Shown: in pieces, positions 1 through 64,000 of the stretch | Layout of the letters: each line of letters starts with the position of its first letter | Numbering within the stretch: position 1 is the stretch's first letter | Sequence record: PP400781 | Length of the DNA: 64,000 nt | Source of the DNA: Escherichia phage FL20 | Direction: 5' to 3' (one strand) | Translations under genes and position numbers: made by a program | Notes under the pieces: model-generated | What the model was told of the DNA's origin: nothing | Database searches by the model: none | The model's input: the letters and a program-made list of their open reading frames with translations, nothing else

Positions 1-58
1 ATATATTATCATGCGGGGAGAAGTTCCCCGCCTAATTTCTCCCAATTCGAGGTGAATA

Positions 59-1624
59 ATGTTTAGTAGATTAAAAATGCTTGCGCGTTGGGCTGATTTT
101 GACAACGACAAATACGAAGAACAAATTAAAGATAAAGCAGAGTCTATCGCCGCACCTAAAAACAATGATGGTGCTACGGAAGTAGAAATTAATGATAATT
201 TACCTGCTAGCGCGTGGAACTCTCTTACCCAGCAATTTTACAGCACCGACCAGAAAATCAGCACAACTAAGCAATTAGTTAACACATATCGCGGTTTGAT
301 GAATAACCATGAAGTCGAAAACGCTGTACAAAATATCGTTAACGATGCGATTGTATTTGAAGAAGGTCATGAAGTTGTTTCATTAAATCTTGAGGCGACT
401 GGCTTTAGTGAATCTGTAAAAGAGCGCATTCATGAAGAATTTAAAGATCTTTTAAACACTATCCAGTTTGATAGGCGCGGTCAGGATATGTTCCGTCGCT
501 GGTATGTCGATTCGCGTATTTTCTTCCATAAAATCATCGGCAAAAATCCAAAAGATGGTATCGTAGAATTACGCCAGCTTGACCCACGTAATCTTGAATA
601 CGTTCGAGAGATCATTACAGAAGACACACCGGAAGGTAAAATTTATAAAGCAACGAAAGAATATTTCATTTACACTGTAGGCAATAGCTCTTATTGCGCA
701 GGTGGTCAAGTATTCTCTCCTAATAGTCGCGTTAAAATCCCGCGTAGTGCTATTACATACGCTCACAGCGGCTTGATGGATTGCGATGATAAATATATCA
801 TTGGTTATTTGCATCGGGCTGTTAAGCCAGCAAACCAGCTTAAATTGTTGGAAGACGCAATGGTCGTTTATCGTATCACGCGTGCACCGGAACGCCGAGT
901 GTTCTTTATTGATACCGGAAACATGAACAACCGCAAGGCTGCACAGCACATGAACTCAGTGGCACAGTCTTTTAAAAACCGCGTTGTTTATGATGCATCG
1001 ACTGGTAAACTTAAAAACCAGCAAGCAAATCTATCAATGACAGAGGACTACTGGTTACAGCGTCGAGATGGTAAAGCAATCACCGACGTTACTACTTTAC
1101 CCGGTGCATCCGGTATGAGTGATATCGATGATATTCGCTACTTTAACCGTAAATTGTATGAAGCGTTGCGTGTACCATTGTCACGCAGTAATCTCTCCGA
1201 TGCTAATATGGTGATCGGTGGTGACGGTTCAGAAATTACTCGCGATGAGTTGGAATTTTCGAAATTCATTAGAACTCTGCAATCACAGTTTTCGGAAGTA
1301 TTGCGCGATCCTCTGAAATATAATCTGATTCTCAAAAATGTAATTACGGAAGACGATTGGGATCGTGAAATAAATAATATCAAGGTGGTTTTCCATCGGG
1401 ACTCTTATTATACAGAAGTTAAAGACGCGGAAATTTTAGAACGTCGAATCGGTCTAATCGAACGTATTACACCTTACATTGGTAAATATTTCTCTAACCA
1501 GACAGTGATGCGTGACATTCTGAAATATACCGATGACCAGATGGACACCGAGAAGAAACAGATCGAAGAAGAAGCGAACGATCCGCGCTTTAAACAAACT
1601 CCCGATGAAATAGAGGATTTTTAA
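59..1624 (+). CDS. 20: portal vertex protein
   Basis: 521 aa; reads colinear with T4 gp20 as recalled (TYRxLMNN, RRWYVDSRIFFHKII, GYLHRAVKPANQLKLLED); first gene of head module. Confidence 0.9.
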   Translation: MFSRLKMLARWADFDNDKYEEQIKDKAESIAAPKNNDGATEVEINDNLPASAWNSLTQQFYSTDQKISTTKQLVNTYRGLMNNHEVENAVQNIVNDAIVFEEGHEVVSLNLEATGFSESVKERIHEEFKDLLNTIQFDRRGQDMFRRWYVDSRIFFHKIIGKNPKDGIVELRQLDPRNLEYVREIITEDTPEGKIYKATKEYFIYTVGNSSYCAGGQVFSPNSRVKIPRSAITYAHSGLMDCDDKYIIGYLHRAVKPANQLKLLEDAMVVYRITRAPERRVFFIDTGNMNNRKAAQHMNSVAQSFKNRVVYDASTGKLKNQQANLSMTEDYWLQRRDGKAITDVTTLPGASGMSDIDDIRYFNRKLYEALRVPLSRSNLSDANMVIGGDGSEITRDELEFSKFIRTLQSQFSEVLRDPLKYNLILKNVITEDDWDREINNIKVVFHRDSYYTEVKDAEILERRIGLIERITPYIGKYFSNQTVMRDILKYTDDQMDTEKKQIEEEANDPRFKQTPDEIEDF

Positions 1625-1858
1625 ATGAAACAATTTATCGAAGCAATTAAAACTCGAGATCTAACGCTGATCGAAAAAGAATTTGATAAGATCATGGAGG
1701 CTAAAAAAGCCCAGATCATAGAATCCCAGCGTGTCGAAATCGCATCCAGTATCATGATCGAAGGTGAAGAAGAAAAAGACCGCGATGATGAAGATATGGA
1801 AGATGAGGACGACGAAGATCACAAAGACGATAAAAAAGACAAAGAAGACGACGAATAA
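1625..1858 (+). CDS. 67: prohead core protein, acidic C-terminus
   Basis: 77 aa, D/E-rich tail; position between 20 and 68 as in T4. Confidence 0.65.
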   Translation: MKQFIEAIKTRDLTLIEKEFDKIMEAKKAQIIESQRVEIASSIMIEGEEEKDRDDEDMEDEDDEDHKDDKKDKEDDE

Positions 1859-1870
1859 TAGGAAGCCAAC

Positions 1871-2278
1871 ATGATTAAAGATTTTACTCCTAAAGCTGAC
1901 TTAGAAACTTTTCTGCCGGAAGCACAGGAAAAATTGGACATGTTGGCTATGTTTGAGTCAGAAGAACTATTGAAAATCGTTGAAGGTATCTCCGAGGATG
2001 AGCCGGAACTGGCGGTAGCAATGCTGTCTATCATCGACGGAATTACTGTAAATGAAGCAATGGTTAAACATGTAAACGCACGCGGGGAAGTTGCACGTAA
2101 GAAAGATCGCAAAACCCGTGAGCGTAATGCTTACATGACTACTGGCCTAAGCAAAGCTAAACGCCGTCAAATTGCCCGTCGTGCTGCAAAAACCAAACGT
2201 GCAAATCCATCTATCGAACGTCATGCGGAACGTAAGCGCAAAAAAGCAATGCGTAAACGTAAGGCGTTAGGATTATAA
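1871..2278 (+). CDS. 68: prohead core protein
   Basis: 135 aa, basic C-terminus; synteny 67-68-21. Confidence 0.65.
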   Translation: MIKDFTPKADLETFLPEAQEKLDMLAMFESEELLKIVEGISEDEPELAVAMLSIIDGITVNEAMVKHVNARGEVARKKDRKTRERNAYMTTGLSKAKRRQIARRAAKTKRANPSIERHAERKRKKAMRKRKALGL

Positions 2279-2289
2279 CAGGAAACAAC

Positions 2290-2985
2290 ATGGAAAAGAA
2301 CGAATTACTGATCGAACAATGGGGCGTTCCTTGTGCTCGCGGTAGTTCGTCATTGCTTGAATCATTTGATGATAAGGCTACAGGAAATCTCTATATTCAA
2401 GGGATTTTCCTGCAAGCCGAAACGGTAAACCGCAATAAACGCTGGTATCCTCGCAGTGTTCTAGAAAATGCGGTTACTAAATACATACATGAACAAGTTG
2501 AGACACATCAAGCTCTAGGCGAACTTAATCACCCAGCAAGAGCAATGCCAGATCCATCCAATGCTTGCATCATAATTGAAAAATTATGGTGGGAAGGTAA
2601 TAACGTGATGGGTAAAGCCCGTGTTATTGAAGGGGATAAAGGCGCAGGTGATAAACTTGCTGCACTGATTCGCGCTGGCTGGATTCCTGGCGTTTCCTCC
2701 CGTGGGTTGGGTCGGTTGAAAGACTCTGGTCGCGGATACAATATTGTACAGGAAGGTTTTGTGTTGACGGTTGGTGTTGATGTTGTATGGGGTCCGAGCG
2801 CACCAGATGCGTGGGTAACTCCGGTGGTTGAGTCAACGGATAGCGATTCTAGCGCGTCAGACGCACCAGAAAGCGATAAAACCGAAAAGGTGACTAACCC
2901 TACAGCCTCACAACAAAACATCGTAGAATCGAATAATAGCGCGTTTATGGCGCTCGCAGAAGCGTTATCTAAACGCTATAAATAA
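2290..2985 (+). CDS. 21: prohead core scaffold protein and protease
   Basis: 231 aa; LGELNHP, GDKLAALIRAGWIPGVSSRGLG, WGPSAPDAWVTP match T4 gp21 as recalled. Confidence 0.9.
   Translation: MEKNELLIEQWGVPCARGSSSLLESFDDKATGNLYIQGIFLQAETVNRNKRWYPRSVLENAVTKYIHEQVETHQALGELNHPARAMPDPSNACIIIEKLWWEGNNVMGKARVIEGDKGAGDKLAALIRAGWIPGVSSRGLGRLKDSGRGYNIVQEGFVLTVGVDVVWGPSAPDAWVTPVVESTDSDSSASDAPESDKTEKVTNPTASQQNIVESNNSAFMALAEALSKRYK
2977..2984 (+). promoter_or_regulatory. T4-type late promoter TATAAATA (gene 22)
   Basis: Exact TATAAATA 33 nt upstream of gene 22 start, overlapping last codons of gene 21. Confidence 0.6.
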
Positions 2986-3016
2986 TAACGTCGTTATCAA
3001 CAAGAAGGTTATAACC

Positions 3017-3811
3017 ATGCTTAAAGAAATGCTGCTCGAAGAAGCAAAACAGATCACCGTAGACGTTGCTCTCGATGACCTGTTTGAATCCGTCGAACTG
3101 TCGCCGGAAGTAAAAGAAAATTTTGGTACTATCTACGCTCAGGCGGTAAAAGCTAATGCTGTTGCTCTGGCAGAAAGCCACATTGAAAAAATCGCCGCTA
3201 AAGCCGATGAACTGGTAGAATCAAAGGTCGAAGAAGCACGCACCGAGATTGAAACCAAACTGTACGAAGATGCAGATAAATTCCTGAATCACTTAGGCGC
3301 TAAATGGCTGGCAGAAAATAAAGAAGCCGTCACCCGTAATATTAAAGCGGATCTGTGCGAATCCCTGATTGGTTCTCTGAAAGATGTTTTCGTTACTCAC
3401 AATGTTGTAGTACCGGAAGAATCTGTAGACGTTGTTGCTGAACTTGACGAAGCACTCAAAGAAGAAAAAGAAAAAACCTCTGAACTCTTTGATGCCAAAC
3501 TGCAACTTGAAAGCGAAATTCGTGGCATGAAGCGCGAACAAGCGATCAATGAAAGCACTCGTGATCTTTCCGATACTCAGAAAGAAAAAGTAACCGCGCT
3601 GATTGAAGGTCTGGAATATAGCGAAACTTTCGATAAGAAATTAACTGCAATTGTCGAAATGGTTGCTAAGAAAGAAGACAAACCAGCGAAGATTGAAGAA
3701 TCACTAAATACTGATGCCGACAAGCTGAATGTTATTGCAGAAGCTGTCGAAGAATCAGAGAAAAAGGCAACTGTAGATTCCGGCGTATCCCGCTACCTGA
3801 ATTTCATCTAA
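3017..3811 (+). CDS. 22: prohead core scaffold protein
   Basis: 264 aa, acidic and helical, synteny 21-22-23. Confidence 0.85.
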   Translation: MLKEMLLEEAKQITVDVALDDLFESVELSPEVKENFGTIYAQAVKANAVALAESHIEKIAAKADELVESKVEEARTEIETKLYEDADKFLNHLGAKWLAENKEAVTRNIKADLCESLIGSLKDVFVTHNVVVPEESVDVVAELDEALKEEKEKTSELFDAKLQLESEIRGMKREQAINESTRDLSDTQKEKVTALIEGLEYSETFDKKLTAIVEMVAKKEDKPAKIEESLNTDADKLNVIAEAVEESEKKATVDSGVSRYLNFI

Positions 3812-3829
3812 TGTAATTCAAATCTACTT

Positions 3830-3837
3830 TATAAATA
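3830..3837 (+). promoter_or_regulatory. T4-type late promoter TATAAATA (gene 23)
   Basis: Exact TATAAATA 34 nt upstream of gene 23 ATG. Confidence 0.7.
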
Positions 3838-3870
3838 CTTTAGGTTAACAACAAACAAGGTTTAAAGAAC

Positions 3871-5469
3871 ATGAAAACTACCAAAGAACTGATGGAAAAA
3901 TGGTCCCCGCTGCTGGAGAACGAAAAACTGCCGGAAATCGCAACTGCGTCTAAGCAGAAACTGGTTGCTAAAATTCTGGAATCTCAGGAAGCGGATTTTG
4001 CTGTAGACCCGATCTATAAGGATGAAAAAGTTGTTGAAGCATTCGGTGGCTTTATCGCAGAAGCCGAAGTTGCTGGCGACCACGGTTATGACGCATCTCA
4101 GATCGCGGCTGGTCAGACTACTGGTGCAATCACTAACGTAGGTCCGGCTGTTATCGGTATGGTTCGCCGTGCTATTCCTAACCTGATCGCATTTGATATT
4201 TGTGGCGTTCAGCCGATGAGCACTCCGACTAGCCAGATCTTTGCAATCCGTTCTGTATACGGTCCAGATCCACTGGCAGGTGGCAATGCTCAGAATGTTC
4301 GTGAAGCATTCCATCCGATGTATGCGCCAGATGCTTTCCATAGCTCTCTTGCTGCTAAAGGTGCATCTGTAGGTTCTCCGACTGGGACTCCGTTTGCTAA
4401 ACTAACTATCAATACTCAGATTGAAGCAGGTGATATTGTACACCACACCTTCGCAGAAACTGGCATTGCATATCTGCAAAACGTTACCGCTGGCGCAGTA
4501 ACCCCGGCCAAATCTGGCAGCGAGTCCGAAGATGAAGTTGTCATGAAGCTGATGGAAGAAGGTAAACTGGCTGAAATCGCTTTCGGTATGGCGACTTCCA
4601 TTGCCGAAATTCAGGAAGGCTTTAACGGTTCCAGCAATAACCCGTGGGCTGAAATGTCAATGCGTATTGACAAACAGGTTGTTGAAGCGAAATCTCGCCA
4701 ACTGAAAGCCCGTTACTCTATCGAAGTTGCGCAGGATCTGCGTGCTGTACACGGTATGGATGCTGACGCTGAACTGAATGCTATCCTGGCTAACGAAGTT
4801 CTGCTGGAAATCAACCGTGAAATCGTTGACGTGATCAACTTTACCGCTCAGGTTGGTAAGACTGGTATGACTCAGACCGTTGGTTCTAAAGCTGGTGTAT
4901 TTGACCTGCAAGACCCGATCGATACTCGCGGTGCTCGTTGGGCTGGTGAATCCTTCAAATCTCTGATCTACCAGATCGACAAAGAAGCTGCTGAAATCGC
5001 TCGTCAGACTGGTCGCGGTGCTGGTAACTTTGTTATCGCTTCCCGTAACGTTGTAAACATTCTGGCTTCTGCTGATCAGGGTATCAGTCTTGCTATGCAG
5101 GGTGCTGCAAAAGGTCTGAACACCGACACCACTAAAGCTGTTTTCGCTGGTGTTCTGGCTGGTAAGTACAAAGTGTTCATCGACCAGTATGCTCGTCAAG
5201 ACTACTTCACCGTAGGTTACAAAGGCGACAACGAAATGGATGCTGGTATCTACTATGCTCCGTATGTTGCTCTGACTCCGCTGCGTGCAACTGACCCGCA
5301 GTCTTTCCACCCGGTTCTGGGCTTCAAGACTCGCTATGGCATCGGCATTAACCCGTTTGCAGACAGCAAATCCCAGGCACCGTCCGCTCGCATCACCTCC
5401 GGTATGTTGAGCAAAGACAGCGTAGGTAAAAACGCATACTTCCGTCGTGTATGGGTTAAGGGTTGCTAA
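3871..5469 (+). CDS. 23: major capsid protein
   Basis: 532 aa; strongly biased codon usage; typical gp23 sequence and position. Confidence 0.95.
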   Translation: MKTTKELMEKWSPLLENEKLPEIATASKQKLVAKILESQEADFAVDPIYKDEKVVEAFGGFIAEAEVAGDHGYDASQIAAGQTTGAITNVGPAVIGMVRRAIPNLIAFDICGVQPMSTPTSQIFAIRSVYGPDPLAGGNAQNVREAFHPMYAPDAFHSSLAAKGASVGSPTGTPFAKLTINTQIEAGDIVHHTFAETGIAYLQNVTAGAVTPAKSGSESEDEVVMKLMEEGKLAEIAFGMATSIAEIQEGFNGSSNNPWAEMSMRIDKQVVEAKSRQLKARYSIEVAQDLRAVHGMDADAELNAILANEVLLEINREIVDVINFTAQVGKTGMTQTVGSKAGVFDLQDPIDTRGARWAGESFKSLIYQIDKEAAEIARQTGRGAGNFVIASRNVVNILASADQGISLAMQGAAKGLNTDTTKAVFAGVLAGKYKVFIDQYARQDYFTVGYKGDNEMDAGIYYAPYVALTPLRATDPQSFHPVLGFKTRYGIGINPFADSKSQAPSARITSGMLSKDSVGKNAYFRRVWVKGC

Positions 5470-5553
5470 TATAAGCCAATTCCTGAAAACTCCGGTCGGG
5501 TGCAATACCCGACTTATCATAAACCTTATGACAGTGTAAAGTGTTAATTCCAA

Positions 5554-5584
5554 AGGGAAGACTCGAAAGGGTCTTCCCTTTTTG
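5554..5584 (+). terminator. rho-independent terminator after gene 23
   Basis: AGGGAAGAC-tcgaa-GTCTTCCCT hairpin followed by TTTTT. Confidence 0.8.
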
Positions 5585-5599
5585 CGTATTATAACCAGT

Positions 5600-5607
5600 T
5601 ATAAATA
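5600..5607 (+). promoter_or_regulatory. T4-type late promoter TATAAATA
   Basis: Exact TATAAATA just downstream of the gene 23 terminator. Confidence 0.45.
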
Positions 5608-5968
5608 AGGTTGCAAGCCTATATTCTATTGGGAGCGAAAATAGATACACACAACAAAGACAGGAAGATGCAGAACATCGGTGGGTTGCTAGCCTAAATC
5701 CGGTGGCTATGATATGTGATTGATTTTGATGCTGGATTTATTAAAACACAACAAACAATTCCACCAATTTTCGTAGTAACTGCATGGCAAAGGGACCAAT
5801 GAATGAAATGAGCGTTCATGTTGATATTGGGTCGGATAGATTTGGTAGATATACAGATCTGGTGTATGCCGACCTTGTTATGACATTCCAGTGTGACGCT
5901 AGCGGTAATTTTTGGTTTTGGTACGCTGTTCCCCGAATTAACCCAAAATTCTCCATAAGGAGGAATGC

Positions 5969-6121
5969 ATGAGTAAGAAAGAAAACAGCTATGTTATGAC
6001 TCGTAAGGAATACAACGAATTGATGTTAGCATTAGCTTATGCAATTATTCGTTCTGATCATGCAATTAATCTGGTAAACAAAGTTAACCGTAGCGTTGAT
6101 AATGTTTCTAGGAAGAAGTAA
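5969..6121 (+). CDS. hypothetical small protein (50 aa)
   Basis: ORF below track cutoff; strong SD AAGGAGG 5 nt upstream of ATG; sits in 23-24 intergenic region where T4 has segD. Confidence 0.4.
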   Translation: MSKKENSYVMTRKEYNELMLALAYAIIRSDHAINLVNKVNRSVDNVSRKK

Positions 6122-6160
6122 GTTTATTTTTGGAATCCTTTGGATTCCTTTTTCTTTTTG

Positions 6161-6168
6161 TATAAATA
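6161..6168 (+). promoter_or_regulatory. T4-type late promoter TATAAATA (gene 24)
   Basis: Exact TATAAATA 38 nt upstream of proposed gene 24 start. Confidence 0.65.
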
Positions 6169-6205
6169 TGATATATCCATTAAGGCAAATACAGGATTCA
6201 TAAAC

Positions 6206-7447
6206 ATGACTCATATTTTTACTGAACTGTTGCGGGAATCTACTTCCTCAGTAGCTAACCAGACAGCGCGACCGCAACTATTATCATTAACTCGCGCGGT
6301 AAACAACCTGATTTTCTCTGATCTGGTAGCAATCCAGCCAACGGATCAACCAGTATCTGCATTGTACGGCCTACGTTATCTTAATCATGATGGTCAGATG
6401 ACTTTCCGAACTGCTGCAACCTACGGTGGCGCGGTTGGTGATCGCACAGAGATTGAAGAGTTTTCAAAAGAAAAATCTTATGACGAAGGCGCACTATTCA
6501 AATCAGGCGATGTTGTATACGAAGTTGTGACCGCTGGTACAGTCGGTGAAGATGCCGCAACTCCAGAAGCTGCGATCTTTAAAGGCGTAATGACAAACAA
6601 AATTCGTTTCTATAGCGATTGTGCATCGGTAGAATACTTTGAAGATAAAAACACCGAAATTGCGTCTACCTCTATGCAGTTTGACAAGTGGCAAGTTAAT
6701 GTAGGTTCTCGTAAACTGAAAACCTCATTCACGACCGAATTGATGCAGGATCTTGAGGCAAGCCAAATCAACTCTGAAAACTCTGTAATTGATCTTCTGG
6801 CGACTGTTGCTTCCGAAGAGATCAACAAAGATATTATTCAGAAGTTGATCACTGTATCATCTCGCTATAAAATTAAAGGGATCACCCCTGATGGCGTACT
6901 TTCTCTCGTTAGCGTTCAGGATGCACCAACACAAGCGCGTGAACTTTACCGCTACGCGTGCGAGATGAGCAATCAAATGTTGCGGACTTCCTCCTTTGCT
7001 GGTACATACGTTTTGGCGTCTTCTCGCGTGGTTGGCCTCCTGCAATCATCCGGTTGGATGGAAGAAACCGACAATGCTCTAAGCGAAGGTCGTCTACGTT
7101 GCGGTCTGGAAGTGTACGCAGACACGACAACACCTTTCGATTATATGCTCGTTGGTTGTAAGCACATGATCGGTGATATGGAGAGTGTAGGTTCTCTGTT
7201 CTACTCCCCATATACAGAAGCCGACGGCGCTGGCGCGTATAAGAGCGTAATTGACCCTAATAGCTTCCAGCATCATGTAGCTATTATGAATCGTTATTCA
7301 CTATCTGTCAACCCATACACATCAAAAGTTGATCAGGAAGAACACCAGGTCATCAAGGGTGACGATTGGGGTAAAATGGCTGGACGTTCAGAAATGTCCT
7401 ACATTTTAGGAATCGAACTGCCACCGCTTGAGATTGACAACGCTTAA
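6206..7447 (+). CDS. 24: capsid vertex protein
   Basis: Start moved to ATG at 6206 (MTHIF, AGGA upstream, downstream of late promoter); gp23 paralog by position. Confidence 0.85.
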   Translation: MTHIFTELLRESTSSVANQTARPQLLSLTRAVNNLIFSDLVAIQPTDQPVSALYGLRYLNHDGQMTFRTAATYGGAVGDRTEIEEFSKEKSYDEGALFKSGDVVYEVVTAGTVGEDAATPEAAIFKGVMTNKIRFYSDCASVEYFEDKNTEIASTSMQFDKWQVNVGSRKLKTSFTTELMQDLEASQINSENSVIDLLATVASEEINKDIIQKLITVSSRYKIKGITPDGVLSLVSVQDAPTQARELYRYACEMSNQMLRTSSFAGTYVLASSRVVGLLQSSGWMEETDNALSEGRLRCGLEVYADTTTPFDYMLVGCKHMIGDMESVGSLFYSPYTEADGAGAYKSVIDPNSFQHHVAIMNRYSLSVNPYTSKVDQEEHQVIKGDDWGKMAGRSEMSYILGIELPPLEIDNA

Positions 7448-8035
7448 CTAAATATCTAACCAAGACAAGTCAGATCCGCCCAAGATTTTTTCGACGGCGG
7501 ATCTATTTTCTTGATGATATAAGTTAAAACATGGTATCCCATGTCTACGGGCAACATAAACAGCAATTCGAGTTCCTCCCGAAACGATTCCATTAACTTC
7601 TTTCGCCCAAAATAACACACAATCTACAGGATCATCAAGTGTCTCACCTAAAACTTGAGCAACATTTCTAGAAAACAGATTTTGCATGTATAACGGTATA
7701 GAACGAGGATTATCATAAACTTGTTCTAATTCATCCATCGCCAGATTTTTTTGTTCTAAGGTTTGCCATGCAATCACATCATGACCGTTATGCTTGTGGT
7801 CATAAAACTTCCAATTTGGAATGAAAATTTTTCTATAATCTGGATCGTAATATTTCATGAAAGCATTGTCCATACCGTAAGCCCCTCCAGAATGCGCTAC
7901 AACGCGATTTTCTGACAATACCCTCCCAATGGTACTAGCCATTATCAAAATGTCGCTAGGCGCTTTTCTAGAGCCTATTAAAGCACATCTACGAAGTGGT
8001 TTTACTCCAAATAGATCTTGTAACTGGTCAAACAT
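7448..8035 (-). CDS. DprA/Smf-like Rossmann (SLOG superfamily) protein
   Basis: 195 aa; ALIGSRKAP and AHSGGAYGMD resemble DprA GSR and SGxAxGxD motifs; C-terminal SGGTRIAVYVARRHGIPCF. Confidence 0.55.
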   Translation of the reverse strand: MFDQLQDLFGVKPLRRCALIGSRKAPSDILIMASTIGRVLSENRVVAHSGGAYGMDNAFMKYYDPDYRKIFIPNWKFYDHKHNGHDVIAWQTLEQKNLAMDELEQVYDNPRSIPLYMQNLFSRNVAQVLGETLDDPVDCVLFWAKEVNGIVSGGTRIAVYVARRHGIPCFNLYHQENRSAVEKILGGSDLSWLDI

Positions 8036-8188
8036 AATATTTCCTCCATAGAAAGCAATATCATACTACAAGTTAATAACAAATACAAGTATCCGCGTAG
8101 CGGAAGCGAGCACAGCGAGCAATAAAAACACTTCCAGTAATTGATTAATAAATGTTCGAAACAAATTTTTATTATTCTATAAGATAAG

Positions 8189-8214
8189 TCTTCGTTTTGA
8201 TCATAATTTAATCA
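8189..8214. repeat. 26-bp direct repeat, copy 1
   Basis: TCTTCGTTTTGATCATAATTTAATCA, identical at 8338-8363. Confidence 0.8.
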
Positions 8215-8337
8215 CACATGTAAAAACTACACAAAAGGATATCGCTTCGCGAACTCCTACGGAGTATAACATTTGTGTTACAATATGTAGTGATTAATAA
8301 TTAACCAAAGATACATTTTCTATGTTCTAAAGATCTT

Positions 8338-8363
8338 TCTTCGTTTTGATCATAATTTAATCA
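8338..8363. repeat. 26-bp direct repeat, copy 2
   Basis: Identical to 8189-8214, 149 bp apart in AT-rich non-coding region. Confidence 0.8.
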
Positions 8364-8416
8364 AACAGTATTAATATTGTGCACATGTAAACTAAAATTA
8401 TGTTAATAACATATAC

Positions 8417-8441
8417 AAAAAAGCCGCCCCGAAGGACGGCT
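8417..8441 (-). terminator. rho-independent terminator (minus strand)
   Basis: Minus-strand hairpin AGCCGTCC-TTCG-GGGCGGCT followed by U-run; just after stop of 8450..8887. Confidence 0.7.
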
Positions 8442-8449
8442 AATGTTAA

Positions 8450-8887
8450 TTATTTGTTGATAACGATCTGATTTCGGCGAATGGTAACATTACTCTTAGA
8501 GATGATCAGATCATCCGGCACTACGTTAGTTTTGTATGGTTGGAAGCGAACAAGCATCTGATTGCGTTTAGACCCTTCCTTAATCTTGATTTCCATCTGG
8601 ATATTGTTGCCTACGTGAGCAACCGCAATTTCACCTTTATTCTCATAGACCCACTTGCTGGTAACGTCTCCAGCAAAAGCCTTAATAACTTGCAATGCTT
8701 CGTCGTATGCGGTAGAGCTGTGAACTTTCAGAAGGCCAGCCGTAGAAAGACGGGAGCAGGTGATCGCCGGAGATTGCCAAACATCAACATTAATTTGCTC
8801 AATCAGAGTAACACCGCCCTGATCAACTGCTTTGAATGCTTCGAACATTGCCTTTTTCATTGCTACGTGGTTTTTACGGAATTTCAT
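8450..8887 (-). CDS. hypothetical protein (145 aa)
   Basis: Intact ORF between gene 24 and hoc; own terminator; no recognisable motif. Confidence 0.5.
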   Translation of the reverse strand: MKFRKNHVAMKKAMFEAFKAVDQGGVTLIEQINVDVWQSPAITCSRLSTAGLLKVHSSTAYDEALQVIKAFAGDVTSKWVYENKGEIAVAHVGNNIQMEIKIKEGSKRNQMLVRFQPYKTNVVPDDLIISKSNVTIRRNQIVINK

Positions 8888-8933
8888 AATTAGTCACCTC
8901 TATTGATTAGTTATTCAGAATATTAATTACAAA

Positions 8934-9209
8934 TCAGGACATTGCCCGTTTGAATGCGTCCATTATAACAGTGTTATTTGGCATGTCAACACGTTTTTGA
9001 ACTTTATTTTTAAATTTTTTGTTGATGTGGTGTTTACGATAAACAACCTTTTCACGGTTGGCGTAAGCCTCTCGTGCATCTTTTACCATCAACCATGCCT
9101 TAGCCGCATCTTGTCCGCTGATCCCGCCAATCTTTTTAGCAATATCAACAAAATTAAGACCGTGGTCTTCGCGTAGCATGTAAACCATTAACGCTGTTTT
9201 CTTGTCCAT
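8934..9209 (-). CDS. hypothetical protein, possible HTH
   Basis: Start placed at internal Met (MDKKTALMV) coupled to stop of upstream ORF; the track ORF extends to 9317. Confidence 0.4.
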   Translation of the reverse strand: MDKKTALMVYMLREDHGLNFVDIAKKIGGISGQDAAKAWLMVKDAREAYANREKVVYRKHHINKKFKNKVQKRVDMPNNTVIMDAFKRAMS

Positions 9210-9406
9210 CACTTCGCCCCATTGACGATTAACAGGATAGTGATCAGCACCGGAAACTGGATCATGATAGTGCCAATAAACCGGATAAACGCATTTTCTG
9301 ACTTCCACACATGACATGCGACTAGCTGATATACCATTGTTGCCACCAAAGCCAGAAAATACATCTCGATTGGTGTTTCTTTGATCAATCGTACAATCTC
9401 ATTCAT
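9209..9406 (-). CDS. small hydrophobic membrane protein (65 aa)
   Basis: Two hydrophobic segments; downstream of sigma70-type promoter at 9533-9560. Confidence 0.4.
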   Translation of the reverse strand: MNEIVRLIKETPIEMYFLALVATMVYQLVACHVWKSENAFIRFIGTIMIQFPVLITILLIVNGAK

Positions 9407-9532
9407 ACTTCACCTCATACATTCATAAACACAACAACGAATAATACAGTAACAGTTATCAACGCCATTTTCAACCCCACATTCATAATATTTTCTTCGC
9501 CTCACTATGACAGTAGCATGTCGATGCGTGCC

Positions 9533-9560
9533 ATTATAGGCATCTAAATCGCTCTGTCAA
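9533..9560 (-). promoter_or_regulatory. sigma70-type early promoter (minus strand)
   Basis: Minus strand reads TTGACA - 16 nt - TATAAT; lies between hoc terminator and 9406 ORF. Confidence 0.55.
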
Positions 9561-9570
9561 GCACAAAAAC

Positions 9571-9596
9571 AAAAAAAGCCACCCCGAAGGATGGCT
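9571..9596 (-). terminator. rho-independent terminator after hoc
   Basis: Minus-strand hairpin AGCCATCC-TTCG-GGGTGGCT followed by 7 U. Confidence 0.75.
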
Positions 9597-9607
9597 GATA
9601 GATTTCA

Positions 9608-10822
9608 TTAAGCAGGATGCGTTTCACGAATGCGTAGAACTCGCTCTAACGTCTCTCGGTCCAGTTTATGTAACTCTTTGGACTGATACATGAAACCATT
9701 GCGAGATTCCATGCAAGTGCAATCACTATATTTTTCTTCCGCTGCCGCGATTGTCTCCAGATCTTTGGCGTACTTGCTGGTAGAATAAACTTCTCGGTCA
9801 CGCCACTCTAACCCAGCCTCATTGAATTTAACAATCTCGTCAAATACCCACCATCCAATGTAGATAAATGAAGTTTTGCGCCACGGGATCGGGTGTACGT
9901 AACGAAACATTTTAACAACTTCCATTGAACATTTTCTACTTGTACTTGTTGCAACTTCTACTGTTTCATCTTCGATCTGTTGATATAGTTTAGCAACACA
10001 CCAGAATTTGGCTGTGTCATCGTAAGTAGCACTCTCTTTGAACAGATGACCGTCTGGAGTGATAGAAAATCCTTCCAGTGCTTCGCCAACCTCACTACCG
10101 ATCAGAGTCGGTGGTATTTGCCCTTCGCGCTGCAAATACCAGTTATATTTGATCGTCAAATTAGGCATACCGCTAGAATCGCCTACAATGTTCTCTGACA
10201 CAACATAATTAAGTAAGATCTCATTACCTAGTGCCACGGTCTTTGATTCCACCACATCCTGATCTACGTTCATTGTTGCCAGCATGATTTTAGTCGATGC
10301 GCTATTGGCTGAATTTTCCGACTCACCCCACACTTTTACAGTATACACGCCGTTTTTATCTGCTGTAAATTCTTTGATTGTAATATTCTGTTTTGTGTCT
10401 ATAACTTCTTCGCCCTTACTCCAACTATAATGTAGTTCATAGTCGTCTGCTGGAGTCTTCCCACCAGAAAATTTTACTGTTGCATGTAATTCTACGTCTT
10501 TTTGTGATGATACGTAGAAATGCGGCGGTTCGGTGATATTTACGATTAATTCCGCTTCTTCCATGAGGAAAACTTCAGATTCTACTGATTCCATCGTATC
10601 GGTATCCTGTACCGTTACTTTATAGCTACCCGCATTTTCACTTGTTGCACCTACTACAGATAGCGTAGCTGTGCTATTTTCATGTGGTTGGTCGTCTTTT
10701 GTCCATGTATATGTCAAATTGCTGGGTAATGGTTCGTCACCCGCTACAGTCGCCGTTAAGGTGAAACCATCTCCAGCAAGAAAACATCTTTTGTCAGATT
10801 TAATTGATACTGTGAAAGTCAT
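9608..10822 (-). CDS. hoc: outer capsid decoration protein Hoc (Ig-like domains)
   Basis: 404 aa; repeated beta-rich Ig-like segments (GSYKVTVQ, GVYTVKVW); position matches T4 hoc. Confidence 0.75.
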   Translation of the reverse strand: MTFTVSIKSDKRCFLAGDGFTLTATVAGDEPLPSNLTYTWTKDDQPHENSTATLSVVGATSENAGSYKVTVQDTDTMESVESEVFLMEEAELIVNITEPPHFYVSSQKDVELHATVKFSGGKTPADDYELHYSWSKGEEVIDTKQNITIKEFTADKNGVYTVKVWGESENSANSASTKIMLATMNVDQDVVESKTVALGNEILLNYVVSENIVGDSSGMPNLTIKYNWYLQREGQIPPTLIGSEVGEALEGFSITPDGHLFKESATYDDTAKFWCVAKLYQQIEDETVEVATSTSRKCSMEVVKMFRYVHPIPWRKTSFIYIGWWVFDEIVKFNEAGLEWRDREVYSTSKYAKDLETIAAAEEKYSDCTCMESRNGFMYQSKELHKLDRETLERVLRIRETHPA

Positions 10823-10888
10823 ATAAAGCCACTCCCATAGAAAATCCGAATTTAATTAATTGAAATAGTTGATTGCCATCAACCAGAT

Positions 10889-10906
10889 AACCATTGCGAG
10901 ATTCCA
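10889..10906. repeat. 18-nt duplicate of hoc 3' sequence
   Basis: AACCATTGCGAGATTCCA identical to 9694-9711 inside hoc; encodes ESRNG in both. Confidence 0.6.
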
Positions 10907-11087
10907 ATACATGAGTATTAGAATAGTGATGCAACGAGGCCGAAATAGTATCGATCTCGTCTGGGTATTTGTTCTGTTTGATGTAATACATTGATTTTGT
11001 TAGACATGTAGTATCCTCTTTTTAATTGCATAACGGAACTACAATTAAAATTATAACAAATATTTCACAACTTTTATCACCCAAAAA

Positions 11088-11813
11088 TTACTTGAGTGTG
11101 TGGAATTGGCTGTGTTTAGTCTCTCGCACCTTGACAGACCCATCGCGTTTGATATAATAGATCAGTGACTTGAGGGTGTCGTGTACATACGCGTGCGGGA
11201 AACGCTCTGGATACTTCTTCCAATCTGGAGTATTAACGATCCAGTCGAAAATCCACCACGGGCAGGAGTAGTAACCACGACCGCCACCGATCAAGCAAAT
11301 GGTCGGACGGAAGCCAGTAAGATCGCAAAATGAATCAGTGTCATGTGCTGGGGAACGATGCTCTGCTTCGTTAGAGAAAATGTTGGCTACCGGAGATTCC
11401 ACTTTAACTTCCGGTGCTTCTTCAACATCCGACTTAACTTCTTCGACCACTGGTTCAACTGCTGGAGATTCTTCTTTTGTTTCTTCAATGACGATCTCAG
11501 GTTCTTTCATTGCTTCAACCAGAGACGGATCAACTTCGTCGAATACCACTTTATCATCTGCGGTGTCTGCTGCCAGAATAAGATCGTTAATACTGGTTCC
11601 TTCTGCCGGAGTTTCTTCTTCCATTTCGGAAGCCAGTTTAGTTAATTCGGTTTCTACGAACTCGATCATGTTCTCTAACGAGAGCGTCTTTTTGACCTTA
11701 ATATCAAATTGTTTTGCGTAGTCAGCTAATTCTGTTTTAGCTGTTTTCTGTGCTTCTTTGTCGTCGGACGCCGCAATAGCGCGGAGTTCTTCGAAATATT
11801 CTTTATCAAACAT
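11088..11813 (-). CDS. inh: acidic protein, Inh-like by synteny (prohead protease inhibitor)
   Basis: 241 aa, E/D-rich; between hoc and segE as T4 inh; sequence identity to Inh not verified. Confidence 0.45.
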   Translation of the reverse strand: MFDKEYFEELRAIAASDDKEAQKTAKTELADYAKQFDIKVKKTLSLENMIEFVETELTKLASEMEEETPAEGTSINDLILAADTADDKVVFDEVDPSLVEAMKEPEIVIEETKEESPAVEPVVEEVKSDVEEAPEVKVESPVANIFSNEAEHRSPAHDTDSFCDLTGFRPTICLIGGGRGYYSCPWWIFDWIVNTPDWKKYPERFPHAYVHDTLKSLIYYIKRDGSVKVRETKHSQFHTLK

Positions 11814-11838
11814 GTTATTCTCCTGATTGGGGTGTTTG

Positions 11839-11846
11839 TATAAATA
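11839..11846 (+). promoter_or_regulatory. T4-type late promoter TATAAATA (segE/uvsW)
   Basis: Exact TATAAATA 39 nt upstream of segE ATG. Confidence 0.55.
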
Positions 11847-11884
11847 TTTGTATACTGTATTTATTGCATACGGAGATTTTTACT

Positions 11885-12616
11885 ATGGCTAAAAGATTTC
11901 ATTATGTTTATGAGATAAAGAATCTTGTAAACGGCAAATTGTATATAGGTAAACATTCTACTAACAATATGCATGATGGATATATGGGGTCTGGTGACCT
12001 TCTTCGTGCTGCATTTGAAAAATATGGCATTGAGAACTTCGAGAAGCGCATATTAAAAATGTTTGATACCGAGCAAGATGCTTACCTATACGAAAAAGAA
12101 CTTGTCACTGTTGACATTGTAAAAGATCCCAATTATTATAATGTAGTTACTGGCGGTCGTTATGACGGAGACCAGGTATACTCAGACTCTGTACGCGCTA
12201 AAATGTCTTCTTCTGCCAAAGAGCGCGTAGAACGTGATATGAAAACTGGAAAACTAAAAAAAGCAATAGTAGGTATGCGAGATAGTGTTTCCGGCAGCAC
12301 ATGGTACAGCGACGGTGTTAAATCTATACGAGTTCGAGATGGAGAAACTCCACCTGACGGATTCATCAAGGGTAATTTACATGTTGGGTGGGACCATATA
12401 GAATGGACGGAGGAACGCAAAGCCGCTAACAGGGAAATGTGTCTAAGACAAGTCCAAAAGGATCGTGAGTCCGGTGCTCTCGCCGAGCGTGTAGCAAGGC
12501 TTAACGATTTTCATACTGGTAGTAAGTGGTATAACAACGGGGTAGTTAATAAGGTCGTGAAACGCGGTGACACCCCTCCTGATGGTTTTGTTCTTGGAAA
12601 ACTTGTTAAAAGGTGA
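11885..12616 (+). CDS. segE: GIY-YIG homing endonuclease
   Basis: YVYEIKNLVNGKLYIGKH GIY-YIG motif; repeated WY..G..PPDGF DNA-binding motifs; T4 segE position. Confidence 0.8.
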   Translation: MAKRFHYVYEIKNLVNGKLYIGKHSTNNMHDGYMGSGDLLRAAFEKYGIENFEKRILKMFDTEQDAYLYEKELVTVDIVKDPNYYNVVTGGRYDGDQVYSDSVRAKMSSSAKERVERDMKTGKLKKAIVGMRDSVSGSTWYSDGVKSIRVRDGETPPDGFIKGNLHVGWDHIEWTEERKAANREMCLRQVQKDRESGALAERVARLNDFHTGSKWYNNGVVNKVVKRGDTPPDGFVLGKLVKR

Positions 12617-12620
12617 TGTG

Positions 12621-14123
12621 ATGCAAGATATTCATGTGCATTTTATGAATTATAGTTTTGTTAAAATTGAATGCTCTGATTCAATATCTATGGAACTACG
12701 AGACTATTTTTCTTTTGAGATTGAAGGTGCAAGATTTAATCCTCGTTATCGCTACGGGCAATGGGATGGGCGAATCCGGCTATTTACCTATGAAAACACT
12801 CTTCCTATCGGACTGATCAAAACTTTGGGTATCTTTGCTAAGAATATGAGCTATTCTGTTTGGATTGATCCCCGTCTTCTGGAAAAGGAGAAAATCACTA
12901 AAGAAGACATTGACAGTTGGATCGGTTCGTTGGCGATATATTCTGGCGCTAATAAGATCACCCCTCACTGGTATCAAAGTGAAGCTGTATTTCAGGGTAT
13001 ACATAATCGTCGTAGAATGTTAGTTTTGCCTACTTCTGCTGGTAAAAGTTTGATTGCTTGTTTATTATCTCGATGGTATCTGGAAAACTACGAGGGAAAG
13101 GTGTTAATCATTGTTCCAACTACTTCTCTTGTTCTCCAGATGCGTGATGACTTCATTGATTATAGGCTATTCCCTTTTGAGGCTATCCATACAATGATGA
13201 GTGGTAGCCAAAAACATCCAGGGGAACGATTGATAACTGTTTCAACTTGGCAATCTGCATGTAAGATGCCTAAAGAGTGGTTCCAGCAATACGGAATGGT
13301 TATTGTCGATGAATGTCACAAAGCAACCGCTAAAAACCTTCAAAATATTGTAAATGATATGACTCATTGCCAATTTAAGATTGGTATGACTGGTTCACCT
13401 CGTGAGGGTAAGTGTAATGCTTTGCAATACGTTGGATTGTTTGGAGATATATCTAGGATCGTAAGTATTGATCGTCTTATGGATGAAGGACAAGTTACAA
13501 AACTGAAAATCAACTGTCTATTCCTAAAATATGCTGATGATGAATGCGCGGCTATTAAGGGGAAAGAATACGCGGAAGAGATCAAATATATAACTTCACA
13601 CGGCAGACGGAATAAGTTTGTGTGTAATTTGGCACTAAAACTCGCTAAGAAGAACGAAAACGTCTTTTTAATGTTTCGCAACACTAAACACGGAAAAATG
13701 ATGTATGAAGCCTTACAGAAGGTACATGATAAGGTTTACTACATTGATGGTGGGGTTAAGACTGCGGAACGAGACGAGTTCAAAAAATTAGCGGAAGGAG
13801 AGACCGGGATCATTTGCGTCGCCTCCTACGGCGTTTTCTCTACTGGCGTTTCTATCAAGAACTTACACCATGTAATTTTCGGTCATCCTGTCAAAGAGTC
13901 TACTATTGTTCGTCAAAGTATTGGTCGTGCATTGCGTAAGCATGGTTCTAAGGATATTGCTTATGTATGGGATATTATTGATTTGTTGGGTATAAAGACA
14001 AAGAGTAAGACCGCTAAGAAGCAATATAGTCATCTCAATTACGCAACTAAGCACGGCATAGAAAGGGTTCGAGTGTACAACGAAGATAAATTCGATTATT
14101 CAACCAAAACAATCGAAATTTAA
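12621..14123 (+). CDS. uvsW: UvsW DNA/RNA helicase (SF2)
   Basis: Walker A PTSAGKS, DECH box (VIVDECHKA), motif VI; start set at MQDIH after segE stop. Confidence 0.9.
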   Translation: MQDIHVHFMNYSFVKIECSDSISMELRDYFSFEIEGARFNPRYRYGQWDGRIRLFTYENTLPIGLIKTLGIFAKNMSYSVWIDPRLLEKEKITKEDIDSWIGSLAIYSGANKITPHWYQSEAVFQGIHNRRRMLVLPTSAGKSLIACLLSRWYLENYEGKVLIIVPTTSLVLQMRDDFIDYRLFPFEAIHTMMSGSQKHPGERLITVSTWQSACKMPKEWFQQYGMVIVDECHKATAKNLQNIVNDMTHCQFKIGMTGSPREGKCNALQYVGLFGDISRIVSIDRLMDEGQVTKLKINCLFLKYADDECAAIKGKEYAEEIKYITSHGRRNKFVCNLALKLAKKNENVFLMFRNTKHGKMMYEALQKVHDKVYYIDGGVKTAERDEFKKLAEGETGIICVASYGVFSTGVSIKNLHHVIFGHPVKESTIVRQSIGRALRKHGSKDIAYVWDIIDLLGIKTKSKTAKKQYSHLNYATKHGIERVRVYNEDKFDYSTKTIEI

Positions 14124-14128
14124 TAAAT

Positions 14129-14152
14129 AGGGGCTGTATGCCCCTTATTTTT
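14129..14152 (+). terminator. rho-independent terminator after uvsW
   Basis: AGGGGC-tgtat-GCCCCT hairpin plus TATTTTT. Confidence 0.7.
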
Positions 14153-14165
14153 ACGGAGATTAAAA

Positions 14166-14402
14166 ATGATTAGTTTTAAACGATTCTTAGCCGAGGCGGT
14201 TATTGATGGTTTCATGAATAAAATCTATTCTTGTAATACTATGGAAGGTTTGGACGAGCTTGAAAAATATTATGAAAAGCGCAAGAAAGAGACCGATCTC
14301 AAACCGTCAGATGATATCTCTATTCGTGATGCAATCGCAGGTCGAAGAAAACAGTTAGAGAGTGAAAATGAGCCGGAAGAGGAGCCGGAAGAGGATTTTT
14401 AA
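14166..14402 (+). CDS. uvsW.1: UvsW.1-like small protein
   Basis: 78 aa ORF directly after uvsW, acidic C-terminus; synteny. Confidence 0.55.
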   Translation: MISFKRFLAEAVIDGFMNKIYSCNTMEGLDELEKYYEKRKKETDLKPSDDISIRDAIAGRRKQLESENEPEEEPEEDF

Positions 14403-14407
14403 GATAT

Positions 14408-14432
14408 AAAAAAGCCCCATCATTGATGGGGC
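14408..14432 (-). terminator. rho-independent terminator (minus strand, uvsY transcript)
   Basis: Palindrome GCCCCATCAttgATGGGGC followed by 6 U on minus strand. Confidence 0.65.
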
Positions 14433-14465
14433 AAAATAAACCAATTAAAATCGGTTATCAACAAA

Positions 14466-14642
14466 TTACATTAACAGCATTGTTTGCTCTACGAGTTGTT
14501 CTTGTTCTTCGCCGTTCGCATCTTCACTAATCGAACGTTCTGTTACTAGCTGTAAGCAGTAGCCAGTGTGAACAACGCCGTTTTCTGTCTGGACGGATAA
14601 CGCATCCTCGACAGGTTGTTTACAACAAATACAGATTTTCAT
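14466..14642 (-). CDS. small Cys-rich protein (58 aa), uvsY.-2-like position
   Basis: MKICICCKQP...HTGYC; ORF below track cutoff; downstream of uvsY. Confidence 0.45.
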   Translation of the reverse strand: MKICICCKQPVEDALSVQTENGVVHTGYCLQLVTERSISEDANGEEQEQLVEQTMLLM

Positions 14643-14663
14643 AAAAATTCCTCCTGCATGTAT

Positions 14664-15071
14664 TTAGCGACCAGATTCCAGCATACGCAATTCTATAGCA
14701 TTCTTGATCGCAAAGCCACGAGATTTAACGATATCAAGTGCGCGACCAGCAAAATCCATTACCATCTGGTAATATGCAATTTTCGTATCAAGTGGTAAGA
14801 TCTCGTCGTCTGCTGCCATGACAACTTTCAATTCTGATTTCTCATATTCAGCACGACACCAGTCATCACTACGGTTAGTGTAAAAATCAAGACGATTTTT
14901 CATAGCCTTTTTCTTTTTAGCCTCAAGAGCAATCGTCTCTCTTTTCGCCTCGCTGTAAATCCTTAACCACTTTGAGTATACTACCGGATTATTCAGCGCC
15001 TCCCATTGCAACTTAGTCGCATCGATCTTCATGTCAGCTTCTAATTGTTCTTTCAAATCGTTTAGGTCCAT
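14664..15071 (-). CDS. uvsY: UvsY recombination mediator
   Basis: 135 aa; length and position as T4 UvsY. Confidence 0.85.
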   Translation of the reverse strand: MDLNDLKEQLEADMKIDATKLQWEALNNPVVYSKWLRIYSEAKRETIALEAKKKKAMKNRLDFYTNRSDDWCRAEYEKSELKVVMAADDEILPLDTKIAYYQMVMDFAGRALDIVKSRGFAIKNAIELRMLESGR

Positions 15072-15118
15072 AATATCCCCTTATTCACACTAAGACCTAT
15101 ATCATATCACACACAAAA

Positions 15119-15505
15119 TCACTTTGCAAGTCTTATGCGTAGTTGTTCAAGATCATCTGGGTTATCTATTACTGAAAAGTAGATTGATACTATGATTGAG
15201 TTATCGTCGTACTGCGGAGTTACTTCTACTGTCAGGTTTCGGACCCGTGGTTCATAGTTTCGGATCGCCTCATTGATGTTTTTTGATAAGGTGTCCACTG
15301 TCAGTGGGTTCATGTTCTCAAACAGTGATTTATTGAGATCGCATCCAAACAGTGGATCAAATGGACGAGATCCCTTGCGAGTAGTCACGATCAGTAGAAT
15401 AGAATCCTTAACCGCTTTAATCCCTATGTTCTTTTTAACGTCGTTATTCCACGATCTGGATATATTGAGATCCAAATCAGTATACATCTGATTAATAGTT
15501 GCCAT
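15119..15505 (-). CDS. 25: baseplate wedge protein gp25
   Basis: TTRKGSRPFDP.FGCDL and FSVIDNPDD match T4 gp25; start set at MATIN. Confidence 0.9.
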   Translation of the reverse strand: MATINQMYTDLDLNISRSWNNDVKKNIGIKAVKDSILLIVTTRKGSRPFDPLFGCDLNKSLFENMNPLTVDTLSKNINEAIRNYEPRVRNLTVEVTPQYDDNSIIVSIYFSVIDNPDDLEQLRIRLAK

Positions 15506-15513
15506 GTTATACC

Positions 15514-16143
15514 TCAAAGAATTTTAAGGAAACTGGATAGACCTGATAATGAATATACACCAGATTCCCCGCATTCGCACTTGATCGGTACTGCCAGCGT
15601 GATTTGATTTCTTGTTAGCTCGTCGATCACTTCTTCCACTTTATCCGTGGTAAGCATATCCAGCACGCGGTCAAAGTCCTGTGCGTTCAGGTCGTCTATA
15701 TTGAATTGCTGATCTCCGATCACGATATATTCGATACATGCAATTACCATCTGCATAATATCAACATCTTCTGTAAACTTAGGTTGACGAAACTTGATTT
15801 TTACTTGTCCTAAGTCCAGAATATACGGTTCAACTTCTGGTATCTGTGTGCGTGAAACATCAAGAGAATATACTTTCTCTTTATTGCATACACCACATAC
15901 CCAAGTAGCATCAATTTTCATCTTATTGAGGCTGTGACACCATAAGAGAAGAAAAATATATTCTGCTTCGCATTTCTCTAGCTCTAATGCATTGATCCCC
16001 GTACATTCATGTATGATCTCTATAACAACCTCTGACAGCTTGCCAGTCTCTTTTGCTGCTACCAGTTTTTGAAATTCGCCGAAGGTGAAAGCACGGGCGT
16101 GTATCAACTTTTCGCCTAATTGGATCTTGAAAAAGTATTGCAT
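15514..16143 (-). CDS. 26: baseplate hub protein gp26
   Basis: 209 aa; synteny 25-26 divergent from 51. Confidence 0.8.
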   Translation of the reverse strand: MQYFFKIQLGEKLIHARAFTFGEFQKLVAAKETGKLSEVVIEIIHECTGINALELEKCEAEYIFLLLWCHSLNKMKIDATWVCGVCNKEKVYSLDVSRTQIPEVEPYILDLGQVKIKFRQPKFTEDVDIMQMVIACIEYIVIGDQQFNIDDLNAQDFDRVLDMLTTDKVEEVIDELTRNQITLAVPIKCECGESGVYSLSGLSSFLKIL

Positions 16144-16185
16144 AATAAAACACCCTTTATAAACACATAGAATTATTTAGTATTT

Positions 16186-16193
16186 TATAAATA
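16186..16193 (+). promoter_or_regulatory. T4-type late promoter TATAAATA (gene 51)
   Basis: Exact TATAAATA 21 nt upstream of gene 51 ATG. Confidence 0.65.
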
Positions 16194-16213
16194 CCCGAAA
16201 GGGGGATTATACC

Positions 16214-16984
16214 ATGAATATTATCCGAATAAAACTGCCGGAAGGTGTGCAGAGATTTAAACCATTCACGGTAAAAGATTATAGAGATTTCCTTCTGGTG
16301 TCAACTGAAATTAAGATGAATCCAGAAGAAGAACAAACGATTCTGGATGAGCTATTAGAAGAAATATATCCAGACGTAGATCCGGCATTTCGTGAATATA
16401 TTTTCCTGAATGTCTTTACTAGTTCAATTGGTAAAACTAAGATACCGCTTTGTTTTACTTGCCCGACTTGCAACAAAGAAAGAAAAATGTTGCTTAACTT
16501 ACAGGTTGAAGCATTAAAACCAATCGTTCTAGAAGCCGCAGGGCTTAAAATAACTTTCCGGTATGTTAAACCATCAACCGACTATGCAAAAACGTTTCTG
16601 GATGCGATAGAGCGTGTATCCGATGGTATTAATGATTATCTATGGACTGAATTACCGGAAGACGTTAGAGAACAGGTTATCGATTCAATCTCATTTGCTG
16701 AATTTGAAGAAGTTGTTAAGCAGATGCACACAATCAAGATCGAACAAAAGATATCTTGTTGTGAAAGTCATGACCTGAAATACATAGGTCTTCTTCCATT
16801 GTTCAAATTGTTGTTGAATCCAGATGAGTTATTCATCTTTTATCGAATAAACCATCTATTGGCAAAATCAAATTATTCTATCAGTGATCTTATGGACATG
16901 TTACCCGTCGAGAGAAACATTGCACTGACACTGGTCGAGAAAGACGTAAAAGAGGCAAACAATGCAAAGAACGGGGTTTCCTAA
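16214..16984 (+). CDS. 51: baseplate hub assembly protein gp51
   Basis: 256 aa; synteny. Confidence 0.8.
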   Translation: MNIIRIKLPEGVQRFKPFTVKDYRDFLLVSTEIKMNPEEEQTILDELLEEIYPDVDPAFREYIFLNVFTSSIGKTKIPLCFTCPTCNKERKMLLNLQVEALKPIVLEAAGLKITFRYVKPSTDYAKTFLDAIERVSDGINDYLWTELPEDVREQVIDSISFAEFEEVVKQMHTIKIEQKISCCESHDLKYIGLLPLFKLLLNPDELFIFYRINHLLAKSNYSISDLMDMLPVERNIALTLVEKDVKEANNAKNGVS

Positions 16985-18071
16985 TGTCTCAATAAAACTT
17001 TATCAGGATTATGAGGCATTTCTAAATCATCGCTTTATAGAATTGGGTGCTACCTTTGTTACAATGACTCTGCGTGATTCGATTCGTGGAGTGAACGAAG
17101 GATTGTTGCAATTCTATGATAATAAGGCGATGCATACAAAATTAAACGGGAGAGAGATCATTCAGATTTCGCTATCCACTGCTAATACAGATGAAGTGTT
17201 TAACCGAATCTATGGGATCTCTCATAGTAATGTAACAATTGACCAAAAATCTGACAACATTTTAACATTCCAGTTAAAGAGCTATCACGAAACATTAAAC
17301 CTTAAATTTTCTCGCTCATTGACAAATAACGCGGTTAATAACGTAACTAGCATGATTGATGCTATCTATAAGGAAGTTCCTTTATGGAAACCTACTATAA
17401 AGGGTGATAACGTTGTTATTCCTCGTTGTCCGTGGGTTAGTACCATAAATGACTATATGGATTTTGTGAGGGCATACGGGCAAAGCGTAGAAACCGAGTC
17501 TTTCGTGTATTGCTGGGAAGATTTTGATGGTATAACGATCGCTGGACACGATACAATATTAAAAAATGAGCCAATACCAGCTATAATCTGTGAGCCTAGA
17601 CTCATGGGGCAGTTTATTGATATGTCGCCTAATCTGATGGTTTTTAATTTCGAGTGGCAGACTAAGAGTAATGCTAAAGTTAAAAATTCATTTAGCAATG
17701 TGACATACACAACTATTGATTTTGTTACTAAGCAGTATAATAAAATTGTTGTTGGTAATGGGGATAATATTGCACACTTTGCTCATGGTGGCGCTTATGG
17801 TAATTTAACTTATAAGAATGCGTTTTTGGAAGGTTCTAAACTTGCCACAATAGAACAATATGATTCATATGCTACCGCCGTGTGTCACGGTAATTTTTCG
17901 TTGCGCCCCGGTATGGTTATTCGATTCTTTGATGAGAAGCAACAAGCACGCAATGATTTTATTGTTGACGAAGTTGTGCATGAAATTAGCCGAGAGCAAT
18001 CATTAACTCACCTGTATATGATCGGTAACAGCGAAGAATTGCAGGAAGTCAAATTTGAAGGTAAGATATAA
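16962..18071 (+). CDS. 27: baseplate hub protein gp27
   Basis: N-terminus similar to T4 gp27 (RDS..G.NEGMLQFYDSK..HTK..G.EIIQIS). Confidence 0.9.
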   Translation: MQRTGFPNVSIKLYQDYEAFLNHRFIELGATFVTMTLRDSIRGVNEGLLQFYDNKAMHTKLNGREIIQISLSTANTDEVFNRIYGISHSNVTIDQKSDNILTFQLKSYHETLNLKFSRSLTNNAVNNVTSMIDAIYKEVPLWKPTIKGDNVVIPRCPWVSTINDYMDFVRAYGQSVETESFVYCWEDFDGITIAGHDTILKNEPIPAIICEPRLMGQFIDMSPNLMVFNFEWQTKSNAKVKNSFSNVTYTTIDFVTKQYNKIVVGNGDNIAHFAHGGAYGNLTYKNAFLEGSKLATIEQYDSYATAVCHGNFSLRPGMVIRFFDEKQQARNDFIVDEVVHEISREQSLTHLYMIGNSEELQEVKFEGKI

Positions 18072-18589
18072 TGACAGAAACTAAACCTATGTTAAAATTT
18101 GTTGTTCCTGTAAAAAAATTAGAGATAAACGGGAAACATATCAAGATCCCAAAAATGGGGATTAAGCAACATCGATTATTAAAAGATGTTCGTAGCTGTG
18201 ATGAAACATTAAAGATTCTTCTTGATTCAATCTGTCCTGGGTTAAACGCTGCCGAGTCTGAATTGGTTATGCTTAACCTTTGTGCGTTTAATGGTAAGTG
18301 TCTGGAAGAAAAAGATGGTCTTAAGCTGTCTGATGTGTATATTTGTACAGAGACTGAATTTACTTTAAATGGTAAAGTCTTTAAATTTAAAAATCCAATG
18401 TATACTTCTGACCCCATTATCGATGACGCTGATTTCTTGAGTCATCATTATCACGATCCTAGTGTAGACTTCCATGATTTCCCAGCTTTTATTATGGATT
18501 GGGCTACAGGATTAAGAAAAACTATTGCACTGGATACACCGGAAGGTACTATCTATGGTGGAATTAACATATTGGATCGCCTATCATGA
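18071..18589 (+). CDS. 28: baseplate hub distal subunit gp28
   Basis: 172 aa; coupled to 27 and 29. Confidence 0.8.
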   Translation: MTETKPMLKFVVPVKKLEINGKHIKIPKMGIKQHRLLKDVRSCDETLKILLDSICPGLNAAESELVMLNLCAFNGKCLEEKDGLKLSDVYICTETEFTLNGKVFKFKNPMYTSDPIIDDADFLSHHYHDPSVDFHDFPAFIMDWATGLRKTIALDTPEGTIYGGINILDRLS

Positions 18590-20319
18590 ATGACGCATTA
18601 ACATCATTTCGCGGGATGCGCAAGGAAGCGGAAGAAAACCCGATTGATAAACTTAACAAATTAGATAAACTTGATTCTATTGATAATTTGCAAGCCGCTA
18701 CCGAATTGGTGGCGGAGACAGTAGAACAAAAATCTAATGAAGTTGTTGGTGCGGTAGAGGATAACACCGCAGCCAATGAATTGACGGCAGAGAATACCCA
18801 ATCTACCGCTGGTAATACCCAAAAAACTTATGAAGAATTGCAAAAACTCAATAATTTCTCTTCTCAGATGAACGAGAAATTACGTGGTTTTGGTGTTATG
18901 ATGGAACGTAGATTTGGTGTTGTCAGTAAAATGGCTAGCGGTATTGGTGCGATTGAAGAAGCACTGAAAAAACCGGAACAACCGCAAACAATGCCATCAC
19001 CTCAGCCAGTTTTGCCTACTGTACCGGAACAGCCTAATAATGACAACTATCAAGGTCTTCCAAAGAAAAAACCAGATGTTGAGGAACGGAAGAAAAAGAA
19101 CGCCACAGATAAGCGTAATGCCGATTCTATGGAAAATCTTCTTAAAGTTGTTCGTGGAGGATTTAAAGAAACCATAGGTATCTCCAATAAGGTCTTAGGG
19201 ATGTTATTTAAGATCACCTTGACCGCTATGGCAGAAGCCGCAAAATGGGGCGCTATTTTGATGGGTATTGTTTTTGCCATCGACACCCTTATGATTCATT
19301 TCAGATATTGGAGTGATTTATTCGAAACAAAATTCGATGAATTTATGGATAAGGCCGGAGAATGGGCTGGTCCTATTAGTGATATTTTAACTACTGTTCG
19401 TCAGGTTCGAGATTATTGGTCTAAAGGCGAATATGGAGAGTTAATTAAATCTCTTGTTATGGGTATTGGTGATGCATTCTATAAAACCTTTATCCAACTT
19501 GATCGAATTATCACTACTGGTATTGCTAAAATTCTTCGCATGATCCCCGGTATGGGTGATTATGCCGATAAGTTAGAATACGGTGCTTTAAAGTCTGCTG
19601 TCGCTAAAGGCTATAAGCCAAATGAAAGAGAACTTGAATTAATGGATAAGGTCGAGTCTGAACACGAAGAAGACAAATATGGAGAGCGCACAGGATGGAC
19701 AGGAAAAGCCCGTGATATTGGCGAGGTCATAGGCGAATCTATTAAAGATAAATTTAATGAAGGTCTTGTTAGTCTGGGCTGGAGAGATCAAAAGGATGTT
19801 GACGCAGAGAAACGACAAGAAGAATTAAAACGCGGGGAATACAAGTCTGTTTCTGCTGAACAACGATCTGCTAGTCGTAAACTTAAAATTAAAAGTGAGG
19901 GAGCGATCAATAATATTAATGAAGTTATGGAGAATTTGAGCGGTGACTATGACAAAGAAAGAATGGAAGAGTTGAAAAAGGATATTGATGTTTACCGTGA
20001 GCAAGTTCAAGATCCTACATTAGTTGAAAGTGATCGTTCTCAGTTAGAGCGTCTTATTGAAAAATTTGATGAGATGTATGCTGATAAAACTAAGGGTGTG
20101 GTTCCAACTAATCCTGTTCCTGCAACTGAAACGGAAACAGCAAAACAAGCGGAACGTACTGAACAAATGCAGAAACAAGCTGCAATCCAGCAACAAACGA
20201 CAAATCAGACCTCAAACGTAAATAATACACAAATTGTAACAAACAATAGAACTATTAAACAGGGTGCACCAACAACTAGAATTGATGCTCCCGGTACAAT
20301 TAATATGGGGAACTTTTAA
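18586..20319 (+). CDS. 29: baseplate hub protein / tail length determinator gp29
   Basis: 577 aa; synteny 28-29-48. Confidence 0.85.
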   Translation: MNDALTSFRGMRKEAEENPIDKLNKLDKLDSIDNLQAATELVAETVEQKSNEVVGAVEDNTAANELTAENTQSTAGNTQKTYEELQKLNNFSSQMNEKLRGFGVMMERRFGVVSKMASGIGAIEEALKKPEQPQTMPSPQPVLPTVPEQPNNDNYQGLPKKKPDVEERKKKNATDKRNADSMENLLKVVRGGFKETIGISNKVLGMLFKITLTAMAEAAKWGAILMGIVFAIDTLMIHFRYWSDLFETKFDEFMDKAGEWAGPISDILTTVRQVRDYWSKGEYGELIKSLVMGIGDAFYKTFIQLDRIITTGIAKILRMIPGMGDYADKLEYGALKSAVAKGYKPNERELELMDKVESEHEEDKYGERTGWTGKARDIGEVIGESIKDKFNEGLVSLGWRDQKDVDAEKRQEELKRGEYKSVSAEQRSASRKLKIKSEGAINNINEVMENLSGDYDKERMEELKKDIDVYREQVQDPTLVESDRSQLERLIEKFDEMYADKTKGVVPTNPVPATETETAKQAERTEQMQKQAAIQQQTTNQTSNVNNTQIVTNNRTIKQGAPTTRIDAPGTINMGNF

Positions 20320-21377
20320 TGAAAATTAGTGTTATCAATGATGCCGTTGATAGCTTTAAAGCGGGGGTTAAAACCTCCGCTGGTTTTACCTCAAAAAATA
20401 AAGGAAAAACATTAACCGCTCAATTCCCCGCTGAACGTGCTAGCGGTAATGATGCTAGCGGTTATTATATCAACGACTTATATAATAATGGTCTGTTATT
20501 CACTGCATACGATTATACATCTCGTACTACTGGTTCGTTGCGTGATTTCAGGAAAAAGAAAAATGTTGCTAGCGGTTTTGGCGGTAGCGTTAATATCGCT
20601 GGTTTTGATTTAAATTTGGGTGGGAGAAATGCTGCATTTGACCGAGAGGCAATTGCTAATATTCTTCTTCCTCGTAGTCAATCTGACGTTGACGCTGCTA
20701 GCCATAAGTTTAATGATGTTGGTGAATCTGTCATTTCTCGCGGTGGTGGTACTTTAGGCGGTGCTCTTTCTAATATGGCATCTACTGCCGTTTTTGGTGG
20801 TATCGAAAGTATTACTGGTGGATACCTTGCCGATCACGGTGAACAGATTTATAATACTGCGCGAAGCATGTATGCTGGTGCTGACGCACGAACTAAAAAC
20901 TACGTATGGCATCTAACCCCACGTAGTATTGAAGACCTTCGCAATATTTTGATCATATACGAAACGTTTTTAGAGTTGTCTTATGGGTCTAGTGGTATTT
21001 CCAGCACCGCAAAAGAATTAAAAGCGGAAGTTGATGCGTGGTATAAAAATACACTATTGAGAAAATCCACCCCAGAGGAAGCGAAGAGAAATGATACTCT
21101 GTTTGAAGGGATCACCGATTTTCTATCAAACGCAATTACTGTATCTAACCCGACAATATGGATGATCTCTAACTTCGGCAAGCGTACATCGTTTGAAGGG
21201 CGTAGCGATGCATTTGGTCCCGCTCAGATCTCAAGTGTACGTCTGGACAAGTCGCCTGATGGTAAGTTTAATGGCCTTGCTATTTCTCCTAACTTGCCTA
21301 GTACATTTGTTCTGGAAGTATCATTTAGAGAGATCTTGACACTTTCCCGTGGTACTATATTTGGGAGTGTGGTATAA
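20319..21377 (+). CDS. 48: baseplate tail tube cap gp48
   Basis: 352 aa; synteny. Confidence 0.85.
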   Translation: MKISVINDAVDSFKAGVKTSAGFTSKNKGKTLTAQFPAERASGNDASGYYINDLYNNGLLFTAYDYTSRTTGSLRDFRKKKNVASGFGGSVNIAGFDLNLGGRNAAFDREAIANILLPRSQSDVDAASHKFNDVGESVISRGGGTLGGALSNMASTAVFGGIESITGGYLADHGEQIYNTARSMYAGADARTKNYVWHLTPRSIEDLRNILIIYETFLELSYGSSGISSTAKELKAEVDAWYKNTLLRKSTPEEAKRNDTLFEGITDFLSNAITVSNPTIWMISNFGKRTSFEGRSDAFGPAQISSVRLDKSPDGKFNGLAISPNLPSTFVLEVSFREILTLSRGTIFGSVV

Positions 21378-22309
21378 TGTTTGATTTAAATGATTTTAAC
21401 GAACAAGCCGCTAACCTTGACTTTCAGCGATCTAACTTATTCAGCGTGGCATTTGCCACCACTCCAAGTAATAAGACACAAGCGATCCTAGAAAGTATGG
21501 GCGGTGCGGTATATGATATTATACCAAATGCATTAAATGACTATTTCGGGATTACTCGTGGTGATTATACTGACGCATTAACAAATCTTGCTGTACAGGG
21601 TGTTAGGCGTGCTGTTGATTCATCCGGTGTCAAAAAGTATCTTTTAGGTGCAATGTCATCCCGCGTAGTTCAATCTCTTCTGGGGCAATTTGATGTTGGT
21701 ACATATGCGCTTGACTGGTTCAATATGGCATATAAGACAAGCGGTCTTCTGGTGTATGCTGTTAAGGTTCCAGAAAACAGATTGAATTATGAAATGGACC
21801 GTAACCACAATGCGCCAAACATTCGAATTACCGGACGTGATTTTGATCCGCTTGTATTGAGCTTTAGAATGGACTCTAGCGCATCAAACTATAGAGCAAT
21901 GCAGGATTGGGTTAACTCAGTAGAAGACCCCGTTACAGGGCTTCGTGCGCTTCCTGTTGACGTTGAAGCAGATATTCAGGTTAACTTACATAACCGAATG
22001 GGAGTTCCTCACACGATCATGATGTTTAATGGTTGTGTTCCTGTTGGTGTGAGTGCACCGGAATTAACCTATGAAAATAACAACGAAATTACAACATTCG
22101 ATGTTACTTTTGCGTATAGGACTATGCAAACTGGTGCTGTAGGAGAGCAAGCCGCGCGAGAATGGATTGAGGATAAGGCAATAAACGCAATAACAAACAC
22201 TTTCGGCAATAATTTACTTGATAGTGGGTTATCTGCTGCTGGTAATGCTTTATCGCGTCTAAATGGCGTTGGTGGACGTGTGGTGAATACTGTCACTAAC
22301 TGGTTCTGA
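21377..22309 (+). CDS. 54: baseplate tail tube initiator gp54
   Basis: 310 aa; synteny. Confidence 0.85.
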   Translation: MFDLNDFNEQAANLDFQRSNLFSVAFATTPSNKTQAILESMGGAVYDIIPNALNDYFGITRGDYTDALTNLAVQGVRRAVDSSGVKKYLLGAMSSRVVQSLLGQFDVGTYALDWFNMAYKTSGLLVYAVKVPENRLNYEMDRNHNAPNIRITGRDFDPLVLSFRMDSSASNYRAMQDWVNSVEDPVTGLRALPVDVEADIQVNLHNRMGVPHTIMMFNGCVPVGVSAPELTYENNNEITTFDVTFAYRTMQTGAVGEQAAREWIEDKAINAITNTFGNNLLDSGLSAAGNALSRLNGVGGRVVNTVTNWF

Positions 22310-22316
22310 TAAACGA

Positions 22317-22347
22317 AAGGCGGGGATAATCCCCGCCTTTTTATTTT
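22317..22347 (+). terminator. rho-independent terminator after gene 54
   Basis: AAGGCGGGGAtaaTCCCCGCCTT hairpin plus TTTTATTTT; lies between convergent genes. Confidence 0.75.
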
Positions 22348-22826
22348 GCTAAATCATTGCAATATTTTAGTGCCTTAGTTTGAAATTCTGCGCTGTTAAG
22401 TTCTTCATAACGGTCATAATCACCGTTTAATGCTGCCTTTCTTGCTTCTTGCTCTATCTGCATGTCAGACATGATAATACAGCGATCCCGTGCTTTCATC
22501 TTCTCAAGTTGTATAGACTCTTCTTTCTGCTTGCGCAATTCTTCTTGACGCTTCTTTTCTTCTCGTGCTTTCTCTTCCCGCGCTTCTTTGATTGCATCCT
22601 TGAACATCTGCGTTTGTGGTGCTAAACCAACTTTAACTCGATCTACGTCTCGACGTTCCATTTTAGAAATAAAGCATGATTCGATCTGATCATCACTTGC
22701 ATATGCTGTTTTACATTCACGAAGCAAGAAAACCGGATCTGATTTAGCATTCATCATAGCTTCCATGTTGGCACAACCAGTAAGCATGAATGCAGCCGCA
22801 AGACCAATCAGTTTAATCATTTTCAT
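22341..22826 (-). CDS. lipoprotein with coiled-coil segment
   Basis: Signal peptide with lipobox LTGC; charged repeat KEAREEKAREEKKRQEELRKQKEE. Confidence 0.6.
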   Translation of the reverse strand: MKMIKLIGLAAAFMLTGCANMEAMMNAKSDPVFLLRECKTAYASDDQIESCFISKMERRDVDRVKVGLAPQTQMFKDAIKEAREEKAREEKKRQEELRKQKEESIQLEKMKARDRCIIMSDMQIEQEARKAALNGDYDRYEELNSAEFQTKALKYCNDLAK

Positions 22827-23647
22827 TTAGTCACCTCACCGAAAATTGTAAATTGTCTACGATTCTCATCGCCGAAAGATTCTACTACGTCGTTTACCTT
22901 GACGCAAGTCCCGCGCGGTAAAATTACTTCACATTCGCAAGGATTCCATGCAATTGACCCAACAACAAAACCTTTATGATCTTTTACGTCAATTACCCAT
23001 GATACATTACAAGAATGTTGCATCTTTCCGGTCATTGATTCATATCGATTCTCACAATAAAGGCTAGTGCTGTTTGATAGCCATCCTCCAAAGATGATCG
23101 GTGTCATGCTGGTAGATACAAAGTTTTTAAAGGTAAACTCCTTATATTCAATGATACGCTCTATTGTCTGAATGTCAAGATGTTGACCGCGATAAAGAGT
23201 ACCGTTTAACTTTTCGGTTTTATCCATGACGCAATCCATCAAATCGACAATCTCTGATATCTCATCGGTCATGTCTTCTTCCCCTAAGAGAGCACCATTT
23301 ACCCATTCGTATTGTTCAGATACATAATCACAGATTGCATTATATTCTGCTGGTGTTATGTTGTTATGTTTGTAATGTTTGAATACATTATCTCCAAAGT
23401 CTTCGGAGTGTACTTCATACATCACATTAATGATTTTCTTGACAAATCCATAATCTTGTGTCTCACGCTCAAGGAAGCGGATAACCTTCACATAATCATC
23501 AAAGTTAATCTGATCACTGATCATCTCAGTGATCATGTAACCATTAATCCCCTCAATGTCATATGTTTCGATGTAATTATCCATACGTTCCATCATTGAT
23601 TCGCGTGATTCTTCTGAAATACGAAAATCCTGTAATTTCTTGAACAT
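22823..23647 (-). CDS. ADP-ribosyltransferase, Alt/Mod-like (short paralog)
   Basis: R-S-E triad: LYRGQ, FVSTS, CECEVILPRG; same motif order as adjacent alt. Confidence 0.7.
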   Translation of the reverse strand: MFKKLQDFRISEESRESMMERMDNYIETYDIEGINGYMITEMISDQINFDDYVKVIRFLERETQDYGFVKKIINVMYEVHSEDFGDNVFKHYKHNNITPAEYNAICDYVSEQYEWVNGALLGEEDMTDEISEIVDLMDCVMDKTEKLNGTLYRGQHLDIQTIERIIEYKEFTFKNFVSTSMTPIIFGGWLSNSTSLYCENRYESMTGKMQHSCNVSWVIDVKDHKGFVVGSIAWNPCECEVILPRGTCVKVNDVVESFGDENRRQFTIFGEVTK

Positions 23648-23725
23648 TTTAAGCCTCCCATATAACAGAAAACGGGGCTAGTATAAAACTAGTCCCCGTT
23701 TGAGTCAACCATTATTTCTTAAAAA

Positions 23726-25777
23726 TTACATTTTAAATTTATCTGGCATTGCGTCTACAGATACCAGATCAGCGATAAGCTGACGTAGAGTTGCCTTATC
23801 TGCTTTCTTACGTTCGGTTTTAGCTTCGGTAATAAAGCTGGAGAAAGACAGGTCAGAAGCAGGTTTAATAACACCTTCACGGATGAATGCATCACCGTCC
23901 GCGATCATCTCGCCAGATTCTTGTAATGCTGCCAGTTCATTTTTGTTCATAATATGTGCCTCAATGTAATAAGTTTCTTGTGAATCCGTCGATGCCGTAG
24001 CACGAGTTACCGTATCAAAGGATAACACAACACCGCGAGGAAGTAAAATCTCGCATTCTTTGTAAGCAAATGCTTTGTTACCTACTGGCAAGACAGGGAT
24101 GTTTTCCGCGCCAGCAATGGAGAAAGCAACATTAGCGCCACCTTCACCACGAGAGCCAGCCATAGAATCAACACCAGCAACGGCACTAGCCACGTTTGCA
24201 TTCCAGCCGCCAAAAATGTTAGGTGCAAGGGAAGTGCTCACATAGTTTTTAAAGTAAAACGCTTTTTGCTTACGTGCAGTTTCCCACATTTGCGACCGGA
24301 AGTCCATACCACGATACAGAATAGTACCCGGATCAAGTTTAACTCCATAGTTGGAGAAGGCATTATCCAGTGCATCACACATCTTGACCAATTCTTCTGG
24401 ATCTGCGATGCCTTCAAACTCTTCCAGCTTACGGTCGGTTAGGAAGTTGTTCATATTGATGTATGCTGCATCGGCATATTCGCTCAACACAAAACCTTCC
24501 GCGCCCGGCAGATCAAGATCAATATCTGCCATCATTTCACCCATGTTGCTAGCAATTGCTTCAAACATACCGGAAGCAACATTACGTAGGGCATCGGTTT
24601 TAATCTGGGTGATGTGACTACGCAGCATTTCAGCTTTTACATCTGCTGGCATAGACTGGTCTACTCGATCCATTGCCAGGGCGGTGATCTTGTTTTCGAA
24701 TACTTCCTCGCTCATGATTTCTTTTAAGCGTTTGATTGATGCTGCGATAACTTCCGCAGACAATGGATCATATTGATCCTGAACTTTTACCAGTTCGCTT
24801 ACTGCGTATTTTGCATCGGCTTCGCTTTCAAAAATAGTACGCATGAAACCATAGCGAGTGATAATATCACTTGTCCAGTCATTCAGAGAACGAGCGGTTG
24901 AACGTTCTAAGGCTTGACGGTCAATCAGAGTATTAAACTGTTTCTTAGGTTCTGCTTCGGTGATATCTTCTTCCGGTTTAAGATTAATTTTTTCTGGATG
25001 ATTCACATAGTCGCTGTTATAGGTCGCTTGAGTTTTCAGCATTTCTTCTTTAGTCAAACGAGATTTAGCCGCTACGCGTTGTTCTGCTTCCGCGTTTCGT
25101 TCTTCTTCTGACACAAGACTAGCCGCATATGCCTCATCTTTAGTCAGAGATTCACCAGTAGCCTTAGATACCCAGCGATCACCTAAATCACTTTCTACTT
25201 TAGTGAACAAGGATTCATCAAGTTTAATCCCTTTAATCTTATCAATCGCCATCCCGCGACGCTTGACAACAACTAAAGCGATCTTTTTGCTGGTCATTAC
25301 TTCCTGCTGGAATACTTCAAACTTCGGTGTACGACGCACCAAACGCTCTATAACGCGCTTAACCAGTTCGGTCTTACCTTTCATGCGGGATACGTTAAAA
25401 CGGAACATAACAGCGTCTAATTGCGCTTTACGGGCTGTTTCCATAACCACATCAAAAGCACTTGACATAACTGCAATCGGGTTATCGCCTAGACCATTTT
25501 TAAGCTGTACAATACGACCGCTTTTGTTCATTTCGCACAGTACAACATGTGCGGTCTTGTCACCCATACGAATGATTTTAGGTGTTTTGTTGGTGAAGTT
25601 ACAAAGACGGACAATCACATCTTTATCGCGTGTCTGTACTGCAAAAAGCTGTTTAGGATTCTGCTTAGGCTTTAAGCACTGTACCGGGGCAATACTACCA
25701 AAGTTTTCTTCCTCTTCCGTCAACAGCCATTTCTCGAAAGATTCAATCATTAGATCGTCGATTTCTAAGTTAAACAT
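23726..25777 (-). CDS. alt: ADP-ribosyltransferase Alt
   Basis: 683 aa; R-S-E triad ILYRGMDF, YVSTSLAP, ECEILLPRG in C-terminal domain; position after gene 54. Confidence 0.85.
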   Translation of the reverse strand: MFNLEIDDLMIESFEKWLLTEEEENFGSIAPVQCLKPKQNPKQLFAVQTRDKDVIVRLCNFTNKTPKIIRMGDKTAHVVLCEMNKSGRIVQLKNGLGDNPIAVMSSAFDVVMETARKAQLDAVMFRFNVSRMKGKTELVKRVIERLVRRTPKFEVFQQEVMTSKKIALVVVKRRGMAIDKIKGIKLDESLFTKVESDLGDRWVSKATGESLTKDEAYAASLVSEEERNAEAEQRVAAKSRLTKEEMLKTQATYNSDYVNHPEKINLKPEEDITEAEPKKQFNTLIDRQALERSTARSLNDWTSDIITRYGFMRTIFESEADAKYAVSELVKVQDQYDPLSAEVIAASIKRLKEIMSEEVFENKITALAMDRVDQSMPADVKAEMLRSHITQIKTDALRNVASGMFEAIASNMGEMMADIDLDLPGAEGFVLSEYADAAYINMNNFLTDRKLEEFEGIADPEELVKMCDALDNAFSNYGVKLDPGTILYRGMDFRSQMWETARKQKAFYFKNYVSTSLAPNIFGGWNANVASAVAGVDSMAGSRGEGGANVAFSIAGAENIPVLPVGNKAFAYKECEILLPRGVVLSFDTVTRATASTDSQETYYIEAHIMNKNELAALQESGEMIADGDAFIREGVIKPASDLSFSSFITEAKTERKKADKATLRQLIADLVSVDAMPDKFKM

Positions 25778-25845
25778 TTTATATCCTCTAGTTGATAACC
25801 TATAAACCTATATTTATGAAAACGGGGCTTAACGCCCCCTTTTTA

Positions 25846-26058
25846 TTATAATGCACCATCGAGCAATTGCTCTAAGGTGTATCCTGAATAGTCTTTTTCA
25901 ATCAGGATATATTTTCCTACTCGTTTAATACAACCGCGCATTTCAACGTATTCTGCGTAGTTGATGGTGCGAGTTGTTCCATCTTCCAGTAATGCAGTAC
26001 CGATTTCGTTAATGCGGTCATAAGTTACGTCGGTAATGATGATTTCGATGTTAGCCAT
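25846..26058 (-). CDS. hypothetical small protein (70 aa)
   Basis: ORF directly downstream of PeSL cassette; starts MANIE like 28183..28434. Confidence 0.45.
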   Translation of the reverse strand: MANIEIIITDVTYDRINEIGTALLEDGTTRTINYAEYVEMRGCIKRVGKYILIEKDYSGYTLEQLLDGAL

Positions 26059-26123
26059 TTGATACTCCTTAGTAGTTCGTTTCGGTATGAGTGTATTATG
26101 ATATACACCATCTGTTATGTCAA
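26059..26123 (-). promoter_or_regulatory. PeSL-like early promoter cassette
   Basis: Minus strand: TTGACA, 17-nt spacer, CATAAT, conserved leader, AGGAGT RBS, ATG. Confidence 0.65.
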
Positions 26124-26129
26124 CAACTT

Positions 26130-26309
26130 TTAGAACATTTTTGAAATTAATTCTGCTTTGATTTCGCAGAGAACATCTAAAGATTTCTCGTCACCCGCTT
26201 TTGCTGCTTCTGCTTGCATTTTTGAAATGGCTTCAATGTCAGTGCAATTATAAGCCGCTTGAACTTTAGCTATTGCGATGATTGCCGATTCGATGGTTAA
26301 GTGTTTCAT
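26130..26309 (-). CDS. hypothetical small protein (59 aa)
   Basis: ORF with AGGAGAATC RBS downstream of PeSL. Confidence 0.4.
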   Translation of the reverse strand: MKHLTIESAIIAIAKVQAAYNCTDIEAISKMQAEAAKAGDEKSLDVLCEIKAELISKMF

Positions 26310-26371
26310 GTTTGATTCTCCTTTCGTTTCGGTATGTGTGCATTATAGGGGATCACCGATCCCCCTGTCAA
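26310..26371 (-). promoter_or_regulatory. PeSL-like early promoter cassette
   Basis: TTGACA / 18-nt palindromic spacer GGGGGATCGGTGATCCCC / TATAAT / leader / RBS. Confidence 0.7.
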
Positions 26372-26378
26372 CAATTTT

Positions 26379-26897
26379 TTAGTTATTTTTTAATTGCTCA
26401 TCTTGCAATAGGGCAATCACATGCTGGCGATGTTCTTCCGATTGAGGCACACCGAAAAAGTTTGTTTTGTAGAAATACTCTAATCGGTCTTCTCGTGTGC
26501 TCTCTTCCATCATGATCGCGGGTAGTCCGAGATTTCGGAAACGTCGCTTTTCTGCTGGCGTAAAATCACTGTAATACAACATAGAATCATCATTACAAGC
26601 AATGCTAAACTCATCCTTCATAAAGGAGAATATTGCGTTTAAACGCTGTTTACCGTCCACGATTTCGATCTCATAGCGAGAGCCATCATCAATCTTAGCC
26701 ATTGCGATAGCACCAACCGGAAAATCATTAATCAGGTTTTCGATAAACATACGTTTGTTTTCGGTGTCCCATACTAAAGGACGCTGATAATCTGGGTTCA
26801 TGTTGATATAGCCATCTTCTAACCATGCATCATAAACAGAGATGACAAAGTTTTTAGTATTGGTATAGTAACGGCGTTTAGGCGTTAAACGGTTCAT
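26379..26897 (-). CDS. DUF262 (ParB/GmrSD N-terminal-like) domain protein
   Basis: DYQRPLVW and IVDGKQRL match DUF262 QR and DGQQR motifs; start at MNRL coupled 1 nt after upstream stop with AGGAG RBS. Confidence 0.65.
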   Translation of the reverse strand: MNRLTPKRRYYTNTKNFVISVYDAWLEDGYINMNPDYQRPLVWDTENKRMFIENLINDFPVGAIAMAKIDDGSRYEIEIVDGKQRLNAIFSFMKDEFSIACNDDSMLYYSDFTPAEKRRFRNLGLPAIMMEESTREDRLEYFYKTNFFGVPQSEEHRQHVIALLQDEQLKNN

Positions 26898-26898
26898 G

Positions 26899-27231
26899 TT
26901 ATAGTCTCCTGAATGGATCATCACGTAAATCAATATCTTTTAAGAACTCATCCCATGAATGCCGGATATTGTTCTTAATTCTCCAGATAAGCGCAGGGAT
27001 TGAACGCTCTCCCATCTGGAAGTATGGATCATATGATCCGTATGCCCAATATGCTACTACAATTCCACAATCAGCGCAATAGTATTCTATTTCACTTGCT
27101 GGCGACCAAAGTCCATCAATATGATCGGTGATCTTGCTTTCGATGTTATGGCTATGACAATCAGGGCAACGGATGCAATGACCTTGTTTATCGTAATTTG
27201 ACGTTAGCGAATACTTAAACAATCTCATCAT
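26899..27231 (-). CDS. Cys/His-rich zinc-ribbon-like protein
   Basis: CIRCPDCHSH ... CADCG paired CxxC motifs; overlaps neighbours by 4 nt. Confidence 0.5.
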   Translation of the reverse strand: MMRLFKYSLTSNYDKQGHCIRCPDCHSHNIESKITDHIDGLWSPASEIEYYCADCGIVVAYWAYGSYDPYFQMGERSIPALIWRIKNNIRHSWDEFLKDIDLRDDPFRRL

Positions 27232-27944
27232 AGATCCTTATTTGCTTCAAATACTGCCTTTGCGAATCCTCGCGGGGTAAGTGACCTGATAGTCTTTGTT
27301 TTCGTTCCTTTCCCGCCTAGCTTAGAATGCTGTTTACTGTACCCTTTATTAATCTGCAAAGGTTTCTTTTCTGGCATTATAAAGCCTTGTCCGGTCCATA
27401 AGCAAGTCTTTTTTGGGTACATATCACGGGCGGCAATATACTCAGGAAACGTAGGATGCTTATCATCTTCCGGCAAATAACCGCCATATTCCCACGGATG
27501 GAACATATAATCAGGCTTACGCCACATGCTAGAGATAACGCTTACAGGATTCTCTATCATGTAGGGAACTCCTAGCCATTCACCCAAATAAGCGGTTATT
27601 TTAGCTGCCCTTACATCATGAACTTGAATCAATGGTCCTTGTTCTAGTTTCTTTCGTTCAAAGTGCGCAGCGCCACTAACAGCTAAATTGGTGCACGGTG
27701 GGAATGCAAAGATAATATCCGGTTTCCCCCATTCAAGGTCCATTGCTCTTTCCAGCCAATTCAAATCAATCCAGGTGTTTACATAGGTAATGTTTTGATG
27801 TTCAAATCGGGTATTATATTTTTTGTATGTACCGTGGTCGCCATCATCAGCATTAAAGCAGATCACCTTATGACCTGCTTTAGCCCATTCTAGCCCCATT
27901 ATCCCCGATCCGTCAAAGTTGCAGAATATTAATTTTTGTTTCAT
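27228..27944 (-). CDS. C5-cytosine methyltransferase-like protein (short)
   Basis: FCNFDGSG (motif I-like), FAFPPCTNLAVSG (PC motif IV-like), YMIENP (ENV motif VI-like); only 238 aa, no clear target-recognition domain. Confidence 0.45.
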   Translation of the reverse strand: MKQKLIFCNFDGSGIMGLEWAKAGHKVICFNADDGDHGTYKKYNTRFEHQNITYVNTWIDLNWLERAMDLEWGKPDIIFAFPPCTNLAVSGAAHFERKKLEQGPLIQVHDVRAAKITAYLGEWLGVPYMIENPVSVISSMWRKPDYMFHPWEYGGYLPEDDKHPTFPEYIAARDMYPKKTCLWTGQGFIMPEKKPLQINKGYSKQHSKLGGKGTKTKTIRSLTPRGFAKAVFEANKDL

Positions 27945-28186
27945 ATACGACCCTTTAACCCAGCACAGATTTTAGTCGGTTCTTTACCGTGCCACATTAA
28001 GTAAAGTCCGTTAATGCGACCTTGTTTTGTGTGTGATTCTTTTCTGATCTTCTTATAGTGTCGTGCTTCCTCAACCGATTGTTTAGAATACCAATCATAA
28101 AGGAAGAGGAACAAAGGCCAGCCATTAGCGACCTTAATACAGTTATTCAAAAATTCCTTATTTCGTTTAATTAATTTTCTTTTCAC
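27941..28186 (-). CDS. hypothetical small basic protein (81 aa)
   Basis: Translationally coupled within the 28434-to-26379 operon. Confidence 0.45.
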   Translation of the reverse strand: MKRKLIKRNKEFLNNCIKVANGWPLFLFLYDWYSKQSVEEARHYKKIRKESHTKQGRINGLYLMWHGKEPTKICAGLKGRI

Positions 28187-28434
28187 GCTGCCCCCATTGG
28201 TTTGATAGTAACAGAATCTAAAAGACCTTTGTTAGCCAGTTCGCGGCAAGTTTTCAGATCCGCAACTTCCCAGCCAGCCGCAATCAGGTTATCAATCAGG
28301 CTGTTAGCAACTTCTTCGCTCATGAAAGAGCACTGTTTGCCGATGGTGTAGCGCACACGCTGTAATTTCAGTTTACGGAAGCCTTTAACGTTCAGGTCTT
28401 TAGCGATTTTCTTTGCGGTTTCGATGTTAGCCAT
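28183..28434 (-). CDS. hypothetical small protein (83 aa)
   Basis: First gene after PeSL; N-terminus MANIE shared with 25846..26058. Confidence 0.5.
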   Translation of the reverse strand: MANIETAKKIAKDLNVKGFRKLKLQRVRYTIGKQCSFMSEEVANSLIDNLIAAGWEVADLKTCRELANKGLLDSVTIKPMGAA

Positions 28435-28503
28435 TGTTTGATTCTCCTAAGTGGTATCTCGTCTTGATGGTTGTATTGTAGGGGAGTTATCCTCCCCTGT
28501 CAA
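28435..28503 (-). promoter_or_regulatory. PeSL-like early promoter cassette
   Basis: TTGACA / palindromic spacer GGGGAGGATAACTCCCC / TACAAT / leader / AGGAGAATC RBS. Confidence 0.7.
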
Positions 28504-28550
28504 CACTTTTTATAAAATTATTTGTTAATTTCTGGTGCGTTGCTAGGATA

Positions 28551-28685
28551 TTAACCTTCTTTAACTCCGAGGTATTTCGCAACCATCCCTACAATCTTCT
28601 GTGCTACTACAATGTCAAATTTCAGATAATCTTCGCCGTGGGTTTCAATGATATATGCTTCACATGCTGCTTTAGTCTCGAACAT
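28551..28685 (-). CDS. truncated paralog of 31801..31968 (44 aa)
   Basis: MFETKAACEAYIIETHGEDYLKFDIVVAQKI; TAA replaces TAC, shortening it by 12 codons relative to the paralog. Confidence 0.45.
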   Translation of the reverse strand: MFETKAACEAYIIETHGEDYLKFDIVVAQKIVGMVAKYLGVKEG

Positions 28686-28747
28686 TTTTATTCTCCTATT
28701 TCGTTTCGTTATGTGTGTATTATAGGGGATCTCCCGATCCCCGTCAA
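28686..28747 (-). promoter_or_regulatory. PeSL-like early promoter cassette
   Basis: TTGACG / palindromic 17-nt spacer with two GATC / TATAAT / leader / RBS. Confidence 0.65.
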
Positions 28748-28761
28748 CAACTTTTTTAAAA

Positions 28762-29043
28762 TTATTCGTGATTAGTTTCGATGTTGTGCATTTTGCACCA
28801 GTTCAGCCAATCACCCAGATCCTGATAGTTAATTCTTTTATCTGCTGCCATCGTTTTTGTCTTGATACCCATATGTGCGTTATGAGTAAGCATTTTTACA
28901 GTGAACTCAATTTTATCACCTTTAGCTTTAACATCAACCAGTTTGGTCCACTGGCTACCAGCTCCGCGAATGTTCATACCAACGATGTTTCCGATGTATG
29001 CTTCTTTGTTTTTCAGGATTTCGGTTGCTTTGATGAATTTCAT
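28762..29043 (-). CDS. hypothetical small protein (93 aa)
   Basis: ORF downstream of PeSL. Confidence 0.5.
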   Translation of the reverse strand: MKFIKATEILKNKEAYIGNIVGMNIRGAGSQWTKLVDVKAKGDKIEFTVKMLTHNAHMGIKTKTMAADKRINYQDLGDWLNWCKMHNIETNHE

Positions 29044-29105
29044 TTTTGATTCTCCAGTTCGTTTCGGTATGTGTGTATTATGCTATGTTCTTACTTTGGT
29101 GTCAA
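29044..29105 (-). promoter_or_regulatory. PeSL-like early promoter cassette
   Basis: TTGACA / 17 nt / CATAAT / conserved leader ACACACATACCGAAACGAA / RBS. Confidence 0.65.
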
Positions 29106-29113
29106 CAACTTTT

Positions 29114-29383
29114 TTAGATATTTTCAGAAATAAATTTTAAAACTTGACGTAAATGTTTCTCATCTTTGATAGTCGCCGGAAGTTCTTCTTTTACTTCCTG
29201 TGCAAGATAGATATTTCCGTTCCAAGTGAAAGATCCGTCTTCGTTTACGCGATAGCTGAACATCCACTCGCAATCATTTTCGATTTCATATACACACAGA
29301 AGGGTGTAATCGTTAAAGCTATTGATTTCAAGGTCGAAGCCGTGACGTTTTGCAAAGTTGGTAGTGGTTTTAGTCAGCGCCAT
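29114..29383 (-). CDS. hypothetical small protein (89 aa)
   Basis: ORF downstream of PeSL. Confidence 0.5.
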   Translation of the reverse strand: MALTKTTTNFAKRHGFDLEINSFNDYTLLCVYEIENDCEWMFSYRVNEDGSFTWNGNIYLAQEVKEELPATIKDEKHLRQVLKFISENI

Positions 29384-29452
29384 TGTTTGATTCTCCTAAG
29401 TGGTATCTCGTTTCGATGGGTGTATTATGCTATAGGCGTGATCTGGTGTCAA
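29384..29452 (-). promoter_or_regulatory. PeSL-like early promoter cassette
   Basis: TTGACA / 17 nt / CATAAT / leader variant shared with cassette at 28435. Confidence 0.65.
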
Positions 29453-29476
29453 CAACTTTTTTAAAATTTTATGCAA

Positions 29477-29502
29477 TAAAAAAGCCGACACTAAGGTCGG
29501 CT
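29477..29502 (-). terminator. rho-independent terminator (minus strand)
   Basis: Minus-strand hairpin AGCCGACCttagTGTCGGCT followed by 7 U. Confidence 0.65.
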
Positions 29503-29509
29503 AATAAAA

Positions 29510-29818
29510 TCATTTAGACAAATAATCATTCAGTGCAATCCGGTTGGCGTATGCTGGTGTTACGTCAATCGCAATCACTTTAACGCGTGCTTTCTTGCGA
29601 CCTGGGTTTTCTCGTAACCAGTGCTCATGACCGTGAACATTTTTATACTGCGATGCTTCTTCGAAGGTACGGATCGGACCTGGATAATCTGCGTAAAGGA
29701 TCTCTAGGTCTTCGGTGATGTAAAAATATACATCATAATTACTGTTCTCTAGTTTAAGCAGAGACTTTCGGAACATTGGGAGATTTTCGCGGGTAAATTC
29801 AAAGATATTATCTTTCAT
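29510..29818 (-). CDS. small protein, HxHW family member A
   Basis: YDVYFYITEDLEILYADY ... HGHEHW ... VKVIAIDV; paralog of B-G. Confidence 0.55.
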   Translation of the reverse strand: MKDNIFEFTRENLPMFRKSLLKLENSNYDVYFYITEDLEILYADYPGPIRTFEEASQYKNVHGHEHWLRENPGRKKARVKVIAIDVTPAYANRIALNDYLSK

Positions 29819-29871
29819 AGTATTATCCTCAATAGTTGGATGAAAAGGGGTGGGGCTTAACGCCCCGTATA

Positions 29872-30159
29872 TTAAAACAGTCCTTCCTGTACACCGTAGT
29901 AGAGTTCATCGCTGATAATTTCATTAATGCGACGGTGTGCATATTCCTGATTTGCGAAGTTATCAGCAAGTTCTACTTTAGTTTCGCCGTCATGAGTCCA
30001 TTTAGTGATAACTTTACCATCTGCAAATTTGAAGTTGAACTCTTTAGCTACCGCATCGCGTACCAGACGTGCGAACTTGTTGTTACGGATTGCATTATCG
30101 GTTTCGTGTGCAGCGTGAGCGAATTTGTTAACTTTCAGAGTGATAGTAATGTATGCCAT
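29872..30159 (-). CDS. hypothetical small protein (95 aa)
   Basis: ORF downstream of PeSL. Confidence 0.5.
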   Translation of the reverse strand: MAYITITLKVNKFAHAAHETDNAIRNNKFARLVRDAVAKEFNFKFADGKVITKWTHDGETKVELADNFANQEYAHRRINEIISDELYYGVQEGLF

Positions 30160-30234
30160 AATTTGATTCTCCTAGTTAGAAAGTGTATCTCGTTTCGATG
30201 GGGATATTATGCTATACACCCGATCTTATGTCAA
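30160..30234 (-). promoter_or_regulatory. PeSL-like early promoter cassette
   Basis: TTGACA / 17 nt / CATAAT / leader / AGGAGAATC RBS. Confidence 0.65.
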
Positions 30235-30240
30235 CACTTT

Positions 30241-30519
30241 TTATAAAATAATTTTTTGATATTTTTCTATGATGTTTGTGTAGGTCACGTCAACCGCTAG
30301 CACCGTTGCTTCGAATCCACCGTTTAACCAATGGCTATGATCATGATCGTGAAAGAAACCTAGACCAGTACGAAGACCTTCTTTATATTCGGCGCGTACA
30401 TTTAGATCATCATCGATAAACAGATAAAACCATGAATTTTTACTAGGATTGATGATACAACCTTTCAGATTAGGGAGAATATCACGACTAAGAATAAACT
30501 TATCACCTACTTTGAGCAT
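30241..30519 (-). CDS. small protein, HxHW family member B
   Basis: WFYLFIDDDLNVRAEY ... HDHDHSHW ... ATVLAVDV; start at MLKVG. Confidence 0.55.
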   Translation of the reverse strand: MLKVGDKFILSRDILPNLKGCIINPSKNSWFYLFIDDDLNVRAEYKEGLRTGLGFFHDHDHSHWLNGGFEATVLAVDVTYTNIIEKYQKIIL

Positions 30520-30533
30520 AATATTTTCCTCAC

Positions 30534-30842
30534 TTATAAAGTTTGACCGTTGTTTTTCGCGTAATGCTGAATGCGTGCTTGATCTGCTTCCGCTGGTGAT
30601 AGATTCCATGCAACCACTACAACTTCTGACGCATCGTCATCCGTTTTTGATACCCAATGATTGTGATTCATACAGTTATTTGCTATCGAGTGAGAAAATG
30701 ATTGCGTCACTGGAGACGTATAATCATAGTAACGGATTTTCAGATTTTCATCAACGTACAAGTAGATCGTATACGGCTTATATTCAGTAACCAGTAACAG
30801 ACAGTTACGCAATTCTGGGAAAATCTTTTTAGTTAATTTCAT
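30534..30842 (-). CDS. small protein, HxHW family member C
   Basis: YTIYLYVDENLKIRYYDY ... NHNHW ... VVVVAWNL; start at MKLTKK. Confidence 0.5.
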   Translation of the reverse strand: MKLTKKIFPELRNCLLLVTEYKPYTIYLYVDENLKIRYYDYTSPVTQSFSHSIANNCMNHNHWVSKTDDDASEVVVVAWNLSPAEADQARIQHYAKNNGQTL

Positions 30843-30843
30843 T

Positions 30844-31062
30844 TTATAATCCTCGGTCGCGGCTATAGTACACGGTACGCCATACAATTTCATGTTTCGT
30901 GTCGCTCCAGCACACGATCTCATTTACTCTTAAATCTTTGTTATCAACAAAAGATGAACATTGTGACGCTTCTTTCATCATTTTATCTGCTGTTTTCTCA
31001 TCAAATACAGCACAGATTTCTTTATACACTCGATAATCTTTGAATTGACTCTGAATACCCAT
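30844..31062 (-). CDS. hypothetical small protein, tandem paralog 1
   Basis: FKDYRVYKEICAVFDEKTADKMMKEASQCSSF resembles the next ORF. Confidence 0.4.
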   Translation of the reverse strand: MGIQSQFKDYRVYKEICAVFDEKTADKMMKEASQCSSFVDNKDLRVNEIVCWSDTKHEIVWRTVYYSRDRGL

Positions 31063-31279
31063 AATTAACACCATTCCAACCAATTGTTTTTGAGAAAACG
31101 TTTATCCACTGTTGAGTGTAGCATGTTTCTTTCCATGATACAATACGAGTAGAATAATGGTTTTTGTTTCCAGAAAAGGACGGGCATTTTGATGCATCTT
31201 CCATCATCTTTTCGGCGAACTCTGGTGCGTATACTCGCAGGATCTGTTGATATGCTTTGTATTCTTTAAATTTGCTCAT
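31022..31279 (-). CDS. hypothetical small protein, tandem paralog 2
   Basis: FKEYKAYQQILRVYAPEFAEKMMEDASKCPSF resembles the previous ORF; 3' end overlaps it. Confidence 0.4.
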   Translation of the reverse strand: MSKFKEYKAYQQILRVYAPEFAEKMMEDASKCPSFSGNKNHYSTRIVSWKETCYTQQWINVFSKTIGWNGVNYGYSESIQRLSSV

Positions 31280-31544
31280 AATCATTCACTACCTTATCAG
31301 CTTCTTTTGTTGTTTTTACATCAACTGCGATAACTCGTAAAGGTTCGTCATGGTTCCACCAGTGGTCATGAATATCAGCTTGTGATTTATCACAAAAGGA
31401 ATCACGAATATCATTTTTACATTTATAGCTAATGTGACCGTCATAGTCAACATAAAGGTAATTATCGAAAATCGGCGTTTTTAAGATCATACCGAAAAAT
31501 CTTTCTTTGTGTGTCTTATCCAGTGTTGCAGTAATTCGCATCAT
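31266..31544 (-). CDS. small protein, HxHW family member D
   Basis: NYLYVDYDGHISYKC ... HDHWWNH ... LRVIAVDV. Confidence 0.55.
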   Translation of the reverse strand: MMRITATLDKTHKERFFGMILKTPIFDNYLYVDYDGHISYKCKNDIRDSFCDKSQADIHDHWWNHDEPLRVIAVDVKTTKEADKVVNDYEQI

Positions 31545-31556
31545 AATATATTCCTC

Positions 31557-31736
31557 TTAGAAAGGGATGGTCATTTCTTGAGCTTGTACATTCTCGTTAG
31601 GATTAAACTTCATCCAGCCGATATTGTCTACCAGCATATGCACATTTTTATCATATCCTACGTGGGTAGTCAATACTGTATGTGCTTTACCTTCAATGAT
31701 GAGTTCCATGTACTTCTGAACTTCGATAGCTTTCAT
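31557..31736 (-). CDS. hypothetical small protein (59 aa)
   Basis: ORF below track cutoff, immediately downstream of PeSL. Confidence 0.4.
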   Translation of the reverse strand: MKAIEVQKYMELIIEGKAHTVLTTHVGYDKNVHMLVDNIGWMKFNPNENVQAQEMTIPF

Positions 31737-31797
31737 TTTGATTCTCCGTTTGTTGTCTTGATGGGAGTATCTTACTACTCCCTTTAATCATTGTCAA
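31737..31797 (-). promoter_or_regulatory. PeSL-like early promoter cassette
   Basis: TTGACA / 17 nt / TAAGAT with hairpin GGGAGTAgtaagaTACTCCC overlapping -10. Confidence 0.6.
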
Positions 31798-31800
31798 CTA

Positions 31801-31968
31801 TTATTTGTTAATTTCCGGTGCGTTGCTCGGATAGTAACCTTCTTTAACACCTAGATATTTTGCAACCATTCCGGTGATCTTCTGTGCTACTACGATATCG
31901 AATTTCAGGTAGTCTTCACCGTGGTTTGCTACAATGTATGCTTCGCATTCTGCTTTAGTCTCGAACAT
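31801..31968 (-). CDS. hypothetical small protein (56 aa), full-length paralog of 28551..28685
   Basis: MFETKAECEAYIVANHGEDYLKFDIVVAQKITGMVAKYLGVKEGYYPSNAPEINK. Confidence 0.5.
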   Translation of the reverse strand: MFETKAECEAYIVANHGEDYLKFDIVVAQKITGMVAKYLGVKEGYYPSNAPEINK

Positions 31969-32031
31969 TTTTGATTCTCCTATATCTCGTTGGTATGTGT
32001 GCATTATAGGGGATCACCGATCCCCTGTCAA
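31969..32031 (-). promoter_or_regulatory. PeSL-like early promoter cassette
   Basis: TTGACA / GGGGATCGGTGATCCCC / TATAAT / leader / RBS. Confidence 0.7.
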
Positions 32032-32038
32032 CAACTTT

Positions 32039-32341
32039 TTATTCTTCGTCTTTATCTTTATATGCGTATTTCATAAATTTGTCTGCTACTTCGTCCGCGT
32101 TTTCAGGTTCTACATCTGACGCTAGGACAACAGCTAGTTCGGTTTTGTCGTTTCCATCATACCAATGATTATGAGTGTCTTTTTCTTCGATATAAAACGA
32201 ATCATTTGGAGTTGGGCGACAATATACGTCTAAATTCCCATCGATATAAAAGATCCAATCCGAATACAAAATGATTGTTTTAGCCAGATTTTTATTGTCT
32301 CTTACAAAAGGTTCCGCGACAAATAGCTTAGTTTGTTCCAT
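32039..32341 (-). CDS. small protein, HxHW family member E
   Basis: WIFYIDGNLDVYCR ... HNHWYDG ... ELAVVLASDV; start at MEQTK. Confidence 0.55.
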   Translation of the reverse strand: MEQTKLFVAEPFVRDNKNLAKTIILYSDWIFYIDGNLDVYCRPTPNDSFYIEEKDTHNHWYDGNDKTELAVVLASDVEPENADEVADKFMKYAYKDKDEE

Positions 32342-32357
32342 AGTAATTTCCTCAAAA

Positions 32358-32549
32358 TTATACAGCTTCGTAAACTTCCCAATGTCCAACACCAGCACGC
32401 TTAACGAAAAGGTTTTCTTTGATGTTATTCATAAACGTCTGGATGGATTTAATGCGGTTGGAAGGTTTCCAGTCTTCGTTGGCATTGCGGCGATACATCA
32501 TAACATTACCAGTTCGCTTATATTCAGCAACCATTTTAAGACCACACAT
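32358..32549 (-). CDS. hypothetical small protein (63 aa)
   Basis: ORF downstream of a variant cassette. Confidence 0.4.
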   Translation of the reverse strand: MCGLKMVAEYKRTGNVMMYRRNANEDWKPSNRIKSIQTFMNNIKENLFVKRAGVGHWEVYEAV

Positions 32550-32627
32550 AATATTATCCTCAATTTGTGGGAGAGTATTACCCTCCCGATTATTGTTATA
32601 CTACATTACGCAAAATGGCGTGTCAAT
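32550..32627 (-). promoter_or_regulatory. variant early promoter with leader stem-loop
   Basis: TTGACA / spacer / TATAAC, then hairpin GGGAGggtaatactCTCCC in leader, RBS GAGGATAA. Confidence 0.5.
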
Positions 32628-32926
32628 GCTTCTTTTGCTGTTCCGCTAAGATTCTCGATCTCTCCTGGCATAACATCAACCGCAAGAACTTCTACAACAT
32701 CCTCTGATCCTAACCAGTGAGTATGACCTTTGTAGAACTTGATAACCAGACTACCTTCCTCATCCCATTTAACGCTATCGCTAGCCCACCACACATCACC
32801 GTCGATAAAGTTGATGTAAAGCACACTACGCCACATTGAATCGGTTACTTTCAATATTGCGCCTTTCATCTCTTCCACGGTGTGGTCTTCCATTTTGAAG
32901 ACCTCGCCTACTTGAACTTTTGCCAT
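32606..32926 (-). CDS. small protein, HxHW family member F
   Basis: VLYINFIDGDVWWASD ... HTHWLGSED ... VEVLAVDV; start at MAKVQ. Confidence 0.55.
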   Translation of the reverse strand: MAKVQVGEVFKMEDHTVEEMKGAILKVTDSMWRSVLYINFIDGDVWWASDSVKWDEEGSLVIKFYKGHTHWLGSEDVVEVLAVDVMPGEIENLSGTAKEALTRHFA

Positions 32927-32927
32927 G

Positions 32928-33194
32928 TTACATGCTCCGAATATGTTTAGCTGCATCTTCCAGTTCGTCGATAGTGACACTGTGTGCCAGTAAGTGTACT
33001 GGTTGTGGTTCTTCACCTTCCATAGTATTGATCAGATGACCGTTTCCTGGGTGGAATGTATCGTTGCCGTTCCAAATAGCATACACATCATCTTCTGTTA
33101 CGTAGATAATAAGTCCAATCGGTGATTCTGGTAATTGAAAAATTTTACCCACTGCATCTTTGCGATTGTCTACGATATCTTTTACTGTCTTCAT
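32928..33194 (-). CDS. small protein, divergent HxHW-family-like member G
   Basis: GLIIYVTEDDVYAIW ... HPGNGH ... HLLAHSVTID; weaker motif match. Confidence 0.4.
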   Translation of the reverse strand: MKTVKDIVDNRKDAVGKIFQLPESPIGLIIYVTEDDVYAIWNGNDTFHPGNGHLINTMEGEEPQPVHLLAHSVTIDELEDAAKHIRSM

Positions 33195-33213
33195 TTAGTT
33201 ACCTCTCGTTAAA

Positions 33214-33393
33214 TTACATCACAATCACGCCAGCCGTAGAAAGTTGATGTTTCAACTGAGCATTTTCTGCTACCGTCAAATCAATGATTTCTTGTGACGC
33301 TGCAATCATATAACCATTGGTGATATTGTTTTGCATCAGTTCAATGGTTTCTTCGTTGTAGCGGATTTTAGCGATGATTTCGTTGAAGTTCAT
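33214..33393 (-). CDS. hypothetical small protein (59 aa)
   Basis: Start at MNFNEII just downstream of PeSL RBS. Confidence 0.4.
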   Translation of the reverse strand: MNFNEIIAKIRYNEETIELMQNNITNGYMIAASQEIIDLTVAENAQLKHQLSTAGVIVM

Positions 33394-33456
33394 TTTTGAT
33401 TCTCCTAGTTCGTTTCGGTATGTGTGTATTATAGGGGATCGGTGATCCCCTGTCAA
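33394..33456 (-). promoter_or_regulatory. PeSL-like early promoter cassette
   Basis: TTGACA / GGGGATCACCGATCCCC / TATAAT / leader / RBS. Confidence 0.7.
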
Positions 33457-33469
33457 CAACTTTTCTGAA

Positions 33470-33946
33470 TTATTTTTCTTGATGCTCGCGCTCGTACTTT
33501 TCGAAATAAAATTCTACTGGCTGGTCATGAATTGACAGCAAGCCAAAGCGTTTAGCCGCTCGCAATCCCATATTGCGCTGAATGTACTTCTGGAAGTTCT
33601 CGCGTATACACTTACGCCAGTATTCTAAGCCCATACAGCTTTTATAAAGATTGCATTGCACACACGCCGGATTCATGTTATCAAGTATATCATGCTCCGG
33701 TTTATGCATTCCTACAACCTTATACTTCCACGATCCATCATCATTACGGGCAATTCGTCCATTTTCATCATAGACTACCTTTGAGCGTCGCAATACTGGT
33801 TTGATGTGGTCTGCGTGCCAGCGATCCCCTAGTTCCTCGCCACAATAGGCGCAACGTCCACCATATTTCATTTTCAGGATCTGGCGTTGCTCTTTCTTTG
33901 ACAATTTTTTAGGTTTAGGGGCTTTCGCCCCTTCATTATCACACAT
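33470..33946 (-). CDS. HNH endonuclease
   Basis: CAYCGEEL...WHADHIKP...ACVQCN HNH zinc-finger motif; overlaps ligase 3' end by 8 nt. Confidence 0.75.
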   Translation of the reverse strand: MCDNEGAKAPKPKKLSKKEQRQILKMKYGGRCAYCGEELGDRWHADHIKPVLRRSKVVYDENGRIARNDDGSWKYKVVGMHKPEHDILDNMNPACVQCNLYKSCMGLEYWRKCIRENFQKYIQRNMGLRAAKRFGLLSIHDQPVEFYFEKYEREHQEK

Positions 33947-35441
33947 CGAATACCTCTTTTACTGTATTTGCAGTGGTCTTGTCGTAGCGAATACGTTTGA
34001 TGATTGGGAGAAATAAAGAGAACTCCGGTTCATCTTCTTTACGTGATTTGCTGCGGATATACCCGTTGCATGTCATCTCAATGACTTTTCCAATCAGGTT
34101 ATGACGGTCAGACCATAACATTTCTCTGTCAAGTTCATTTCGACGGTCAAACGGAATCACACGTTCAATACCATCATCGCCTTTTTCGGTTGTGGTGTCG
34201 GTCAATCCCGATCCGGTGTTAGTCATCATTCGTCCGCACGCACTACGGACAGTAAAACCTCCTACCTTATTAGGATCTTTACTATGCGGATATACATCAA
34301 CAATTTCCGCGTCGAAGTCAATCACTTCTTTAAATTTAACCTGATCTTTACTGCGACGATCTTCAAATACACCATGTAAATTTTTAAGGATAATACCTTC
34401 TAAGCCCATGTTTACATAGCGATGATATACTTCGCGAGCTTCATCGATATTGTTAACTACAGTATTTTCGATTATCTGAACACGAGGATCGTTAAGTTCT
34501 TCAACAATCTGTTTTAGTTCTTCGAATCGATCTTTATATTGCTTCGTTGCTTTCTCGTTTCCGTAATACACATCACGGTCGATAACATCCCAGACAGTGT
34601 AAACAATACATTGGGCTTCTTCTTTTGGAATAGTTCCTTTCAGTGATTTGTTGAGGATACCATTTCCGGTCTGACGGTCTGCAACAACGGATTCTTTTAC
34701 TGCTTCCGCTACTGGCGTTAATGGCATTTCCTCTTCTTCAAATATCCATGACAGAGTACCATCATAAACGCTTTCAACGAAGTTCTGCGCTGGTGTTTGC
34801 GAAAGGGTAGGCATATATACCAATTCGCCATCTAGAACAATTCCACGGCCTCGTAGACGCTCTAAAACCGCAAACAAATCATCAAGTCCCTGATAGGTAT
34901 TACCTGAGCGGGTATAGATTGCTAATGTTTCCCCGTCAATATCAGCCATACCACGAGCGCCATCGCTTTTAAGTTGTGCATACGCCGGATACTTGATATT
35001 AGCAATAGTCTTATCAGAACATGACGATGCAAGGTGACACGGTTGCTGGGGGATCAGTTTCTTCCATACCTTGTTTGCAGTGGTAGCGGAACAACCACAT
35101 TCCAGATCACGATTCAGAACCATCATTGCAACTTTAGCATCATCTTCTGACAAGCAAGTCAGAGTATCGGTAACTAGCTGTAATGCTGCGTTACCAGTTA
35201 CTTGACGCGTGGCAAGTTTATTTTTAAAGACCTGTAATGCACCGGATAAAGACAATACAGACGAATAGCGAGATGGTTTATCGTATTTCTTTACGCCAAA
35301 CGTAACCTGTTTGCAATATGCCAGATAAAAGCATTCTTTCAGTGTTTCATTGCTTGCAGATTCTTTCAGGATCTTTTCTTTCAGCGATGTTTTGTCGGTC
35401 GCTGCAAGCTGGTTAATGATATTAAGAATTGACATTTTCAC
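33939..35441 (-). CDS. 30: ATP-dependent DNA ligase
   Basis: Adenylation motif AQLKSDGARG (KxDG), C-terminal FKEVIDFDAEIV; colinear with T4 gp30 as recalled. Confidence 0.9.
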   Translation of the reverse strand: MKMSILNIINQLAATDKTSLKEKILKESASNETLKECFYLAYCKQVTFGVKKYDKPSRYSSVLSLSGALQVFKNKLATRQVTGNAALQLVTDTLTCLSEDDAKVAMMVLNRDLECGCSATTANKVWKKLIPQQPCHLASSCSDKTIANIKYPAYAQLKSDGARGMADIDGETLAIYTRSGNTYQGLDDLFAVLERLRGRGIVLDGELVYMPTLSQTPAQNFVESVYDGTLSWIFEEEEMPLTPVAEAVKESVVADRQTGNGILNKSLKGTIPKEEAQCIVYTVWDVIDRDVYYGNEKATKQYKDRFEELKQIVEELNDPRVQIIENTVVNNIDEAREVYHRYVNMGLEGIILKNLHGVFEDRRSKDQVKFKEVIDFDAEIVDVYPHSKDPNKVGGFTVRSACGRMMTNTGSGLTDTTTEKGDDGIERVIPFDRRNELDREMLWSDRHNLIGKVIEMTCNGYIRSKSRKEDEPEFSLFLPIIKRIRYDKTTANTVKEVFDV

Positions 35442-35901
35442 CTCGTTTTGTTAAACGTTCACGAATATCATTGAGGATACTACAAAATTCCGATTCAGTC
35501 AATATAGTCTTTAACGGATCAGTTCCACCTATGCTATGACGCAATTTCTTATTTCCGGTAGAGAGTAATGCTTTACAAAATTCTGGGTTATTCCGTGCCA
35601 TCGTAACAAATGCCAGATGTACCAGTCTGTAATAATGCTCACTCATTCGATGAATAGGGCGACCCTGAAAATATAACATGTGATTCTCAATCTTTTCAGT
35701 TCTTCCGGTTCTTTTTGCTTTGCCACCGTGCATCAAAAAGATTTCTCTTTGTCTCTGAGGGTTCTTAAATCTTAGCCCCTGTAAAAATCCTTCTGTGCTG
35801 TTAATATCGCAACCAAATAGACGGAATGGTCTTTTATTGAAGTTACTCAATTCACCCGATGGATAAGGTCCACCCGCATAGATATCAATTTCAGAAGTCA
35901 T
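35422..35901 (-). CDS. NADAR (YbiA-like) domain protein
   Basis: IYAGGPYPSGELSNF...STEGFLQGLRF resembles YbiA/NADAR N-terminal core; sits in the 30.x position. Confidence 0.6.
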   Translation of the reverse strand: MTSEIDIYAGGPYPSGELSNFNKRPFRLFGCDINSTEGFLQGLRFKNPQRQREIFLMHGGKAKRTGRTEKIENHMLYFQGRPIHRMSEHYYRLVHLAFVTMARNNPEFCKALLSTGNKKLRHSIGGTDPLKTILTESEFCSILNDIRERLTKRGENVNS

Positions 35902-36055
35902 TGAAACTAATCTCGCTAATCATAGAGAACGGATCATAATCGTCATGAGGAATATCGATAGTAATCGAATGAGGATTTACCCATACACCAAACTGGTCTT
36001 CTTCGGCGAATACTTCGGTATGGATTTCGTGGATGTTTACATTCATAGTTTTCAT
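35891..36055 (-). CDS. hypothetical small protein (54 aa)
   Basis: ORF below track cutoff; stop overlaps NADAR start (ATGACTTCTGA). Confidence 0.35.
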   Translation of the reverse strand: MKTMNVNIHEIHTEVFAEEDQFGVWVNPHSITIDIPHDDYDPFSMISEISFNDF

Positions 36056-36137
36056 AATAAAATTCCTTAATAATCAATAACTTACAAAATCATATAGCCA
36101 AAATATAGGCGGGATTATTACCCGCCGTTTAAAATCA

Positions 36138-36461
36138 TTAACCGTAAACTACCACAATATTCTGTTTGTGTGTTACAGTCCATTTCAGGTCGATCTCTTC
36201 TTCCTTCTTAACGCCGTTAATAACGTCTGGATGAGGAACTTTATTAAGTTTCCCATGAGGAAGCAACACAGTCTTGCCCAGCAATTCTTTATCAACGTTA
36301 TCGCCGATATCAATAATCTTACCGACTAAAGGAATCTCTCCCATAGTTCGTTTTTGCTCGATGATAATACCAAAATCGCTCTTTACTTCGGTCCCTGCGC
36401 TTTCCGCTTTAGCTTCAATGATCACATAGTCACCAAGTGCTTTAGGAGTTTTAACGGTCAT
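36138..36461 (-). CDS. 31: co-chaperonin for GroEL (GroES-like) gp31
   Basis: 107 aa; GroES-like beta pattern, position before cd. Confidence 0.75.
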   Translation of the reverse strand: MTVKTPKALGDYVIIEAKAESAGTEVKSDFGIIIEQKRTMGEIPLVGKIIDIGDNVDKELLGKTVLLPHGKLNKVPHPDVINGVKKEEEIDLKWTVTHKQNIVVVYG

Positions 36462-36497
36462 AATTTTCTTACCTCTTCAATTCATCTCAATAATAAA

Positions 36498-37116
36498 TTA
36501 TTTATATTTCGCGACCTTTGGATTTCGCCGCAGACCGGAATGTATTTGCGCTATACAACAATAAGAAACATTAAACATATCAGCTATAATTTGCTTCTTA
36601 ACTTTTCCTTTAAGCCGCATTATTTCTTCGACTTGCGCATTTGTCAGTTTTGCCCGTGAGTGGTTTTCACCGACATTGTTATTGAGTCCAGTTATAAATG
36701 AATGTCTCATATTTTCTAGTAAGGTTACTATTTCTAGATTCCACACAAAATTGCAGGTTTTTACACCATTGATGTGATTAACCTCAAGTCCGGTAAACGT
36801 CTCCTAGAAATGCATTTGCTACAAGTCGATGTATCTTTTCGGCTTTAACTGAGATTTTACCATTGTCTTTTTGTTTTGACAATGTTGAATAATAATATCC
36901 ATATCGGTCTAAAATTGGTTTTATTATTTTACCAGCACGTTTTTGTTGTACGAGCTTAATATTACCGGGAGAAACTTCTCTATAAAATTCGATACTTCGG
37001 TCAATAGATCTCAATCTACCATAATTAGAGATTTCATACCACGGATAACCTACAGCTTGTCTCCATTCTTCCGGCGCTGGTAATATGATATTATCATCTT
37101 TTGTTTCCATTGTCAA
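36498..37116 (-). pseudogene. frameshifted NUMOD4-HNH homing endonuclease
   Basis: Upstream ORF has NUMOD4 (GYPWYEISNYGRLRS) and IHRLVANAF; HNH core EVNHINGVKTCNFVWNLEIVT...ENHSRAKLT continues in another frame. Confidence 0.6.
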
Positions 37117-37439
37117 CTGCCACCGTACATTTCGACGATCTGCGCTGGAGTCAGCCCGTCTACATTAATCAGACTATCAAGCCCAAAACTACGAAAACCT
37201 TCAACTGCAATTTCATATACTGGCAAAGATGTTTCTGATTCTTTACGCGGTTTTTCAACATTCGGAACTAACCACTTTTCGTATGTTTCGAAAGGCATCA
37301 GTGCCGGATCTCTCGTGGCGATCATCTCGCGGACAGTACCATCTTTCTTAGTAAACTGCAAAGAGTGAGTACCGACCGAAAACATTTTCTTTAGTGCTTC
37401 ACGAAGTGCGATATTATCAATTTGTTCAGTCATTATCAA
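37113..37439 (-). CDS. hypothetical protein (108 aa)
   Basis: ORF coupled between cd and the endonuclease remnant. Confidence 0.5.
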   Translation of the reverse strand: MIMTEQIDNIALREALKKMFSVGTHSLQFTKKDGTVREMIATRDPALMPFETYEKWLVPNVEKPRKESETSLPVYEIAVEGFRSFGLDSLINVDGLTPAQIVEMYGGS

Positions 37440-37932
37440 TACCCTTCAAATCAGTCAATAATGCTTTTGGAATACGCGTGATCGTAATATCTGCATTATT
37501 CAGAATATCAGCCCAATCACGCCCACCATTTCGATCATATGTGTCGCAATAGTATAGATGTTTAATTCCACTGTTTGCAATTGCTTTAGCGCAATCTGGA
37601 CATGGTGAAGCAGTACACCACATACTAGCCCCTTCAATCGATACACCGCTACGGGCAGCAAACAAAATAGCATTTAATTCAGCGTGGATCTCGTTTTTCT
37701 GTGACCATGCACTATGTTCTGGTCGTTTTTCTGGGATCATTTTGCCGTCATCATCCAGCCAGCCGTTTTTATGTGCATGACAGCTACAATTTACTTGCCC
37801 TGCTGGAGTTCCGTTAAATCCAGTAGAAATGATTCGCCCGTCTTTTTCGATCAGTGCGCCTACCTTCCACGAAACACATTTAGAGTTCTTTGCGATCAGA
37901 TAGGCGATCTGCATGTAAGTTTGTGACAACAT
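37426..37932 (-). CDS. cd: dCMP deaminase
   Basis: Zinc-binding HAELNAI and PCPDCAKAI motifs; colinear with T4 Cd. Confidence 0.9.
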   Translation of the reverse strand: MLSQTYMQIAYLIAKNSKCVSWKVGALIEKDGRIISTGFNGTPAGQVNCSCHAHKNGWLDDDGKMIPEKRPEHSAWSQKNEIHAELNAILFAARSGVSIEGASMWCTASPCPDCAKAIANSGIKHLYYCDTYDRNGGRDWADILNNADITITRIPKALLTDLKGIDND

Positions 37933-37953
37933 AATATAATCCTCACATATTAA

Positions 37954-38157
37954 TTAACCGTATACGCGAAAGTATTCTACTGATCCGTCGCTATACTGTT
38001 TTACATTGAATGTATTCACACCACGGTCATTGCTCATAATGACATACACACTTCGACGCTCGTCCACAAACGGGTTAACTGGTGCTGGTTCAATCTCAAC
38101 ATTAAAACCACGTTTAGCAAGTGCTTCGCCTAATTGCTTGAGTTTATCGGTAAACAT
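37954..38157 (-). CDS. hypothetical small protein (67 aa)
   Basis: ORF between cd and pseT. Confidence 0.45.
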   Translation of the reverse strand: MFTDKLKQLGEALAKRGFNVEIEPAPVNPFVDERRSVYVIMSNDRGVNTFNVKQYSDGSVEYFRVYG

Positions 38158-39035
38158 TAAAAGTCTCCGTAGTTAACCTGAAAACATTCTACGCCAATTG
38201 AGCGGTACATGTCAACCACTTGATCACGGTCATCTACCGCCAAAACAACATGATAACGTGGTGCAATTTCAGAGAAGAAAATCTCTTTCTTTACTTCATG
38301 GTCTGGACGTCGATCATTAGTTTCACGCTGGAAGTGATCGCTAGGTTCAATACCATGTTCACGCAGCCATTGCAGAGTATCTTCTTCGCAAACATCCTCA
38401 CGCCCTGAGCATGTAATGATACGATAACCATTATCACGATACAGTTTAAGCATTTCGATCACTTGCGGACGCGGTTTATCTTCTTTGACCTTTGTCCAGT
38501 CAAACGGATGACGACCGCCCTTATCCGCTAATGTCCCATCAATATCAAAGATCACTGCCTTTGGCAGCATGGTATTCGGTTTGTATACTTCTTGACCCAT
38601 ATATTCCTGCATCAGATAAAATTGGTTACGCAAATGAGAAAGTGGAATTGCTTTCTCGCCTCGATAGAAATTACGTTTCTTTAGTGTCTCAAATGATTCA
38701 TTGAACACTTGTTCAGTATACACCGCGTTAAATTCTTTTGCAAGTTCTTTGTAGAATACACGATGTTTTTCTTTCAGGTTAGTATCAGAGATAATGATAC
38801 TCAATCCGCGTGATAGAGTCTCACGAGCAATCATTCTCTGAATAGACTCTACCAGCTTTTCTTTTTCCTTAGTATACTTGTATTTCAAATGTGAGTCAAC
38901 ACCAAACAACATAAGACGAAGATCATCGCGATTCACATTACGATAATTACTAAACCGTTTACATGTTTCCATAGCCCATGTAGTTTTACCGGACCCAGAA
39001 CAACCAACGGTTAAAATCACTTCACATTTCGGCAT
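38157..39035 (-). CDS. pseT: polynucleotide 5'-kinase / 3'-phosphatase
   Basis: P-loop GCSGSGKTT and HAD motif DIDGTL; start set at MPKCEVIL overlapping upstream stop. Confidence 0.9.
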   Translation of the reverse strand: MPKCEVILTVGCSGSGKTTWAMETCKRFSNYRNVNRDDLRLMLFGVDSHLKYKYTKEKEKLVESIQRMIARETLSRGLSIIISDTNLKEKHRVFYKELAKEFNAVYTEQVFNESFETLKKRNFYRGEKAIPLSHLRNQFYLMQEYMGQEVYKPNTMLPKAVIFDIDGTLADKGGRHPFDWTKVKEDKPRPQVIEMLKLYRDNGYRIITCSGREDVCEEDTLQWLREHGIEPSDHFQRETNDRRPDHEVKKEIFFSEIAPRYHVVLAVDDRDQVVDMYRSIGVECFQVNYGDF

Positions 39036-39487
39036 TATTTCTCCTTCGGTTTGCACCGTTCCTCATTAAGTTCTTTTCGATAATAACACATGATCAACTT
39101 ACTTTCAAGTGTATATCTCTTAATATCCGCAAGCCAGACTCTGAATTTTTGGGAGTCCTCCCACGACATAGAAACTCTAGGTTTACCGTCTATTGTATCC
39201 ACTTTCAGGTCAATGTCAACTTTTTCTATTGGTGCTGGTAGTGGAGGATGTAATTTCGGTTCCTGTGAATAATGGTCCATTGTACACGAAGAAAGAGCAA
39301 ATACAATAGGCACAGCGAAGACATGGATTATGGCGGTCTGAAAATTCTTATGTGCTTCCTTAAACAACCAGTGTATCACGAAAATTGAAAACACCATCAG
39401 GATAATAATGCTTGCACCTATCCCCAGATAATCAACCAGATTAAAATTGCTTATCTGCTCTTGCGTAGGCAATATTTCTATGCTCAT
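39035..39487 (-). CDS. putative o-spanin-like lipoprotein
   Basis: Hydrophobic N-terminus with lipobox-like ALSSC, proline-rich linker; coupled to upstream TM protein; T4 spanin position. Confidence 0.45.
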   Translation of the reverse strand: MSIEILPTQEQISNFNLVDYLGIGASIIILMVFSIFVIHWLFKEAHKNFQTAIIHVFAVPIVFALSSCTMDHYSQEPKLHPPLPAPIEKVDIDLKVDTIDGKPRVSMSWEDSQKFRVWLADIKRYTLESKLIMCYYRKELNEERCKPKEK

Positions 39488-39807
39488 TTAGTAGCCTCCT
39501 TTAATTCTTCGGTAAACTCCTTAAATGAATCATTAAGCTGTTTCTCTACCAACTTGGGTTTTTGTGCTACTACATAGCCTCGTGTAGCGTCTTTCATTGC
39601 TTTGTTTTGTTCTTCTGCAAACTTAGTTCTTATTCCGTACATCTCCTTTTGTAGTGAGTCTACGACCTTCATCTTTTCATCTGTCTTTTTCTTATACTCT
39701 GTAAATTCCTGATTTAATCGGTCCACCTCCTTTTTATTTTCCCACCACATATTGCCACCTACCCCCAGCAACACAGATATGATAACAATGTATATCAGCT
39801 TTGACAT
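39484..39807 (-). CDS. putative i-spanin (N-terminal TM, coiled coil)
   Basis: Start at MSKLIYIVIISVLLGVGG TM helix then charged helical region; 4-nt overlap with next gene. Confidence 0.55.
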   Translation of the reverse strand: MSKLIYIVIISVLLGVGGNMWWENKKEVDRLNQEFTEYKKKTDEKMKVVDSLQKEMYGIRTKFAEEQNKAMKDATRGYVVAQKPKLVEKQLNDSFKEFTEELKEATK

Positions 39808-39821
39808 ATTACCCCCAACGA

Positions 39822-39845
39822 CAAAAGGCGGGGAACTAGCCCCGC
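39822..39845 (-). terminator. putative terminator after rnlA (minus strand)
   Basis: Hairpin GCGGGGCtagtTCCCCGC followed by short U-run. Confidence 0.45.
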
Positions 39846-39851
39846 TTATTA

Positions 39852-41021
39852 TTACCAATCAATCTTATCAGCCGGAATCAGTTTCTTATAATTCCGTAGA
39901 TAGTAAGTTTTCATTGAAGCCAGAATACGGTCATAATCAAGACCATCAAATGCAATCATCAGACACATGAAAATATATGATTGTGCATCACCATGTTTAC
40001 GTGATTCGATAGTCGCATTGGATGCATATGTCTTTCTGTCTTCTCCCGCGTGTGCGTTATAAAATTCTGTTGCTGTCGTAAAGGCATTGCGAAGAATGGA
40101 CCTGAATGCTTCCTCGAATAGCTCAATTCGTTCCAGTGCTTCCGGTTCTCCTTCATATGCAGCACGCAAATCATCGGTTTCGCTTTCTACGACATAGTAG
40201 ATCAGGTTATTAGGAAACATAGATGTGTTTTTAATGTTATGCACACCAATATACCATTCACTCTTCACCTTGAACATTTGACCGTCTTTAGTGCGTGCAA
40301 CAATTCCTTCGATACCTTCTGCGGTCCGAACTTCATCAAGAATATTGCTAAAACGCGCTGAATCAACCTGTAACGCATTTACCAGATGAGGACGTAGGAT
40401 TGCGTCAGCAAATAGCATTTGATGCGGTACGTACTCTCCTGTGACGTTATGGCGTACATTCAGAAGTGTTAGCGACGGTTCAGAATATTCTACAACAATT
40501 CGGTTGCTGGGTGCTGTATATTCAAAGTTGAAAGTATAATCAGACCCAATATCAGCAATCTTAGCGCGTAGATCCGCATACTTCTCTGAATACAGAAGAC
40601 CGTTTGCTCTCTCTGCCTGGCTTGAGTACAAGGCCGCTTTAGACTTCAACTGAACATAGCCGTTATCAATGTAGGTGCTTACTAGACTACCGTCCATTTT
40701 GTCCATGACCATTTCCACATCTTCCGACTTAAAGCGAGCGCGATCATTCTCGCCTAAATTAAAAAACTTCTCCATAGGACGAGATGCAATGCGGACCGGA
40801 CGACCTTTATCGTCAATTTCAAACATGATCCCGCGACACTCTAACGCATCTGGTTTATTCCACATTTCCGGTTTGCTCAAGTACAGATAACTAAAAATGC
40901 GCATACGGGTTTGCATCGCCGTAATTTCATCTTTGTAATAGAACGTATCAGATCCGTCACATAGTGCCATCAGATTTTTGAACAATGCTAAAACTTTTTT
41001 GTTGTTTTCTTTTGTTGACAT
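39852..41021 (-). CDS. rnlA: RNA ligase 1
   Basis: ALECRGIMFE and ligase KxDG motif MDKMDGSL; colinear with T4 Rnl1; start may be slightly internal. Confidence 0.85.
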   Translation of the reverse strand: MSTKENNKKVLALFKNLMALCDGSDTFYYKDEITAMQTRMRIFSYLYLSKPEMWNKPDALECRGIMFEIDDKGRPVRIASRPMEKFFNLGENDRARFKSEDVEMVMDKMDGSLVSTYIDNGYVQLKSKAALYSSQAERANGLLYSEKYADLRAKIADIGSDYTFNFEYTAPSNRIVVEYSEPSLTLLNVRHNVTGEYVPHQMLFADAILRPHLVNALQVDSARFSNILDEVRTAEGIEGIVARTKDGQMFKVKSEWYIGVHNIKNTSMFPNNLIYYVVESETDDLRAAYEGEPEALERIELFEEAFRSILRNAFTTATEFYNAHAGEDRKTYASNATIESRKHGDAQSYIFMCLMIAFDGLDYDRILASMKTYYLRNYKKLIPADKIDW

Positions 41022-41418
41022 AATTTGTGTTCCATTCTGGTTTAAATTTGGTGATCAAAACAGGTTCTTCGATATCGGCAGTGCTTATAATATCCTTACC
41101 CGTTGGATTCTCGATGTACAACTCAAAGCACTGTCGGTAATAGAATGTTACTGTCTTACCTTCCTCTAGCGCCTTATGAATATTCTTACTCTTGCGAGTA
41201 TCCGCTGTTGGTGTTTGTCTGTTAATGCTAGTCCGGTAATAATTGATCCGCTTTCTGAGATTGACAGTCTGACCAATGTATACCAGTTCATCATCAACAA
41301 CAATAGCGTAAAGAACATTTAAACGGTTCTTCTGAGGCGGCAGAATCACATCACCATCTTTACACTCTAAACATGAATATTTAACGAATCCATAGTTTTC
41401 TATTAGCTCATTAATCAT
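40957..41418 (-). CDS. denA: GIY-YIG nuclease, endonuclease II-like
   Basis: LYAIVVDDELVYIGQT...R..NYY GIY-YIG-like motif; position between rnlA and nrdB as T4 denA. Confidence 0.6.
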   Translation of the reverse strand: MINELIENYGFVKYSCLECKDGDVILPPQKNRLNVLYAIVVDDELVYIGQTVNLRKRINYYRTSINRQTPTADTRKSKNIHKALEEGKTVTFYYRQCFELYIENPTGKDIISTADIEEPVLITKFKPEWNTNYVNKRKQQKSFSIVQKSDGTM

Positions 41419-41434
41419 TATCCTTTCCTCACGT

Positions 41435-41461
41435 CACAACAAAGGCGGGATTTCTCCCGCC
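41435..41461 (-). terminator. putative terminator (minus strand)
   Basis: Hairpin GGCGGGAGaaaTCCCGCC followed by TTTGTTGT. Confidence 0.4.
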
Positions 41462-41468
41462 CACCTTA

Positions 41469-41867
41469 TTAACTTTCCAGAATATCGCGAGCTTCGTTAC
41501 GCTCCTTGATGATTTTCAGGACAAATTCCAGTTTTTCTTTGTTCAGTGTTCCGTTTTCCATTGCTTCTTTGACGGTAAACACTCCGCCACCTTGCCCGTA
41601 TACAGTGACAGTGATTTCACCTAACATCGTGGTATGAAAACCGCCAATTTTCGGTGATTCGAAAGAAACAATTACCTCGCGAACAGTATTACCGTCGTTG
41701 ATTTCTGAGAGGGTAATGTCGTTTTTGTAGGCGGTTGCTTTAACCATACGGATCAGCATAGTCTGATCTGGGGAGATGGTCATTTTGTCCATTGCATGTT
41801 GCAATGCAGCGTAACCGAAAACTTTAACGAAGTCCAGAACATCTTTGCGAGTTTGAAATTTAATCAT
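41469..41867 (-). CDS. hypothetical protein (132 aa)
   Basis: ORF immediately downstream of PeSL. Confidence 0.5.
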   Translation of the reverse strand: MIKFQTRKDVLDFVKVFGYAALQHAMDKMTISPDQTMLIRMVKATAYKNDITLSEINDGNTVREVIVSFESPKIGGFHTTMLGEITVTVYGQGGGVFTVKEAMENGTLNKEKLEFVLKIIKERNEARDILES

Positions 41868-41929
41868 CTTGGTACTCCTTAGTTGTTTTGGTGTGGGAGT
41901 ATCTTACTACTCCCGTGATATGCTGTCAA
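41868..41929 (-). promoter_or_regulatory. PeSL-like early promoter cassette
   Basis: TTGACA / 17 nt / TAAGAT with GGGAGTAgtaagaTACTCCC hairpin / RBS. Confidence 0.6.
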
Positions 41930-41937
41930 CTGCTTTT

Positions 41938-42087
41938 TTATGCAACCGCAAACATCAACATTTGAACATTCTTGGCTGTCTGGCTTTCAAAGTTCTGACA
42001 TTCTTTGATAATGTCCTCTACTTTCTCGCCGGAGATCTCCGCGTAAGTTTCGATTGCCATTTTCAGTACCGAGTCAAAGTTGTTCAT
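41938..42087 (-). CDS. hypothetical small protein (49 aa)
   Basis: ORF below track cutoff, downstream of PeSL. Confidence 0.35.
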   Translation of the reverse strand: MNNFDSVLKMAIETYAEISGEKVEDIIKECQNFESQTAKNVQMLMFAVA

Positions 42088-42154
42088 TTGATTCTCCTTA
42101 AAGTTTATTTCGTTTCGATGGGGGTATATTAATACCCCCGTTATTCAGTGTCAA
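42088..42154 (-). promoter_or_regulatory. PeSL-like early promoter cassette
   Basis: TTGACA / spacer / TAATAT with palindrome GGGGGTATtaatATACCCCC. Confidence 0.6.
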
Positions 42155-42373
42155 CTACTTTTTAATGACAATTTCGAATTTTGCTACCTTGCGTCCTCGT
42201 TTATTGAAAGCAACCCACGGACGGTTTTCAATATAGAACAATTCTTCGCCAATAATGAATACTGGCTGATTGTAAAGGCGACCCATCAGGTCACGCTGGC
42301 GAATGGTAGTAGATTCGTATACTTCGCCTACTACAAAGTGTTTGCTGATAGAGTCGGTGCAAGTAAATTTCAT
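42155..42373 (-). CDS. hypothetical small protein (72 aa)
   Basis: ORF downstream of PeSL. Confidence 0.45.
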   Translation of the reverse strand: MKFTCTDSISKHFVVGEVYESTTIRQRDLMGRLYNQPVFIIGEELFYIENRPWVAFNKRGRKVAKFEIVIKK

Positions 42374-42435
42374 TTTGATTCTCCTTTGTTTCGTTTCGAT
42401 GGGAGTATCTTACTACCCCCGTTATTCAGTGTCAA
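42374..42435 (-). promoter_or_regulatory. PeSL-like early promoter cassette
   Basis: TTGACA / 17 nt / TAAGAT / leader CGAAACGAAACAAAGGAGAATC. Confidence 0.6.
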
Positions 42436-42442
42436 CTACTTT

Positions 42443-42661
42443 TTACTTGTTGTATTCATTCCACCATTTGGTGAGCTTATCAATTATTTTTGTGTTTCTA
42501 TCCAACTTCTCCCACCGTTTTCTAGGGTTTATCAACCGGAATAGGTAAGGTGTACTTGTTAAGTGAACTCGGTCAATGTAGTGATTGATGTACTGTTTTT
42601 CGATTCTAAGTTTCATCTTTTTACGATGAAAATATGCAATGACTTGTTCTTCTGTTTCCAT
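42443..42661 (-). CDS. hypothetical small protein (72 aa)
   Basis: Start at METEEQ after GGAGGAAC RBS. Confidence 0.45.
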   Translation of the reverse strand: METEEQVIAYFHRKKMKLRIEKQYINHYIDRVHLTSTPYLFRLINPRKRWEKLDRNTKIIDKLTKWWNEYNK

Positions 42662-42712
42662 ATGTTCCTCCGTTTCGATGTGTATTATGCTATGGCAAGA
42701 TCCTATTGTCAA
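42662..42712 (-). promoter_or_regulatory. PeSL-like early promoter cassette (short form)
   Basis: TTGACA / 17 nt / CATAAT / short leader. Confidence 0.55.
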
Positions 42713-42759
42713 CACCCAATAACAAAAAAGTCGCCACTATGGGCGACTTTGAACAAACA

Positions 42760-43236
42760 TTAATCATGACCGTGATTTGCAATATCCGCTCGCGTCTTAT
42801 CTTTGTGATTTCCTACGTCAAAGACACGATAACCATTTTCACGCAAAACTTTAATCACTTCTGGGTTATCCTCAAAGACTCCGACAACTTCATCTTTATC
42901 AAAGGATTTAATTACCTCTAATTTGATGTGATAGTCTTTACGGGAATCGGTACGGCCTCTCATAAAGATTTTATCAAAACACACCCCGTTAGAAATTAAC
43001 CAATCAATTGTTTCCATGTAAGCATGTGAACTTCGTCCGGTGAGGATGTAAATCAAATGCCCGTTGTCGGAAAGAGCATTAATAACACGAATTACATCGT
43101 AAATGGGGGAATCTCCCCCACATGCCTTGTTATATTCGATCCATGACTCGACTTTATCAAGATTTTCGGTTGGCATCTTTGCTAGTCGATGTGTTGGATC
43201 TGTGATCGTAAAATCTAAATCGACAAAATATATCAT
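42760..43236 (-). CDS. HAD-superfamily phosphatase-like protein
   Basis: N-terminal FVDLDFTI (DxDxT) motif, later ILTGRSS and GxFEDN. Confidence 0.5.
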   Translation of the reverse strand: MIYFVDLDFTITDPTHRLAKMPTENLDKVESWIEYNKACGGDSPIYDVIRVINALSDNGHLIYILTGRSSHAYMETIDWLISNGVCFDKIFMRGRTDSRKDYHIKLEVIKSFDKDEVVGVFEDNPEVIKVLRENGYRVFDVGNHKDKTRADIANHGHD

Positions 43237-44393
43237 AGATATTTCCCGAATCGGTTGTAGTCATCGTCTGTTAAATCGGTATTAACCTGAGATACCAGAT
43301 ACATAATCTCTACTTCCTGCGCTGCATTCTGTACTTCGTCAGAGTTCAACCATTTACGCATCCACGGTAACGGATGACGACGAACACTAAACGGGCTTTT
43401 CAGTCCGGCAGCACGCATACGGGAATCTGCCAGGTATTCTACATAGGTTTTCAGAATTTCCGGTGACAGGTTAGGAATTGCCCCCATTGCGAATAGGTGG
43501 TCTACCCATTCTTTTTCTTGCTCGACAACATCCAGAAAGATTTTCGTTGCTTCGCCTTCAAGTTCTTCCGCAATCTGTTTCCACTCATCACCATCAACCC
43601 CCGTTTGCCATTGACGAATAATGTATTGTGTGCCTTTTAAGTGAAGTTGTTCATCACGCGCAATAAATTTCATGATCTTCGCGTTACCTTCCAGTAAACC
43701 ACGTTCGGCAAAGCTGAAAGTACATGCAAAGGACACATAAAAACGAATTGCTTCCAGTGCATTGACGCAGTGTGCACACAGATAAATCGAAGCCATCAGA
43801 TCTCGTTTTGTATCTTCAAAAAATCTTCTTGCATCATCTAATGCTGTCTGGTCGTCTCGTTCTTCCCAATAGCGGAGATCTTCTTTTGCATTCTCATACT
43901 TACGAATCCAATAAAGAACATCATCATAATATTTCCCGATAGATTCCGCTCGCTTCATGATAGCAGGGTTATCGATGATCTGGTCGAACTCACTAGCCGG
44001 ATCAATGAAACAGTTACGCATAATGTGTGTATAGCTTCGGCTATGAATCGTTTCGCTGAATGTCCATGTTTGCAACCATGTATCGAGAGTTGGATCAGAT
44101 ACAATTGGACCAAATGCTGCGGACGGTGCGCGACCTTGAATAGAATCAAGTAATGTCTGATACTTCAAGTTTTCAGTAAAGAAACGTTTTTCAACATCGC
44201 CCATATTCAGATACTGAATGCGGTCGGTTGCAAGTGAAATTTCTTCGGGGCGCCAAAAAAATGACAATTGCTTTTCGATCAGTTCTTCAAATACTTGATG
44301 ACGCTGAATATCATAGCGAGCGATACCCAACCCACTACCCAGAAACATTGGTTCGTTCATAATATCAACATGTTCGCGGTTAAATACGCTCAT
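43233..44393 (-). CDS. nrdB: ribonucleotide reductase small subunit
   Basis: 386 aa; di-iron ligand pattern; no intron seen in this copy. Confidence 0.9.
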   Translation of the reverse strand: MSVFNREHVDIMNEPMFLGSGLGIARYDIQRHQVFEELIEKQLSFFWRPEEISLATDRIQYLNMGDVEKRFFTENLKYQTLLDSIQGRAPSAAFGPIVSDPTLDTWLQTWTFSETIHSRSYTHIMRNCFIDPASEFDQIIDNPAIMKRAESIGKYYDDVLYWIRKYENAKEDLRYWEERDDQTALDDARRFFEDTKRDLMASIYLCAHCVNALEAIRFYVSFACTFSFAERGLLEGNAKIMKFIARDEQLHLKGTQYIIRQWQTGVDGDEWKQIAEELEGEATKIFLDVVEQEKEWVDHLFAMGAIPNLSPEILKTYVEYLADSRMRAAGLKSPFSVRRHPLPWMRKWLNSDEVQNAAQEVEIMYLVSQVNTDLTDDDYNRFGKYL

Positions 44394-44740
44394 TAATTCA
44401 CCTCACTATCACTTTTTAACACAAAAGATCTTAGTATTTCTGTTTACTTCGCTATCCTGCTGCAATTCCTGCACAGCTTCAAAACAATTTTGATGTGATG
44501 AAAACTCTACGCTGGTAACAGTTCCTTTATTATATGATCCTACGCTAACGGAAAGCAATAACCATACAGTAGCCATTATCCGACAACCTCAAAACATTTA
44601 TCATCAGGAAGAATCGCCCATTCTACACCATATTCATCCTCGACGTAGTCAAGTCCCATCATGTCGAGCATCATATTCATCACCAACAACAAAGCTATCA
44701 GCTAGTTCAAAATCTACAGCAACACATTTTAATTTGGTCA

Positions 44741-44801
44741 TAATAAAATCCTCACTTGTTTTTGATGGTTGTATTATAGCGGGGATTTCTCCCCGCGTCA
44801 A
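44741..44801 (-). promoter_or_regulatory. PeSL-like early promoter cassette
   Basis: TTGACG / palindromic spacer GCGGGGAGAAATCCCCGC / TATAAT. Confidence 0.6.
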
Positions 44802-44809
44802 CACTTATT

Positions 44810-47053
44810 TTACAGCTTGCAAGATGAGCACTCGCTAGCGTCTTCCGTACCATCTGCACCGTCGCGAACGTTCGCATAATACAGGGTTTTCAGACCGTAA
44901 TGTTGAGCGAACAACATATCATCTAACACATCAGCAATATCGACTTTACCAGTCTTATAAGTGCTTGGATCATAGGATGTATTGGAACTAATCGCCTGAT
45001 CTACAAACTTCTGCATGATCGCTGCCAGTGTCAGATAGGGCTTGTTACCTTTCTTGATCAGTGTCCAAAGCAGGTCAATAACATCAGCATTATTCTCTAC
45101 GTTCGGAATAACCTGATTAAATTGCCCTTCTTTCGATCCTTTAACCGATACAATCCCGCGAGGTGGTTCAATACCGTTTGTGCTGTTAGACACCTGAGAA
45201 GATGACTCACAAGGCATCAGCGCCGAAAGCGTACTGTTACGAATGCCATATTTTTTCAGGTCTTCGCGCAGTTCTTCCCAATCCATCTCATACACCGGAT
45301 CAACCAGTTCATCTACTGTCTTTTTGTACCAGTCGATAGGCAGTTCACCGCGACCATAACGTGTTTCATGCATCAGTTCGCAAGCACCCTTCTCTTTAGC
45401 CAGTTGCACACTAGCCTTAATCAGAGCATATTGCAAGCGTTCAAACGTTTTATGCGTAAACTCGCTAGCGTCTTCATATGTGAAGAAATTATCTGCTAGA
45501 TATGATGCAAAGTTAGTCACACCAACACCCAGAGAGCGACGTTTTTTGGCTGTCAGAGCTTGTTCTACAGGATAATCCTGATAATCTAACAGGTTGTCCA
45601 GTGCACGCACCATAACCATAGCAATGCGTTCTACTTCTTCCATATTTTCGATATCAAAGTTTCCTAAAACATATGCTGCCAAAGTACATAGGCTGATCTC
45701 TGAATCATCACGACCCATCGGTTTTGTAGGCAGAGCAATTTCACAACACAGGTTAGATTGTTTAATCGGTGCTACATTACGAATAAACGCCCCGTGATTG
45801 TTCATGTTGTCTGTGAACGTTGGGTAGATTCGACCAGTGTTAAAACGTTCAATTGCCACCGCTAAAAACAGGTCTTCGGCTTTAACACGAGTTTTACGAA
45901 CACTCGGATCTTTTTCCAGTTTTTCGTAAAGTTGGCGGAAACCTTCCTCGTCTCGGAAGTACAGATCCCACAACAAGCCACCCGCAACATCTGGACTAAA
46001 CAGAGTAATGTAATCCCGTTTAAGGAATCGCTCTACCATCAGGTTATTAATCTGTACGCCGTAGTCAAGATGGCGAATGCGGTTATCTTCCACGCCCTTA
46101 TTGTTCTTTAACACAATCAGACTTTCAAACTCTAAATGCCACATTGGGTAATAGAGTGTCGCTGCCCCGCCACGAATACCGCCTTGTGAGCATGACTTAA
46201 CGGCAGTCTGAAAATGTTTCCAGAATGGGATAACTCCAGTATGACGAACTTCACCATGCCCGATCTTAGATCCTTCCGCGCGAATCATGCCAGCGTTGAT
46301 ACCGATACCAGCACGCTTGCTAATATACTTGATGATTGCATTTGCGGTTTCATTAATACCCTGCAATGAGTCATCACTTTCAATCACCACACACGAACTA
46401 AATTGGCGTGTTGGGGTACGCACACCTGCCATAATCGGAGTAGGCAGAGAGATTTGCTTATTCGCAACCGCATTATAAAAATCAATCACATGTTCAAGTC
46501 GATTTTCTGTCTCTTCTTGATGCAAGCACATACCGATCAGCATATACGCAAATTGCGGTGTTTCGATGATTTTCTTAGTGCTGCGATCTTGAACAAGATA
46601 TTTCTCTTTTAACTGCATCGCACCAGCATAGGTCATTTTAAAATCAAGTTTATGGTCGATGAATTTCTCCAGATATTCCACTTCTTCACGGGAATACTTT
46701 TGCAGAATTTCGCGATCATATTTTCCGGTTGCAATATTACGCTCAATATGGCTGTAAAAATCAATCGGTTGGAATTGACCGTATACTGATTTGCGAAGCG
46801 CGAACATTGCAAGGTTACTTGCTACATATTGATAATCGGGTGTTTCTACAGTAATGTTATCTGCTGCGACCTTAATCAATACTTTCTGGATATCGTTGGT
46901 AGACATACCTTCTGTCAGAAGTGGTTCAACCATATCAAACAATTCATATGGATCAACGTTATGACCTTCGGCTGCCGCTTCCAGAATTTTCATTACTTTT
47001 TCTTTTTCAAAAGGAACAGTCAGACCGGAAGACTTAACAACATTTTTAATCAT
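44810..47053 (-). CDS. nrdA: ribonucleotide reductase large subunit
   Basis: 747 aa; N-terminal ATP-cone, catalytic NLCCEI, C-terminal CSSC; class Ia. Confidence 0.95.
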   Translation of the reverse strand: MIKNVVKSSGLTVPFEKEKVMKILEAAAEGHNVDPYELFDMVEPLLTEGMSTNDIQKVLIKVAADNITVETPDYQYVASNLAMFALRKSVYGQFQPIDFYSHIERNIATGKYDREILQKYSREEVEYLEKFIDHKLDFKMTYAGAMQLKEKYLVQDRSTKKIIETPQFAYMLIGMCLHQEETENRLEHVIDFYNAVANKQISLPTPIMAGVRTPTRQFSSCVVIESDDSLQGINETANAIIKYISKRAGIGINAGMIRAEGSKIGHGEVRHTGVIPFWKHFQTAVKSCSQGGIRGGAATLYYPMWHLEFESLIVLKNNKGVEDNRIRHLDYGVQINNLMVERFLKRDYITLFSPDVAGGLLWDLYFRDEEGFRQLYEKLEKDPSVRKTRVKAEDLFLAVAIERFNTGRIYPTFTDNMNNHGAFIRNVAPIKQSNLCCEIALPTKPMGRDDSEISLCTLAAYVLGNFDIENMEEVERIAMVMVRALDNLLDYQDYPVEQALTAKKRRSLGVGVTNFASYLADNFFTYEDASEFTHKTFERLQYALIKASVQLAKEKGACELMHETRYGRGELPIDWYKKTVDELVDPVYEMDWEELREDLKKYGIRNSTLSALMPCESSSQVSNSTNGIEPPRGIVSVKGSKEGQFNQVIPNVENNADVIDLLWTLIKKGNKPYLTLAAIMQKFVDQAISSNTSYDPSTYKTGKVDIADVLDDMLFAQHYGLKTLYYANVRDGADGTEDASECSSCKL

Positions 47054-47121
47054 ATTACCTCACTTCATATTTTAGCAGGAACAAGTTTATCCTCCATATT
47101 GGGGGCTTTCGCCCCCTTTGT

Positions 47122-48354
47122 TTATACTGCCATTTGAGCGGTGATTGCTGGATGGCTTTGATAGTTGTGAATTTTAAAGTCTTTCGGAGTCTTTGTCAAT
47201 ACCTCATCTAAAGATTTAAATTCCGGCAACTCAATCGTTGGTTTATCAAACGGAACACGGCTTAACTGTTCCATAACTTGATCAAAATGGTTTTTGTAAA
47301 TGTGAGTATCTCCACCAGAGAAAATCAGTTCTCCTACCTCAAGATCACACATTTTCGCTATGATGTGAGTTAACAGCGCATAGCTGGCGACGTTAAAGGG
47401 CAAGCCTAAAAAGCTGTCTACGCTTCTCTGAAACCACATACAAGACAGTTTACCTTCATTGACGTAGAATTGCACGAAAGGATGACATACACCCAATACA
47501 GCATTATGTGTTCCTTGTACGTTCCATGAGTCAATAATGATCCGGCGATCCGTTGGATTGTTTTTAATTTGTTCAATCACGTTTTGTAACTGGTCTTCCC
47601 AAATCTTCTGGCGATAGACATATTCTTCATCGTCTTTAGTGCTCGATGTGTCTACGTCCATACTAGCAAAGATCGTGGTATCTGGTGCTAAAATATCCCC
47701 ACCCAGATAATCACTATCAAGCAGATAACCGAAATAACCATCATCTACCCATTCCTGGAATCCCCACAAGCAATATGCATCATTAACAAAATTAGATTGA
47801 GTCTTCCAGTGGTCTGCTACTAAGAATAGATTATACTCAGAATCAAACTCTTCATAACGCATACCACGCCAGATAGCACATAAACGGTCTTCTGTTTCAT
47901 TGGTTGGCGTAAAGTCTTCTACCCACGGGTGCTTAAATGTATGTGCATATTTGCTCTTAACGCGCTTAATTTTGATTTCACCGTGTGGATGAATCGGTTT
48001 GCGTCGCCATGCCATACCATACATATTGCCGACATTATAACCATTGAATCGCAAAGGATTCTTTTCTTTCATATCAAGACAGTTGCCGCGCCAAATGTCG
48101 AAGGCTTCTTCGTCAAACTTACCGCGTGTAATTTCCTGTAAGCGACGGCGGTCAAGTGATCCCTCCATAAACCATAGCAATTCACCAATTACAGAGGCTG
48201 TAGCCATCTTTTTAGTGGTCAGTAAGGGGAAACCCTTGCTTAAGTCAATTCGCATTTCTGCACCGAATTTAGAGAGCGTACCTATCCCCGTTCGGTCTTC
48301 ACGAGGCCAGCCATTATCAAGAACATCACGCAACAGTTTCAAATATTCTTTCAT
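47122..48354 (-). CDS. td: thymidylate synthase with ~125-aa insertion
   Basis: ThyA motifs CHPFVQFYV, GKLSC, QRSVDSFLGLPFN, ASYALL; extra residues between the YGxxWR and DQL..V..IKNNPTDRRII regions. Confidence 0.85.
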   Translation of the reverse strand: MKEYLKLLRDVLDNGWPREDRTGIGTLSKFGAEMRIDLSKGFPLLTTKKMATASVIGELLWFMEGSLDRRRLQEITRGKFDEEAFDIWRGNCLDMKEKNPLRFNGYNVGNMYGMAWRRKPIHPHGEIKIKRVKSKYAHTFKHPWVEDFTPTNETEDRLCAIWRGMRYEEFDSEYNLFLVADHWKTQSNFVNDAYCLWGFQEWVDDGYFGYLLDSDYLGGDILAPDTTIFASMDVDTSSTKDDEEYVYRQKIWEDQLQNVIEQIKNNPTDRRIIIDSWNVQGTHNAVLGVCHPFVQFYVNEGKLSCMWFQRSVDSFLGLPFNVASYALLTHIIAKMCDLEVGELIFSGGDTHIYKNHFDQVMEQLSRVPFDKPTIELPEFKSLDEVLTKTPKDFKIHNYQSHPAITAQMAV

Positions 48355-48622
48355 CCCACATCACCTTTTTCTTATTGATTGCTTTCTTACGCAGTTTTGC
48401 TACTGTCTCGTCAATATCGATAAAGACAACGCCACGGTCGAATACAGTAGCAGGTCTTGAGATATCGCTATTTTCTTGCACAGGAAGCCATGATGCGCTC
48501 GCTTCATCATAGAGATATTGTAAACCGTAATAATCTACGGCTACTGCGTAGTTTTCACTGGTAGCCGTCCATAATTGAATAATACCGACTTTCATTATTG
48601 TTCCCGTCCGCAATGTAAGCAC
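48326..48622 (-). CDS. hypothetical protein (98 aa)
   Basis: ORF between frd and td. Confidence 0.4.
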   Translation of the reverse strand: MLTLRTGTIMKVGIIQLWTATSENYAVAVDYYGLQYLYDEASASWLPVQENSDISRPATVFDRGVVFIDIDETVAKLRKKAINKKKVMWDERIFETVA

Positions 48623-48688
48623 CGACTACCAGCAAACATTAAAGATTCACCACAATGTTTGCACTCATAATCTGTCAGAATTTTCATG

Positions 48689-49270
48689 TTACGCCTTCTT
48701 ACGTTCTAAAATTTGTTCGCTGATCAGGTAATTATCAAGGAAGTAATTATGTTCTTCTTTGGTTACAAAGTCAAAATACAATTCCTGAATCATTTCCTTA
48801 GATATACCAACATCATATTCAAATGGATCGTTGATCCCTGAACGTTGAACATACGTTAACACAATACGGTCCGCAAAGTCAACTGCTTTTTCAATCAGGG
48901 AAGGTCCACCAATAACGCTTACCAAACCTTGCAATTTCTCTATGACTTCTAATAATTCCTTCAATCCACCATCATTAGTAATCGCGGTATACACATCAGG
49001 TTGTTCGCCGTTTTTTGCTGTCGGTGCTGGCTTACTGGTATCGGTACTAACAACCACATTCACACGACCTTCCAGTGCTTTAGGAAGACTTTCAAAGGTA
49101 TTGCGTCCCATTACAACCGCCGCAAGATCAACATCTCCCATAGTGCGCATTTTAAAGTTTTCCATGTCCTTTTTGATTGGACGACCCCACGGTAAACCGC
49201 CTTTAAAACCAAAAGACCAATTTTCATCCGACATTTTAGTGTCACCAATCGCAAATACACATTGAATCAT
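48689..49270 (-). CDS. frd: dihydrofolate reductase
   Basis: 193 aa; GLPWGRP motif; T4 frd position. Confidence 0.85.
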   Translation of the reverse strand: MIQCVFAIGDTKMSDENWSFGFKGGLPWGRPIKKDMENFKMRTMGDVDLAAVVMGRNTFESLPKALEGRVNVVVSTDTSKPAPTAKNGEQPDVYTAITNDGGLKELLEVIEKLQGLVSVIGGPSLIEKAVDFADRIVLTYVQRSGINDPFEYDVGISKEMIQELYFDFVTKEEHNYFLDNYLISEQILERKKA

Positions 49271-49285
49271 AATATAAATCTCCTA

Positions 49286-49615
49286 TCAAACCAGCTTGAG
49301 ATAGTTTTCGTTAACGTTTTCTTCTGTGATCTCGGTTTTAAACTCATTACCAACATCAGGAGAAACATAATAGCGTTCGGAATAATCACGCCACATTTTC
49401 AGTAGGCTGACACCAACATTAACACCATTTTCCCAGAAACGGAAGATAATTTTATTTGCGGTGTAGCGGTAATCGCTTTGAATCAAGCTGCCATCACCGC
49501 GACGTGATTCATAAACCGTAATACATTCACGGTTAGCGGCTTTAAGACATTCTTCAATAGTGCCGCATGAGATAATTTCGGTTGAGTCGTTTACGATTTG
49601 TTCTACAGTCCACAT
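49286..49615 (-). CDS. hypothetical protein (109 aa)
   Basis: ORF downstream of PeSL; frd.x position. Confidence 0.5.
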   Translation of the reverse strand: MWTVEQIVNDSTEIISCGTIEECLKAANRECITVYESRRGDGSLIQSDYRYTANKIIFRFWENGVNVGVSLLKMWRDYSERYYVSPDVGNEFKTEITEENVNENYLKLV

Positions 49616-49674
49616 AATATAATCCTCTCTTTGTTTCGATGTGTGTATTATACATTACCACATCAGCATGTCAA
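49616..49674 (-). promoter_or_regulatory. PeSL-like early promoter cassette
   Basis: TTGACA / 16 nt / TATAAT / leader CACACATCGAAACAAAGAGAGGATT. Confidence 0.6.
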
Positions 49675-49701
49675 CACCTTTTTCATAAAATTTTAGTCAA
49701 T

Positions 49702-49726
49702 AAAAAAGCCTCCCCGAAGGAAGGCT
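49702..49726 (-). terminator. rho-independent terminator after gene 32
   Basis: Minus-strand hairpin AGCCTTCC-TTCG-GGGAGGCT followed by 6 U. Confidence 0.7.
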
Positions 49727-49736
49727 TTAAAATTCA

Positions 49737-50738
49737 TTACATCCCTAACAGAGCGTCAAGATCATCCAGATCAGAAGCGGAGGAAGTACCGCCACCCAGA
49801 TCCAGCGATGCCATCAGGTCATCAGCGGAAGAATCTAACGCCGTGCTAGCTGCGTTAATACCAACTACAGTGCTAGCTGCGTTAATACCAACTACAGTGC
49901 TAGCTGCGTTAATACCAGAATCGAATGCATTCATCTGTGCGTCAAAATCGTCAAGCTGGCTGTTAATCGCTGCCGCAGCACTGGAAGCCGCAGCACCAGC
50001 TACCATAGAAACGCCCATAGTTTTCTTAAATTTTGTTTCCAGTTCATCGAACGGTTTAAACTGGCTAGGCGCTACAATCTCACTCAGATCAACCATGTTT
50101 TCCATCAGATATTTCTGATATGCTTCGTCTTCAATTTTCGGAAGCTGTGATTGCTGCATGAAACGAGAATCATCATAGTTCTGGTGTTTATCAACCTTCT
50201 TAGCTTTCAGGAGGAAGTTAGCACCAGAGAACACACAAGTTACATCGACCGGAACTTCGCCCATATCGGTATTCACGTTCACCATTGCAACGATCTTATC
50301 ATAAATTTTCTGACCGAAGCGGAATTTGAATACCTTACCTTCATTTTCTGGTGCTTGAGGATCTTTCAGTACCAGAATATTTGCGTAGTAAGACGCTTTA
50401 CGCTTAATCAGTTGCCATTCGGTTTTATCGGTATTGTACAGGTCTTTTTCGTTAATATATTTGCACACAGGGCAAGAATCAAAATCACCGTGGGTGCTGG
50501 AGCAGTTTTCCCAATACCATTTGCCATTAACTTTGAAGGAATGGTTTACCAGTTTCACAATCGGCAGACCGTCTTCTGTCTTAGACGGCAGGAAGCGAAT
50601 CAGGGCTTCACCGTTACCTGCTGCATCAGTCTTAATCTTCCACTCTTTTGGATCTTCTTTGGAGAAACCGTTGCCACCTTTCAGTGCGGCCAGTTGAGCT
50701 TGCAGTTTGGAGCTATCTTGACGACGAAACATGTTCAT
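49737..50738 (-). CDS. 32: single-stranded DNA-binding protein gp32
   Basis: N-terminal KxKx-like basic region, [13 protein letters not shown], zinc ligands [16 protein letters not shown]; acidic C-terminal domain. Confidence 0.9.
49843..49916. repeat. 27-bp tandem repeat (about 2.7 copies) in gene 32 C-terminal domain
   Basis: GTGCTAGCTGCGTTAATACCAACTACA repeated; encodes GINAASTVV x2-3. Confidence 0.85.
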
Positions 50739-50798
50739 AATTATACCTCTTTATACATTAACTATTGATTAATTTACGTTTTATACTATATCAGATAC

Positions 50799-51395
50799 TT
50801 AATTGCTTGTCAATACTTTATCAATTATATCTAACAGTTTTGGCTTTCTATTTTCAAATTCTAACATCTCTTCGGGAGAAATGTCAACTACTTCTGTTTT
50901 GTTGAAAAAGTTTGGGTCTATAGCATCAGCAACAAAGTTTCTCGCAAGTGCTGCCGCTTTCTCATGAACATATATTCCCAAATATATCAACTTCTTTCTT
51001 TCGACCTGAATATTGGCAACATATTTACCATCTCGTTTATAAAGACTAACACCGATATATTCAGACGATCGACCTTTCTGTTTACCCATATTTCTTGAGT
51101 TTTGTTGCTCGTTCGCATCTCTCAAGTTTTCAATCCGATTATCTGTTATAATTCGGTTAACATGGTCAACGTATTTTGGCATGTATCCATGATGCATAAA
51201 GAAAATTATTCTATGCTCTTTATGATGTTTACCATCGATACACACCAATCTGTATCCATGACTAGGATTAACTCCACCCGCTCTAGATCCGACTTTATGC
51301 TTTCTGTTTGTCGATATCTTGCGAATCAGCTTACCGTTATCATATTTAAAGAGTTCATGACAACGAGCATACAATTCAGGATCATATGTTTTCAC
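50799..51395 (-). CDS. HNH homing endonuclease with AP2 DNA-binding domain
   Basis: HNH core GYRLVCIDGKHHKEHR...VDHVNRIITDNRIENLR; AP2-like YIGVSLYKRDGKYVANIQ; between 32 and 59 where T4 carries segG. Confidence 0.8.
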   Translation of the reverse strand: MKTYDPELYARCHELFKYDNGKLIRKISTNRKHKVGSRAGGVNPSHGYRLVCIDGKHHKEHRIIFFMHHGYMPKYVDHVNRIITDNRIENLRDANEQQNSRNMGKQKGRSSEYIGVSLYKRDGKYVANIQVERKKLIYLGIYVHEKAAALARNFVADAIDPNFFNKTEVVDISPEEMLEFENRKPKLLDIIDKVLTSN

Positions 51396-52059
51396 CTTTT
51401 AACCTCGATATTTCTTTACACTCTTTAACTACTTTAACAAATAATGCTCTTGCTTTTGCGGCGTCAATAACAAGTAGTTTCTTGTACGCCTTCATTTTAA
51501 CACTATAAGTTTGCCAAATCAAGTCTTTGGCTACCTTGTCGTGTTCGTCGATTATATTTAGAAAGCTATCTAACAACATAAACGACTCAAACGATATAAT
51601 CCGATTTTGCAGTAGTTTAAAGATACCGCTAGTTTCGGTTGCGGGATTATATGTAATTAGCTCTTTAAGAGTAACCCCGCGTTTCTCTGAGAAGTATACA
51701 AGACTTTTAATGTCATCGTCAAATCTTGTTGCTGCATCTGTTATCTTTCCTATGTATTCCATATAAAAGCCGTATGCGTCAACATCAGTGATTTCACCTA
51801 CCCATGCATCGGTATTAGCTACCAGATTGCTTAGGAATAGGAAGTATAATTCTCTTAGATTGTACTTTTCCGCTAATTTTGCGAAATAATACTTATCTCT
51901 GCGTTTATTGAATGCGGCATCAGATAACCGCATCCTCCAATTATATTTTACGCAATCATAACGCCCGTTCATATGAGCTTTCATCATGCAATATAACATA
52001 TACACAGATTTAGCATTAATTCGCATATCTGGATCTGGAGGAAGACGGTTTCTGATCAT
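51382..52059 (-). CDS. 59: helicase loader gp59
   Basis: GKSVY.LY...HMNG.YD..KYNW.MR.SDAA..KRRDKY.F.KL similar to T4 gp59. Confidence 0.9.
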   Translation of the reverse strand: MIRNRLPPDPDMRINAKSVYMLYCMMKAHMNGRYDCVKYNWRMRLSDAAFNKRRDKYYFAKLAEKYNLRELYFLFLSNLVANTDAWVGEITDVDAYGFYMEYIGKITDAATRFDDDIKSLVYFSEKRGVTLKELITYNPATETSGIFKLLQNRIISFESFMLLDSFLNIIDEHDKVAKDLIWQTYSVKMKAYKKLLVIDAAKARALFVKVVKECKEISRLKGENI

Positions 52060-52068
52060 ACATACCCC

Positions 52069-52338
52069 TTAAATATCGAGAGTGTTGGTCGGTTCGTCGA
52101 TCACTCCCTTCCTGAGCGTTCTATTTACTATACATTCTTGTGTGATCTTGTCAATAATGGACACCGGAATATATTTCTGATAGTGACCATATTCTATAGA
52201 GTTTTCCTCTACAAACTGAGTTGTCGCTTCAAGATAAGTCAATCCCTCTTCAACAACCAGTTTTTCGATTGCAAGACCGTTTGCTGTTTTATTCGCGGCT
52301 TTTACCGCATGTTCATTAAGCATTGAACACCCGATCAT
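52069..52338 (-). CDS. 33: late transcription accessory protein gp33
   Basis: YLEATT.F.EENSI similar to T4 gp33; synteny 59-33-dsbA. Confidence 0.7.
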   Translation of the reverse strand: MIGCSMLNEHAVKAANKTANGLAIEKLVVEEGLTYLEATTQFVEENSIEYGHYQKYIPVSIIDKITQECIVNRTLRKGVIDEPTNTLDI

Positions 52339-52591
52339 AGAGTTCTACTGCTTCATCGCGTTCTGCTTCGAAGGTTTCGCGCTGTTGCTGGTGATACAGT
52401 TTAAACAGAATGCCCCACATTTTACCATCTACGCCTAATTCTTCTTTAGCACGCTGTTTGATCTCTTTGATCTTATCGCCATATGCTTCTTGAATGGTTT
52501 TCTGATCACTGGCTTCTTTAATCAGTTGTGCCAGGGTATTTCCGTGCACTGCTTCGTCAAATACTACTTTTTCTTTTTTCTGTTCAGTCAT
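52316..52591 (-). CDS. dsbA: dsDNA-binding protein DsbA
   Basis: FDEA.HG..LA..IKEASD, ELGVDGKM, FEAE..E.VELYD.VF match T4 DsbA. Confidence 0.75.
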   Translation of the reverse strand: MTEQKKEKVVFDEAVHGNTLAQLIKEASDQKTIQEAYGDKIKEIKQRAKEELGVDGKMWGILFKLYHQQQRETFEAERDEAVELYDRVFNA

Positions 52592-52595
52592 AATA

Positions 52596-53192
52596 TTAAC
52601 CCTCTTTCGTCATTAATTGAAAACCACGTTCAGCTTTTGAAATTTCGCTAGGACTTAAATCGTCACCAACATATTCTAGCATCATTTCTCGGATAATGTC
52701 AAGTGCTTTTTCATCACCTGATTTTAACTCGAACTCAAGTTCATAGTGAGCATCTCCCATGACTTCGCCGACTTTGCAATAATAGAAAGTGTCTTTGCAC
52801 ATTTCCACTATAGCACCCTCAAGGTCAAGTGTCAATGACTTGAGGTATGTCATTACTTGCAACAAAGGAACTATAAGGTCGGAGTTTACGCCTAGACTAT
52901 CAACATAGTGATAGAAATCATCCATTGTTGAAAAAGTAATTTCTTCTCGGTTGAATAGTCCAGATTCACCATCACCTATTTTGATCATGATCAATGATCT
53001 ATTAACGTCAAGTCGAGCATAAATTCCTTTTCGACGCAGTGCATGATCTTCGGTATCATAATAAAATTCGTGTTTTAGAGTGTTAGCATGATCTACGATA
53101 TTGTACCCGTCATACATTGCCGCCCACAAATCACAGATGGTTTCGACGCCAATTTGTGAGTGTACATAGTATTTTAATTCAAGTTCTTTCAT
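52596..53192 (-). CDS. CYTH-like (triphosphate tunnel metalloenzyme family) protein
   Basis: N-terminal ELELKYYV (ExExK), YYDTEDHALRRKGIYARLD, C-terminal HYELEFELK; not present between dsbA and rnh in T4. Confidence 0.55.
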   Translation of the reverse strand: MKELELKYYVHSQIGVETICDLWAAMYDGYNIVDHANTLKHEFYYDTEDHALRRKGIYARLDVNRSLIMIKIGDGESGLFNREEITFSTMDDFYHYVDSLGVNSDLIVPLLQVMTYLKSLTLDLEGAIVEMCKDTFYYCKVGEVMGDAHYELEFELKSGDEKALDIIREMMLEYVGDDLSPSEISKAERGFQLMTKEG

Positions 53193-53202
53193 GTGTCAAC
53201 CC

Positions 53203-54150
53203 TTAGAACTCACCAATTTTCTGTAACATTTTAACTAACGCATTTGTTACAAAATAGTTATAAATTTTACCGCGTGGTGCTGGTTTAGATTTTTCCCATG
53301 CTAACAAAATTTCATATTCGATGTTATCGGGAATAAATTCAAAATCAATAAGTTCGCGGTTTTCGTCAAAGCGTCGTGCTTCTTCCTCTGTCATCAAAGA
53401 CTTTGGATCTTCGGCATCGAAAATTTGCTCTAACCATTTGGTTGCAATTGGTTTAGCTCGTTCTCCTTCCAGTCGTGAGATAATGAAATCACTACGGCAC
53501 TTGATCGAAGCTACACCGTCTTTTGCGTCACCCTTAACACATTTTACCATAAGGTCTTTGTAAGGGCTACCATATTTGCATTTCTTCCATGCTTTCTGTA
53601 CTGGCGCCCACTGTTTCACATTTTTGTATTTGTGCAACTGTGTGTAGTCACCATCGCCGGAGTTGATTAGCACCTGGCGACCTTCTACAGAAAACTTTTT
53701 AGTTAATACAGCGATTATGTCATCTGCTTCAACTTTGTCAACCTTAATAACGTGATAAGGCATGTTCTCTTTAAACTCTTCGGTGATCTTATTGATCGCA
53801 GCAAAGATCATCTCCCAATCACGCGGATCTGCGTCTCGTTTTTCCTTACGGTTGCGTTTATAGTAAGGGGCGATATCACGTCGCCAGTAACCTTTGCTTG
53901 AATCAAAAGCAAGTACCGTAATAGGGTATTGCTCTTTGAATTTTGTCATATTATAACGCATGGTGTCAAGAATAAGATGACGGATCATGCCTTCATTAAT
54001 AGGATCTTCCGGTTTAAAGGTATGCGAGATAGTGGCAATCATAAGCTGCGACATATCAATCAAATGCACACCTTCCGGTAGTTTATCTTCTGGATCATCG
54101 AAGAAATCATTAAGTGTAGCGGTCGTTTTTGTAAACGGGTTATACGTCAT
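53203..54150 (-). CDS. rnh: RNase H (5'-3' exonuclease, FEN family)
   Basis: GYWRRD, MPY.V...DK.EADD.IAVL.KKFS.EG, SGDGD.TQLHKY.NVKQW, PRGKIY.YFV match T4 RNase H. Confidence 0.9.
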   Translation of the reverse strand: MTYNPFTKTTATLNDFFDDPEDKLPEGVHLIDMSQLMIATISHTFKPEDPINEGMIRHLILDTMRYNMTKFKEQYPITVLAFDSSKGYWRRDIAPYYKRNRKEKRDADPRDWEMIFAAINKITEEFKENMPYHVIKVDKVEADDIIAVLTKKFSVEGRQVLINSGDGDYTQLHKYKNVKQWAPVQKAWKKCKYGSPYKDLMVKCVKGDAKDGVASIKCRSDFIISRLEGERAKPIATKWLEQIFDAEDPKSLMTEEEARRFDENRELIDFEFIPDNIEYEILLAWEKSKPAPRGKIYNYFVTNALVKMLQKIGEF

Positions 54151-54152
54151 AA

Positions 54153-54338
54153 TTAAGTTCTCTCCACTCTCACAACAACATATTCTTCAAACGAGTTAGA
54201 TACTTCACGGTCATACCCGTATTTCTCCATAACTCGCAGAATTGCATTGTTTAATTCGGCACGGAAATAATTGTAATCCTTATCAGGGATTCTGTCAACT
54301 ACCCATTTTGCACCTTCTGACAAATCAACTTTAACCAT
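54153..54338 (-). CDS. hypothetical small protein (61 aa)
   Basis: ORF coupled upstream of rnh. Confidence 0.4.
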   Translation of the reverse strand: MVKVDLSEGAKWVVDRIPDKDYNYFRAELNNAILRVMEKYGYDREVSNSFEEYVVVRVERT

Positions 54339-54344
54339 AATATA

Positions 54345-54910
54345 TCATCCTCTTTTTGGAAAATTTAAATAAGCATACTCGCCAACTCTTTCATGTGCTG
54401 CACGGTCATAAGCCTTAGCCGCCTCAACTTCTGTCTCAAAGTATCCTAGATGTATATTCTTTCGATTGATAACAATATACGCCTTCCACGGCTTTTTCTT
54501 GCTTGTTGATAATGATACACCTTTATATTTGCTATGACAAGCCTTTTTCTTTGAGACGTTAAACTGATTTTGCTGTTCTGTTGCTTCTCTCATGTTTGAC
54601 GGTCTATTGTTAGTTTTGTCTTGGTCTATGTGATCTATTAGTTCAACCTGAGTACCATACTCTAAAAACCAGACAACTCTATGTACAAATAGATTAAGTT
54701 TATGACCATTGTTATAAAATGTAAAGTATAAATATCCTTCTTTATGGAGACGTTACCCTTACCACATCACCTTTTTTGTATCTGGACCCTTCTTTTCGGA
54801 ATCCAGCAGCTACAGAATCCTTTAAATGGTATAATATTCCATCAACATGATAAAATCTACCTTTTATCGCTTTCTGTGTCTCGATATCCCAAAATTTTGT
54901 TTTTGCCACA
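54345..54910 (-). pseudogene. degraded HNH-AP2 homing endonuclease (paralog of 50799..51395)
   Basis: AP2 part intact from internal Met (YKGVSL...KPWKAYIVINRKNIHLGYF); HNH motif HRVVW...IDHIDQDKTNNRPSN in frame but without start; N-terminal part in another frame. Confidence 0.55.
54727..54734 (+). promoter_or_regulatory. T4-type late promoter TATAAATA
   Basis: Exact TATAAATA 227 nt upstream of gene 34, inside the endonuclease remnant. Confidence 0.35.
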
Positions 54911-54960
54911 ACAACACCTCACACAATAAATAATTTCATATTATAACAGGAGACCCAATA

Positions 54961-57900
54961 ATGGCAGATTTTTCTCAACATTTCAAGGCCACATTTGGCT
55001 TTGACGCTGGTAATGAAAAGGTCGTCAATGTAGCATACGCAGATAAAAACACATCAACGGATGCGGTCAACGTTGAATTTTTCAATTACCATAATGGTAT
55101 TACTCAGTATGACACAACTCGCGGTTATGATCAATACGGAACTACAATCTATCAAAACCGTCCATATTATGCAAAAGAAGATATCACAAAGCCAGCAGGT
55201 GATTTTGACCCGACTAAATGGCAAGCACTGCGCACGGACCCACGTTGGGATTATGTTGCAGCCACTTCCGGTGATACTCCTTTAAAGTCTGGTGATTATA
55301 TCGCAGCAGATGGTCAATTTGCAAACTTGACTTTCTCTATGCCAACTAAACCAGCAGAGGGAGACACTATAACAGTAAAAGATATCGGTGGCAAGTGTGG
55401 TGTTAACGAATTATCGTTCTTGAGTTCAGGACACGAGTTTTACCATAACGGTAATGTGTATAACCGAAAATGGTATTGCACTACCCCGTATGCAATGAAC
55501 TATTTCATCTTTGTTCGGAATCGTTGGCATGTTTATCAGACGGGAACAGAGCCGCGCGGTGTGTACGCACAGCCAGCGATTGATGCTATTCAAATGCAGA
55601 ATGGTGATCAGGTATTTCGTCGTAGTTCGTTGGGTAATATTACCTTAGTGCTTCCTAAGTTTGCCAACAATGGCGACATGATCCAGACTACAGACCTTGA
55701 CGGATTAACCGCAACCAACCACGTTACGGTTAAAGTTCATGAGCACGCAGAAGAACAATCAATTGGCACGTCCGGTCTAAAAGAGATTATCGGTAAGCGT
55801 AGCGGTCATGGTGTATTCATCTTTGACAAGACGGAAAACTTATGGCGTTTGTGGGATGATGATCAGTCTGTTCGTCTTAACCCGATCATCAATGACACTC
55901 GCTTGCAACCTAATAGCTATGTTGCTGTATTTGGTGGTCGTGATGTTACTCTGACGCTGCCGACCAATGTCGAGCCGGGTGATCGTATTCAAGTTTCTAT
56001 GCAGTATATGCACGGAAACCAGACTTGCCGAATCATTACCTCAGAAGAGGATACAAAAATCCTTATGCAGAAAAACATGGTTCAGTTTCCTAAGCGTAGC
56101 GAGTACCCATTCAATGGGACCGATACATGGACTGGAGTGTCTGAATTGTCTTTCAACGCTGCAAATGATTATGTACCTTATCTGGAGTTCTCTTATTCAG
56201 AAGGTGATGATGGTAAGAAATACTGGTTGGTGGCACATGCTCACCCGATTGTAGAACGAGTAGATCCGACTCGTAAAGATCGTGTTGGTGTAATTGCACT
56301 GGCTACCCAGGATGAAACAAACAAAAACCATGAAGATAATCCTAGCGACGAAGTTGCGGTGACTCCAAAGGTTCTGGCTAACAAAACAGCCAACGAAACT
56401 CGACGCGGTATTGCTCGCATTGCGACTCAAGCGGAAACGCATCAAGATACTGGTTCCAACTTCCTGGATGATGTTATCGTTACGCCTAAAAAGTTAAATG
56501 ACTGTGTTGCTACCGAAGCCCGTCGTGGTGTGATGGAAATTGCAACCCAGCACGAAACCAATGAAGGTTTAGACGATACCCGCGCTATTACTCCTAAGAA
56601 ATTAGAAGAACGTCGCGCTTCCGAAGATCTCGCTGGTATTGCTGAAATTGTTCAGGTTGGCGGTAGTGCTGCCGCTCGACGTGGCGAAGCTGGTACAGGG
56701 ATCTATAACATCAACGACCATGCTAAAATTGTTACGCCACAAAACATCAACGAAGTCAAGGCGACCGAAACTTCCCGTGGTGTTGGCTATCTGGCAACTG
56801 ACGCGGAAGTGCAAGGGGCTACAGAATCAACCCCGCAAGATGCTTTACTAATCACGACTCGCACGCTAACGAAACGTACTGCTACCGAATCTCGCACTGG
56901 TATCGCTGAAATTGCAACTCAGGAAGAAACAAACTTAGGTCAAAGTGATAACCATATCATCACGCCTAAAAAGCTGCATACTCGCCGCGCAACGGAAACT
57001 TTACACGGTTTAGCAGAAATTGCAACTCAGTCGGAATTTGACGCAGGTCTTGACGATGCTCGCATTTCTACCCCATTGAAGATTAAAACCTTCTTTGAGA
57101 ATGCACAGCGTTTGAAAGTAGATCCGACTCAGGGGCTTAACCTTACTGGTGATTTGTGGCAAGGTATCATGATCAGCGGTCTGGATGCAACCGAAGACAC
57201 AAAAGGTGTCTCTAAAGTTGCTACTACTCAGCTTACGGATGCTGGTCAAGATGATACTACAATCATCACTCCTAAAAAGCTGCAAGGCAAAAAGGCCACC
57301 GAAGGTAAAGAAGGTATTATCCGAGTTGGTACTCAAGCCGAAACCGTGGCTGGTATTATGGACAATGTAGCAATTTCTCCGAAGAACTTCAAATATGTTG
57401 TTCAGACAGAGGATACATGGAAAGCAACCGAAGCGCGTCGTGGATTCTTGAAAGTTGCTACTCAGGAAAACTGTTTTGTTGGTGATAATCTGCAAGGTTC
57501 TACTCAAGAACTAGGAAACTACCAGCATGACGGAATTGCTGTTACCCCTAAAGGATTAAACTACGCACTTGCTAATTTCTTACCTAAGATGGCAACCGCT
57601 CAGAATAGTTTGAAATTGGGTAACGTAGAGGCCGCTAAATGGGCGCGTAGAGACGTTGACCAGACCATTGAGAGCAATTACACGTTTAATAAAAAAGTTA
57701 ACGTGAAGGGCGATTTAGAGTGCTTAAAATCTGGTTCCTTTGAAACTCTGTCTGTGACTAAGAACTCAACCGATGATCCGAGTAATGGTCATCTGGTGTT
57801 GGGTGAGCGTGGAGTTGACGGTCACACCGGAATTACTCTGCATGGCACAACCGCATCGGAAGGCATGGAAAACTCATGGTCTATTATCGTTGGTGGCACT

Positions 57901-58701
57901 GGAACATCTCAAGTTGTTGATAGTAATGCTATCGCTTTCGGTAAAATCAATGATGGTGGAGTCGTCGAGCATTACGCCTTTGCTATGGAACACAATGGCG
58001 ACGCGACAGCATATAGAGACTTTATTGCAGGTCGTAACCTGTATGCGAAACAAGGCGGTTTATACATTGTTGACCAGTCTAATCCGGCAATGACTCGTTC
58101 CCCAGATGGTATGCTGAATATCGGTCACGGTGGAAGTGTTAACATCAAGGCAGGTCATCAAACGTTAACTACAGAGATCGCCGGACAGAAATATCAGATC
58201 GTCCACGCAGGAAACGCAGACGAAGTTCTTAACCGTCAGTTTGTTAAGAATGCTGGCGATACAATGGTCGGTAAGCTGACTATGGATAATGCGCCTATTG
58301 TTTCTGTTAAGCATGAAGCTAGCGCGGCAACCGCTCCGGCAATCAGCAACATCGGTTTCTGGAATATGCGCGTTACTACCCAGAACATCAAAGAAACTTA
58401 TCCAGAGAAGAAAAACGGTACTCTGATGCAATGGGGTACTGACGCGGACGGGCTTACCCAGCTTTGGTCCCCCGATGGTACTCATAAACATTATATCCGT
58501 TCCGGTACTGGTGGTCAATGGACCGCATGGGGTGAAATTTACACCAAACAGAATAAGCCTACCGCTCAGGAAATCGGGGCAGTAGTTGCAGAAGGTGGTT
58601 TAATGAACTCTATGACGGTTCGTGACTGGATCAAAGTTGGTAATGTTAAAATCATCGCCAATAATCTGACTCGTACCGTAGACTTTATCTGGGAAGACTA
58701 A
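54961..58701 (+). CDS. 34: long tail fibre proximal subunit gp34
   Basis: 1246 aa; about nine ~36-aa repeats of type ATExRRGIAEIATQxET; position after rnh. Confidence 0.9.
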   Translation: MADFSQHFKATFGFDAGNEKVVNVAYADKNTSTDAVNVEFFNYHNGITQYDTTRGYDQYGTTIYQNRPYYAKEDITKPAGDFDPTKWQALRTDPRWDYVAATSGDTPLKSGDYIAADGQFANLTFSMPTKPAEGDTITVKDIGGKCGVNELSFLSSGHEFYHNGNVYNRKWYCTTPYAMNYFIFVRNRWHVYQTGTEPRGVYAQPAIDAIQMQNGDQVFRRSSLGNITLVLPKFANNGDMIQTTDLDGLTATNHVTVKVHEHAEEQSIGTSGLKEIIGKRSGHGVFIFDKTENLWRLWDDDQSVRLNPIINDTRLQPNSYVAVFGGRDVTLTLPTNVEPGDRIQVSMQYMHGNQTCRIITSEEDTKILMQKNMVQFPKRSEYPFNGTDTWTGVSELSFNAANDYVPYLEFSYSEGDDGKKYWLVAHAHPIVERVDPTRKDRVGVIALATQDETNKNHEDNPSDEVAVTPKVLANKTANETRRGIARIATQAETHQDTGSNFLDDVIVTPKKLNDCVATEARRGVMEIATQHETNEGLDDTRAITPKKLEERRASEDLAGIAEIVQVGGSAAARRGEAGTGIYNINDHAKIVTPQNINEVKATETSRGVGYLATDAEVQGATESTPQDALLITTRTLTKRTATESRTGIAEIATQEETNLGQSDNHIITPKKLHTRRATETLHGLAEIATQSEFDAGLDDARISTPLKIKTFFENAQRLKVDPTQGLNLTGDLWQGIMISGLDATEDTKGVSKVATTQLTDAGQDDTTIITPKKLQGKKATEGKEGIIRVGTQAETVAGIMDNVAISPKNFKYVVQTEDTWKATEARRGFLKVATQENCFVGDNLQGSTQELGNYQHDGIAVTPKGLNYALANFLPKMATAQNSLKLGNVEAAKWARRDVDQTIESNYTFNKKVNVKGDLECLKSGSFETLSVTKNSTDDPSNGHLVLGERGVDGHTGITLHGTTASEGMENSWSIIVGGTGTSQVVDSNAIAFGKINDGGVVEHYAFAMEHNGDATAYRDFIAGRNLYAKQGGLYIVDQSNPAMTRSPDGMLNIGHGGSVNIKAGHQTLTTEIAGQKYQIVHAGNADEVLNRQFVKNAGDTMVGKLTMDNAPIVSVKHEASAATAPAISNIGFWNMRVTTQNIKETYPEKKNGTLMQWGTDADGLTQLWSPDGTHKHYIRSGTGGQWTAWGEIYTKQNKPTAQEIGAVVAEGGLMNSMTVRDWIKVGNVKIIANNLTRTVDFIWED

Positions 58702-58735
58702 TTAAAGGGGGCGAAAGCCCCCCTATGGGGTTATT

Positions 58736-59875
58736 ATGACACAAGAGATAGAATTACGCAACACTGGAATTAGGTTTGCGCATTTCGACGAAGACTCTGC
58801 GACATTTACCAACATTTCAGAAAATAACTCTGTGATGTATAAGCTGGAAGTGCGCGGATCTAATGCGGATTCTACCAAACCAGCAAGAATTAGATTTAAT
58901 GGAGTGGAGATCGTCGGGACTGGCTATGAGACTGGCCTAAACTTTAAAGTTTTTACTCCAACTGGACAATTGCACGAAGAAAAGGTATTCTATGGTCGTG
59001 GTGCTGTATTGGGAATGCGTGATTATCTTTATTTGCTAAAAGGCGACTATATCATTGCGATGGCAACGCATGGAGAATTGTTTGCAGATCCGATAAGTGA
59101 TGATATATTTTCTAAGCTGGGATCTGTATCATTCCCGAATCACATTTTGTTACAGCAAATGCCTCGTGTATCCTATGCAGCAATTTATTCGACTAAAATG
59201 GGCAAAATTGTGTGCGAAGGGATGCAAGCAACGCACGGAGAAGGTCAAGATTCGTCTATACAGATCGAGAAAGTTTATGATACTATAGACGATCTTGCAA
59301 TAACAGGAACACCACAACGATTTTTAGATTATCCGGTTGAATATGTTAGCGAAGATGCCGAACATTTCGAGCTAATACAATGGCCTCATGATGAGATCAG
59401 CGCACCACTTGAATATTTTAACATAAAGGCAGGTGACAAACTATCAATATCCTTTGAATTGTTCCGTGATAGTGCCGCAGCCGCAGCCAACGTAACAGCG
59501 CGTTTCTATCACAACTACTTCACCGATGGACAATATCAAACTGGTGTTCGATACAATGCCAGCAAAAAAGACCAATGGGAAAAGTTTGAAGCCGTCTATA
59601 CCGTACCGGAAGGAGTTGATAGTGTTGCCACTGGTTGTATCAGATATCCAACCAACTCAAATGAAGGTATTGTTAAAATTAGAAACATACTAATAACGCC
59701 GATCAGTGGAGTCGTCAAAACTACTGGTCCGACTTCATTTGGTGTTAATGGTGTTAGAACAACTCATATTCAGGATAACGGTGATTTTACTAACCCTGTA
59801 ATGAGTCTTCTTAAACTGCCTAGAGATAATAAACACATCACATCCAACAACTTTAAAGAGTTCGATGTTGATTAA
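58736..59875 (+). CDS. 35: long tail fibre hinge connector gp35
   Basis: 379 aa; synteny 34-35-36. Confidence 0.75.
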   Translation: MTQEIELRNTGIRFAHFDEDSATFTNISENNSVMYKLEVRGSNADSTKPARIRFNGVEIVGTGYETGLNFKVFTPTGQLHEEKVFYGRGAVLGMRDYLYLLKGDYIIAMATHGELFADPISDDIFSKLGSVSFPNHILLQQMPRVSYAAIYSTKMGKIVCEGMQATHGEGQDSSIQIEKVYDTIDDLAITGTPQRFLDYPVEYVSEDAEHFELIQWPHDEISAPLEYFNIKAGDKLSISFELFRDSAAAAANVTARFYHNYFTDGQYQTGVRYNASKKDQWEKFEAVYTVPEGVDSVATGCIRYPTNSNEGIVKIRNILITPISGVVKTTGPTSFGVNGVRTTHIQDNGDFTNPVMSLLKLPRDNKHITSNNFKEFDVD

Positions 59876-59886
59876 CATTTTTAACA

Positions 59887-59917
59887 AGCCGATCCTCGGG
59901 GTCGGCTTTATTTTTAT
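59887..59917 (+). terminator. rho-independent terminator after gene 35
   Basis: AGCCGACCccgaGGATCGGCT hairpin followed by TTATTTTTAT. Confidence 0.7.
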
Positions 59918-60036
59918 ACAGTTGGTTAAAACATAACCAAAACGAAGAAAGATCTTTAGAATAATAGAAAATTTGTTTCGGTTAAAAAATAGTCAGTGCC
60001 TACGGCACGTCGCGAAGCGATATTTTGTTAACATTC

Positions 60037-60044
60037 TATAAATA
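60037..60044 (+). promoter_or_regulatory. T4-type late promoter TATAAATA (gene 36)
   Basis: Exact TATAAATA 34 nt upstream of gene 36 ATG. Confidence 0.65.
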
Positions 60045-60077
60045 CTCGGAACTATAACTAATTTTTGAGGTTACTTT

Positions 60078-61568
60078 ATGGCAGATTTGAAACATGGATC
60101 TACTGTAGGCGGATCTCCCATTTGGACGCAAGGAAACTTGACGATCCAGCCAGCGGGGGATCAGCTTTTCTACAAAGGTCATAAAATCTATACCGCTTTT
60201 GATAAACCTTCGGCTGCCGATTTTGATGCTGTTAGTGCTAAAGACGGTGGCACATTTCAAAAGCAAGTTCATTTCGAGGAAGGTTTAAGCGTAGGTAGCG
60301 CATCGGCTGGAGAAACCAAAAAGAACGGGATCTTTAAAGGAAATAGTGATGCGGCTAACTTTGATGGTGTAAGTTGGGGTTTGCATTCGTGGAAATCTAT
60401 TGGTTTTGTTAATGCTCGTGATGATGTTATCATGGCTTATATTGACACTACCACAGGTGATTTTAAAACTAAAGGGACTATCGAAGGGACAACCATTAAA
60501 GACACAGGTCAACGCGTCTATAGCCCTGTTAATAAACCAACGAATAATGATTTAGATTTGGTGTCTCGTCGCGGTGATACCCTCACAGGAACATATAATT
60601 TAAACACGGTCACTGTTAAACTATCGGTTGATTCGAAATTAATTGCAAGGGAACGTGATTTAATTAATTTTGATGCGACTAAGATCTATTATGGTAACGT
60701 TCTTGATACGTTGGTCTTCCGAAGTAAAGATGAGCCTACCATTTTTGTTAATGGCAGAGAAGGTCGTTTTTATCACACCAACAATAAACCAACTAAAGCC
60801 GATGTTGGGCTAGGCAATGTCACCAATGATGCACAGGTTAAACGTGCTGGTGACATTATGGAAGGTAACTTGCAAGCGCCTAGAATGTTGGCGACAAACG
60901 ATCCTGCTGGTCCTAATGAATTGGTTCGTTTGAGCTACTTTGAGAGAAAATCAATGGTAGCAAATCCAACCATCATTGGAAACGTTGATTGGAACACTCT
61001 TATTAATCGCGGTATCTATCGTGTGGAAAATGCTGGGTCAGGTACTAATAAACCGTCTGATAGCTATTATAACGGCGTTTTGATGGTATATCGCCCAGAA
61101 GATGCGGTCGGTACTCGTCGAATTGTTCAGGTGTATTATCCTGAATCTATTGACCATCCGATGTGCTGGCGTTCGTGTTCTAATGAATCATGGACTGCAT
61201 GGAACTATGTAGATCACCGTAAATTGGCTGATATTCGCTATGTTAACGTAACTGGCGATACCATGACAGGACCGTTAACTGTTCCGGCTGCAAACGGTGT
61301 TAGAACAGCTAGAGGTGCATATAATGGTGATAACTACTATGCTGGACTTAATAGCTTAAATGGTACAGCAATGATTCATCGTGTTAGCGATATTAAAGCG
61401 CACGAGAAACTAGGAATCACACATGATTCTAAAATTATTTTCGTTAAATCTCGTGGCAATACTCAGGACACCGATACCTTTGAATTATACCACGAAGGAC
61501 ATAAACCAACTCCTGATGAGGTTGGCGCGGTTCCGCTCAATGCGGTAATTGATTTTGGTACTTTCTAA
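60078..61568 (+). CDS. 36: long tail fibre distal connector gp36 (extended form)
   Basis: N-terminus MADLKHGSTVGGSPIWTQGN..PAGD..YKGHKIY matches T4 gp36; 496 aa, much longer than T4 gp36. Confidence 0.75.
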   Translation: MADLKHGSTVGGSPIWTQGNLTIQPAGDQLFYKGHKIYTAFDKPSAADFDAVSAKDGGTFQKQVHFEEGLSVGSASAGETKKNGIFKGNSDAANFDGVSWGLHSWKSIGFVNARDDVIMAYIDTTTGDFKTKGTIEGTTIKDTGQRVYSPVNKPTNNDLDLVSRRGDTLTGTYNLNTVTVKLSVDSKLIARERDLINFDATKIYYGNVLDTLVFRSKDEPTIFVNGREGRFYHTNNKPTKADVGLGNVTNDAQVKRAGDIMEGNLQAPRMLATNDPAGPNELVRLSYFERKSMVANPTIIGNVDWNTLINRGIYRVENAGSGTNKPSDSYYNGVLMVYRPEDAVGTRRIVQVYYPESIDHPMCWRSCSNESWTAWNYVDHRKLADIRYVNVTGDTMTGPLTVPAANGVRTARGAYNGDNYYAGLNSLNGTAMIHRVSDIKAHEKLGITHDSKIIFVKSRGNTQDTDTFELYHEGHKPTPDEVGAVPLNAVIDFGTF

Positions 61569-61572
61569 TATT

Positions 61573-61596
61573 AGCGGGGATTCTCCCCGCTTTTCT
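61573..61596 (+). terminator. terminator-like hairpin after gene 36
   Basis: AGCGGGGAttcTCCCCGCT followed by TTTTCT. Confidence 0.55.
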
Positions 61597-61636
61597 AAAT
61601 AATATTATTCTAATAACCGTTTAAGGATTTTATAAA

Positions 61637-64000
61637 ATGGCAGATTTAAACAGAATCCAGTTTAAACGCACTAGCGCAGCCGGACGTAAACCGGATGCTG
61701 GTACGATGAATCCGGGAGAGTTGGCAATTAACTTAGCAGACCAATATCTGCTTACAAAAAATGATGATGGGCAAATTGTTAATTTAAGCTGCCCTCCTGT
61801 TTATGATAAAGGCTTTAATGTAAACGGTCGTGTTGTTGTAGATGACCTTGTGTGGAGTAATACCGCAAACTATTTCGATGATCCGACCGCACGAAATCTT
61901 GATAAATTTGGGGCGTTTCGTACTAATGATATGGATGGTCATCTAGCATTGGCTTTGCATATTCCCCATCCTAGCGGTATAAATCATGCTCGTGGGTTGG
62001 ATTTTACTTATGGTTCTAACGTTGTTCCTACTGTAAAAACCTATGGTTATAACGCTGATGGTGTATTGGCATATTCATATCGCATGTATCACGAAGGTGA
62101 TAAGCCTAGTCCGTCAGAATTGAATGTGTACAGCAAACAAGAAGTAGATCGGATGTTCCAGAAGACCATCAACTTTGGTGTAGAAACTGGTTGGTTTAAA
62201 ATTGCTACCGCCTTTATTCCGCAAAATTATGGACGTAGCTTGAAAATTAGATTGATTGGTGGAAATGGGTGGAACGTAGGACAAACTGGACAATGTAATA
62301 TTATTGAACTTGTTATAAGGACTAGCAACGGTTCGCCTAAAGGAATTAACTTTGTTGCGTATCATCATGTTTCTGGTTACGAAAATCAATTTTGTGCCAT
62401 TAATACAGGTGATGACACTTATGATATCTATGCATATTACTTCGAATTTACTAATATGGTAATGGCCGAATATCAAGCGTCCAGCGATGTTAATTTAACT
62501 GTACTTGATCGACCTGAATATGTAGGCGATAAACCTGTAGCTGACCATATCTATGATGCATATACAATACACTCCTTTAACAGTTTCAGTAACCGTGGAA
62601 CGTTAAATTTTGCTGGAAACCATCAAGGCCAATATGACATTGAGCATTTGAACGAACAACAAACAAATGCTAAGAAAATGTTGCGTCGCTTCCGTAGTTC
62701 TGCTCCTGCCACTATCTGGCACGAAAGTGTTGATGACCAAAATTATCGTCTTGCTACTGGATATACCGATGTAACCCAACAATTATTGCTTTCGGCTGTA
62801 ACCGGTTTGCATATTCGTAGATTGACCATCGATGGTGGCTTAGGTTCCGGTTCTAATGCTGGTATTGATATTCGTCGAGGACCAAACGAAGCAAGCCATT
62901 TTAATTTTATGGATTATCGCACTGGTCAAGATGTTCGTAATGGTTGGTTTGGTTTTGGTGATTTGACGACCAAAGATTTTATTTGGTGGAACGATAACGG
63001 TCAAAACTCGATAAACTTGATTGAAAACGGTGAATTACATATTACTGGCGGTAAAGGCCAGAAAATTGTAATGAATAGCGAAGTTGCATTATCTGAAAAT
63101 GCTCGTTTGGCTGTTAAAGGTGGCAATTATGGCTTAATTTTTAGAAATGATGGTACTGGTTTCCATATACTGACTACCGATTTAAAAGATTCTTTTGGTA
63201 ATTGGAATAATCGTAGACCATTCAGCTATGATTTTGCGGACGGTGGATTATATTTAGGTGGCACTGAAACCGCTCGGTGTTTGCATCTGGGAATTGATGG
63301 TAGCACTCGTCTTGAAGACAACCTGTTCTTTAAAGCTGGTTCTCGTCAGTCTATGGACTATATGGAACTCGTCCATTGGGGGGCAAGCAATACAGGTCGA
63401 AATAACGTTTTAAGTCTTCGTGACTCAAAAGGATTTTTCGCAGAATTTGAACGATTGGGTGATAATACCATTAAAAACACCTTCTTCGGAAGATTTAAAG
63501 TCAATGGTGATTCTAACGCTATTACCATTAATGCTCCTACTGATTCTGATGCTGTTTATGTGAAAGGTACTTGTAACGATGTAGATAACTGGTATATCGG
63601 TAAAGGTGGTGCTGGTAATGGATTAGTTTTTTGTAGTTATAGGTCTAATGCGGCTGTTCATCTCACAGATAATGGTGAGGTTTTATTAGCCCCACAAAAC
63701 ACCGCAATTGTTAACATAAATCGCGACCGTATACACATCAACGGAACACAGTGGGTGGCACACCAGTCAGGCGGCTGGGGTGACCAATGGGGATTAGAAG
63801 CGCCGATATTTGTCGATTATAATTATGTTTCACCGGACTGTTATTATCCGATTATCAAAGGAAGAAGTTTAATCACCAATCAAGGGTATACAACTGCCGT
63901 CGATTTTGGTATGCGTCGTACCCCTAACAATTGGGGACAAGCAATTATTCGTGTTGGATCTGCGGAGAACTCGCCAGCGGCTGGTCATCCTCAAGCTGTA
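61637..64000 (+). CDS. 37: long tail fibre distal subunit gp37 (partial, continues past window end)
   Basis: N-terminus MADLNRIQFKRTSAAGRKPDAGTMNPGELAINL matches T4 gp37; first ~150 codons read without a stop, remainder not translated codon by codon. Confidence 0.8.
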   Translation, partial: MADLNRIQFKRTSAAGRKPDAGTMNPGELAINLADQYLLTKNDDGQIVNLSCPPVYDKGFNVNGRVVVDDLVWSNTANYFDDPTARNLDKFGAFRTNDMDGHLALALHIPHPSGINHARGLDFTYGSNVVPTVKTYGYNADGVLAYSYRMYHEGDKPSPSELNVYSKQEVDRMFQKTINFGVETGWFKIATAFIPQNYGRSLKIRLIGGNGWNVGQTGQCNIIELVIRTSNGSPKGINFVAYHHVSGYENQFCAINTGDDTYDIYAYYFEFTNMVMAEYQASSDVNLTVLDRPEYVGDKPVADHIYDAYTIHSFNSFSNRGTLNFAGNHQGQYDIEHLNEQQTNAKKMLRRFRSSAPATIWHESVDDQNYRLATGYTDVTQQLLLSAVTGLHIRRLTIDGGLGSGSNAGIDIRRGPNEASHFNFMDYRTGQDVRNGWFGFGDLTTKDFIWWNDNGQNSINLIENGELHITGGKGQKIVMNSEVALSENARLAVKGGNYGLIFRNDGTGFHILTTDLKDSFGNWNNRRPFSYDFADGGLYLGGTETARCLHLGIDGSTRLEDNLFFKAGSRQSMDYMELVHWGASNTGRNNVLSLRDSKGFFAEFERLGDNTIKNTFFGRFKVNGDSNAITINAPTDSDAVYVKGTCNDVDNWYIGKGGAGNGLVFCSYRSNAAVHLTDNGEVLLAPQNTAIVNINRDRIHINGTQWVAHQSGGWGDQWGLEAPIFVDYNYVSPDCYYPIIKGRSLITNQGYTTAVDFGMRRTPNNWGQAIIRVGSAENSPAAGHPQAV

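Follow-up and report, generated by a model that had tools for sequence, protein, structure and literature searches.

The window analyzed here is a 64,000-nucleotide stretch of Escherichia phage FL20 (sequence record PP400781). Its positions 5500 to 10900 share 99.0% identity with Escherichia phage Delraymugoa; the window is a Krischvirus (RB49-like T4-type) genome. gp23 (3871-5469) is followed by small ORFs, by gp24 (6140-7447), and then by a gene for a 195-residue SLOG protein; late genes 23 and 24 are on one strand and the SLOG gene is on the other. The SLOG gene and gp24 abut, with adjacent stop codons at 7445-7447 and 7448-7450. Beyond the SLOG gene are two small genes (one DUF2774), a Hoc-like gene, inh, uvsW, and uvsY. 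The SLOG gene starts with the ATG at 8035-8033, read from the sequence, and the following features belong to it or lie upstream of it.

7448-8035, minus strand: SLOG-protein coding sequence, 195 aa (phrog_768; RB49 ortholog Q7Y3M6)
8043-8047, minus strand: Shine-Dalgarno GGAGG, 7 nt 5' of the ATG, by direct sequence reading
8060-8088, minus strand: candidate sigma-70-type promoter, TTGTAT-17 nt-TATGAT, weak (8/12), inferred by eye
8422-8441, minus strand: terminator-like GC-rich stem-loop with T-run from the terminator scan, ending the upstream gene (8450-8887)

All three motif strings quoted in the sequence-only reading, which had not mentioned the minus strand, are present in the 195-residue ORF: LIGSRKAP (residues 19 to 26), HSGGAYGMD (residues 48 to 56), and SGGTRIAVYVARRHGIPCF (residues 152 to 170). 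They are not chance strings, as phrog_768 is matched over its full length (E = 1.4e-60; 205 bits; residues 15 to 187 on profile positions 4 to 181 of 191) and the motifs hold conserved columns of the family. Compared with three Krischvirus-type orthologs, the SLOG gene had dN/dS values of 0.13, 0.05, and 0.12 (dS ≤0.76) and is under purifying selection; the ORF is a genuine gene, conserved among RB49-type coliphages. The protein is mildly acidic (pI 6.3; family median, 8.6), and family pI was uninformative as a proxy for DNA binding.

Annotation and distribution of the family

Both the SLOG family and its DprA-like annotation are already public. The exact protein sequence has been deposited in NCBI, and the Delraymugoa genome names the gene "DprA-like DNA recombination-mediator protein," as does RB49 protein Q7Y3M6, a member of the same 90% cluster, and phrog_768 itself. 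In this window, the SLOG gene is thus an already annotated accessory gene. The "recombination mediator" part of this automatic label is a poor fit to the gene neighbors and is probably misleading. A second label, found in one GenBank record that calls an ortholog a "YspA SLOG family protein," was rejected, as there was no profile match.

The phrog_768 family is very large and, among the relatives found, occurs almost solely in phage or phage-like contexts. Relatives were detected by tblastn in 1340 of 50,697 phage records, with hosts including Klebsiella, Pseudomonas, Escherichia, Aeromonas, Vibrio, and Acinetobacter and with phage types including T4-like, N4-like, Pakpunavirus, Phapecoctavirus, and phiKZ-like. 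A profile search of 1.84 billion representatives (50% identity) recovered 4315 proteins at E ≤1e-3 (2729 at E ≤1e-10), nearly all of them stand-alone proteins of 160 to 220 aa. Two peptide patterns alone recovered 510 loci from IMG/VR.

Position next to gene 24 and association with RNA ligase 2

The sequence-only reading placed the SLOG gene where T4 carries rnlB. This position holds: in Tequatrovirus RB5, gene 24 is adjoined by rnlB (24.1), followed by 24.2, 24.3, hoc, and inh, and in the window it is the SLOG gene that abuts gp24. The SLOG gene also adjoins or is near RNA ligase 2 (Rnl2), on the same strand, in six other T4-like lineages. Gaps between Rnl2 and SLOG ranged from -1 to 139 nt in Moonvirus, Jiaodavirus, Slopekvirus, Pseudotevenvirus, and Erwinia phage COW86c. 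The arrangements were as follows.

Moonvirus CF1: SLOG between rnlB and gene 24, directly 3' of rnlB
Jiaodavirus Roth68: order as in Moonvirus CF1, with the rnlB stop and SLOG start overlapping
Jiaodavirus 15882-3-3: Rnl2-SLOG gap of 6 nt
Slopekvirus (Lychee, Rpl1, Olmo) and Pseudotevenvirus IME-CF2: pair elsewhere in the genome, in the order srd-like, Rnl2, SLOG, three ORFs, NAMPT
Erwinia phage COW86c: SLOG match overlapping the Rnl2 annotation boundary
Ceceduovirus AS-zj: Rnl2 and SLOG 3 kb apart, in equal direction

The pair keeps together even at a different genome position, as in Slopekvirus and Pseudotevenvirus, and in Slopekvirus Lychee an HNH gene is inserted within it. No Rnl2-SLOG linkage was found in the flanks examined of Lazarusvirus KARL-1 and Acajnonavirus Acj9. 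Krischvirus itself lacks Rnl2: a tblastn search of Delraymugoa positions 3936 to 164032 with Jiaodavirus Rnl2 gave a best E value of 0.18 (positive controls, 1e-78 to 0). The SLOG protein is therefore not strictly dependent on Rnl2. We found no mention of the Rnl2-SLOG pairing in a survey of viral NAD/ADPr systems.

Transcriptional context

The SLOG gene belongs to a run of minus-strand cassettes whose boundaries are GC-rich stem-loops and consensus sigma-70 promoters (9596-9533, 8989-8962, and, as terminator, 8441-8422). Cassettes with PeSL early promoters have been reported for RB49 and phi1 (PMC2839356); the cassettes here resemble these, and the stem-loop at 8422-8441 may, by analogy, be a PeSL-type boundary of the SLOG-gene cassette. 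The candidate promoter at 8060-8088 lies directly after a small stem-loop, and a 17-nt motif containing its candidate -35 element is found again after the upstream terminator. The promoter scan returned none scoring at least 9/12 directly upstream of the SLOG gene, and we therefore infer the timing of its expression, which would be early or middle (pre-late). An Rfam scan of positions 7300 to 9700 gave sub-threshold sRNA matches, on terminators only.

Fold and placement within the SLOG superfamily

Two of the checks proposed in the sequence-only reading, a profile search and a structure prediction, lead to DprA. The AlphaFold2 model of the SLOG protein (pLDDT, 85; pTM, 0.85) matched 11 PDB structures at E ≤1e-3 with Foldseek, all of them DprA or ShosA (best E = 6e-6), and LOG structures appeared only at E values of 0.02 or worse. 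Against viral models, Foldseek recovered the protein's own family (E = 1e-12 to 1e-8), followed by YspA/DUF2493 (E of ~2e-3 to 1e-2; TM, ~0.43) and a Marseillevirus "Rossmann-fold nucleotide-binding protein" (E, ~2e-3; TM, ~0.41 to 0.42). The family profile found HpDprA among PDB sequences at E = 4e-6. The sole Pfam match of the SLOG protein was DprA PF02481 (residues 15 to 60 only), and its 22.3 bits are below the gathering threshold of 29.6 bits; with TIGR00732 (the dprA equivalog), it scored 14.4 bits, below the cutoff of 191. Across 137 family members, 96 matched PF02481 at E ≤0.01 (best E = 8e-7), 18 matched LDcluster4, and none matched LOG, YpsA, or YAcAr.

The fold shows the hallmarks of the SLOG superfamily: it is Rossmannoid and three-layered, the loops that follow strands 1, 2, and 4 are glycine rich or polar, and strand 3 leads into a conserved polar helix. 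Because of the Foldseek, profile, and Pfam results, we assign the protein to the SLOG fold and, as a distinct phage family, to the DprA clade. The DprA-like SLOG assignment of the sequence-only reading thus stands, and whichever method was used, DprA was the closest of the known families; that reading would have been given up had the best matches fallen elsewhere or had its motifs not aligned with those of DprA, and we found the best matches to be DprA and the motifs to align. Membership in DprA proper fails: the scores are sub-threshold, SAM and winged-helix domains are absent, and the third Arg of the DNA-binding site is not conserved.

Conserved residues of the pocket

In the family alignment (137 sequences; mean column identity, 18%), G21, G50, D56, R123, G153, G154, and T155 are invariant, and R23, P26, S49, A52, G54, P73, N124, Q127, G130, A158, A162, and N171 are conserved in at least 90% of sequences. 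Invariant or near-invariant positions within the quoted motifs are G21, R23, P26, S49, G50, A52, G54, D56, G153, G154, T155, A158, A162, and N171. Four segments of the gene encode the pocket.

7967-7975, minus strand: codons G21-S22-R23; loop after strand 1, corresponding to DprA GSR (HpDprA R52), with R23 in 137 of 140 sequences
7868-7891, minus strand: codons S49-G-G-A-Y-G-M-D56; glycine-rich loop after strand 2, corresponding to DprA SGxAxGID
7655-7675, minus strand: codons F121-S-R123-N124-V-A-Q127; RN-motif helix corresponding to DprA F-x-x-R-N (probably HpDprA R143)
7562-7579, minus strand: codons G153-G154-T155-R-I-A158; loop corresponding to DprA SGS and LOG PGGxGT

For comparison with the family, E. 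coli Smf was used to retrieve DprA sequences of gamma-proteobacteria, and their 72 Rossmann domains were combined into a profile. The hhalign alignment covered the whole domain and was weak (E = 7e-5; probability, 34%); that with the single Smf sequence covered the N-terminal 51 columns only. The motifs correspond in the same order: GSR to GSR, SGGAxGxD to SGLAxGID (the S49-D56 loop aligns to SGLARGID of E. coli Smf), R123-N124 to RRN, and G153-G154-T155 to SGS. Family members have His, Phe, Tyr, or Met at position 121.

Binding of ssDNA by HpDprA and ShosA needs three arginines, R52, R143, and R170 in HpDprA numbering, whose ShosA counterparts are R139, R234, and R261, respectively (PMC12961424). 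HpDprA R52, the arginine of GTR/GSR, corresponds to R23 of the SLOG protein (SEQRES numbering plus 4). R143 would correspond to R123, judging from the motif, given that E. coli Smf has RRN where the SLOG protein has R123-N124. The third (R170, in SGSxxxAR) is not kept: it aligns to Y160, where only 24% of family members carry K or R. Nearby, at positions 156, 163, and 164, basic residues are common. The position of the catalytic Glu of LOG (PGGxGTxxE) is A158, Ala in 133 of 140 sequences, with the loop reading SGGTRIA; this replacement therefore favors binding over LOG-type hydrolysis. From its residues, the pocket is DprA-like and apparently noncatalytic in the LOG sense. The SLOG protein is a single domain of 195 aa with neither a SAM nor a winged-helix domain; in the retrieved DprAs of bacteria, PF02481 is accompanied by PF17782, PF25317, or PF21102.

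Fusions and gene neighbors across the family

Several family members are fused to other domains, and all of the fusion proteins retain every family invariant. Three two-domain proteins (P0048, P0124, and P0145) are NADAR-SLOG fusions, and two proteins of ~1480 aa (P0017 and P0019) combine a phrog_768-type SLOG with a YAcAr SLOG, an LDcluster4 SLOG, and NADAR. SLOG is joined to DUF4326 in one protein (P0137) and to RecJ (DHH-DHHA1-OB) in another (P0139).

Neighboring genes were clustered from all ORFs within 6 kb of the SLOG gene (less at contig or flank ends) at 97 loci representing 72 family groups (<70% identity), and recurrent clusters were annotated with Pfam. The resulting counts are descriptive only, because recombinase detection is insensitive and many groups may share ancestry.

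PhoH: 11 of 72 groups, median distance 3.7 kb
NAMPT family: 9 of 72 groups, median 1.2 kb, strand always equal to that of SLOG
Macro: 8 of 72 groups, median 0.6 kb, same strand
dCMP deaminase: 6 of 72 groups, median 2.2 kb
ClpP-like: 6 of 72 groups, median 2.0 kb
DNA methyltransferase: 5 of 72 groups, median 4.3 kb
ThyX: 5 of 72 groups, median 2.5 kb
DUF4326: 5 of 72 groups, median 0.8 kb
NADAR: 2 of 72 groups

By distance, Macro, DUF4326, and NAMPT are the tightest recurrent neighbors, and at least one NAD- or ADP-ribose-related neighbor (these three or NADAR) was present in 16 of the 72 groups. The order in Pakpunavirus B55 is PRPP synthase, NAMPT, Macro, and SLOG, and in Slopekvirus and Pseudotevenvirus NAMPT lies 1.3 kb downstream of SLOG. 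A Thg1-like (tRNA-repair) gene is two genes upstream of the SLOG gene in the phiKZ-like phage 201phi2-1. Metagenomic relatives sit in phage regions with small unannotated genes and nucleotide-metabolism genes. With this insensitive detection of recombinases, a UvsX-like neighbor was found, weakly, in one of the 72 groups and gp32 in none. In the window, no Macro, NADAR, DUF4326, or NAMPT gene lies beside the SLOG gene. Krischvirus encodes a homolog of gp30.3 (NADAR-related, PF08010) at window positions 35422 to 35919, for which the NADAR profile gives a weak match (E = 1.8e-5). It also has a Macro gene at another place in the genome; neither of the two adjoins the SLOG gene.

Possible functions

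The reading that we favor, and hold tentatively, is that the SLOG protein is a noncatalytic binder of single-stranded nucleic acid that works with repair or de-modification enzymes. As a single-domain member of the DprA clade, it retains, in the motifs GSR, SGGAxGxD, RN, and GGT, the phosphate- and nucleotide-binding pocket with which DprA holds ssDNA. The ligand may be ssDNA, or possibly RNA ends or ADP-ribosylated strands. Expressed before the late genes, as its likely promoter context suggests, the protein might protect or flag strands that are damaged or modified and pass them to partner enzymes. These partners would be Rnl2 in the other T4-like phages and, wherever they are fused to SLOG or encoded next to it, Macro, NADAR, DUF4326, or RecJ. 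Its role would be that of an accessory repair and counterdefense factor rather than a core recombination mediator.

In favor of this reading, both sequence and structure make DprA the nearest relative, and R23 and R123 are the counterparts of two of the three ssDNA arginines. His or an aromatic residue stands two residues before R123, and the fusion partners act on nucleic acids or ADP-ribose adducts. The same-strand linkage to Rnl2, the Thg1-like gene in 201phi2-1, the RecJ fusion, and the location of the SLOG gene among PeSL-type (early) minus-strand cassettes are likewise consistent with nucleic acid binding. Against it are Y160 at the position of R170, the weak match to the DprA profile (34%), and the pI of 6.3. 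The recurrent linkage to NAMPT points to soluble NAD metabolism and is left unexplained by binding of nucleic acid, and in Krischvirus the proposed partners are not adjacent and Rnl2 is absent from the genome. In addition, the ligands that Iyer et al. (2022) predict for SLOG domains of viruses are soluble ADPr compounds (PMC9503650).

That prediction leads to the second possibility, which we consider somewhat less likely than nucleic acid binding: the SLOG protein would bind or process soluble nucleotides derived from NAD+ or ADP-ribose. It might be a sponge or decoy sensor for, or a cleaver of, cADPR isomers, ADPR, or ADPr-phosphates from NAD-based immunity, in joint action with phage Macro, NADAR, DUF4326, and NAMPT. 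The published argument, itself a prediction, starts from fusions to Macro, NADAR, and DUF4326 and holds that SLOG domains of viruses are sensors or processors of ADPr derivatives (PMC9503650). Our data add the five NADAR fusions (P0048, P0124, P0145, P0017, and P0019) and the DUF4326 fusion (P0137), and they agree with it in the close spacing of Macro, DUF4326, and NAMPT, the PRPP synthase-NAMPT-Macro-SLOG order of Pakpunavirus, the NAMPT gene downstream of SLOG in Slopekvirus and Pseudotevenvirus, and the gp30.3 homolog and Macro gene of the Krischvirus genome. The nearest relatives, however, are DprA and ShosA, which bind ssDNA, and not the ThsA, YpsA, or LOG branches; Pfam matches to YpsA, YAcAr, and LOG are lacking, as is the catalytic Glu of LOG. 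Many of the 72 groups may come from a few syntenic phage lineages, so that the neighbor counts are not independent, and none of these neighbors stands beside the SLOG gene in the window.

NADAR and Macro also act on ADP-ribosylated DNA (reportedly in Schuller et al. 2023, and in DarG), which agrees with the nucleic acid-binding reading. The fusions therefore do not discriminate between the binding of nucleic acid and that of soluble ADPr. On either of these two leading readings, the SLOG protein would be an accessory counterdefense or repair factor.

It is unlikely that the protein is a true recombination mediator, which would bind ssDNA and load phage UvsX or host RecA as bacterial DprA does; this loader role, implied by the database name, is less supported than either of the preceding readings. 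DprA is the closest family, and its isolated Rossmann domain is the ssDNA-binding part; phage copies of DprA/Smf have been proposed as extra ssDNA-binding proteins in recombination (Iyer et al. 2021; PMC7824862), and uvsW and uvsY are 4 to 7 kb away, in one gene block with SLOG. This proximity is inherited T4-type synteny, however, and is also seen in T4-type phages without a SLOG gene. The protein falls short of the DprA family thresholds, the SAM and winged-helix domains are missing, Krischvirus already encodes a full set of UvsX, UvsY, UvsW, gp32, and gp46/47, and T4 recombines without a SLOG gene. The sequence-only reading had offered two roles, a recombination accessory alongside UvsX/UvsY and a nucleotide-binding counterdefense factor. 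We find no support for the former, given the phage's own UvsX, UvsY, UvsW, and gp32 and the lack of a recurrent recombinase neighbor in the 72 groups at low detection sensitivity; the latter appears to fit the fusions and neighborhoods better.

Least probable, indeed very doubtful, is a LOG- or PpnN-like phosphoribohydrolase freeing ribose-5-phosphate or bases for phage nucleotide and NAD synthesis and feeding PRPP synthase and NAMPT: R123-N124 does stand where LOG has its catalytic Arg-Lys pair (an analogy drawn from the EVADES analysis of ORF83) and NT5C, dCMP deaminase, DHFR, Tmk, dNMP kinase, ThyX, and PRPP synthase are frequent neighbors, but a nearly invariant Ala replaces the Glu of PGGxGTxxE, none of the 137 members has a Pfam LOG match, and Foldseek places LOG (E of 0.02 or worse) far behind DprA (6e-6). 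LOG-type catalysis was accordingly rejected, its catalytic Glu being missing.

Returning to the SLOG protein as a partner of repair and de-modification enzymes, a wider conjecture, which we offer as speculative and on balance rather improbable, is that the stand-alone DprA-clade SLOGs of virulent phages are a widespread counterdefense module recognizing ADP-ribose chemistry and not recombination mediators. They would either dock on ADP-ribosylated ssDNA or RNA, for reversal and repair of the damage by Macro, NADAR, DUF4326, and Rnl2, or serve as decoy sensors (sponges) of ADPr-derived immune signals. If they do bind ADP-ribosylated nucleic acid or ADPr signals, they would be a large added class of phage counterdefense factors. 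If such a module exists, the Rnl2-SLOG pair would mark a previously unrecognized nucleic acid repair pathway and provide a biological context for T4 Rnl2. To our knowledge, the in vivo role of T4-type Rnl2 is still unclear, and its recurrent pairing with SLOG could give a first clue. Follow-up is most worthwhile for the conserved pairing of Rnl2 with SLOG and for the NAD/ADPr context.

Relation to known systems

The LOG and PpnN enzymes resemble the phage protein in their SLOG fold, glycine-rich phosphate loop, and Arg on the helix after strand 3. They differ in that the catalytic Glu of PGGxGTxxE is Ala in phage SLOG, and there is no profile match between them. Sequence-profile matches are also absent for the SLOG domain of ThsA (the Thoeris 3'cADPR sensor) and for YpsA and YAcAr (DUF2493).

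DprA/Smf, exemplified by H. pylori DprA (PDB 4LJK and 4LJR), R. palustris 3MAJ, and E. coli Smf, is closer. In this comparison, the N-terminal third of the phage SLOG protein alone aligns with confidence. The phage protein is longer by ~10 residues in the stretch from RN to GGT, carries a long insert behind strand 3, and has Q127, P73, and N171 as conserved residues specific to the family. The family members found come from phages and not from competence loci.

ShosA (PDB 8ZVA), the DprA-like antitoxin of the ShosTA antiphage system, shows that a DprA-like protein can act in phage defense, via ssDNA and RecA (PMC12961424). It is host encoded, binds RecA, has a PRTase toxin as partner, and carries an additional helix as well as a SAM domain, whereas none of these traits was seen for phage SLOG.

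A phage protein offers the functional parallel: ORF83 of PhiDruSM1, the only phage "Smf/DprA" protein reported with a phenotype. PhiDruSM1 plates less well on AVAST type III (Avs3) when ORF83 is deleted, and likewise when its DNA ligase is deleted, and a later preprint (the EVADES analysis) models ORF83 as an AMP binder without the DprA dimer and RecA residues. We compared ORF83 via its published motif description, and it probably belongs to a different SLOG family: the spacing from R to T is 23 residues, versus 32 to 33 in phrog_768-type SLOGs, and ORF83 has an Asp two residues after the Thr. Its Marseillevirus-type homologs match the AlphaFold2 model only at a Foldseek E value of 2e-3 (TM, 0.41). 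A search of the Queuovirinae phage 9g gave no phrog_768-type member at E ≤10. Because of this absence and the differing motif spacing, ORF83 is taken as an analog only. It is nonetheless, like the protein described here, a small phage SLOG with R-N and G-T pocket residues, and it has a counterdefense phenotype and homologs fused to DUF4326.

Conservation of the Rnl2-SLOG pair and absence of Rnl2 in Krischvirus

In several T4-like genera (loci L008, L009, L010, L107, and L108), the gene for RNA ligase 2 (Rnl2) is followed on the same strand by the SLOG gene, and the pair is intact even at loci that have been relocated away from gene 24. Slopekvirus and Pseudotevenvirus carry it within a block that reads srd-like gene, Rnl2, SLOG, three ORFs, and NAMPT. 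A limited literature search found no description of this pairing. RNA ligase 2 was not found in positions 3936-164032 of the genome of Delraymugoa, a close Krischvirus relative (tblastn; best E = 0.18). RnlA and polynucleotide kinase are retained in Krischvirus, as is a gene in the 24-hoc interval:

8934-9317, DUF2774 gene

Near-identical copies of the SLOG protein (its database cluster) bear discordant names, including "DprA-like DNA recombination-mediator protein" and "hypothetical protein [Escherichia coli]." The copy in phage vB_EcoM_Skers is named "putative RNA ligase," which is probably a carry-over from the position of rnlB in T4. A partial member named "DNA-protecting protein DprA [Bacillus atrophaeus]" probably represents contamination.

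Transcriptional context and repeats

Two sets of elements on the minus strand resemble the early-promoter/stem-loop (PeSL) cassettes of RB49 and phi1 (PMC2839356):

9596-9533, minus strand, stem-loop terminator followed by a perfect promoter, TTGACA-16-TATAAT
8989-8962, minus strand, second perfect promoter, with extended TG

At the 3' end of the SLOG gene, the gp24 stop codon (plus strand, 7445-7447) directly abuts the SLOG stop codon (minus strand, 7448-7450). With no spacer between the two stops, late and non-late units converge, and there is no room for an intergenic terminator.

The intergenic region 5' of the SLOG gene (8036-8449) contains two direct repeats:

8181-8218 and 8330-8367, 38-nt pair, 89% identical
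8072-8088 and 8402-8418, 17-nt motif

Each 38-nt copy spans a minus-strand mini-ORF starting MIKTK, and each copy of the 17-nt motif is immediately preceded by a stem-loop (8104-8092 and 8441-8422). These repeats are possibly what is left of PeSL-type cassettes that were duplicated.

NAD/ADP-ribose-related genes and other neighbors

A NADAR-related gene adjoins the DNA ligase gene within the window:

35422-35919, minus strand, homologue of T4 gp30.3 (Pfam PF08010, E = 7e-38)

Krischvirus also has a Macro-domain gene, which lies outside the window and is annotated "phosphatase" in Delraymugoa (CDS0223). Given the presence of both genes, Krischvirus has a SLOG/NADAR-like/Macro trio, dispersed over the genome. 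In the phiKZ-like jumbo Pseudomonas phage 201phi2-1 (region 1711-3642 of locus L110), a Thg1-like tRNA-His guanylyltransferase (PF04446, E = 5e-30), another RNA-repair-type neighbor of the family, is encoded two genes upstream of the SLOG-family member gp321.

Separately, one metagenomic phage contig (L002) encodes an Acb2/Tad1-hairpin sponge (PF24729; 6771-7067) 1.2 kb downstream of its SLOG gene; both belong to one series of small genes on the same strand.

SLOG domains in giant fusion proteins

Two metagenomic family representatives of about 1480 aa, P0017 and P0019, each contain a NADAR domain at the C terminus and three different SLOG domains: one of the phrog_768-type family, one YAcAr, and one LDcluster4. 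Long segments of both proteins have no Pfam match. P0017 and P0019 are reminiscent of the polyvalent proteins that phages and conjugative elements encode.

Follow-up and report, generated by a model that had tools for sequence, protein, structure and literature searches.

A conserved, structured, four-copy intergenic element common to Krischvirus phages and a prophage of Escherichia coli

T7-like phages carry sequence-related hairpins of about 20 bp at intercistronic sites, which are cut by RNase III, require only the host enzyme, and set the ends of the mRNAs. In temperate coliphages, the put RNA of HK022 is a structured, cis-acting antitermination RNA of about 70 nt that acts on the host RNA polymerase without a phage protein. 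REP/BIME, ERIC, and MITE sequences are cotranscribed with their neighbors and affect the ends and stability of mRNAs. The phages RB49 and phi1 contain PeSL (promoter-early stem-loop) cassettes, which have been proposed to provide both regulation and homology for the exchange of modules (Arbiol et al. 2010, PMC2839356; Comeau et al. 2014, PMC4122927). The T4-like phages are well studied, yet their noncoding DNA beyond promoters, terminators, and PeSLs is largely uncharted. Here, we describe a member of an already known kind of sequence, the repeated intergenic stem-loop cassette; what is new is a conserved, structured, four-copy intergenic element that is common to Krischvirus and an E. coli prophage.

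The window, i.e., the whole 64-kb stretch of DNA that was analyzed, derives from an RB49/phi1-type T4-like coliphage of the genus Krischvirus. As a preliminary description had stated, its largest noncoding gap is the 414 bp at 8036-8449, flanked by open reading frames at 7448-8035 and 8450-8887 (both on the minus strand), and this gap is AT rich, with 30.0% G+C versus 40.5% for the whole window. In the annotated relative Phi1 too, no intergenic gap is larger (98764-99178, 413 bp), the second-largest having 307 bp. The gene at 7448-8035 is called DprA-like on the basis of PHROG 768 (E 1.4e-60), with a match to Pfam DNA_processg_A below the cutoff, and the gene at 8450-8887 encodes 145 amino acids. 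Because the DprA-like gene is on the minus strand, the gap lies upstream of it, and because both flanking genes are on that strand, the gap is to be read on the minus strand as well. The order in this direction is the stop codon of the 145-aa gene, a terminator, approximately 330 nt containing the repeats, and the Shine-Dalgarno sequence and start codon of the DprA-like gene. A terminator scan placed the intrinsic terminator of the 145-aa gene at 8422-8441 (minus strand; AGCCGTCC-TTCG-GGGCGGCT, then a T run). It is also annotated in GEC-3S and G2248, and it was predicted for RB49 in the supplement to Nolan 2006, where it is the only signal predicted within the gap, with no promoter.

The end of the gap adjoining the DprA-like gene has TTGTAT (8088-8083), a 17-nt spacer, TATGAT (8065-8060), and GGAGG (8047-8043) preceding the ATG at 8035. 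These are the likely expression signals of the gene (8036-8088, minus strand). The −10 hexamer TATGAT is invariant and the −35 hexamer TTGTAT differs at one position in 1 of 11 genomes, although the pair, matching at 3/6 and 5/6 positions, falls below the threshold of the promoter scan. Judged by these motifs, only the ∼60 bp adjoining the gene appear to resemble a DprA-like promoter and ribosome-binding site. On the gene strand of the gap, sigma-70 scans and the late-promoter pattern TATAAATA gave no site, and comparison by eye to the IHF, CRP, LexA, and DnaA consensus sequences gave nothing convincing. The small open reading frames in the gap have just 8 to 10 codons, lack ribosome-binding sites, and are not conserved between the copies described below; the hairpins of these copies vary in length, so that any reading frame is broken, and a coding function was rejected.

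The two identical 26-bp repeats that had been reported in the gap are exact (TCTTCGTTTTGATCATAATTTAATCA, at 8189-8214 and 8338-8363, 149 bp apart). No further copy was found allowing up to three mismatches, and 100 shuffles gave no match. The 26-mers are the 5′ arms, and the best-conserved parts, of two tandem copies, A and B, of an imperfect hairpin of about 74 nt. Core B occupies 8291-8364 (minus strand; its 5′ arm holds 8338-8363) and was recovered with an nhmmer E of 1.4e-14 and a covariance-model score of 83.1 bits, copy B being part of the training set of that model. Core A occupies 8142-8215 (minus strand; its 5′ arm holds 8189-8214), with an E of 2.9e-12 and 75.6 bits. A short-word BLAST search of the gap against the window identified a related stretch on the opposite strand at about 59940-60025, at the tail-fiber genes 35 and 36. 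The corresponding core C, in the spacer between these genes, spans 59922-59995 (plus strand; nhmmer E 1e-15; 93.5 bits). Copy D lies outside the window, upstream of gene 3 (Phi1 62488-62585), and is 97% identical to the gene 36 copy over 99 nt. A profile search yielded a count of exactly four for Phi1 and of three for the window, and a covariance-model search added none to those four. The copies form a mosaic in which B and C share 24 exact nucleotides and A and D share 23, and A and B have diverged outside the 26-mers.

Each core is part of a larger unit, in which the ∼74-nt stem-loop is followed, 0 to 36 nt on, by one or two G+C-rich mini-hairpins with stems of 4 to 6 bp and 3-nt loops, and then by a T-rich tail. 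Unit B contains ACTCC-GTA-GGAGT at 8265-8253 and TCGC-GAA-GCGA at 8252-8242 (minus strand). The mini-hairpins of copy C (59996-60021, plus strand) are GTGCC-TAC-GGCAC at 59996-60008 and TCGC-GAA-GCGA at 60010-60020, and unit A has TCCGC-TAC-GCGGA at 8104-8092 (minus strand) beside a GCGAGC direct repeat at 8105-8120. The stem of the first mini-hairpin is therefore ACTCC/GGAGT in B, GTGCC/GGCAC in C and D, and TCCGC/GCGGA in A, and in B, C, and D it is followed by TCGC-GAA-GCGA and the T-rich tail. The GC-rich palindrome CCGCGTAGCGG of the preliminary description is present at 8093-8103 and is the mini-hairpin of unit A, forming with its flanking T and A a hairpin of 5 bp with a 3-nt loop (8092-8104). 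The partly complementary segment about 150 bp away is real (8242-8265) but is the paralogous mini-hairpin module of unit B rather than a partner for long-range pairing. Every mini-hairpin is a perfect Watson-Crick palindrome, the triloop being GAA, TAC, or GTA, and hairpins of the GCGAAGC type, with a GAA triloop, are exceptionally stable in DNA. Such triloop mini-hairpins are not enriched genome-wide (40 observed versus about 36 expected from shuffles), and the presence of one beside every core is therefore not due to chance. We have little doubt about this anatomy, in which the gap holds tandem, diverged copies of one composite unit.

The transcription signals around the copies were surveyed with terminator and promoter scans. 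Two sites clearly classify as intrinsic terminators, namely, 8441-8422 and the terminator of gene 35 at 59886-59908 (plus strand), which lies directly upstream of copy C and is annotated in Makalu_003 and G2248. The mini-hairpins at 8104-8092 and 60009-60021 and the hairpin of copy D are weakly terminator-like, having 5-bp stems and interrupted T runs. The 74-nt core, assessed for a G+C-rich stem and a U run, is not an intrinsic terminator. Downstream of copy C, 16 nt past the cassette, a pattern search located the T4-type late promoter of gene 36 (TATAAATA, 60037-60044, plus strand), which is invariant in nine aligned sequences; copies C and D lie 11 to 16 nt upstream of the late promoters of genes 36 and 3, respectively. 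The promoter scans identified no conserved promoter ahead of any Krischvirus copy and none in or beside cores A to D on the gene strand.

The element is a constant feature of the genus. In total, 58 phage records match positions 7400-8950 at an identity of at least 95%, and the repeats are conserved in all of these relatives, the region being 94.7 to 99.8% identical in 58/58 related records. All 58 Krischvirus records carry the family, at 230 places altogether. Each genome has four fixed copies, located in spacers that divide transcription units and adjoining genes 24/hoc, 35/36, and 2/3, and no copy is missing at these loci among the 58 genomes. The three Krischvirus loci are all oriented like the surrounding genes, an agreement that has a probability of about 0.25 with three loci only. 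Homing-endonuclease insertions have a hot spot at the D locus. A literature search found the motif in no searchable paper and located no Krischvirus transcriptome paper.

The closest described counterparts are the PeSLs, which occur in the same phage group as repeated intergenic cassettes of about 100 bp with stem-loops at gene boundaries. However, PeSLs are defined by a consensus sigma-70 promoter, whereas the cores have none; a genome has about 50 PeSLs, most of them preceding ORFans in hyperplastic regions, whereas the present element has four copies in virion-gene modules; and PeSL stems are typically GGGG...CCCC, whereas the mini-hairpins have 4 to 6 bp, 3-nt loops, and no polyG/polyC stems. 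The element was therefore not classified as a PeSL, given the lack of a sigma-70 promoter, the four copies, and the location in virion modules. The terminator at 8441-8422, which is separate from the cores, is of the stem-loop/terminator type expected of a PeSL, and a typical PeSL-type consensus promoter is located nearby at 8989-8962. Arbiol et al. 2010 (PMC2839356) do not mention the gap locus.

A homolog of the element was found in a second, unrelated setting. A 21-base pattern taken from the core matched, in IMG/VR, the Krischvirus contigs plus more than 20 other contigs of 17 to 45 kb. The non-Krischvirus match is approximately 75 to 83 nt long, is 76 to 82% identical to the core, and is followed by GCAACC-GAA-GGTTGC and TCCC-GAA-GGGA. 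The carrier contigs represent an integrated siphovirus-like prophage, which is present in 56 to 58 of 5426 complete E. coli genomes. In this prophage, the element borders an unannotated noncoding region of 1.25 kb that separates a leftward operon, consisting of a small open reading frame and a Rha-family gene, from a rightward one. The same region contains more mini-hairpins, including ACGCC-GTA-GGCGT...GCGAAGCGA...TATCC, which is similar to unit B, as well as a hairpin-plus-GCGAAGCGAGC module resembling that of unit A. Farther on, there are other repeats, variant-specific iterons, and a consensus promoter; the type of iteron changes together with the downstream protein among prophage variants, and about 400 bp separate the core from these iterons. 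A promoter-like site in the direction of the element, the orientation of which relative to transcription is ambiguous, occurs in the L018 prophage variant only and was therefore not counted as evidence. The 161-nt prophage element is at least 95% identical in 52/56 genomes, although the surrounding 3.7 kb is 80 to 90% identical in 34/58, which indicates selection on the element in this setting as well.

Outside these two families, the searches were negative. Pattern scans gave no matches in species-representative genomes or in plasmids and recovered only the same two families from metagenomes; no copy was found in E. coli DNA outside the prophage. Looser patterns for the left arm added two matches (L058 and L060), which were dismissed as chance. 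The best match of the window to Rfam 15 had an E of 0.094, far under the gathering score, and the prophage loci had none at the gathering level and chance-level matches only at relaxed E-values. ARAGORN found no tRNA or tmRNA genes. A tblastx comparison of Krischvirus with the prophage identified the C terminus of the tail fiber gp37 (65% amino acid identity) and an LprI-like gene (up to 95%) as the only shared proteins, with no nucleic acid-binding protein among them. None of the proteins flanking the element is common to the phage and prophage loci, so there is no cotransferred protein.

The predicted structure is similar in both settings. Single-sequence folding yields one long imperfect hairpin for copies A, B, and D and for the prophage copies, and the minimum-free-energy fold of core A is a single long hairpin. 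The stem-loop comprises a 7-bp outer stem (TTGATTA/TAATCAA), an internal loop, an inner stem of about 13 bp, and an apical loop of about 25 nt. Conservation at the sequence level is found in the outer stem (TGATTAA/TTAATCA), the 5′ arm, and an apical motif, rATCTT..GAATAt.GAA. The pairing model, with 7 outer and 13 inner pairs, was tested on 17 distinct sequences. Paired states filled 85.9% of the cells, versus 26 to 50% when the partners were slid, and two-sided changes were present at 7/13 inner-stem pairs, versus 0 to 2 when slid and 0/500 shuffles; the covariation signal holds on two measures that rarely give false positives. Two divergent prophage variants, with inner stems of ACATCAAAAGAG/CTCTTTTGATGT and CAAACGTA/TACGTTTG, were decisive for the structure, as these stems align column for column with TAACCAAAACGAA/TTTGTTTCGGTTA in copy C. 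The pairing is kept by compensatory substitutions. With the cores alone, RNAalifold instead produced two short hairpins, including a local one of the form TTGrTTA...TrAyCAA; this fold is 92.7% paired but has one covarying pair, is not separable from the long hairpin, and may be an alternative to it. The hairpins are A+T rich and weak (−10 to −14 kcal/mol). G·U pairs slightly favor the gene strand, and the fold z-scores of the whole region are alike on both strands (−3.1 and −2.7).

To measure constraint, positions 7448-8887 were aligned from 11 Krischvirus genomes and variable columns were counted. Per 100 nt, there were 6.8 variable columns in the DprA-like gene (30/40 at third codon positions) and 11.9 in the 145-aa gene (43/52 at third positions). 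The corresponding values were 2.7 for core A (2/74), 5.4 for core B (4/74), and 3.6 for the terminator segment at 8422-8449 (1 in 28 bp). The block that follows core B (8233-8282, minus strand), which includes the two mini-hairpins of unit B and part of the T-rich tail, is invariant (0/50 columns variable; 0 per 100 nt). The spacer from the terminator to core B (8365-8421) is hypervariable, with 20/57 columns variable (35 per 100 nt), and is replaced as a block in G2248. Taken together, the cores have 6/148 variable columns versus 73/342 for third codon positions (P = 2e-7), making them approximately five-fold less variable than synonymous sites, and versus 32/132 for the adjacent spacers (P = 8e-7). 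At loci C and D (nine sequences were aligned at C), the variation is mostly in predicted loops or unpaired segments: the local loop reads AAACA, AATTA, AATTG, AAACG, or AAATG, the apical loop also varies, and the inner stem and the mini-hairpin stems are invariant while the mini-hairpin loops vary. In copy C, the mini-hairpin loop TAC is flipped to GTA in Sf20 and Makalu_003 and is TCC in Delraymugoa. The element is under purifying selection.

These patterns bear on the possibility, raised in the preliminary description as a rearrangement scar, that the repeats are a nonfunctional remnant, i.e., what is left of a tandem duplication after decay, a scar from recombination with a prophage, or an inactive selfish repeat of the MITE kind. 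The multiple copies with inverted-repeat-like ends (TGATTAA...TTAATCA), their presence in a prophage that exchanged other DNA with these phages, and the insertion-prone D locus with its homing endonucleases would all suit such an origin. A scar does not agree, however, with cores and a hairpin block that are strongly constrained while the intervening spacers are free to vary, with the compensatory changes that keep the stems paired, with flanks that lack target-site duplications, or with the absence of any missing copy in 58 genomes, and we regard a remnant as highly improbable. The specific assignment to MITEs was rejected because, despite the ends, there is neither a target-site duplication nor a presence/absence polymorphism among the 58 genomes. 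More generally, the REP/BIME, ERIC, and MITE families resemble the element in being short, imperfect, repeated intergenic palindromes, whereas this family is phage-borne and has four fixed copies and no target-site duplication.

The gap had also been proposed to contain a promoter or regulatory region for the DprA-like gene. That proposal holds for the proximal ∼60 bp, with the weak sigma-70-like site and GGAGG, and a terminator is present at the far end, but it does not extend to the repeats, which have no promoter-like site. Despite the position of the gap directly upstream of the gene and the TTGTAT-17-TATGAT and GGAGG motifs within it, it is very unlikely that the repeats are promoter or operator sites regulating the DprA-like gene. 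The same element stands ahead of the unrelated genes 36 and 3 and in a prophage with no detectable DprA-like homolog at the loci examined. Moreover, cores A and B have no sigma-70 or TATAAATA site in or next to them on the gene strand, lie 100 to 330 bp from the start codon, and fall where no RB49 promoter was predicted (Nolan 2006).

Under the premise that conserved pairing reflects function in a single-stranded form, we favor the reading, with a probability of roughly 0.4 and on the basis of sequence comparison, that the element is a cis-acting module structured as a single strand, most likely as RNA, that depends on host factors and punctuates operon boundaries. Host factors are suggested because the two phage types share no nucleic acid-binding protein. 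The element would be part of read-through or intergenic transcripts, in which a host RNase or RNA polymerase could use the long stem-loop as a structure for recognition or processing and the mini-hairpins could serve as weak terminators or 3′-end protectors, possibly in both directions. The cassette would thereby set the ends of transcripts and shield the downstream units, namely, the DprA-like gene and late genes 36 and 3, from upstream and antisense transcription. Consistent with RNA, the three loci are co-oriented with local transcription, the tails are T rich on the gene strand, three mini-hairpins were called terminator-like, and the copies occupy operon boundaries, past the terminators of the 145-aa gene and gene 35 and ahead of late promoters. 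The weak A+T-rich hairpins, the similar z-scores of the two strands, and the palindromic GAA-triloop mini-hairpins speak against RNA, and a role in termination or processing leaves the conserved apical loop and 5′ arm unexplained. Because B and C directly follow strong terminators and have no conserved promoter, RNA levels may be low. The earlier suggestion of a small RNA is retained insofar as a structured RNA is the preferred reading, but there is no conserved upstream promoter, and the hypervariability of the 57 bp before B (8365-8421) argues against a conserved promoter for that copy.

Two described RNA systems offer partial parallels to a host-dependent punctuation element. Like the RNase III sites of T7-like phages, the copies are repeated hairpins with ∼20-bp stems and internal loops at intercistronic sites. 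An RNase III processing site would have about two turns of double-stranded RNA with an internal loop in an intercistronic transcript, and the pairing supported by covariation here comprises helices of 7 bp and ∼13 bp with an internal loop. There is no sequence similarity, however, the stems here are A+T rich and weak, and the 25-nt apical loop has no counterpart. The put RNA is comparable in its ∼70-nt structure and its occurrence in a temperate coliphage but consists of two adjacent stem-loops in a promoter-proximal position, whereas the present element is one long hairpin that usually follows a terminator. At about 130 nt, the element offers a small, concrete handle on the question of how late units are delimited or started in RB49-type phages, in which middle-mode transcription is missing. 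Even if it is only an insulator or terminator cassette, the annotation is corrected and the largest "empty" gap of these genomes is filled. In either case, a covariation-supported element is kept at four operon boundaries across a genus of therapeutic-candidate coliphages.

The covariation fits DNA hairpins equally well, and the palindrome and the GCGAAGC-type mini-hairpins might instead fold in single-stranded or extruded DNA with a function in replication or recombination, for example, by serving as an origin or priming signal or by forming a hot spot of recombination, or might load the clamp at a fixed site upstream of late promoters. The perfect, triloop-bearing palindromes of the mini-hairpins, the loops of which flip among genomes, favor a DNA role, and these flips indicate events at the DNA level. 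So do the prophage element, which borders iterons that change type with the downstream protein, and copies C and D, with their position 11 to 16 nt ahead of late promoters. The origins oriE, oriF, and oriG of T4 also lie near strand-switch regions of late-gene modules (PMC3016281), and RB49-type phages have no MotA and no middle promoters (Nolan 2006), which precludes an origin of the T4 oriF/oriG kind in them. The element resembles oriF and oriG in being noncoding, in lying in late-gene regions near strand switches, and in the association of those origins with single-stranded or R-loop structures, but they need a MotA-dependent promoter and an unwinding element (PMC3016281), and no promoter was found here. 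An unwinding element could be provided by the A+T-rich core, which alone is insufficient to define an origin of that type, and with no promoter upstream of the cores a T4-type R-loop origin was rejected. Against DNA-level action in general, the Krischvirus copies have no accompanying promoter or iteron, the prophage core is ∼400 bp away from its iterons, the orientation tracks local transcription and not a fixed genome direction, and the prophage has no T4-type late-transcription machinery. We consider a role in DNA a serious competitor to the RNA reading, although the less probable of the two.

Returning to RNA, the stem-loop could also act in trans, being released from longer transcripts to pair with a host or prophage RNA or to titrate a host or prophage factor, for example, neutralizing some function of resident prophages in which the element is also present. 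The plan, with a conserved loop of ∼25 nt ahead of 3′ hairpins that have U-rich tails, recalls antisense RNAs, a virulent phage maintains four copies, and other signs point to a recent exchange of genes with the prophage (gp37 C terminus, 65%; LprI-like gene, up to 95%). However, the Krischvirus copies have no conserved promoter, the element has no Rfam match, and a scan for duplexes between the loop and the genomes of Phi1 and the prophage matched only the antisense strands of the elements themselves, the next-best duplex (−21.6 kcal/mol) being on a non-mRNA strand. A small RNA or decoy acting in trans is, in our estimate, rather unlikely.

A broader possibility spans RNA and DNA and is also best considered speculative, being improbable although not extremely so: a new class of host-factor-dependent structured nucleic acid module may have been exchanged between virulent T4-like phages and temperate prophages, either as a noncoding RNA or as hairpin initiation sites. 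As RNA, such a module might be a processive antiterminator, or a decoy or anti-prophage RNA that works through the conserved 25-nt loop. As DNA, it might provide fixed hairpin initiation sites for replication or recombination in place of the missing MotA-dependent origins. The element also allows one to test whether virulent and temperate phages exchange regulatory modules besides genes, tail-fiber and LprI-like genes having already been traded. In addition to these genes, identical terminators of 26 to 29 nt are common to Krischvirus and the prophage.

The C-terminal region of the distal tail-fibre protein gp37 is common to the Krischvirus phages and to an E. coli siphovirus-like prophage at up to 65% amino-acid identity, and the two also have the end of gp36 in common. 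An LprI-family gene (ORF262 in the annotated relative Phi1) also has a copy in some prophage variants, and the two products share 93 to 95% protein identity. These shared segments are located at about 61860-64000 of the window (gene 37), at 157890-158696 in Phi1, and at 8578-12266 and 26593-27372 in sequence locus L036. Because the gp37 region, the gp36 end, and the LprI-family gene occur in both, the comparisons indicate that a virulent and a temperate phage have exchanged genes recently. The Krischvirus phages and the prophage also possess short intrinsic terminators that are identical over 26 to 29 nt in unrelated gene contexts. One pair comprises window 9568-9596 (Phi1 100296-100324) and L036 7071-7099, and another comprises Phi1 58418-58443 and L022 4538-4563. 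Terminators related to that of the non-coding gap (8036-8449) are present at 9572-9596 and 49702-49726 of the window.

The non-coding region of the prophage contains iterons whose sequence differs by variant (L018 8330-8450 versus L009 2890-3100), being either approximately seven repeats of AGTGTAGGTTT or approximately nine of TTCAGGGGCAAAAA. The N-terminal half of the 313/331-aa protein encoded downstream changes in parallel with the iteron type, which suggests that the iterons and this protein may form a specificity pair, either a replication initiator and its origin or a repressor and its operator.

The spacer of copy D, the hairpin copy preceding gene 3 (Phi1 62450-63960, equivalent to L005 12450-13960; also L020 2150-2740, L067, and L070), acts as a hot spot for the insertion of free-standing homing endonucleases. 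In Phi1 and G2248, ORF130.1, whose product is a PHROG endonuclease with a CapR domain, is located between gene 2 and ORF130; it is missing from PHB13, UPWr_E1, and one metagenomic relative. The latter instead carries an insert of ∼590 bp in the spacer, which sits exactly between copy D's mini-hairpin 2 and the gene 3 late promoter, and whose product reads, by eye, as a putative HNH-AP2-type endonuclease.

The loop of mini-hairpin 1, the short G+C-rich stem downstream of a core, is inverted from TAC to GTA in Sf20 and Makalu_003 (L062 and L063; equivalent to window 59996-60008) while the stem is the same, a change that template switching within a DNA palindrome would be expected to produce. A TCC version of this loop also occurs, at locus C of one genome and at locus D of a second (L065 and L068). 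Within the gap, the 57 bp from the terminator to core B (8365-8421) contain 35 variable columns per 100, far above synonymous sites. Phage G2248 has a block replacement within this segment, and Brandy has a second, small one at 8226-8232.

A perfect-consensus sigma-70 promoter (TTGACA, 16-nt spacer, TG-extended TATAAT; 8962-8989, minus strand) is embedded in the 24.3-like ORF, within its 3′ end and a short distance upstream of the 145-aa gene, and is of the early type described for PeSLs, the promoter-early stem-loop cassettes of RB49/phi1 phages. Outside the window, the third-largest gap of Phi1 (58316-58595, 278 bp) contains a G+C-rich non-coding stretch of ∼190 nt with a strong terminator at its end and a consensus promoter after it; this stretch could be a candidate structured RNA gene.

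Follow-up and report, generated by a model that had tools for sequence, protein, structure and literature searches.

A short Alt-family ADP-ribosyltransferase gene and an orphan lipoprotein gene behind a predicted early promoter at the alt locus of a Krischvirus

Introduction

The alt locus of Escherichia phage FL20 raises the question of why a phage that carries a full-length alt gene should also carry, directly behind it, a much shorter ADP-ribosyltransferase (ART) gene that is followed in turn by a lipoprotein gene. The window, which is the 64,000-nucleotide stretch of phage DNA that was analysed, comes from a Krischvirus, an RB49-like relative of T4. The proposal put forward here, held with about even confidence, is that the locus combines a late unit whose product, Alt, is packaged and a separate early operon that encodes the short ART and the lipoprotein.

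The three genes are real and conserved. They had been annotated earlier, and the paralogy of the two ARTs was published in 2006, so the novelty of the gene assignments is low. The first-pass annotation of this DNA was made unaware of the published and annotated paralogy.

Organization of the locus

The features of the locus are as follows.

21377..22309, plus strand: gene 54, baseplate tail-tube initiator (Pfam PF06841, PHROG 45; RB49 annotation)
22315..22341, both strands: bidirectional intrinsic terminator between the lipoprotein gene and gene 54 (fold, T-runs, GEC-3S annotation)
22341..22826, minus strand: orphan lipoprotein, 161 aa, equivalent to RB49p182 (signal peptide and lipobox)
22823..23647, minus strand: short Alt-family ART, 274 aa, equivalent to RB49p183/ORF183c (Pfam PF03496, PHROG 15144)
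23670..23708, minus strand: PeSL-type cassette in the gap between alt and the short ART gene (sequence, scan, fold, conservation)
23726..25777, minus strand: alt, 683 aa (PHROG 802, Pfam PF03496; annotated alt in RB49)
25811..25818, minus strand: late-promoter-like motif CATAAATA (motif scan)
25824..25838, minus strand: terminator-like hairpin closing the upstream early gene, just before the alt promoter (terminator scan, fold)

The first-pass annotation had described two ART paralogues and a lipoprotein beside gene 54, and three minus-strand open reading frames lie exactly where it placed them. Gene 54 is convergent with the trio of alt, ART and lipoprotein genes, and this neighbour fixes the identity of the locus. 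The terminator between them has a 12-bp stem with seven GC pairs and a T-run on each strand (−19.6 kcal/mol, z −4.4), and in phage GEC-3S its equivalent carries a terminator annotation on each strand. The ART stop codon and the lipoprotein start codon overlap in the sequence ATGA.

Full-length Alt and its late-promoter-like motif

The 683-aa protein is the full-length orthologue of T4 Alt. The two are 26% identical over 695 aa (E 2e-57), and the genes are syntenic, convergent with gene 54 and situated behind a terminator and a late motif. PHROG 802 covers residues 16–683 (E 2e-179) and Pfam PF03496 (ADPrib_exo_Tox) matches residues 425–610 with 37.3 bits, against a curated cutoff of 23.4 bits. 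Profile and alignment show the full-length architecture to be complete, with an N-terminal region of ~330 aa that includes the conserved N-terminal motif, the core, and the C-terminal tail that ends in MPxKF. The catalytic set consists of LYR489G, S514-T-S516 and E574-C-E576.

The motif scan places CATAAATA 33 nt 5′ of the alt ATG. Within the baseplate and tail-fibre region of the window, TATAAATA likewise occurs 20–40 nt 5′ of several further start codons. At the corresponding position 5′ of alt, T4 and T2 have TATAAATA and a metagenomic relative (L008) has AATAAATA; a second relative (L029), in which the late motif alone was compared, has the variant CTAAATA, which falls outside the scanned pattern. 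The order of a hairpin followed by the late motif (NATAAATA) 5′ of alt is common to the window, T4, T2 and L008, and in the window this hairpin folds with −14.2 kcal/mol (z −4.4). The promoter motif suggests that alt is presumably a late gene. As in T4, Alt would be made late, packaged into the head, trimmed at its N-terminus and injected with the DNA, and the injected enzyme would then ADP-ribosylate arginines of host proteins, RNA polymerase included.

Active site and fold of the short ART

The short ART scores 56.7 bits with PF03496, and its BLASTP match to Alt (E 1e-16) is far above chance. It matches PHROG 15144 with an E value of 1e-196, and also the Alt profile PHROG 802, where the match is confined to positions 329–602 of 674. 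The protein does not have the first ~330 residues of Alt, as had been noticed at first pass, nor the N-terminal motif common to full-length Alts; because the match ends at position 602, the C-terminal ~75 residues are missing as well. What it has in common with T4 Alt is the core and the helical region that precedes it, with the blocks F-x-N-x-VSTS-x-x-P-x-IFG-x-W and E-x-E-[VI]-[IL]-LPRG found in both.

The R, STS and ExE triad reported at first pass is present in the same order in both proteins. In the short ART it consists of LYR153G (R153 codon at 23189–23191), S178-T-S180 (23108–23116) and E238-C-E240 (22928–22936). The R, STS and ExE residues are retained in 9/9 aligned homologues as well as in the distant relatives L028 and L029, and ECE is replaced by ENE in two of these sequences. 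Loss of catalytic residues had been named in the first-pass annotation as grounds for giving up its reading; they are kept in all relatives examined, at identities of 30–99%. These comparisons support the assignment of Alt and the short ART to the Alt-family R-S-ExE ADP-ribosyltransferases of the Alt/VIP2 clade. An ExE rather than a QxE motif is the mark of an arginine-specific ART, and the short ART is most likely an arginine-specific mono-ADP-ribosyltransferase.

The short ART models as a C3/Vis/iota-type ART fold, a split beta-sandwich with a helical N-terminal region (AlphaFold2, pLDDT 84.6, pTM 0.82). Foldseek matches the model to Vis, C3 (C3bot), iota/CDTa and Certhrax, each with a probability of 1.0. 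The nearest solved relative by sequence is the effector Tre1 (6dre), a weak match with an E value of 0.095. The fold and R-S-ExE arrangement are those of these toxins and of Tre1, but the short ART is only 12–22% identical to them, is phage-encoded and predicted to be cytoplasmic, and has no secretion or translocation domain; no signal peptide was found in it. The protein consists only of the helical subdomain and catalytic core of an Alt-type enzyme, with its R-S-ExE site intact.

Ancestry of the short ART

In the tree, the short ARTs form a clade of their own inside the Alt family (100% bootstrap), the Krischvirus-type Alts form a separate clade (100% bootstrap), and all Alt-type cores stand apart from Mod (94% bootstrap). 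The clade of the short ART is no closer to the neighbouring Alt than to T4 Alt; its bit score with T4 Alt (86.7) is higher than with the neighbouring Alt (66.6). By sequence, the short ART is an old paralogue and no recent copy of the alt gene next to it.

Comparison with Alt and Mod, which the first-pass annotation had suggested, leaves the short ART in the Alt family. Membership in the Mod family was considered and rejected, as it matches Alt PHROGs only and not the Mod family phrog_832. RB49 has a Mod-family member in a different open reading frame (L017:37698-38246; phrog_832, E 5e-21), in a position syntenic with T4, close to genes 56 and 61. It matches T4 ModB (E 1.5e-7) and gives no significant match to T4 ModA. 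With a Mod-family ART encoded elsewhere in the genome, there is no vacant Mod niche that the short ART could simply fill.

Perhaps the short ART nevertheless does the job of ModA, that is, modification of R265 on both alpha subunits of RNA polymerase after Alt has modified one. The RB49 genome has a single Mod-family gene, against two in T4, the short ART is apparently early, and the total of three ARTs would equal that of T4. However, a ModA-like function could fall to the single Mod homologue instead, and the core of the short ART belongs to the Alt clade and not to the Mod clade; this assignment is possible but unlikely. The resemblance to ModA and ModB would be that of a small, early, cytoplasmic ART of ~200–270 aa with an R-S-ExE site, although the short ART is on another branch of the family and the phage has a genuine Mod homologue besides. 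In the proposal favoured here, the short ART would be deployed in the manner of ModA/ModB on an Alt-type core, in a second wave of modification or on a different set of host proteins.

The PeSL-type cassette and the proposed expression of the short ART

T4 Alt and the short ART differ also in what precedes their genes, which is a late motif in the former and a sigma-70-type promoter in the latter. The gap between alt and the short ART gene holds a −35 box TTGACT (23708–23703), a 17-nt spacer and a −10 box TATACT (23685–23680). A 13-bp bulged hairpin (23701–23670) overlaps this promoter and is followed by UUUUCUGUU; it folds with −20.6 kcal/mol (z −3.8) and has a U-run after the stem. The promoter, TTGAC[AT]-17-TATACT, scores 10/12 in the scan. 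The scan by itself is not significant, with 12 sites found against 10.3 expected, and only the conservation across lineages carries weight for this promoter. It is kept in 9/9 sequences, representing every lineage examined and including relatives whose ART proteins are only 30–63% identical. The AACGGGG...CCCCGTTTTCT hairpin is found in seven of those nine (the window, RB49, JK32, L014, L013, L011 and L008), and there are compensatory changes in two stem pairs among the five hairpin sequences folded. In GEC-3S the same element is annotated as a promoter. No late-promoter motif was seen in the sequence inspected upstream of the short ART gene.

The promoter-early stem-loop (PeSL) class was described in RB49/phi1, where such elements are experimentally active (Arbiol et al., 2010; PMC2839356), and the short-ART cassette has an equal architecture. 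Common to both are a stop codon in an AT-rich stretch, sigma-70 −35 and −10 boxes, and a stem-loop of a G-tract and a C-tract that overlaps the −10 box and is followed by a Shine-Dalgarno sequence and start codon. The cassette differs in that its hexamers (TTGACT, TATACT) are slightly off consensus and that it does not have the stereotyped leader ACACACATACCGAAACGA of the cassettes at 26–34 kb of the window; it would divide the presumably late alt from the predicted early operon, whereas other PeSLs flank ORFans. By layout it is a PeSL, with a predicted promoter and a predicted terminator. The hairpin would terminate the alt transcript, and the embedded sigma-70 early promoter would drive the two-gene operon.

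This raises the question of whether the short ART, too, is packaged in the head and injected. A late transcript reading through a leaky hairpin could supply the protein for trimming by a gp21-type protease, and two ARTs would then be injected. The hairpin is bulged, the gene adjoins alt in a late-gene neighbourhood, and T2 and Dhakavirus have tandem full-length Alt paralogues and perhaps make similar use of two or three Alts. In addition, [LI]xE, the T4 prohead-protease motif, is found at residues 5–13 in 5/6 short ARTs, as ISE at residues 10–12 in that of the window. In Tevenvirinae Alts the motif lies at residues 4–7; in Alt of the window the aligned place is occupied by MIE, and LTE is found at 19–21. 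However, [LI]xE is equally near the N-terminus of T4 ModA, which is not packaged, and of the RB49 Mod homologue. The short ART also does not have the N-terminal ~330 residues, the motif of full-length Alts or the conserved C-terminal tail, and its gene has the sigma-70 promoter in all nine sequences, with the terminator hairpin visible in seven, and no late motif. Packaging appears quite unlikely. A literature search found no reports on Krischvirus expression or virion proteomes.

The best reading of the motifs is a late, packaged Alt together with an Alt-type enzyme that would be made early and left unpackaged. The first-pass suggestion that the short ART may not be packaged agrees with the conserved cassette before its gene and with a late motif before alt alone. 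The short ART would be newly synthesized in the cytoplasm during the early phase of infection and most likely would not enter the head.

The lipoprotein

The downstream gene was called a lipoprotein gene at first pass, and its product has a canonical lipoprotein signal peptide (region 22773–22826) with the lipobox MKMIKLIGLAAAFMLTG-C. The N-terminus, MKMIKLIGLAAAFML-TG-C18, comprises a positively charged n-region, a hydrophobic h-region and the lipobox L-T-G-C, which fits the pattern [LVI][ASTVI][GAS]C. The lipobox Cys and four further Cys residues are invariant in 19 homologues, among which the −3 and −2 positions are L/I and T/N/F. The +2 residue is Ala in the window protein and Ala, Ser or Val across homologues, never Asp, which by the Lol sorting rule points to the outer membrane in E. 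coli. The protein is predicted to be located in the outer membrane, on its periplasmic side, and to be stabilized by two disulfides.

The AlphaFold2 model (pLDDT 87.4) is all-helical, with a 62-residue helix. The charged coiled-coil repeat described at first pass holds in part: there is a highly charged helix (~22497–22601; residues 81–101 are 76% charged and 14% hydrophobic) and a DNA repeat of 15 nt × 2.2 at 22554–22585. In its best register, helix 72–133 has 50% hydrophobic residues at a/d positions, and because this heptad pattern is poor, the stretch resembles an ER/K-type single helix more than a coiled coil.

Pfam, PHROG and structure searches gave no informative family or fold match, and no homologues were found outside this phage group; the protein has only 10 cluster representatives among 1.84 billion. 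The gene is found 3′ of the short ART gene in 8/8 lineages checked, with frames that overlap or abut. Among near-identical phages the DNA is the same through the signal peptide and unrelated across the mature part, with identity returning at the stop codon and the terminator. Mature lipoproteins are only 26–30% identical where the adjacent ARTs are 97–99% identical; the mature part is swapped as a cassette between near-identical phages. The lipoprotein is proposed to be translationally coupled to the ART, exported, and active at the infected cell's envelope. A role in superinfection exclusion or envelope protection is most likely, and is favoured because of this cassette exchange.

T5 (Llp) and T1/phi80 (Cor) make lipoproteins early in infection by which the outer-membrane receptor of the phage itself is blocked. 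The allelic variability seen here suggests an interaction under conflict. The window lipoprotein is, however, much larger and all-helical, and PHROG, PADLOC and fold searches revealed no similarity in sequence or fold to Llp, Cor or other exclusion proteins. The gene of the window lipoprotein is linked to the ART gene rather than to that of the receptor-binding protein, and lies ~40 kb from gp37. No co-variation was seen between lipoprotein alleles and the gp37 receptor-binding tip, and gp37 tip identity is not clustered by allele.

A lysis component, such as an outer-membrane spanin-like protein with a long periplasmic helix, would agree with the outer-membrane type of lipoprotein and the 62-residue helix. 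It would also agree with the result of a simple pattern search, which atypical spanins would escape: neither in the window nor in a whole RB49 genome does any other ORF have a clear lipobox. Against this, its neighbours are a soluble ART and a terminator, no inner-membrane partner or i-spanin gene adjoins it, and the C-terminus (KYCNDLAK) is not hydrophobic and provides no transmembrane segment. The operon is behind an early-type promoter and far from the holin gene, and no PHROG lysis family is matched. Identification as a spanin was rejected, and a lysis role of any kind is very unlikely.

The strict linkage and the overlapping or abutting frames would also be explained if the lipoprotein were an immunity or antidote partner of a toxic short ART, as in Tre1-Tri1, and Tre1 is the weak nearest solved relative noted above. 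Yet the two proteins are predicted to reside in different compartments, the ART having no signal peptide and the lipoprotein having a lipoprotein signal and disulfide-type Cys residues. The divergence of lipoproteins beside near-identical ARTs further argues against a specific co-evolving interface, and the partnership is highly improbable.

Duplication at the alt locus

The region between alt and gene 54 shows a tendency to duplication in other phages. T2 has two tandem alts, Dhakavirus has three, phage 44RR has ORF187c/188c, and T4 has alt.-1/alt.-2. Those copies are full-length or are decayed N-terminal fragments, whereas the copy described here is a conserved catalytic core that has a predicted promoter to itself and a lipoprotein gene attached. 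That the truncated short ART is likewise a decaying duplicate or pseudoenzyme, in line with the decayed partial alt duplicate of T4 at the same locus, is effectively refuted by its conservation: the open reading frame is intact in 58/58 Krischvirus records (at least 96% identity), dN/dS is 0–0.07, as under purifying selection, catalytic residues persist down to 30% identity, and the fold model is confident.

Gene order at the alt locus

The best reading of the alt locus of Escherichia phage FL20 (PP400781) is of a late, packaged Alt protein encoded beside an early operon that would specify an Alt-type catalytic core, probably unpackaged, and an orphan outer-membrane lipoprotein. The features of the locus are as follows.

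Upstream of the three-gene set, + strand: homologues of genes 29, 48 and 54
22315-22341: strong bidirectional terminator between the lipoprotein gene and convergent gene 54
22341-22826, minus strand: lipoprotein ORF, 161 aa; its ATG overlaps the short ART stop codon (ATGA)
22823-23647, minus strand: short ADP-ribosyltransferase (ART) ORF, 274 aa
23726-25777, minus strand: alt, 683 aa

The first-pass annotation, made from the sequence alone, had proposed the layout of three ORFs, and its coordinates are confirmed exactly. It took Alt and the short ART to be paralogous ARTs with the LYRG, STS and ECE motifs in identical order; the motifs are present as described, both proteins score above the Pfam PF03496 threshold, and they align with each other at E 1e-16. 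The third protein has the textbook lipoprotein signal attributed to it (MKMIKLIGLAAAFMLTG, followed by C). Overall, the earlier observation and most of its interpretation hold.

Over window positions 22000-26200, 58 phage records match at 95-99% identity. Each is an RB49-like relative of T4 in the genus Krischvirus, and FL04, kvi, JSE, Phi1 and RB49 are among them. Antisense ORFs are found at 25203-25805 (+), 200 aa, within alt, and at 58236-58391 (-), within gene 34. Some antisense ORFs of alt and gene 34 mimic signal peptides, but these are mechanical ORFs on the non-coding strand and not genes.

The short ART

The short ART is present in all 58 Krischvirus records at an identity of at least 96%, and pairwise dN/dS values among six genomes are 0-0.07. 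Residues R153, S178-T-S180 and E238-x-E240 are kept in metagenomic relatives of 82, 63, 48, 45, 43 and 29% identity, and in two more distant short ARTs (loci L028 and L029). ECE is changed to ENE in two relatives. The possibility had been raised that careful alignment would show catalytic residues to be missing; they are retained in all relatives aligned. An AlphaFold2 model (pLDDT 84.6, pTM 0.82) matches the Vis, C3, iota/CDTa and Certhrax ARTs in Foldseek at probability 1.0. The nearest solved sequence relative is the effector Tre1, a weak match (E 0.095). Judged by its sequence and predicted fold, the short ART gene would encode a working enzyme and is not a remnant.

The short ART aligns to positions 329-602 of a 674-position Alt profile. 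As proposed earlier, it is without the Alt N-terminal region, the first ∼330 residues being missing; the conserved C-terminal tail is missing as well. What it shares with Alt is the helical subdomain and the catalytic core. In a neighbour-joining tree of the ART core (200 bootstraps), the short ARTs group in a clade of their own (100%) and the Krischvirus-type full-length Alts in another (100%), while Tevenvirinae Alts are split over two further clades. All Alt-type clades are set apart from ModA/ModB at 94%; the deep branching order is unresolved. Against the short ART, T4 Alt has the better score (86.7 bits, versus 66.6 bits for the neighbouring Alt). Together with the separate clade, this marks the short ART as an old paralogue lineage, and its origin as a recent duplicate of the adjacent alt is rejected.

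The short ART might also be viewed as a stand-in for missing modA and modB genes. In its strong form this is rejected, because a complete RB49 genome (OZ035808) has a 182 aa Mod-family ORF at L017:37698-38246 (-), adjoining homologues of genes 56 and 61. The ORF carries LYRG, SFT and ERE motifs and matches T4 ModB (E 1.5e-7) and the ModA/ModB family phrog_832 (E 5e-21); T4 ModB detects it by tblastn, whereas T4 ModA does not. Thus Krischviruses encode three ARTs, as many as T4, but the sets differ: Alt, an Alt-derived core and one Mod in Krischvirus, and Alt, ModA and ModB in T4. The RB49 group therefore appears to have solved the scheme of an injected enzyme plus newly made enzymes otherwise than T4.

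Phage ARTs are classic tools of host takeover, and interest in them has been revived by new targets and by the RNA-linked modification carried out by ModB. The short ART, a compact and probably soluble Alt-type core, would be handy for work on targets and structure.

Transcription signals

Upstream of alt, a terminator hairpin is followed by the late motif CATAAATA, 33 nt ahead of the ATG. The same succession of hairpin and late motif is found upstream of alt in T4 (TATAAATA), T2 (TATAAATA) and the metagenomic relative L008 (AATAAATA), and L029 has a CTAAATA variant at this position. The gap between alt and the short ART is 78 nt in length and contains an AT-rich stretch, TTGACT, a 17 nt spacer and TATACT. 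A 13 bp bulged G/C-rich hairpin (-20.6 kcal/mol, z -3.8) overlaps both the spacer and the -10 box; UUUUCUGUU comes after it.

A generic promoter scan of the single window is by itself not significant (12 sites found versus 10.3 expected), and evidence for the promoter therefore rests on conservation across sequences. TTGAC[AT]-17-TATACT and the AACGGGG...CCCCGTTTTCT hairpin are found together in seven sequences, some of which have ARTs that are just 42-63% identical, and the five hairpins folded display compensatory changes in two stem pairs. L028 and L029 have promoter-like variants as well; that of L028, missed by the pattern search, was recognized by eye and needs the ART to start at a downstream Met.

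The gap has the architecture of the promoter-early stem-loop (PeSL) cassettes of RB49 and phi1 (PMC2839356). In these cassettes, which have been partly tested in the two phages, transcription from upstream ends at the stem-loop, and the next gene is expressed early from the sigma-70 promoter (PMC2839356). A transcript from the promoter in the gap would have its first nucleotide within the hairpin's 3′ arm, and hence would not terminate itself. The motif layout, its conservation and this start site suggest that alt would be late and insulated, and that the short ART and lipoprotein genes would be transcribed together early, as a bicistronic operon that runs to the terminator shared with gene 54.

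Serial, near-identical early-promoter cassettes (aaaa-gTTG-TTGACA-17-(C/T)ATAAT) are also found on the minus strand of the window at 26095-26371, 28475-30234 and 32003-33456. In several, the spacer holds a G-tract/C-tract hairpin, and a stereotyped leader, ACACACATACCGAAACGA...AGGAGAATCAAA-ATG, lies ahead of small ORFs. These are the published RB49/phi1 PeSL elements.

Packaging

T4 gp21 cuts a small N-terminal peptide off gpAlt (PMC9958956). An [LI]xE motif is present at residues 4-7 in all Tevenvirinae Alts; in the Alt of the window the aligned position reads MIE, and LTE is found at 19-21. A search of the short ART for a gp21-type site reveals ISE at 10-12, and five of six lineages have a motif by residue 13, as do the non-packaged ModA and the RB49 Mod homologue. 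With some 1-3 occurrences per 100 aa, and copies near the N-terminus of Mod proteins as well, [LI]xE is not informative on packaging. The short ART is probably not packaged; this is favoured by its missing Alt N- and C-terminal regions and by the conserved early promoter and terminator.

The lipoprotein

Among 19 lipoprotein homologues, the lipobox Cys and C38, C51, C116 and C156 are invariant. The positions of the Cys residues suggest two disulfides, as expected of a periplasmic protein. Position +2 holds Ala, Ser or Val, from which the Lol rule of E. coli predicts sorting to the outer membrane. The confident AlphaFold2 model (pLDDT 87.4) is all-helical, with a 62-residue helix at residues 72-133. 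Of the charged coiled-coil repeat described in the first-pass annotation, the charge (76% of the central stretch) and the repeat (15 nt x 2.2 in the DNA) are borne out, but the heptad pattern is poor. The likelihood of an ER/K-like spacer helix equals or exceeds that of a coiled coil. In one homologue, 11 residues of the central charged stretch are duplicated.

No family or fold relatives of the lipoprotein were found in any library searched, and an exhaustive HMMER search of 1.84 billion representatives yields just 10 family members. The lipoprotein is a cleanly defined orphan family.

Linkage and allele exchange

The order alt, short ART (264-282 aa), lipoprotein and convergent gene 54 is found in all eight lineages inspected. 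In each of these the short ART and lipoprotein frames overlap or abut, the most distant lipoprotein homologues included, and the pair has stayed together although identity fell to ∼30% for the ART and ∼22% for the lipoprotein.

In eight of the 58 Krischvirus records the mature lipoprotein is 26-30% identical, and the adjoining ARTs are 97-99% identical. DNA identity across allele types extends through the signal peptide, is then lost, and returns at the stop codon and terminator. The divergence of these alleles exceeds that between allele 1 and the lipoproteins of lineages with ARTs only 45-63% identical, which indicates old alleles moved by recombination. Mosaic alleles are also found (L006/L007 2501-3013; homologues P0015, P0047-P0049 and P0052). 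Some have a type-1 signal peptide and a different N-terminal mature module, and one C-terminal module (...EAAYQDDLSSAYEEGDYEK...KLRKQCDDLIK) is common to several types, which implies recombination within the gene as well as at its edges.

If the lipoprotein were an immunity protein to the short ART, a specific interface between the two would be expected, and allele swaps beside near-constant ARTs argue against one. Exchange of old alleles next to a constant ART argues instead for a lipoprotein that interacts with something variable at the envelope. With breaks exactly within the signal peptide, it is a good candidate for an envelope-level conflict gene.

Possible roles and superinfection exclusion

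The receptor-masking lipoprotein Llp of T5 (PMC9586334) provides the obvious analogy, yet there is no homology. Nor do lipoprotein alleles show an association with gp37 tips, in what is a weak test given that the tips are themselves mosaic. Across Krischvirus, gp37 tips are strongly mosaic (64-100% identity). The gp37 of OZ035808 (L017:15986-18928) has a C-terminus resembling an intramolecular chaperone and is not followed by a gp38 gene. The gp37 tip of OZ035808, 'Krischvirus RB49', differs by 15% from that of reference RB49, NC_005066, and the two are therefore not the same isolate.

No match to T4 Imm was found in RB49. T4 Spackle has a weak tblastn match (E 0.07; 27% across 74 aa) in OZ035808 at L017:41612-41806 (-), in the region of genes 61 and 41. 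The Krischvirus set of superinfection-exclusion genes may differ from that of T4.

A more speculative and rather unlikely proposal is that the short ART and lipoprotein constitute one conserved early 'two-compartment' cassette with a constant cytoplasmic enzyme and an exchangeable outer-membrane lipoprotein. The enzyme would rewire a conserved host target, and the lipoprotein would handle a variable envelope partner, e.g. a rival phage, a receptor or a defence seated in the envelope. Were this so, the strict coupling would represent a joint function as yet undescribed in T4-type phages, such as shielding of the ADP-ribosylated, taken-over cell from secondary infection or envelope-triggered abortive responses.

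Previous records and neighbouring features

RefSeq annotates RB49p183, the RB49 short ART, as 'ADP-ribosyltransferase, similar to C-terminal part of T4 Alt protein', and the phage W115 record lists the gene after the short ART as a putative lipoprotein. RB49ORF183c, 44RR ORF188c and T4 alt.-1/alt.-2 have been given as paralogous alt duplications (Nolan et al., 2006; PMC1524935). Little of this is novel, given that the paralogy and annotations are in the public record and that alt commonly has tandem paralogues: the observation is real but previously recorded, and none of these findings overturns current views. A literature search on RB49p182/p183 gave no expression, proteome or functional data. 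Four features were not found described in the literature searched: the placing of the short ART in an ancient clade of its own, its insulation by a conserved promoter and terminator, its constant pairing with the lipoprotein and the signal-peptide-anchored exchange of lipoprotein alleles.

Across the T4-type phages, the alt locus is a hotspot for duplication. T4 has one alt and retains a decayed copy of the alt 5′ end (L005:4066-4451, alt.-1/alt.-2) that still starts MELITELFDG, while T2 (L020) has two full-length Alt genes and Dhakavirus UGJNEcP3 (L021) has three. An alt.-3-like ORF of 96 aa follows the alt copies in T4, T2 and UGJNEcP3 and is absent from Krischviruses.

Beyond alt, the window encodes a 184 aa protein at 26379-26933 (-) that consists of an N-terminal DUF262/GmrSD_N domain alone (PF03235, E 7e-20), the nuclease half being absent. 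A DNA methyltransferase homologue lies nearby at 27228-27944.
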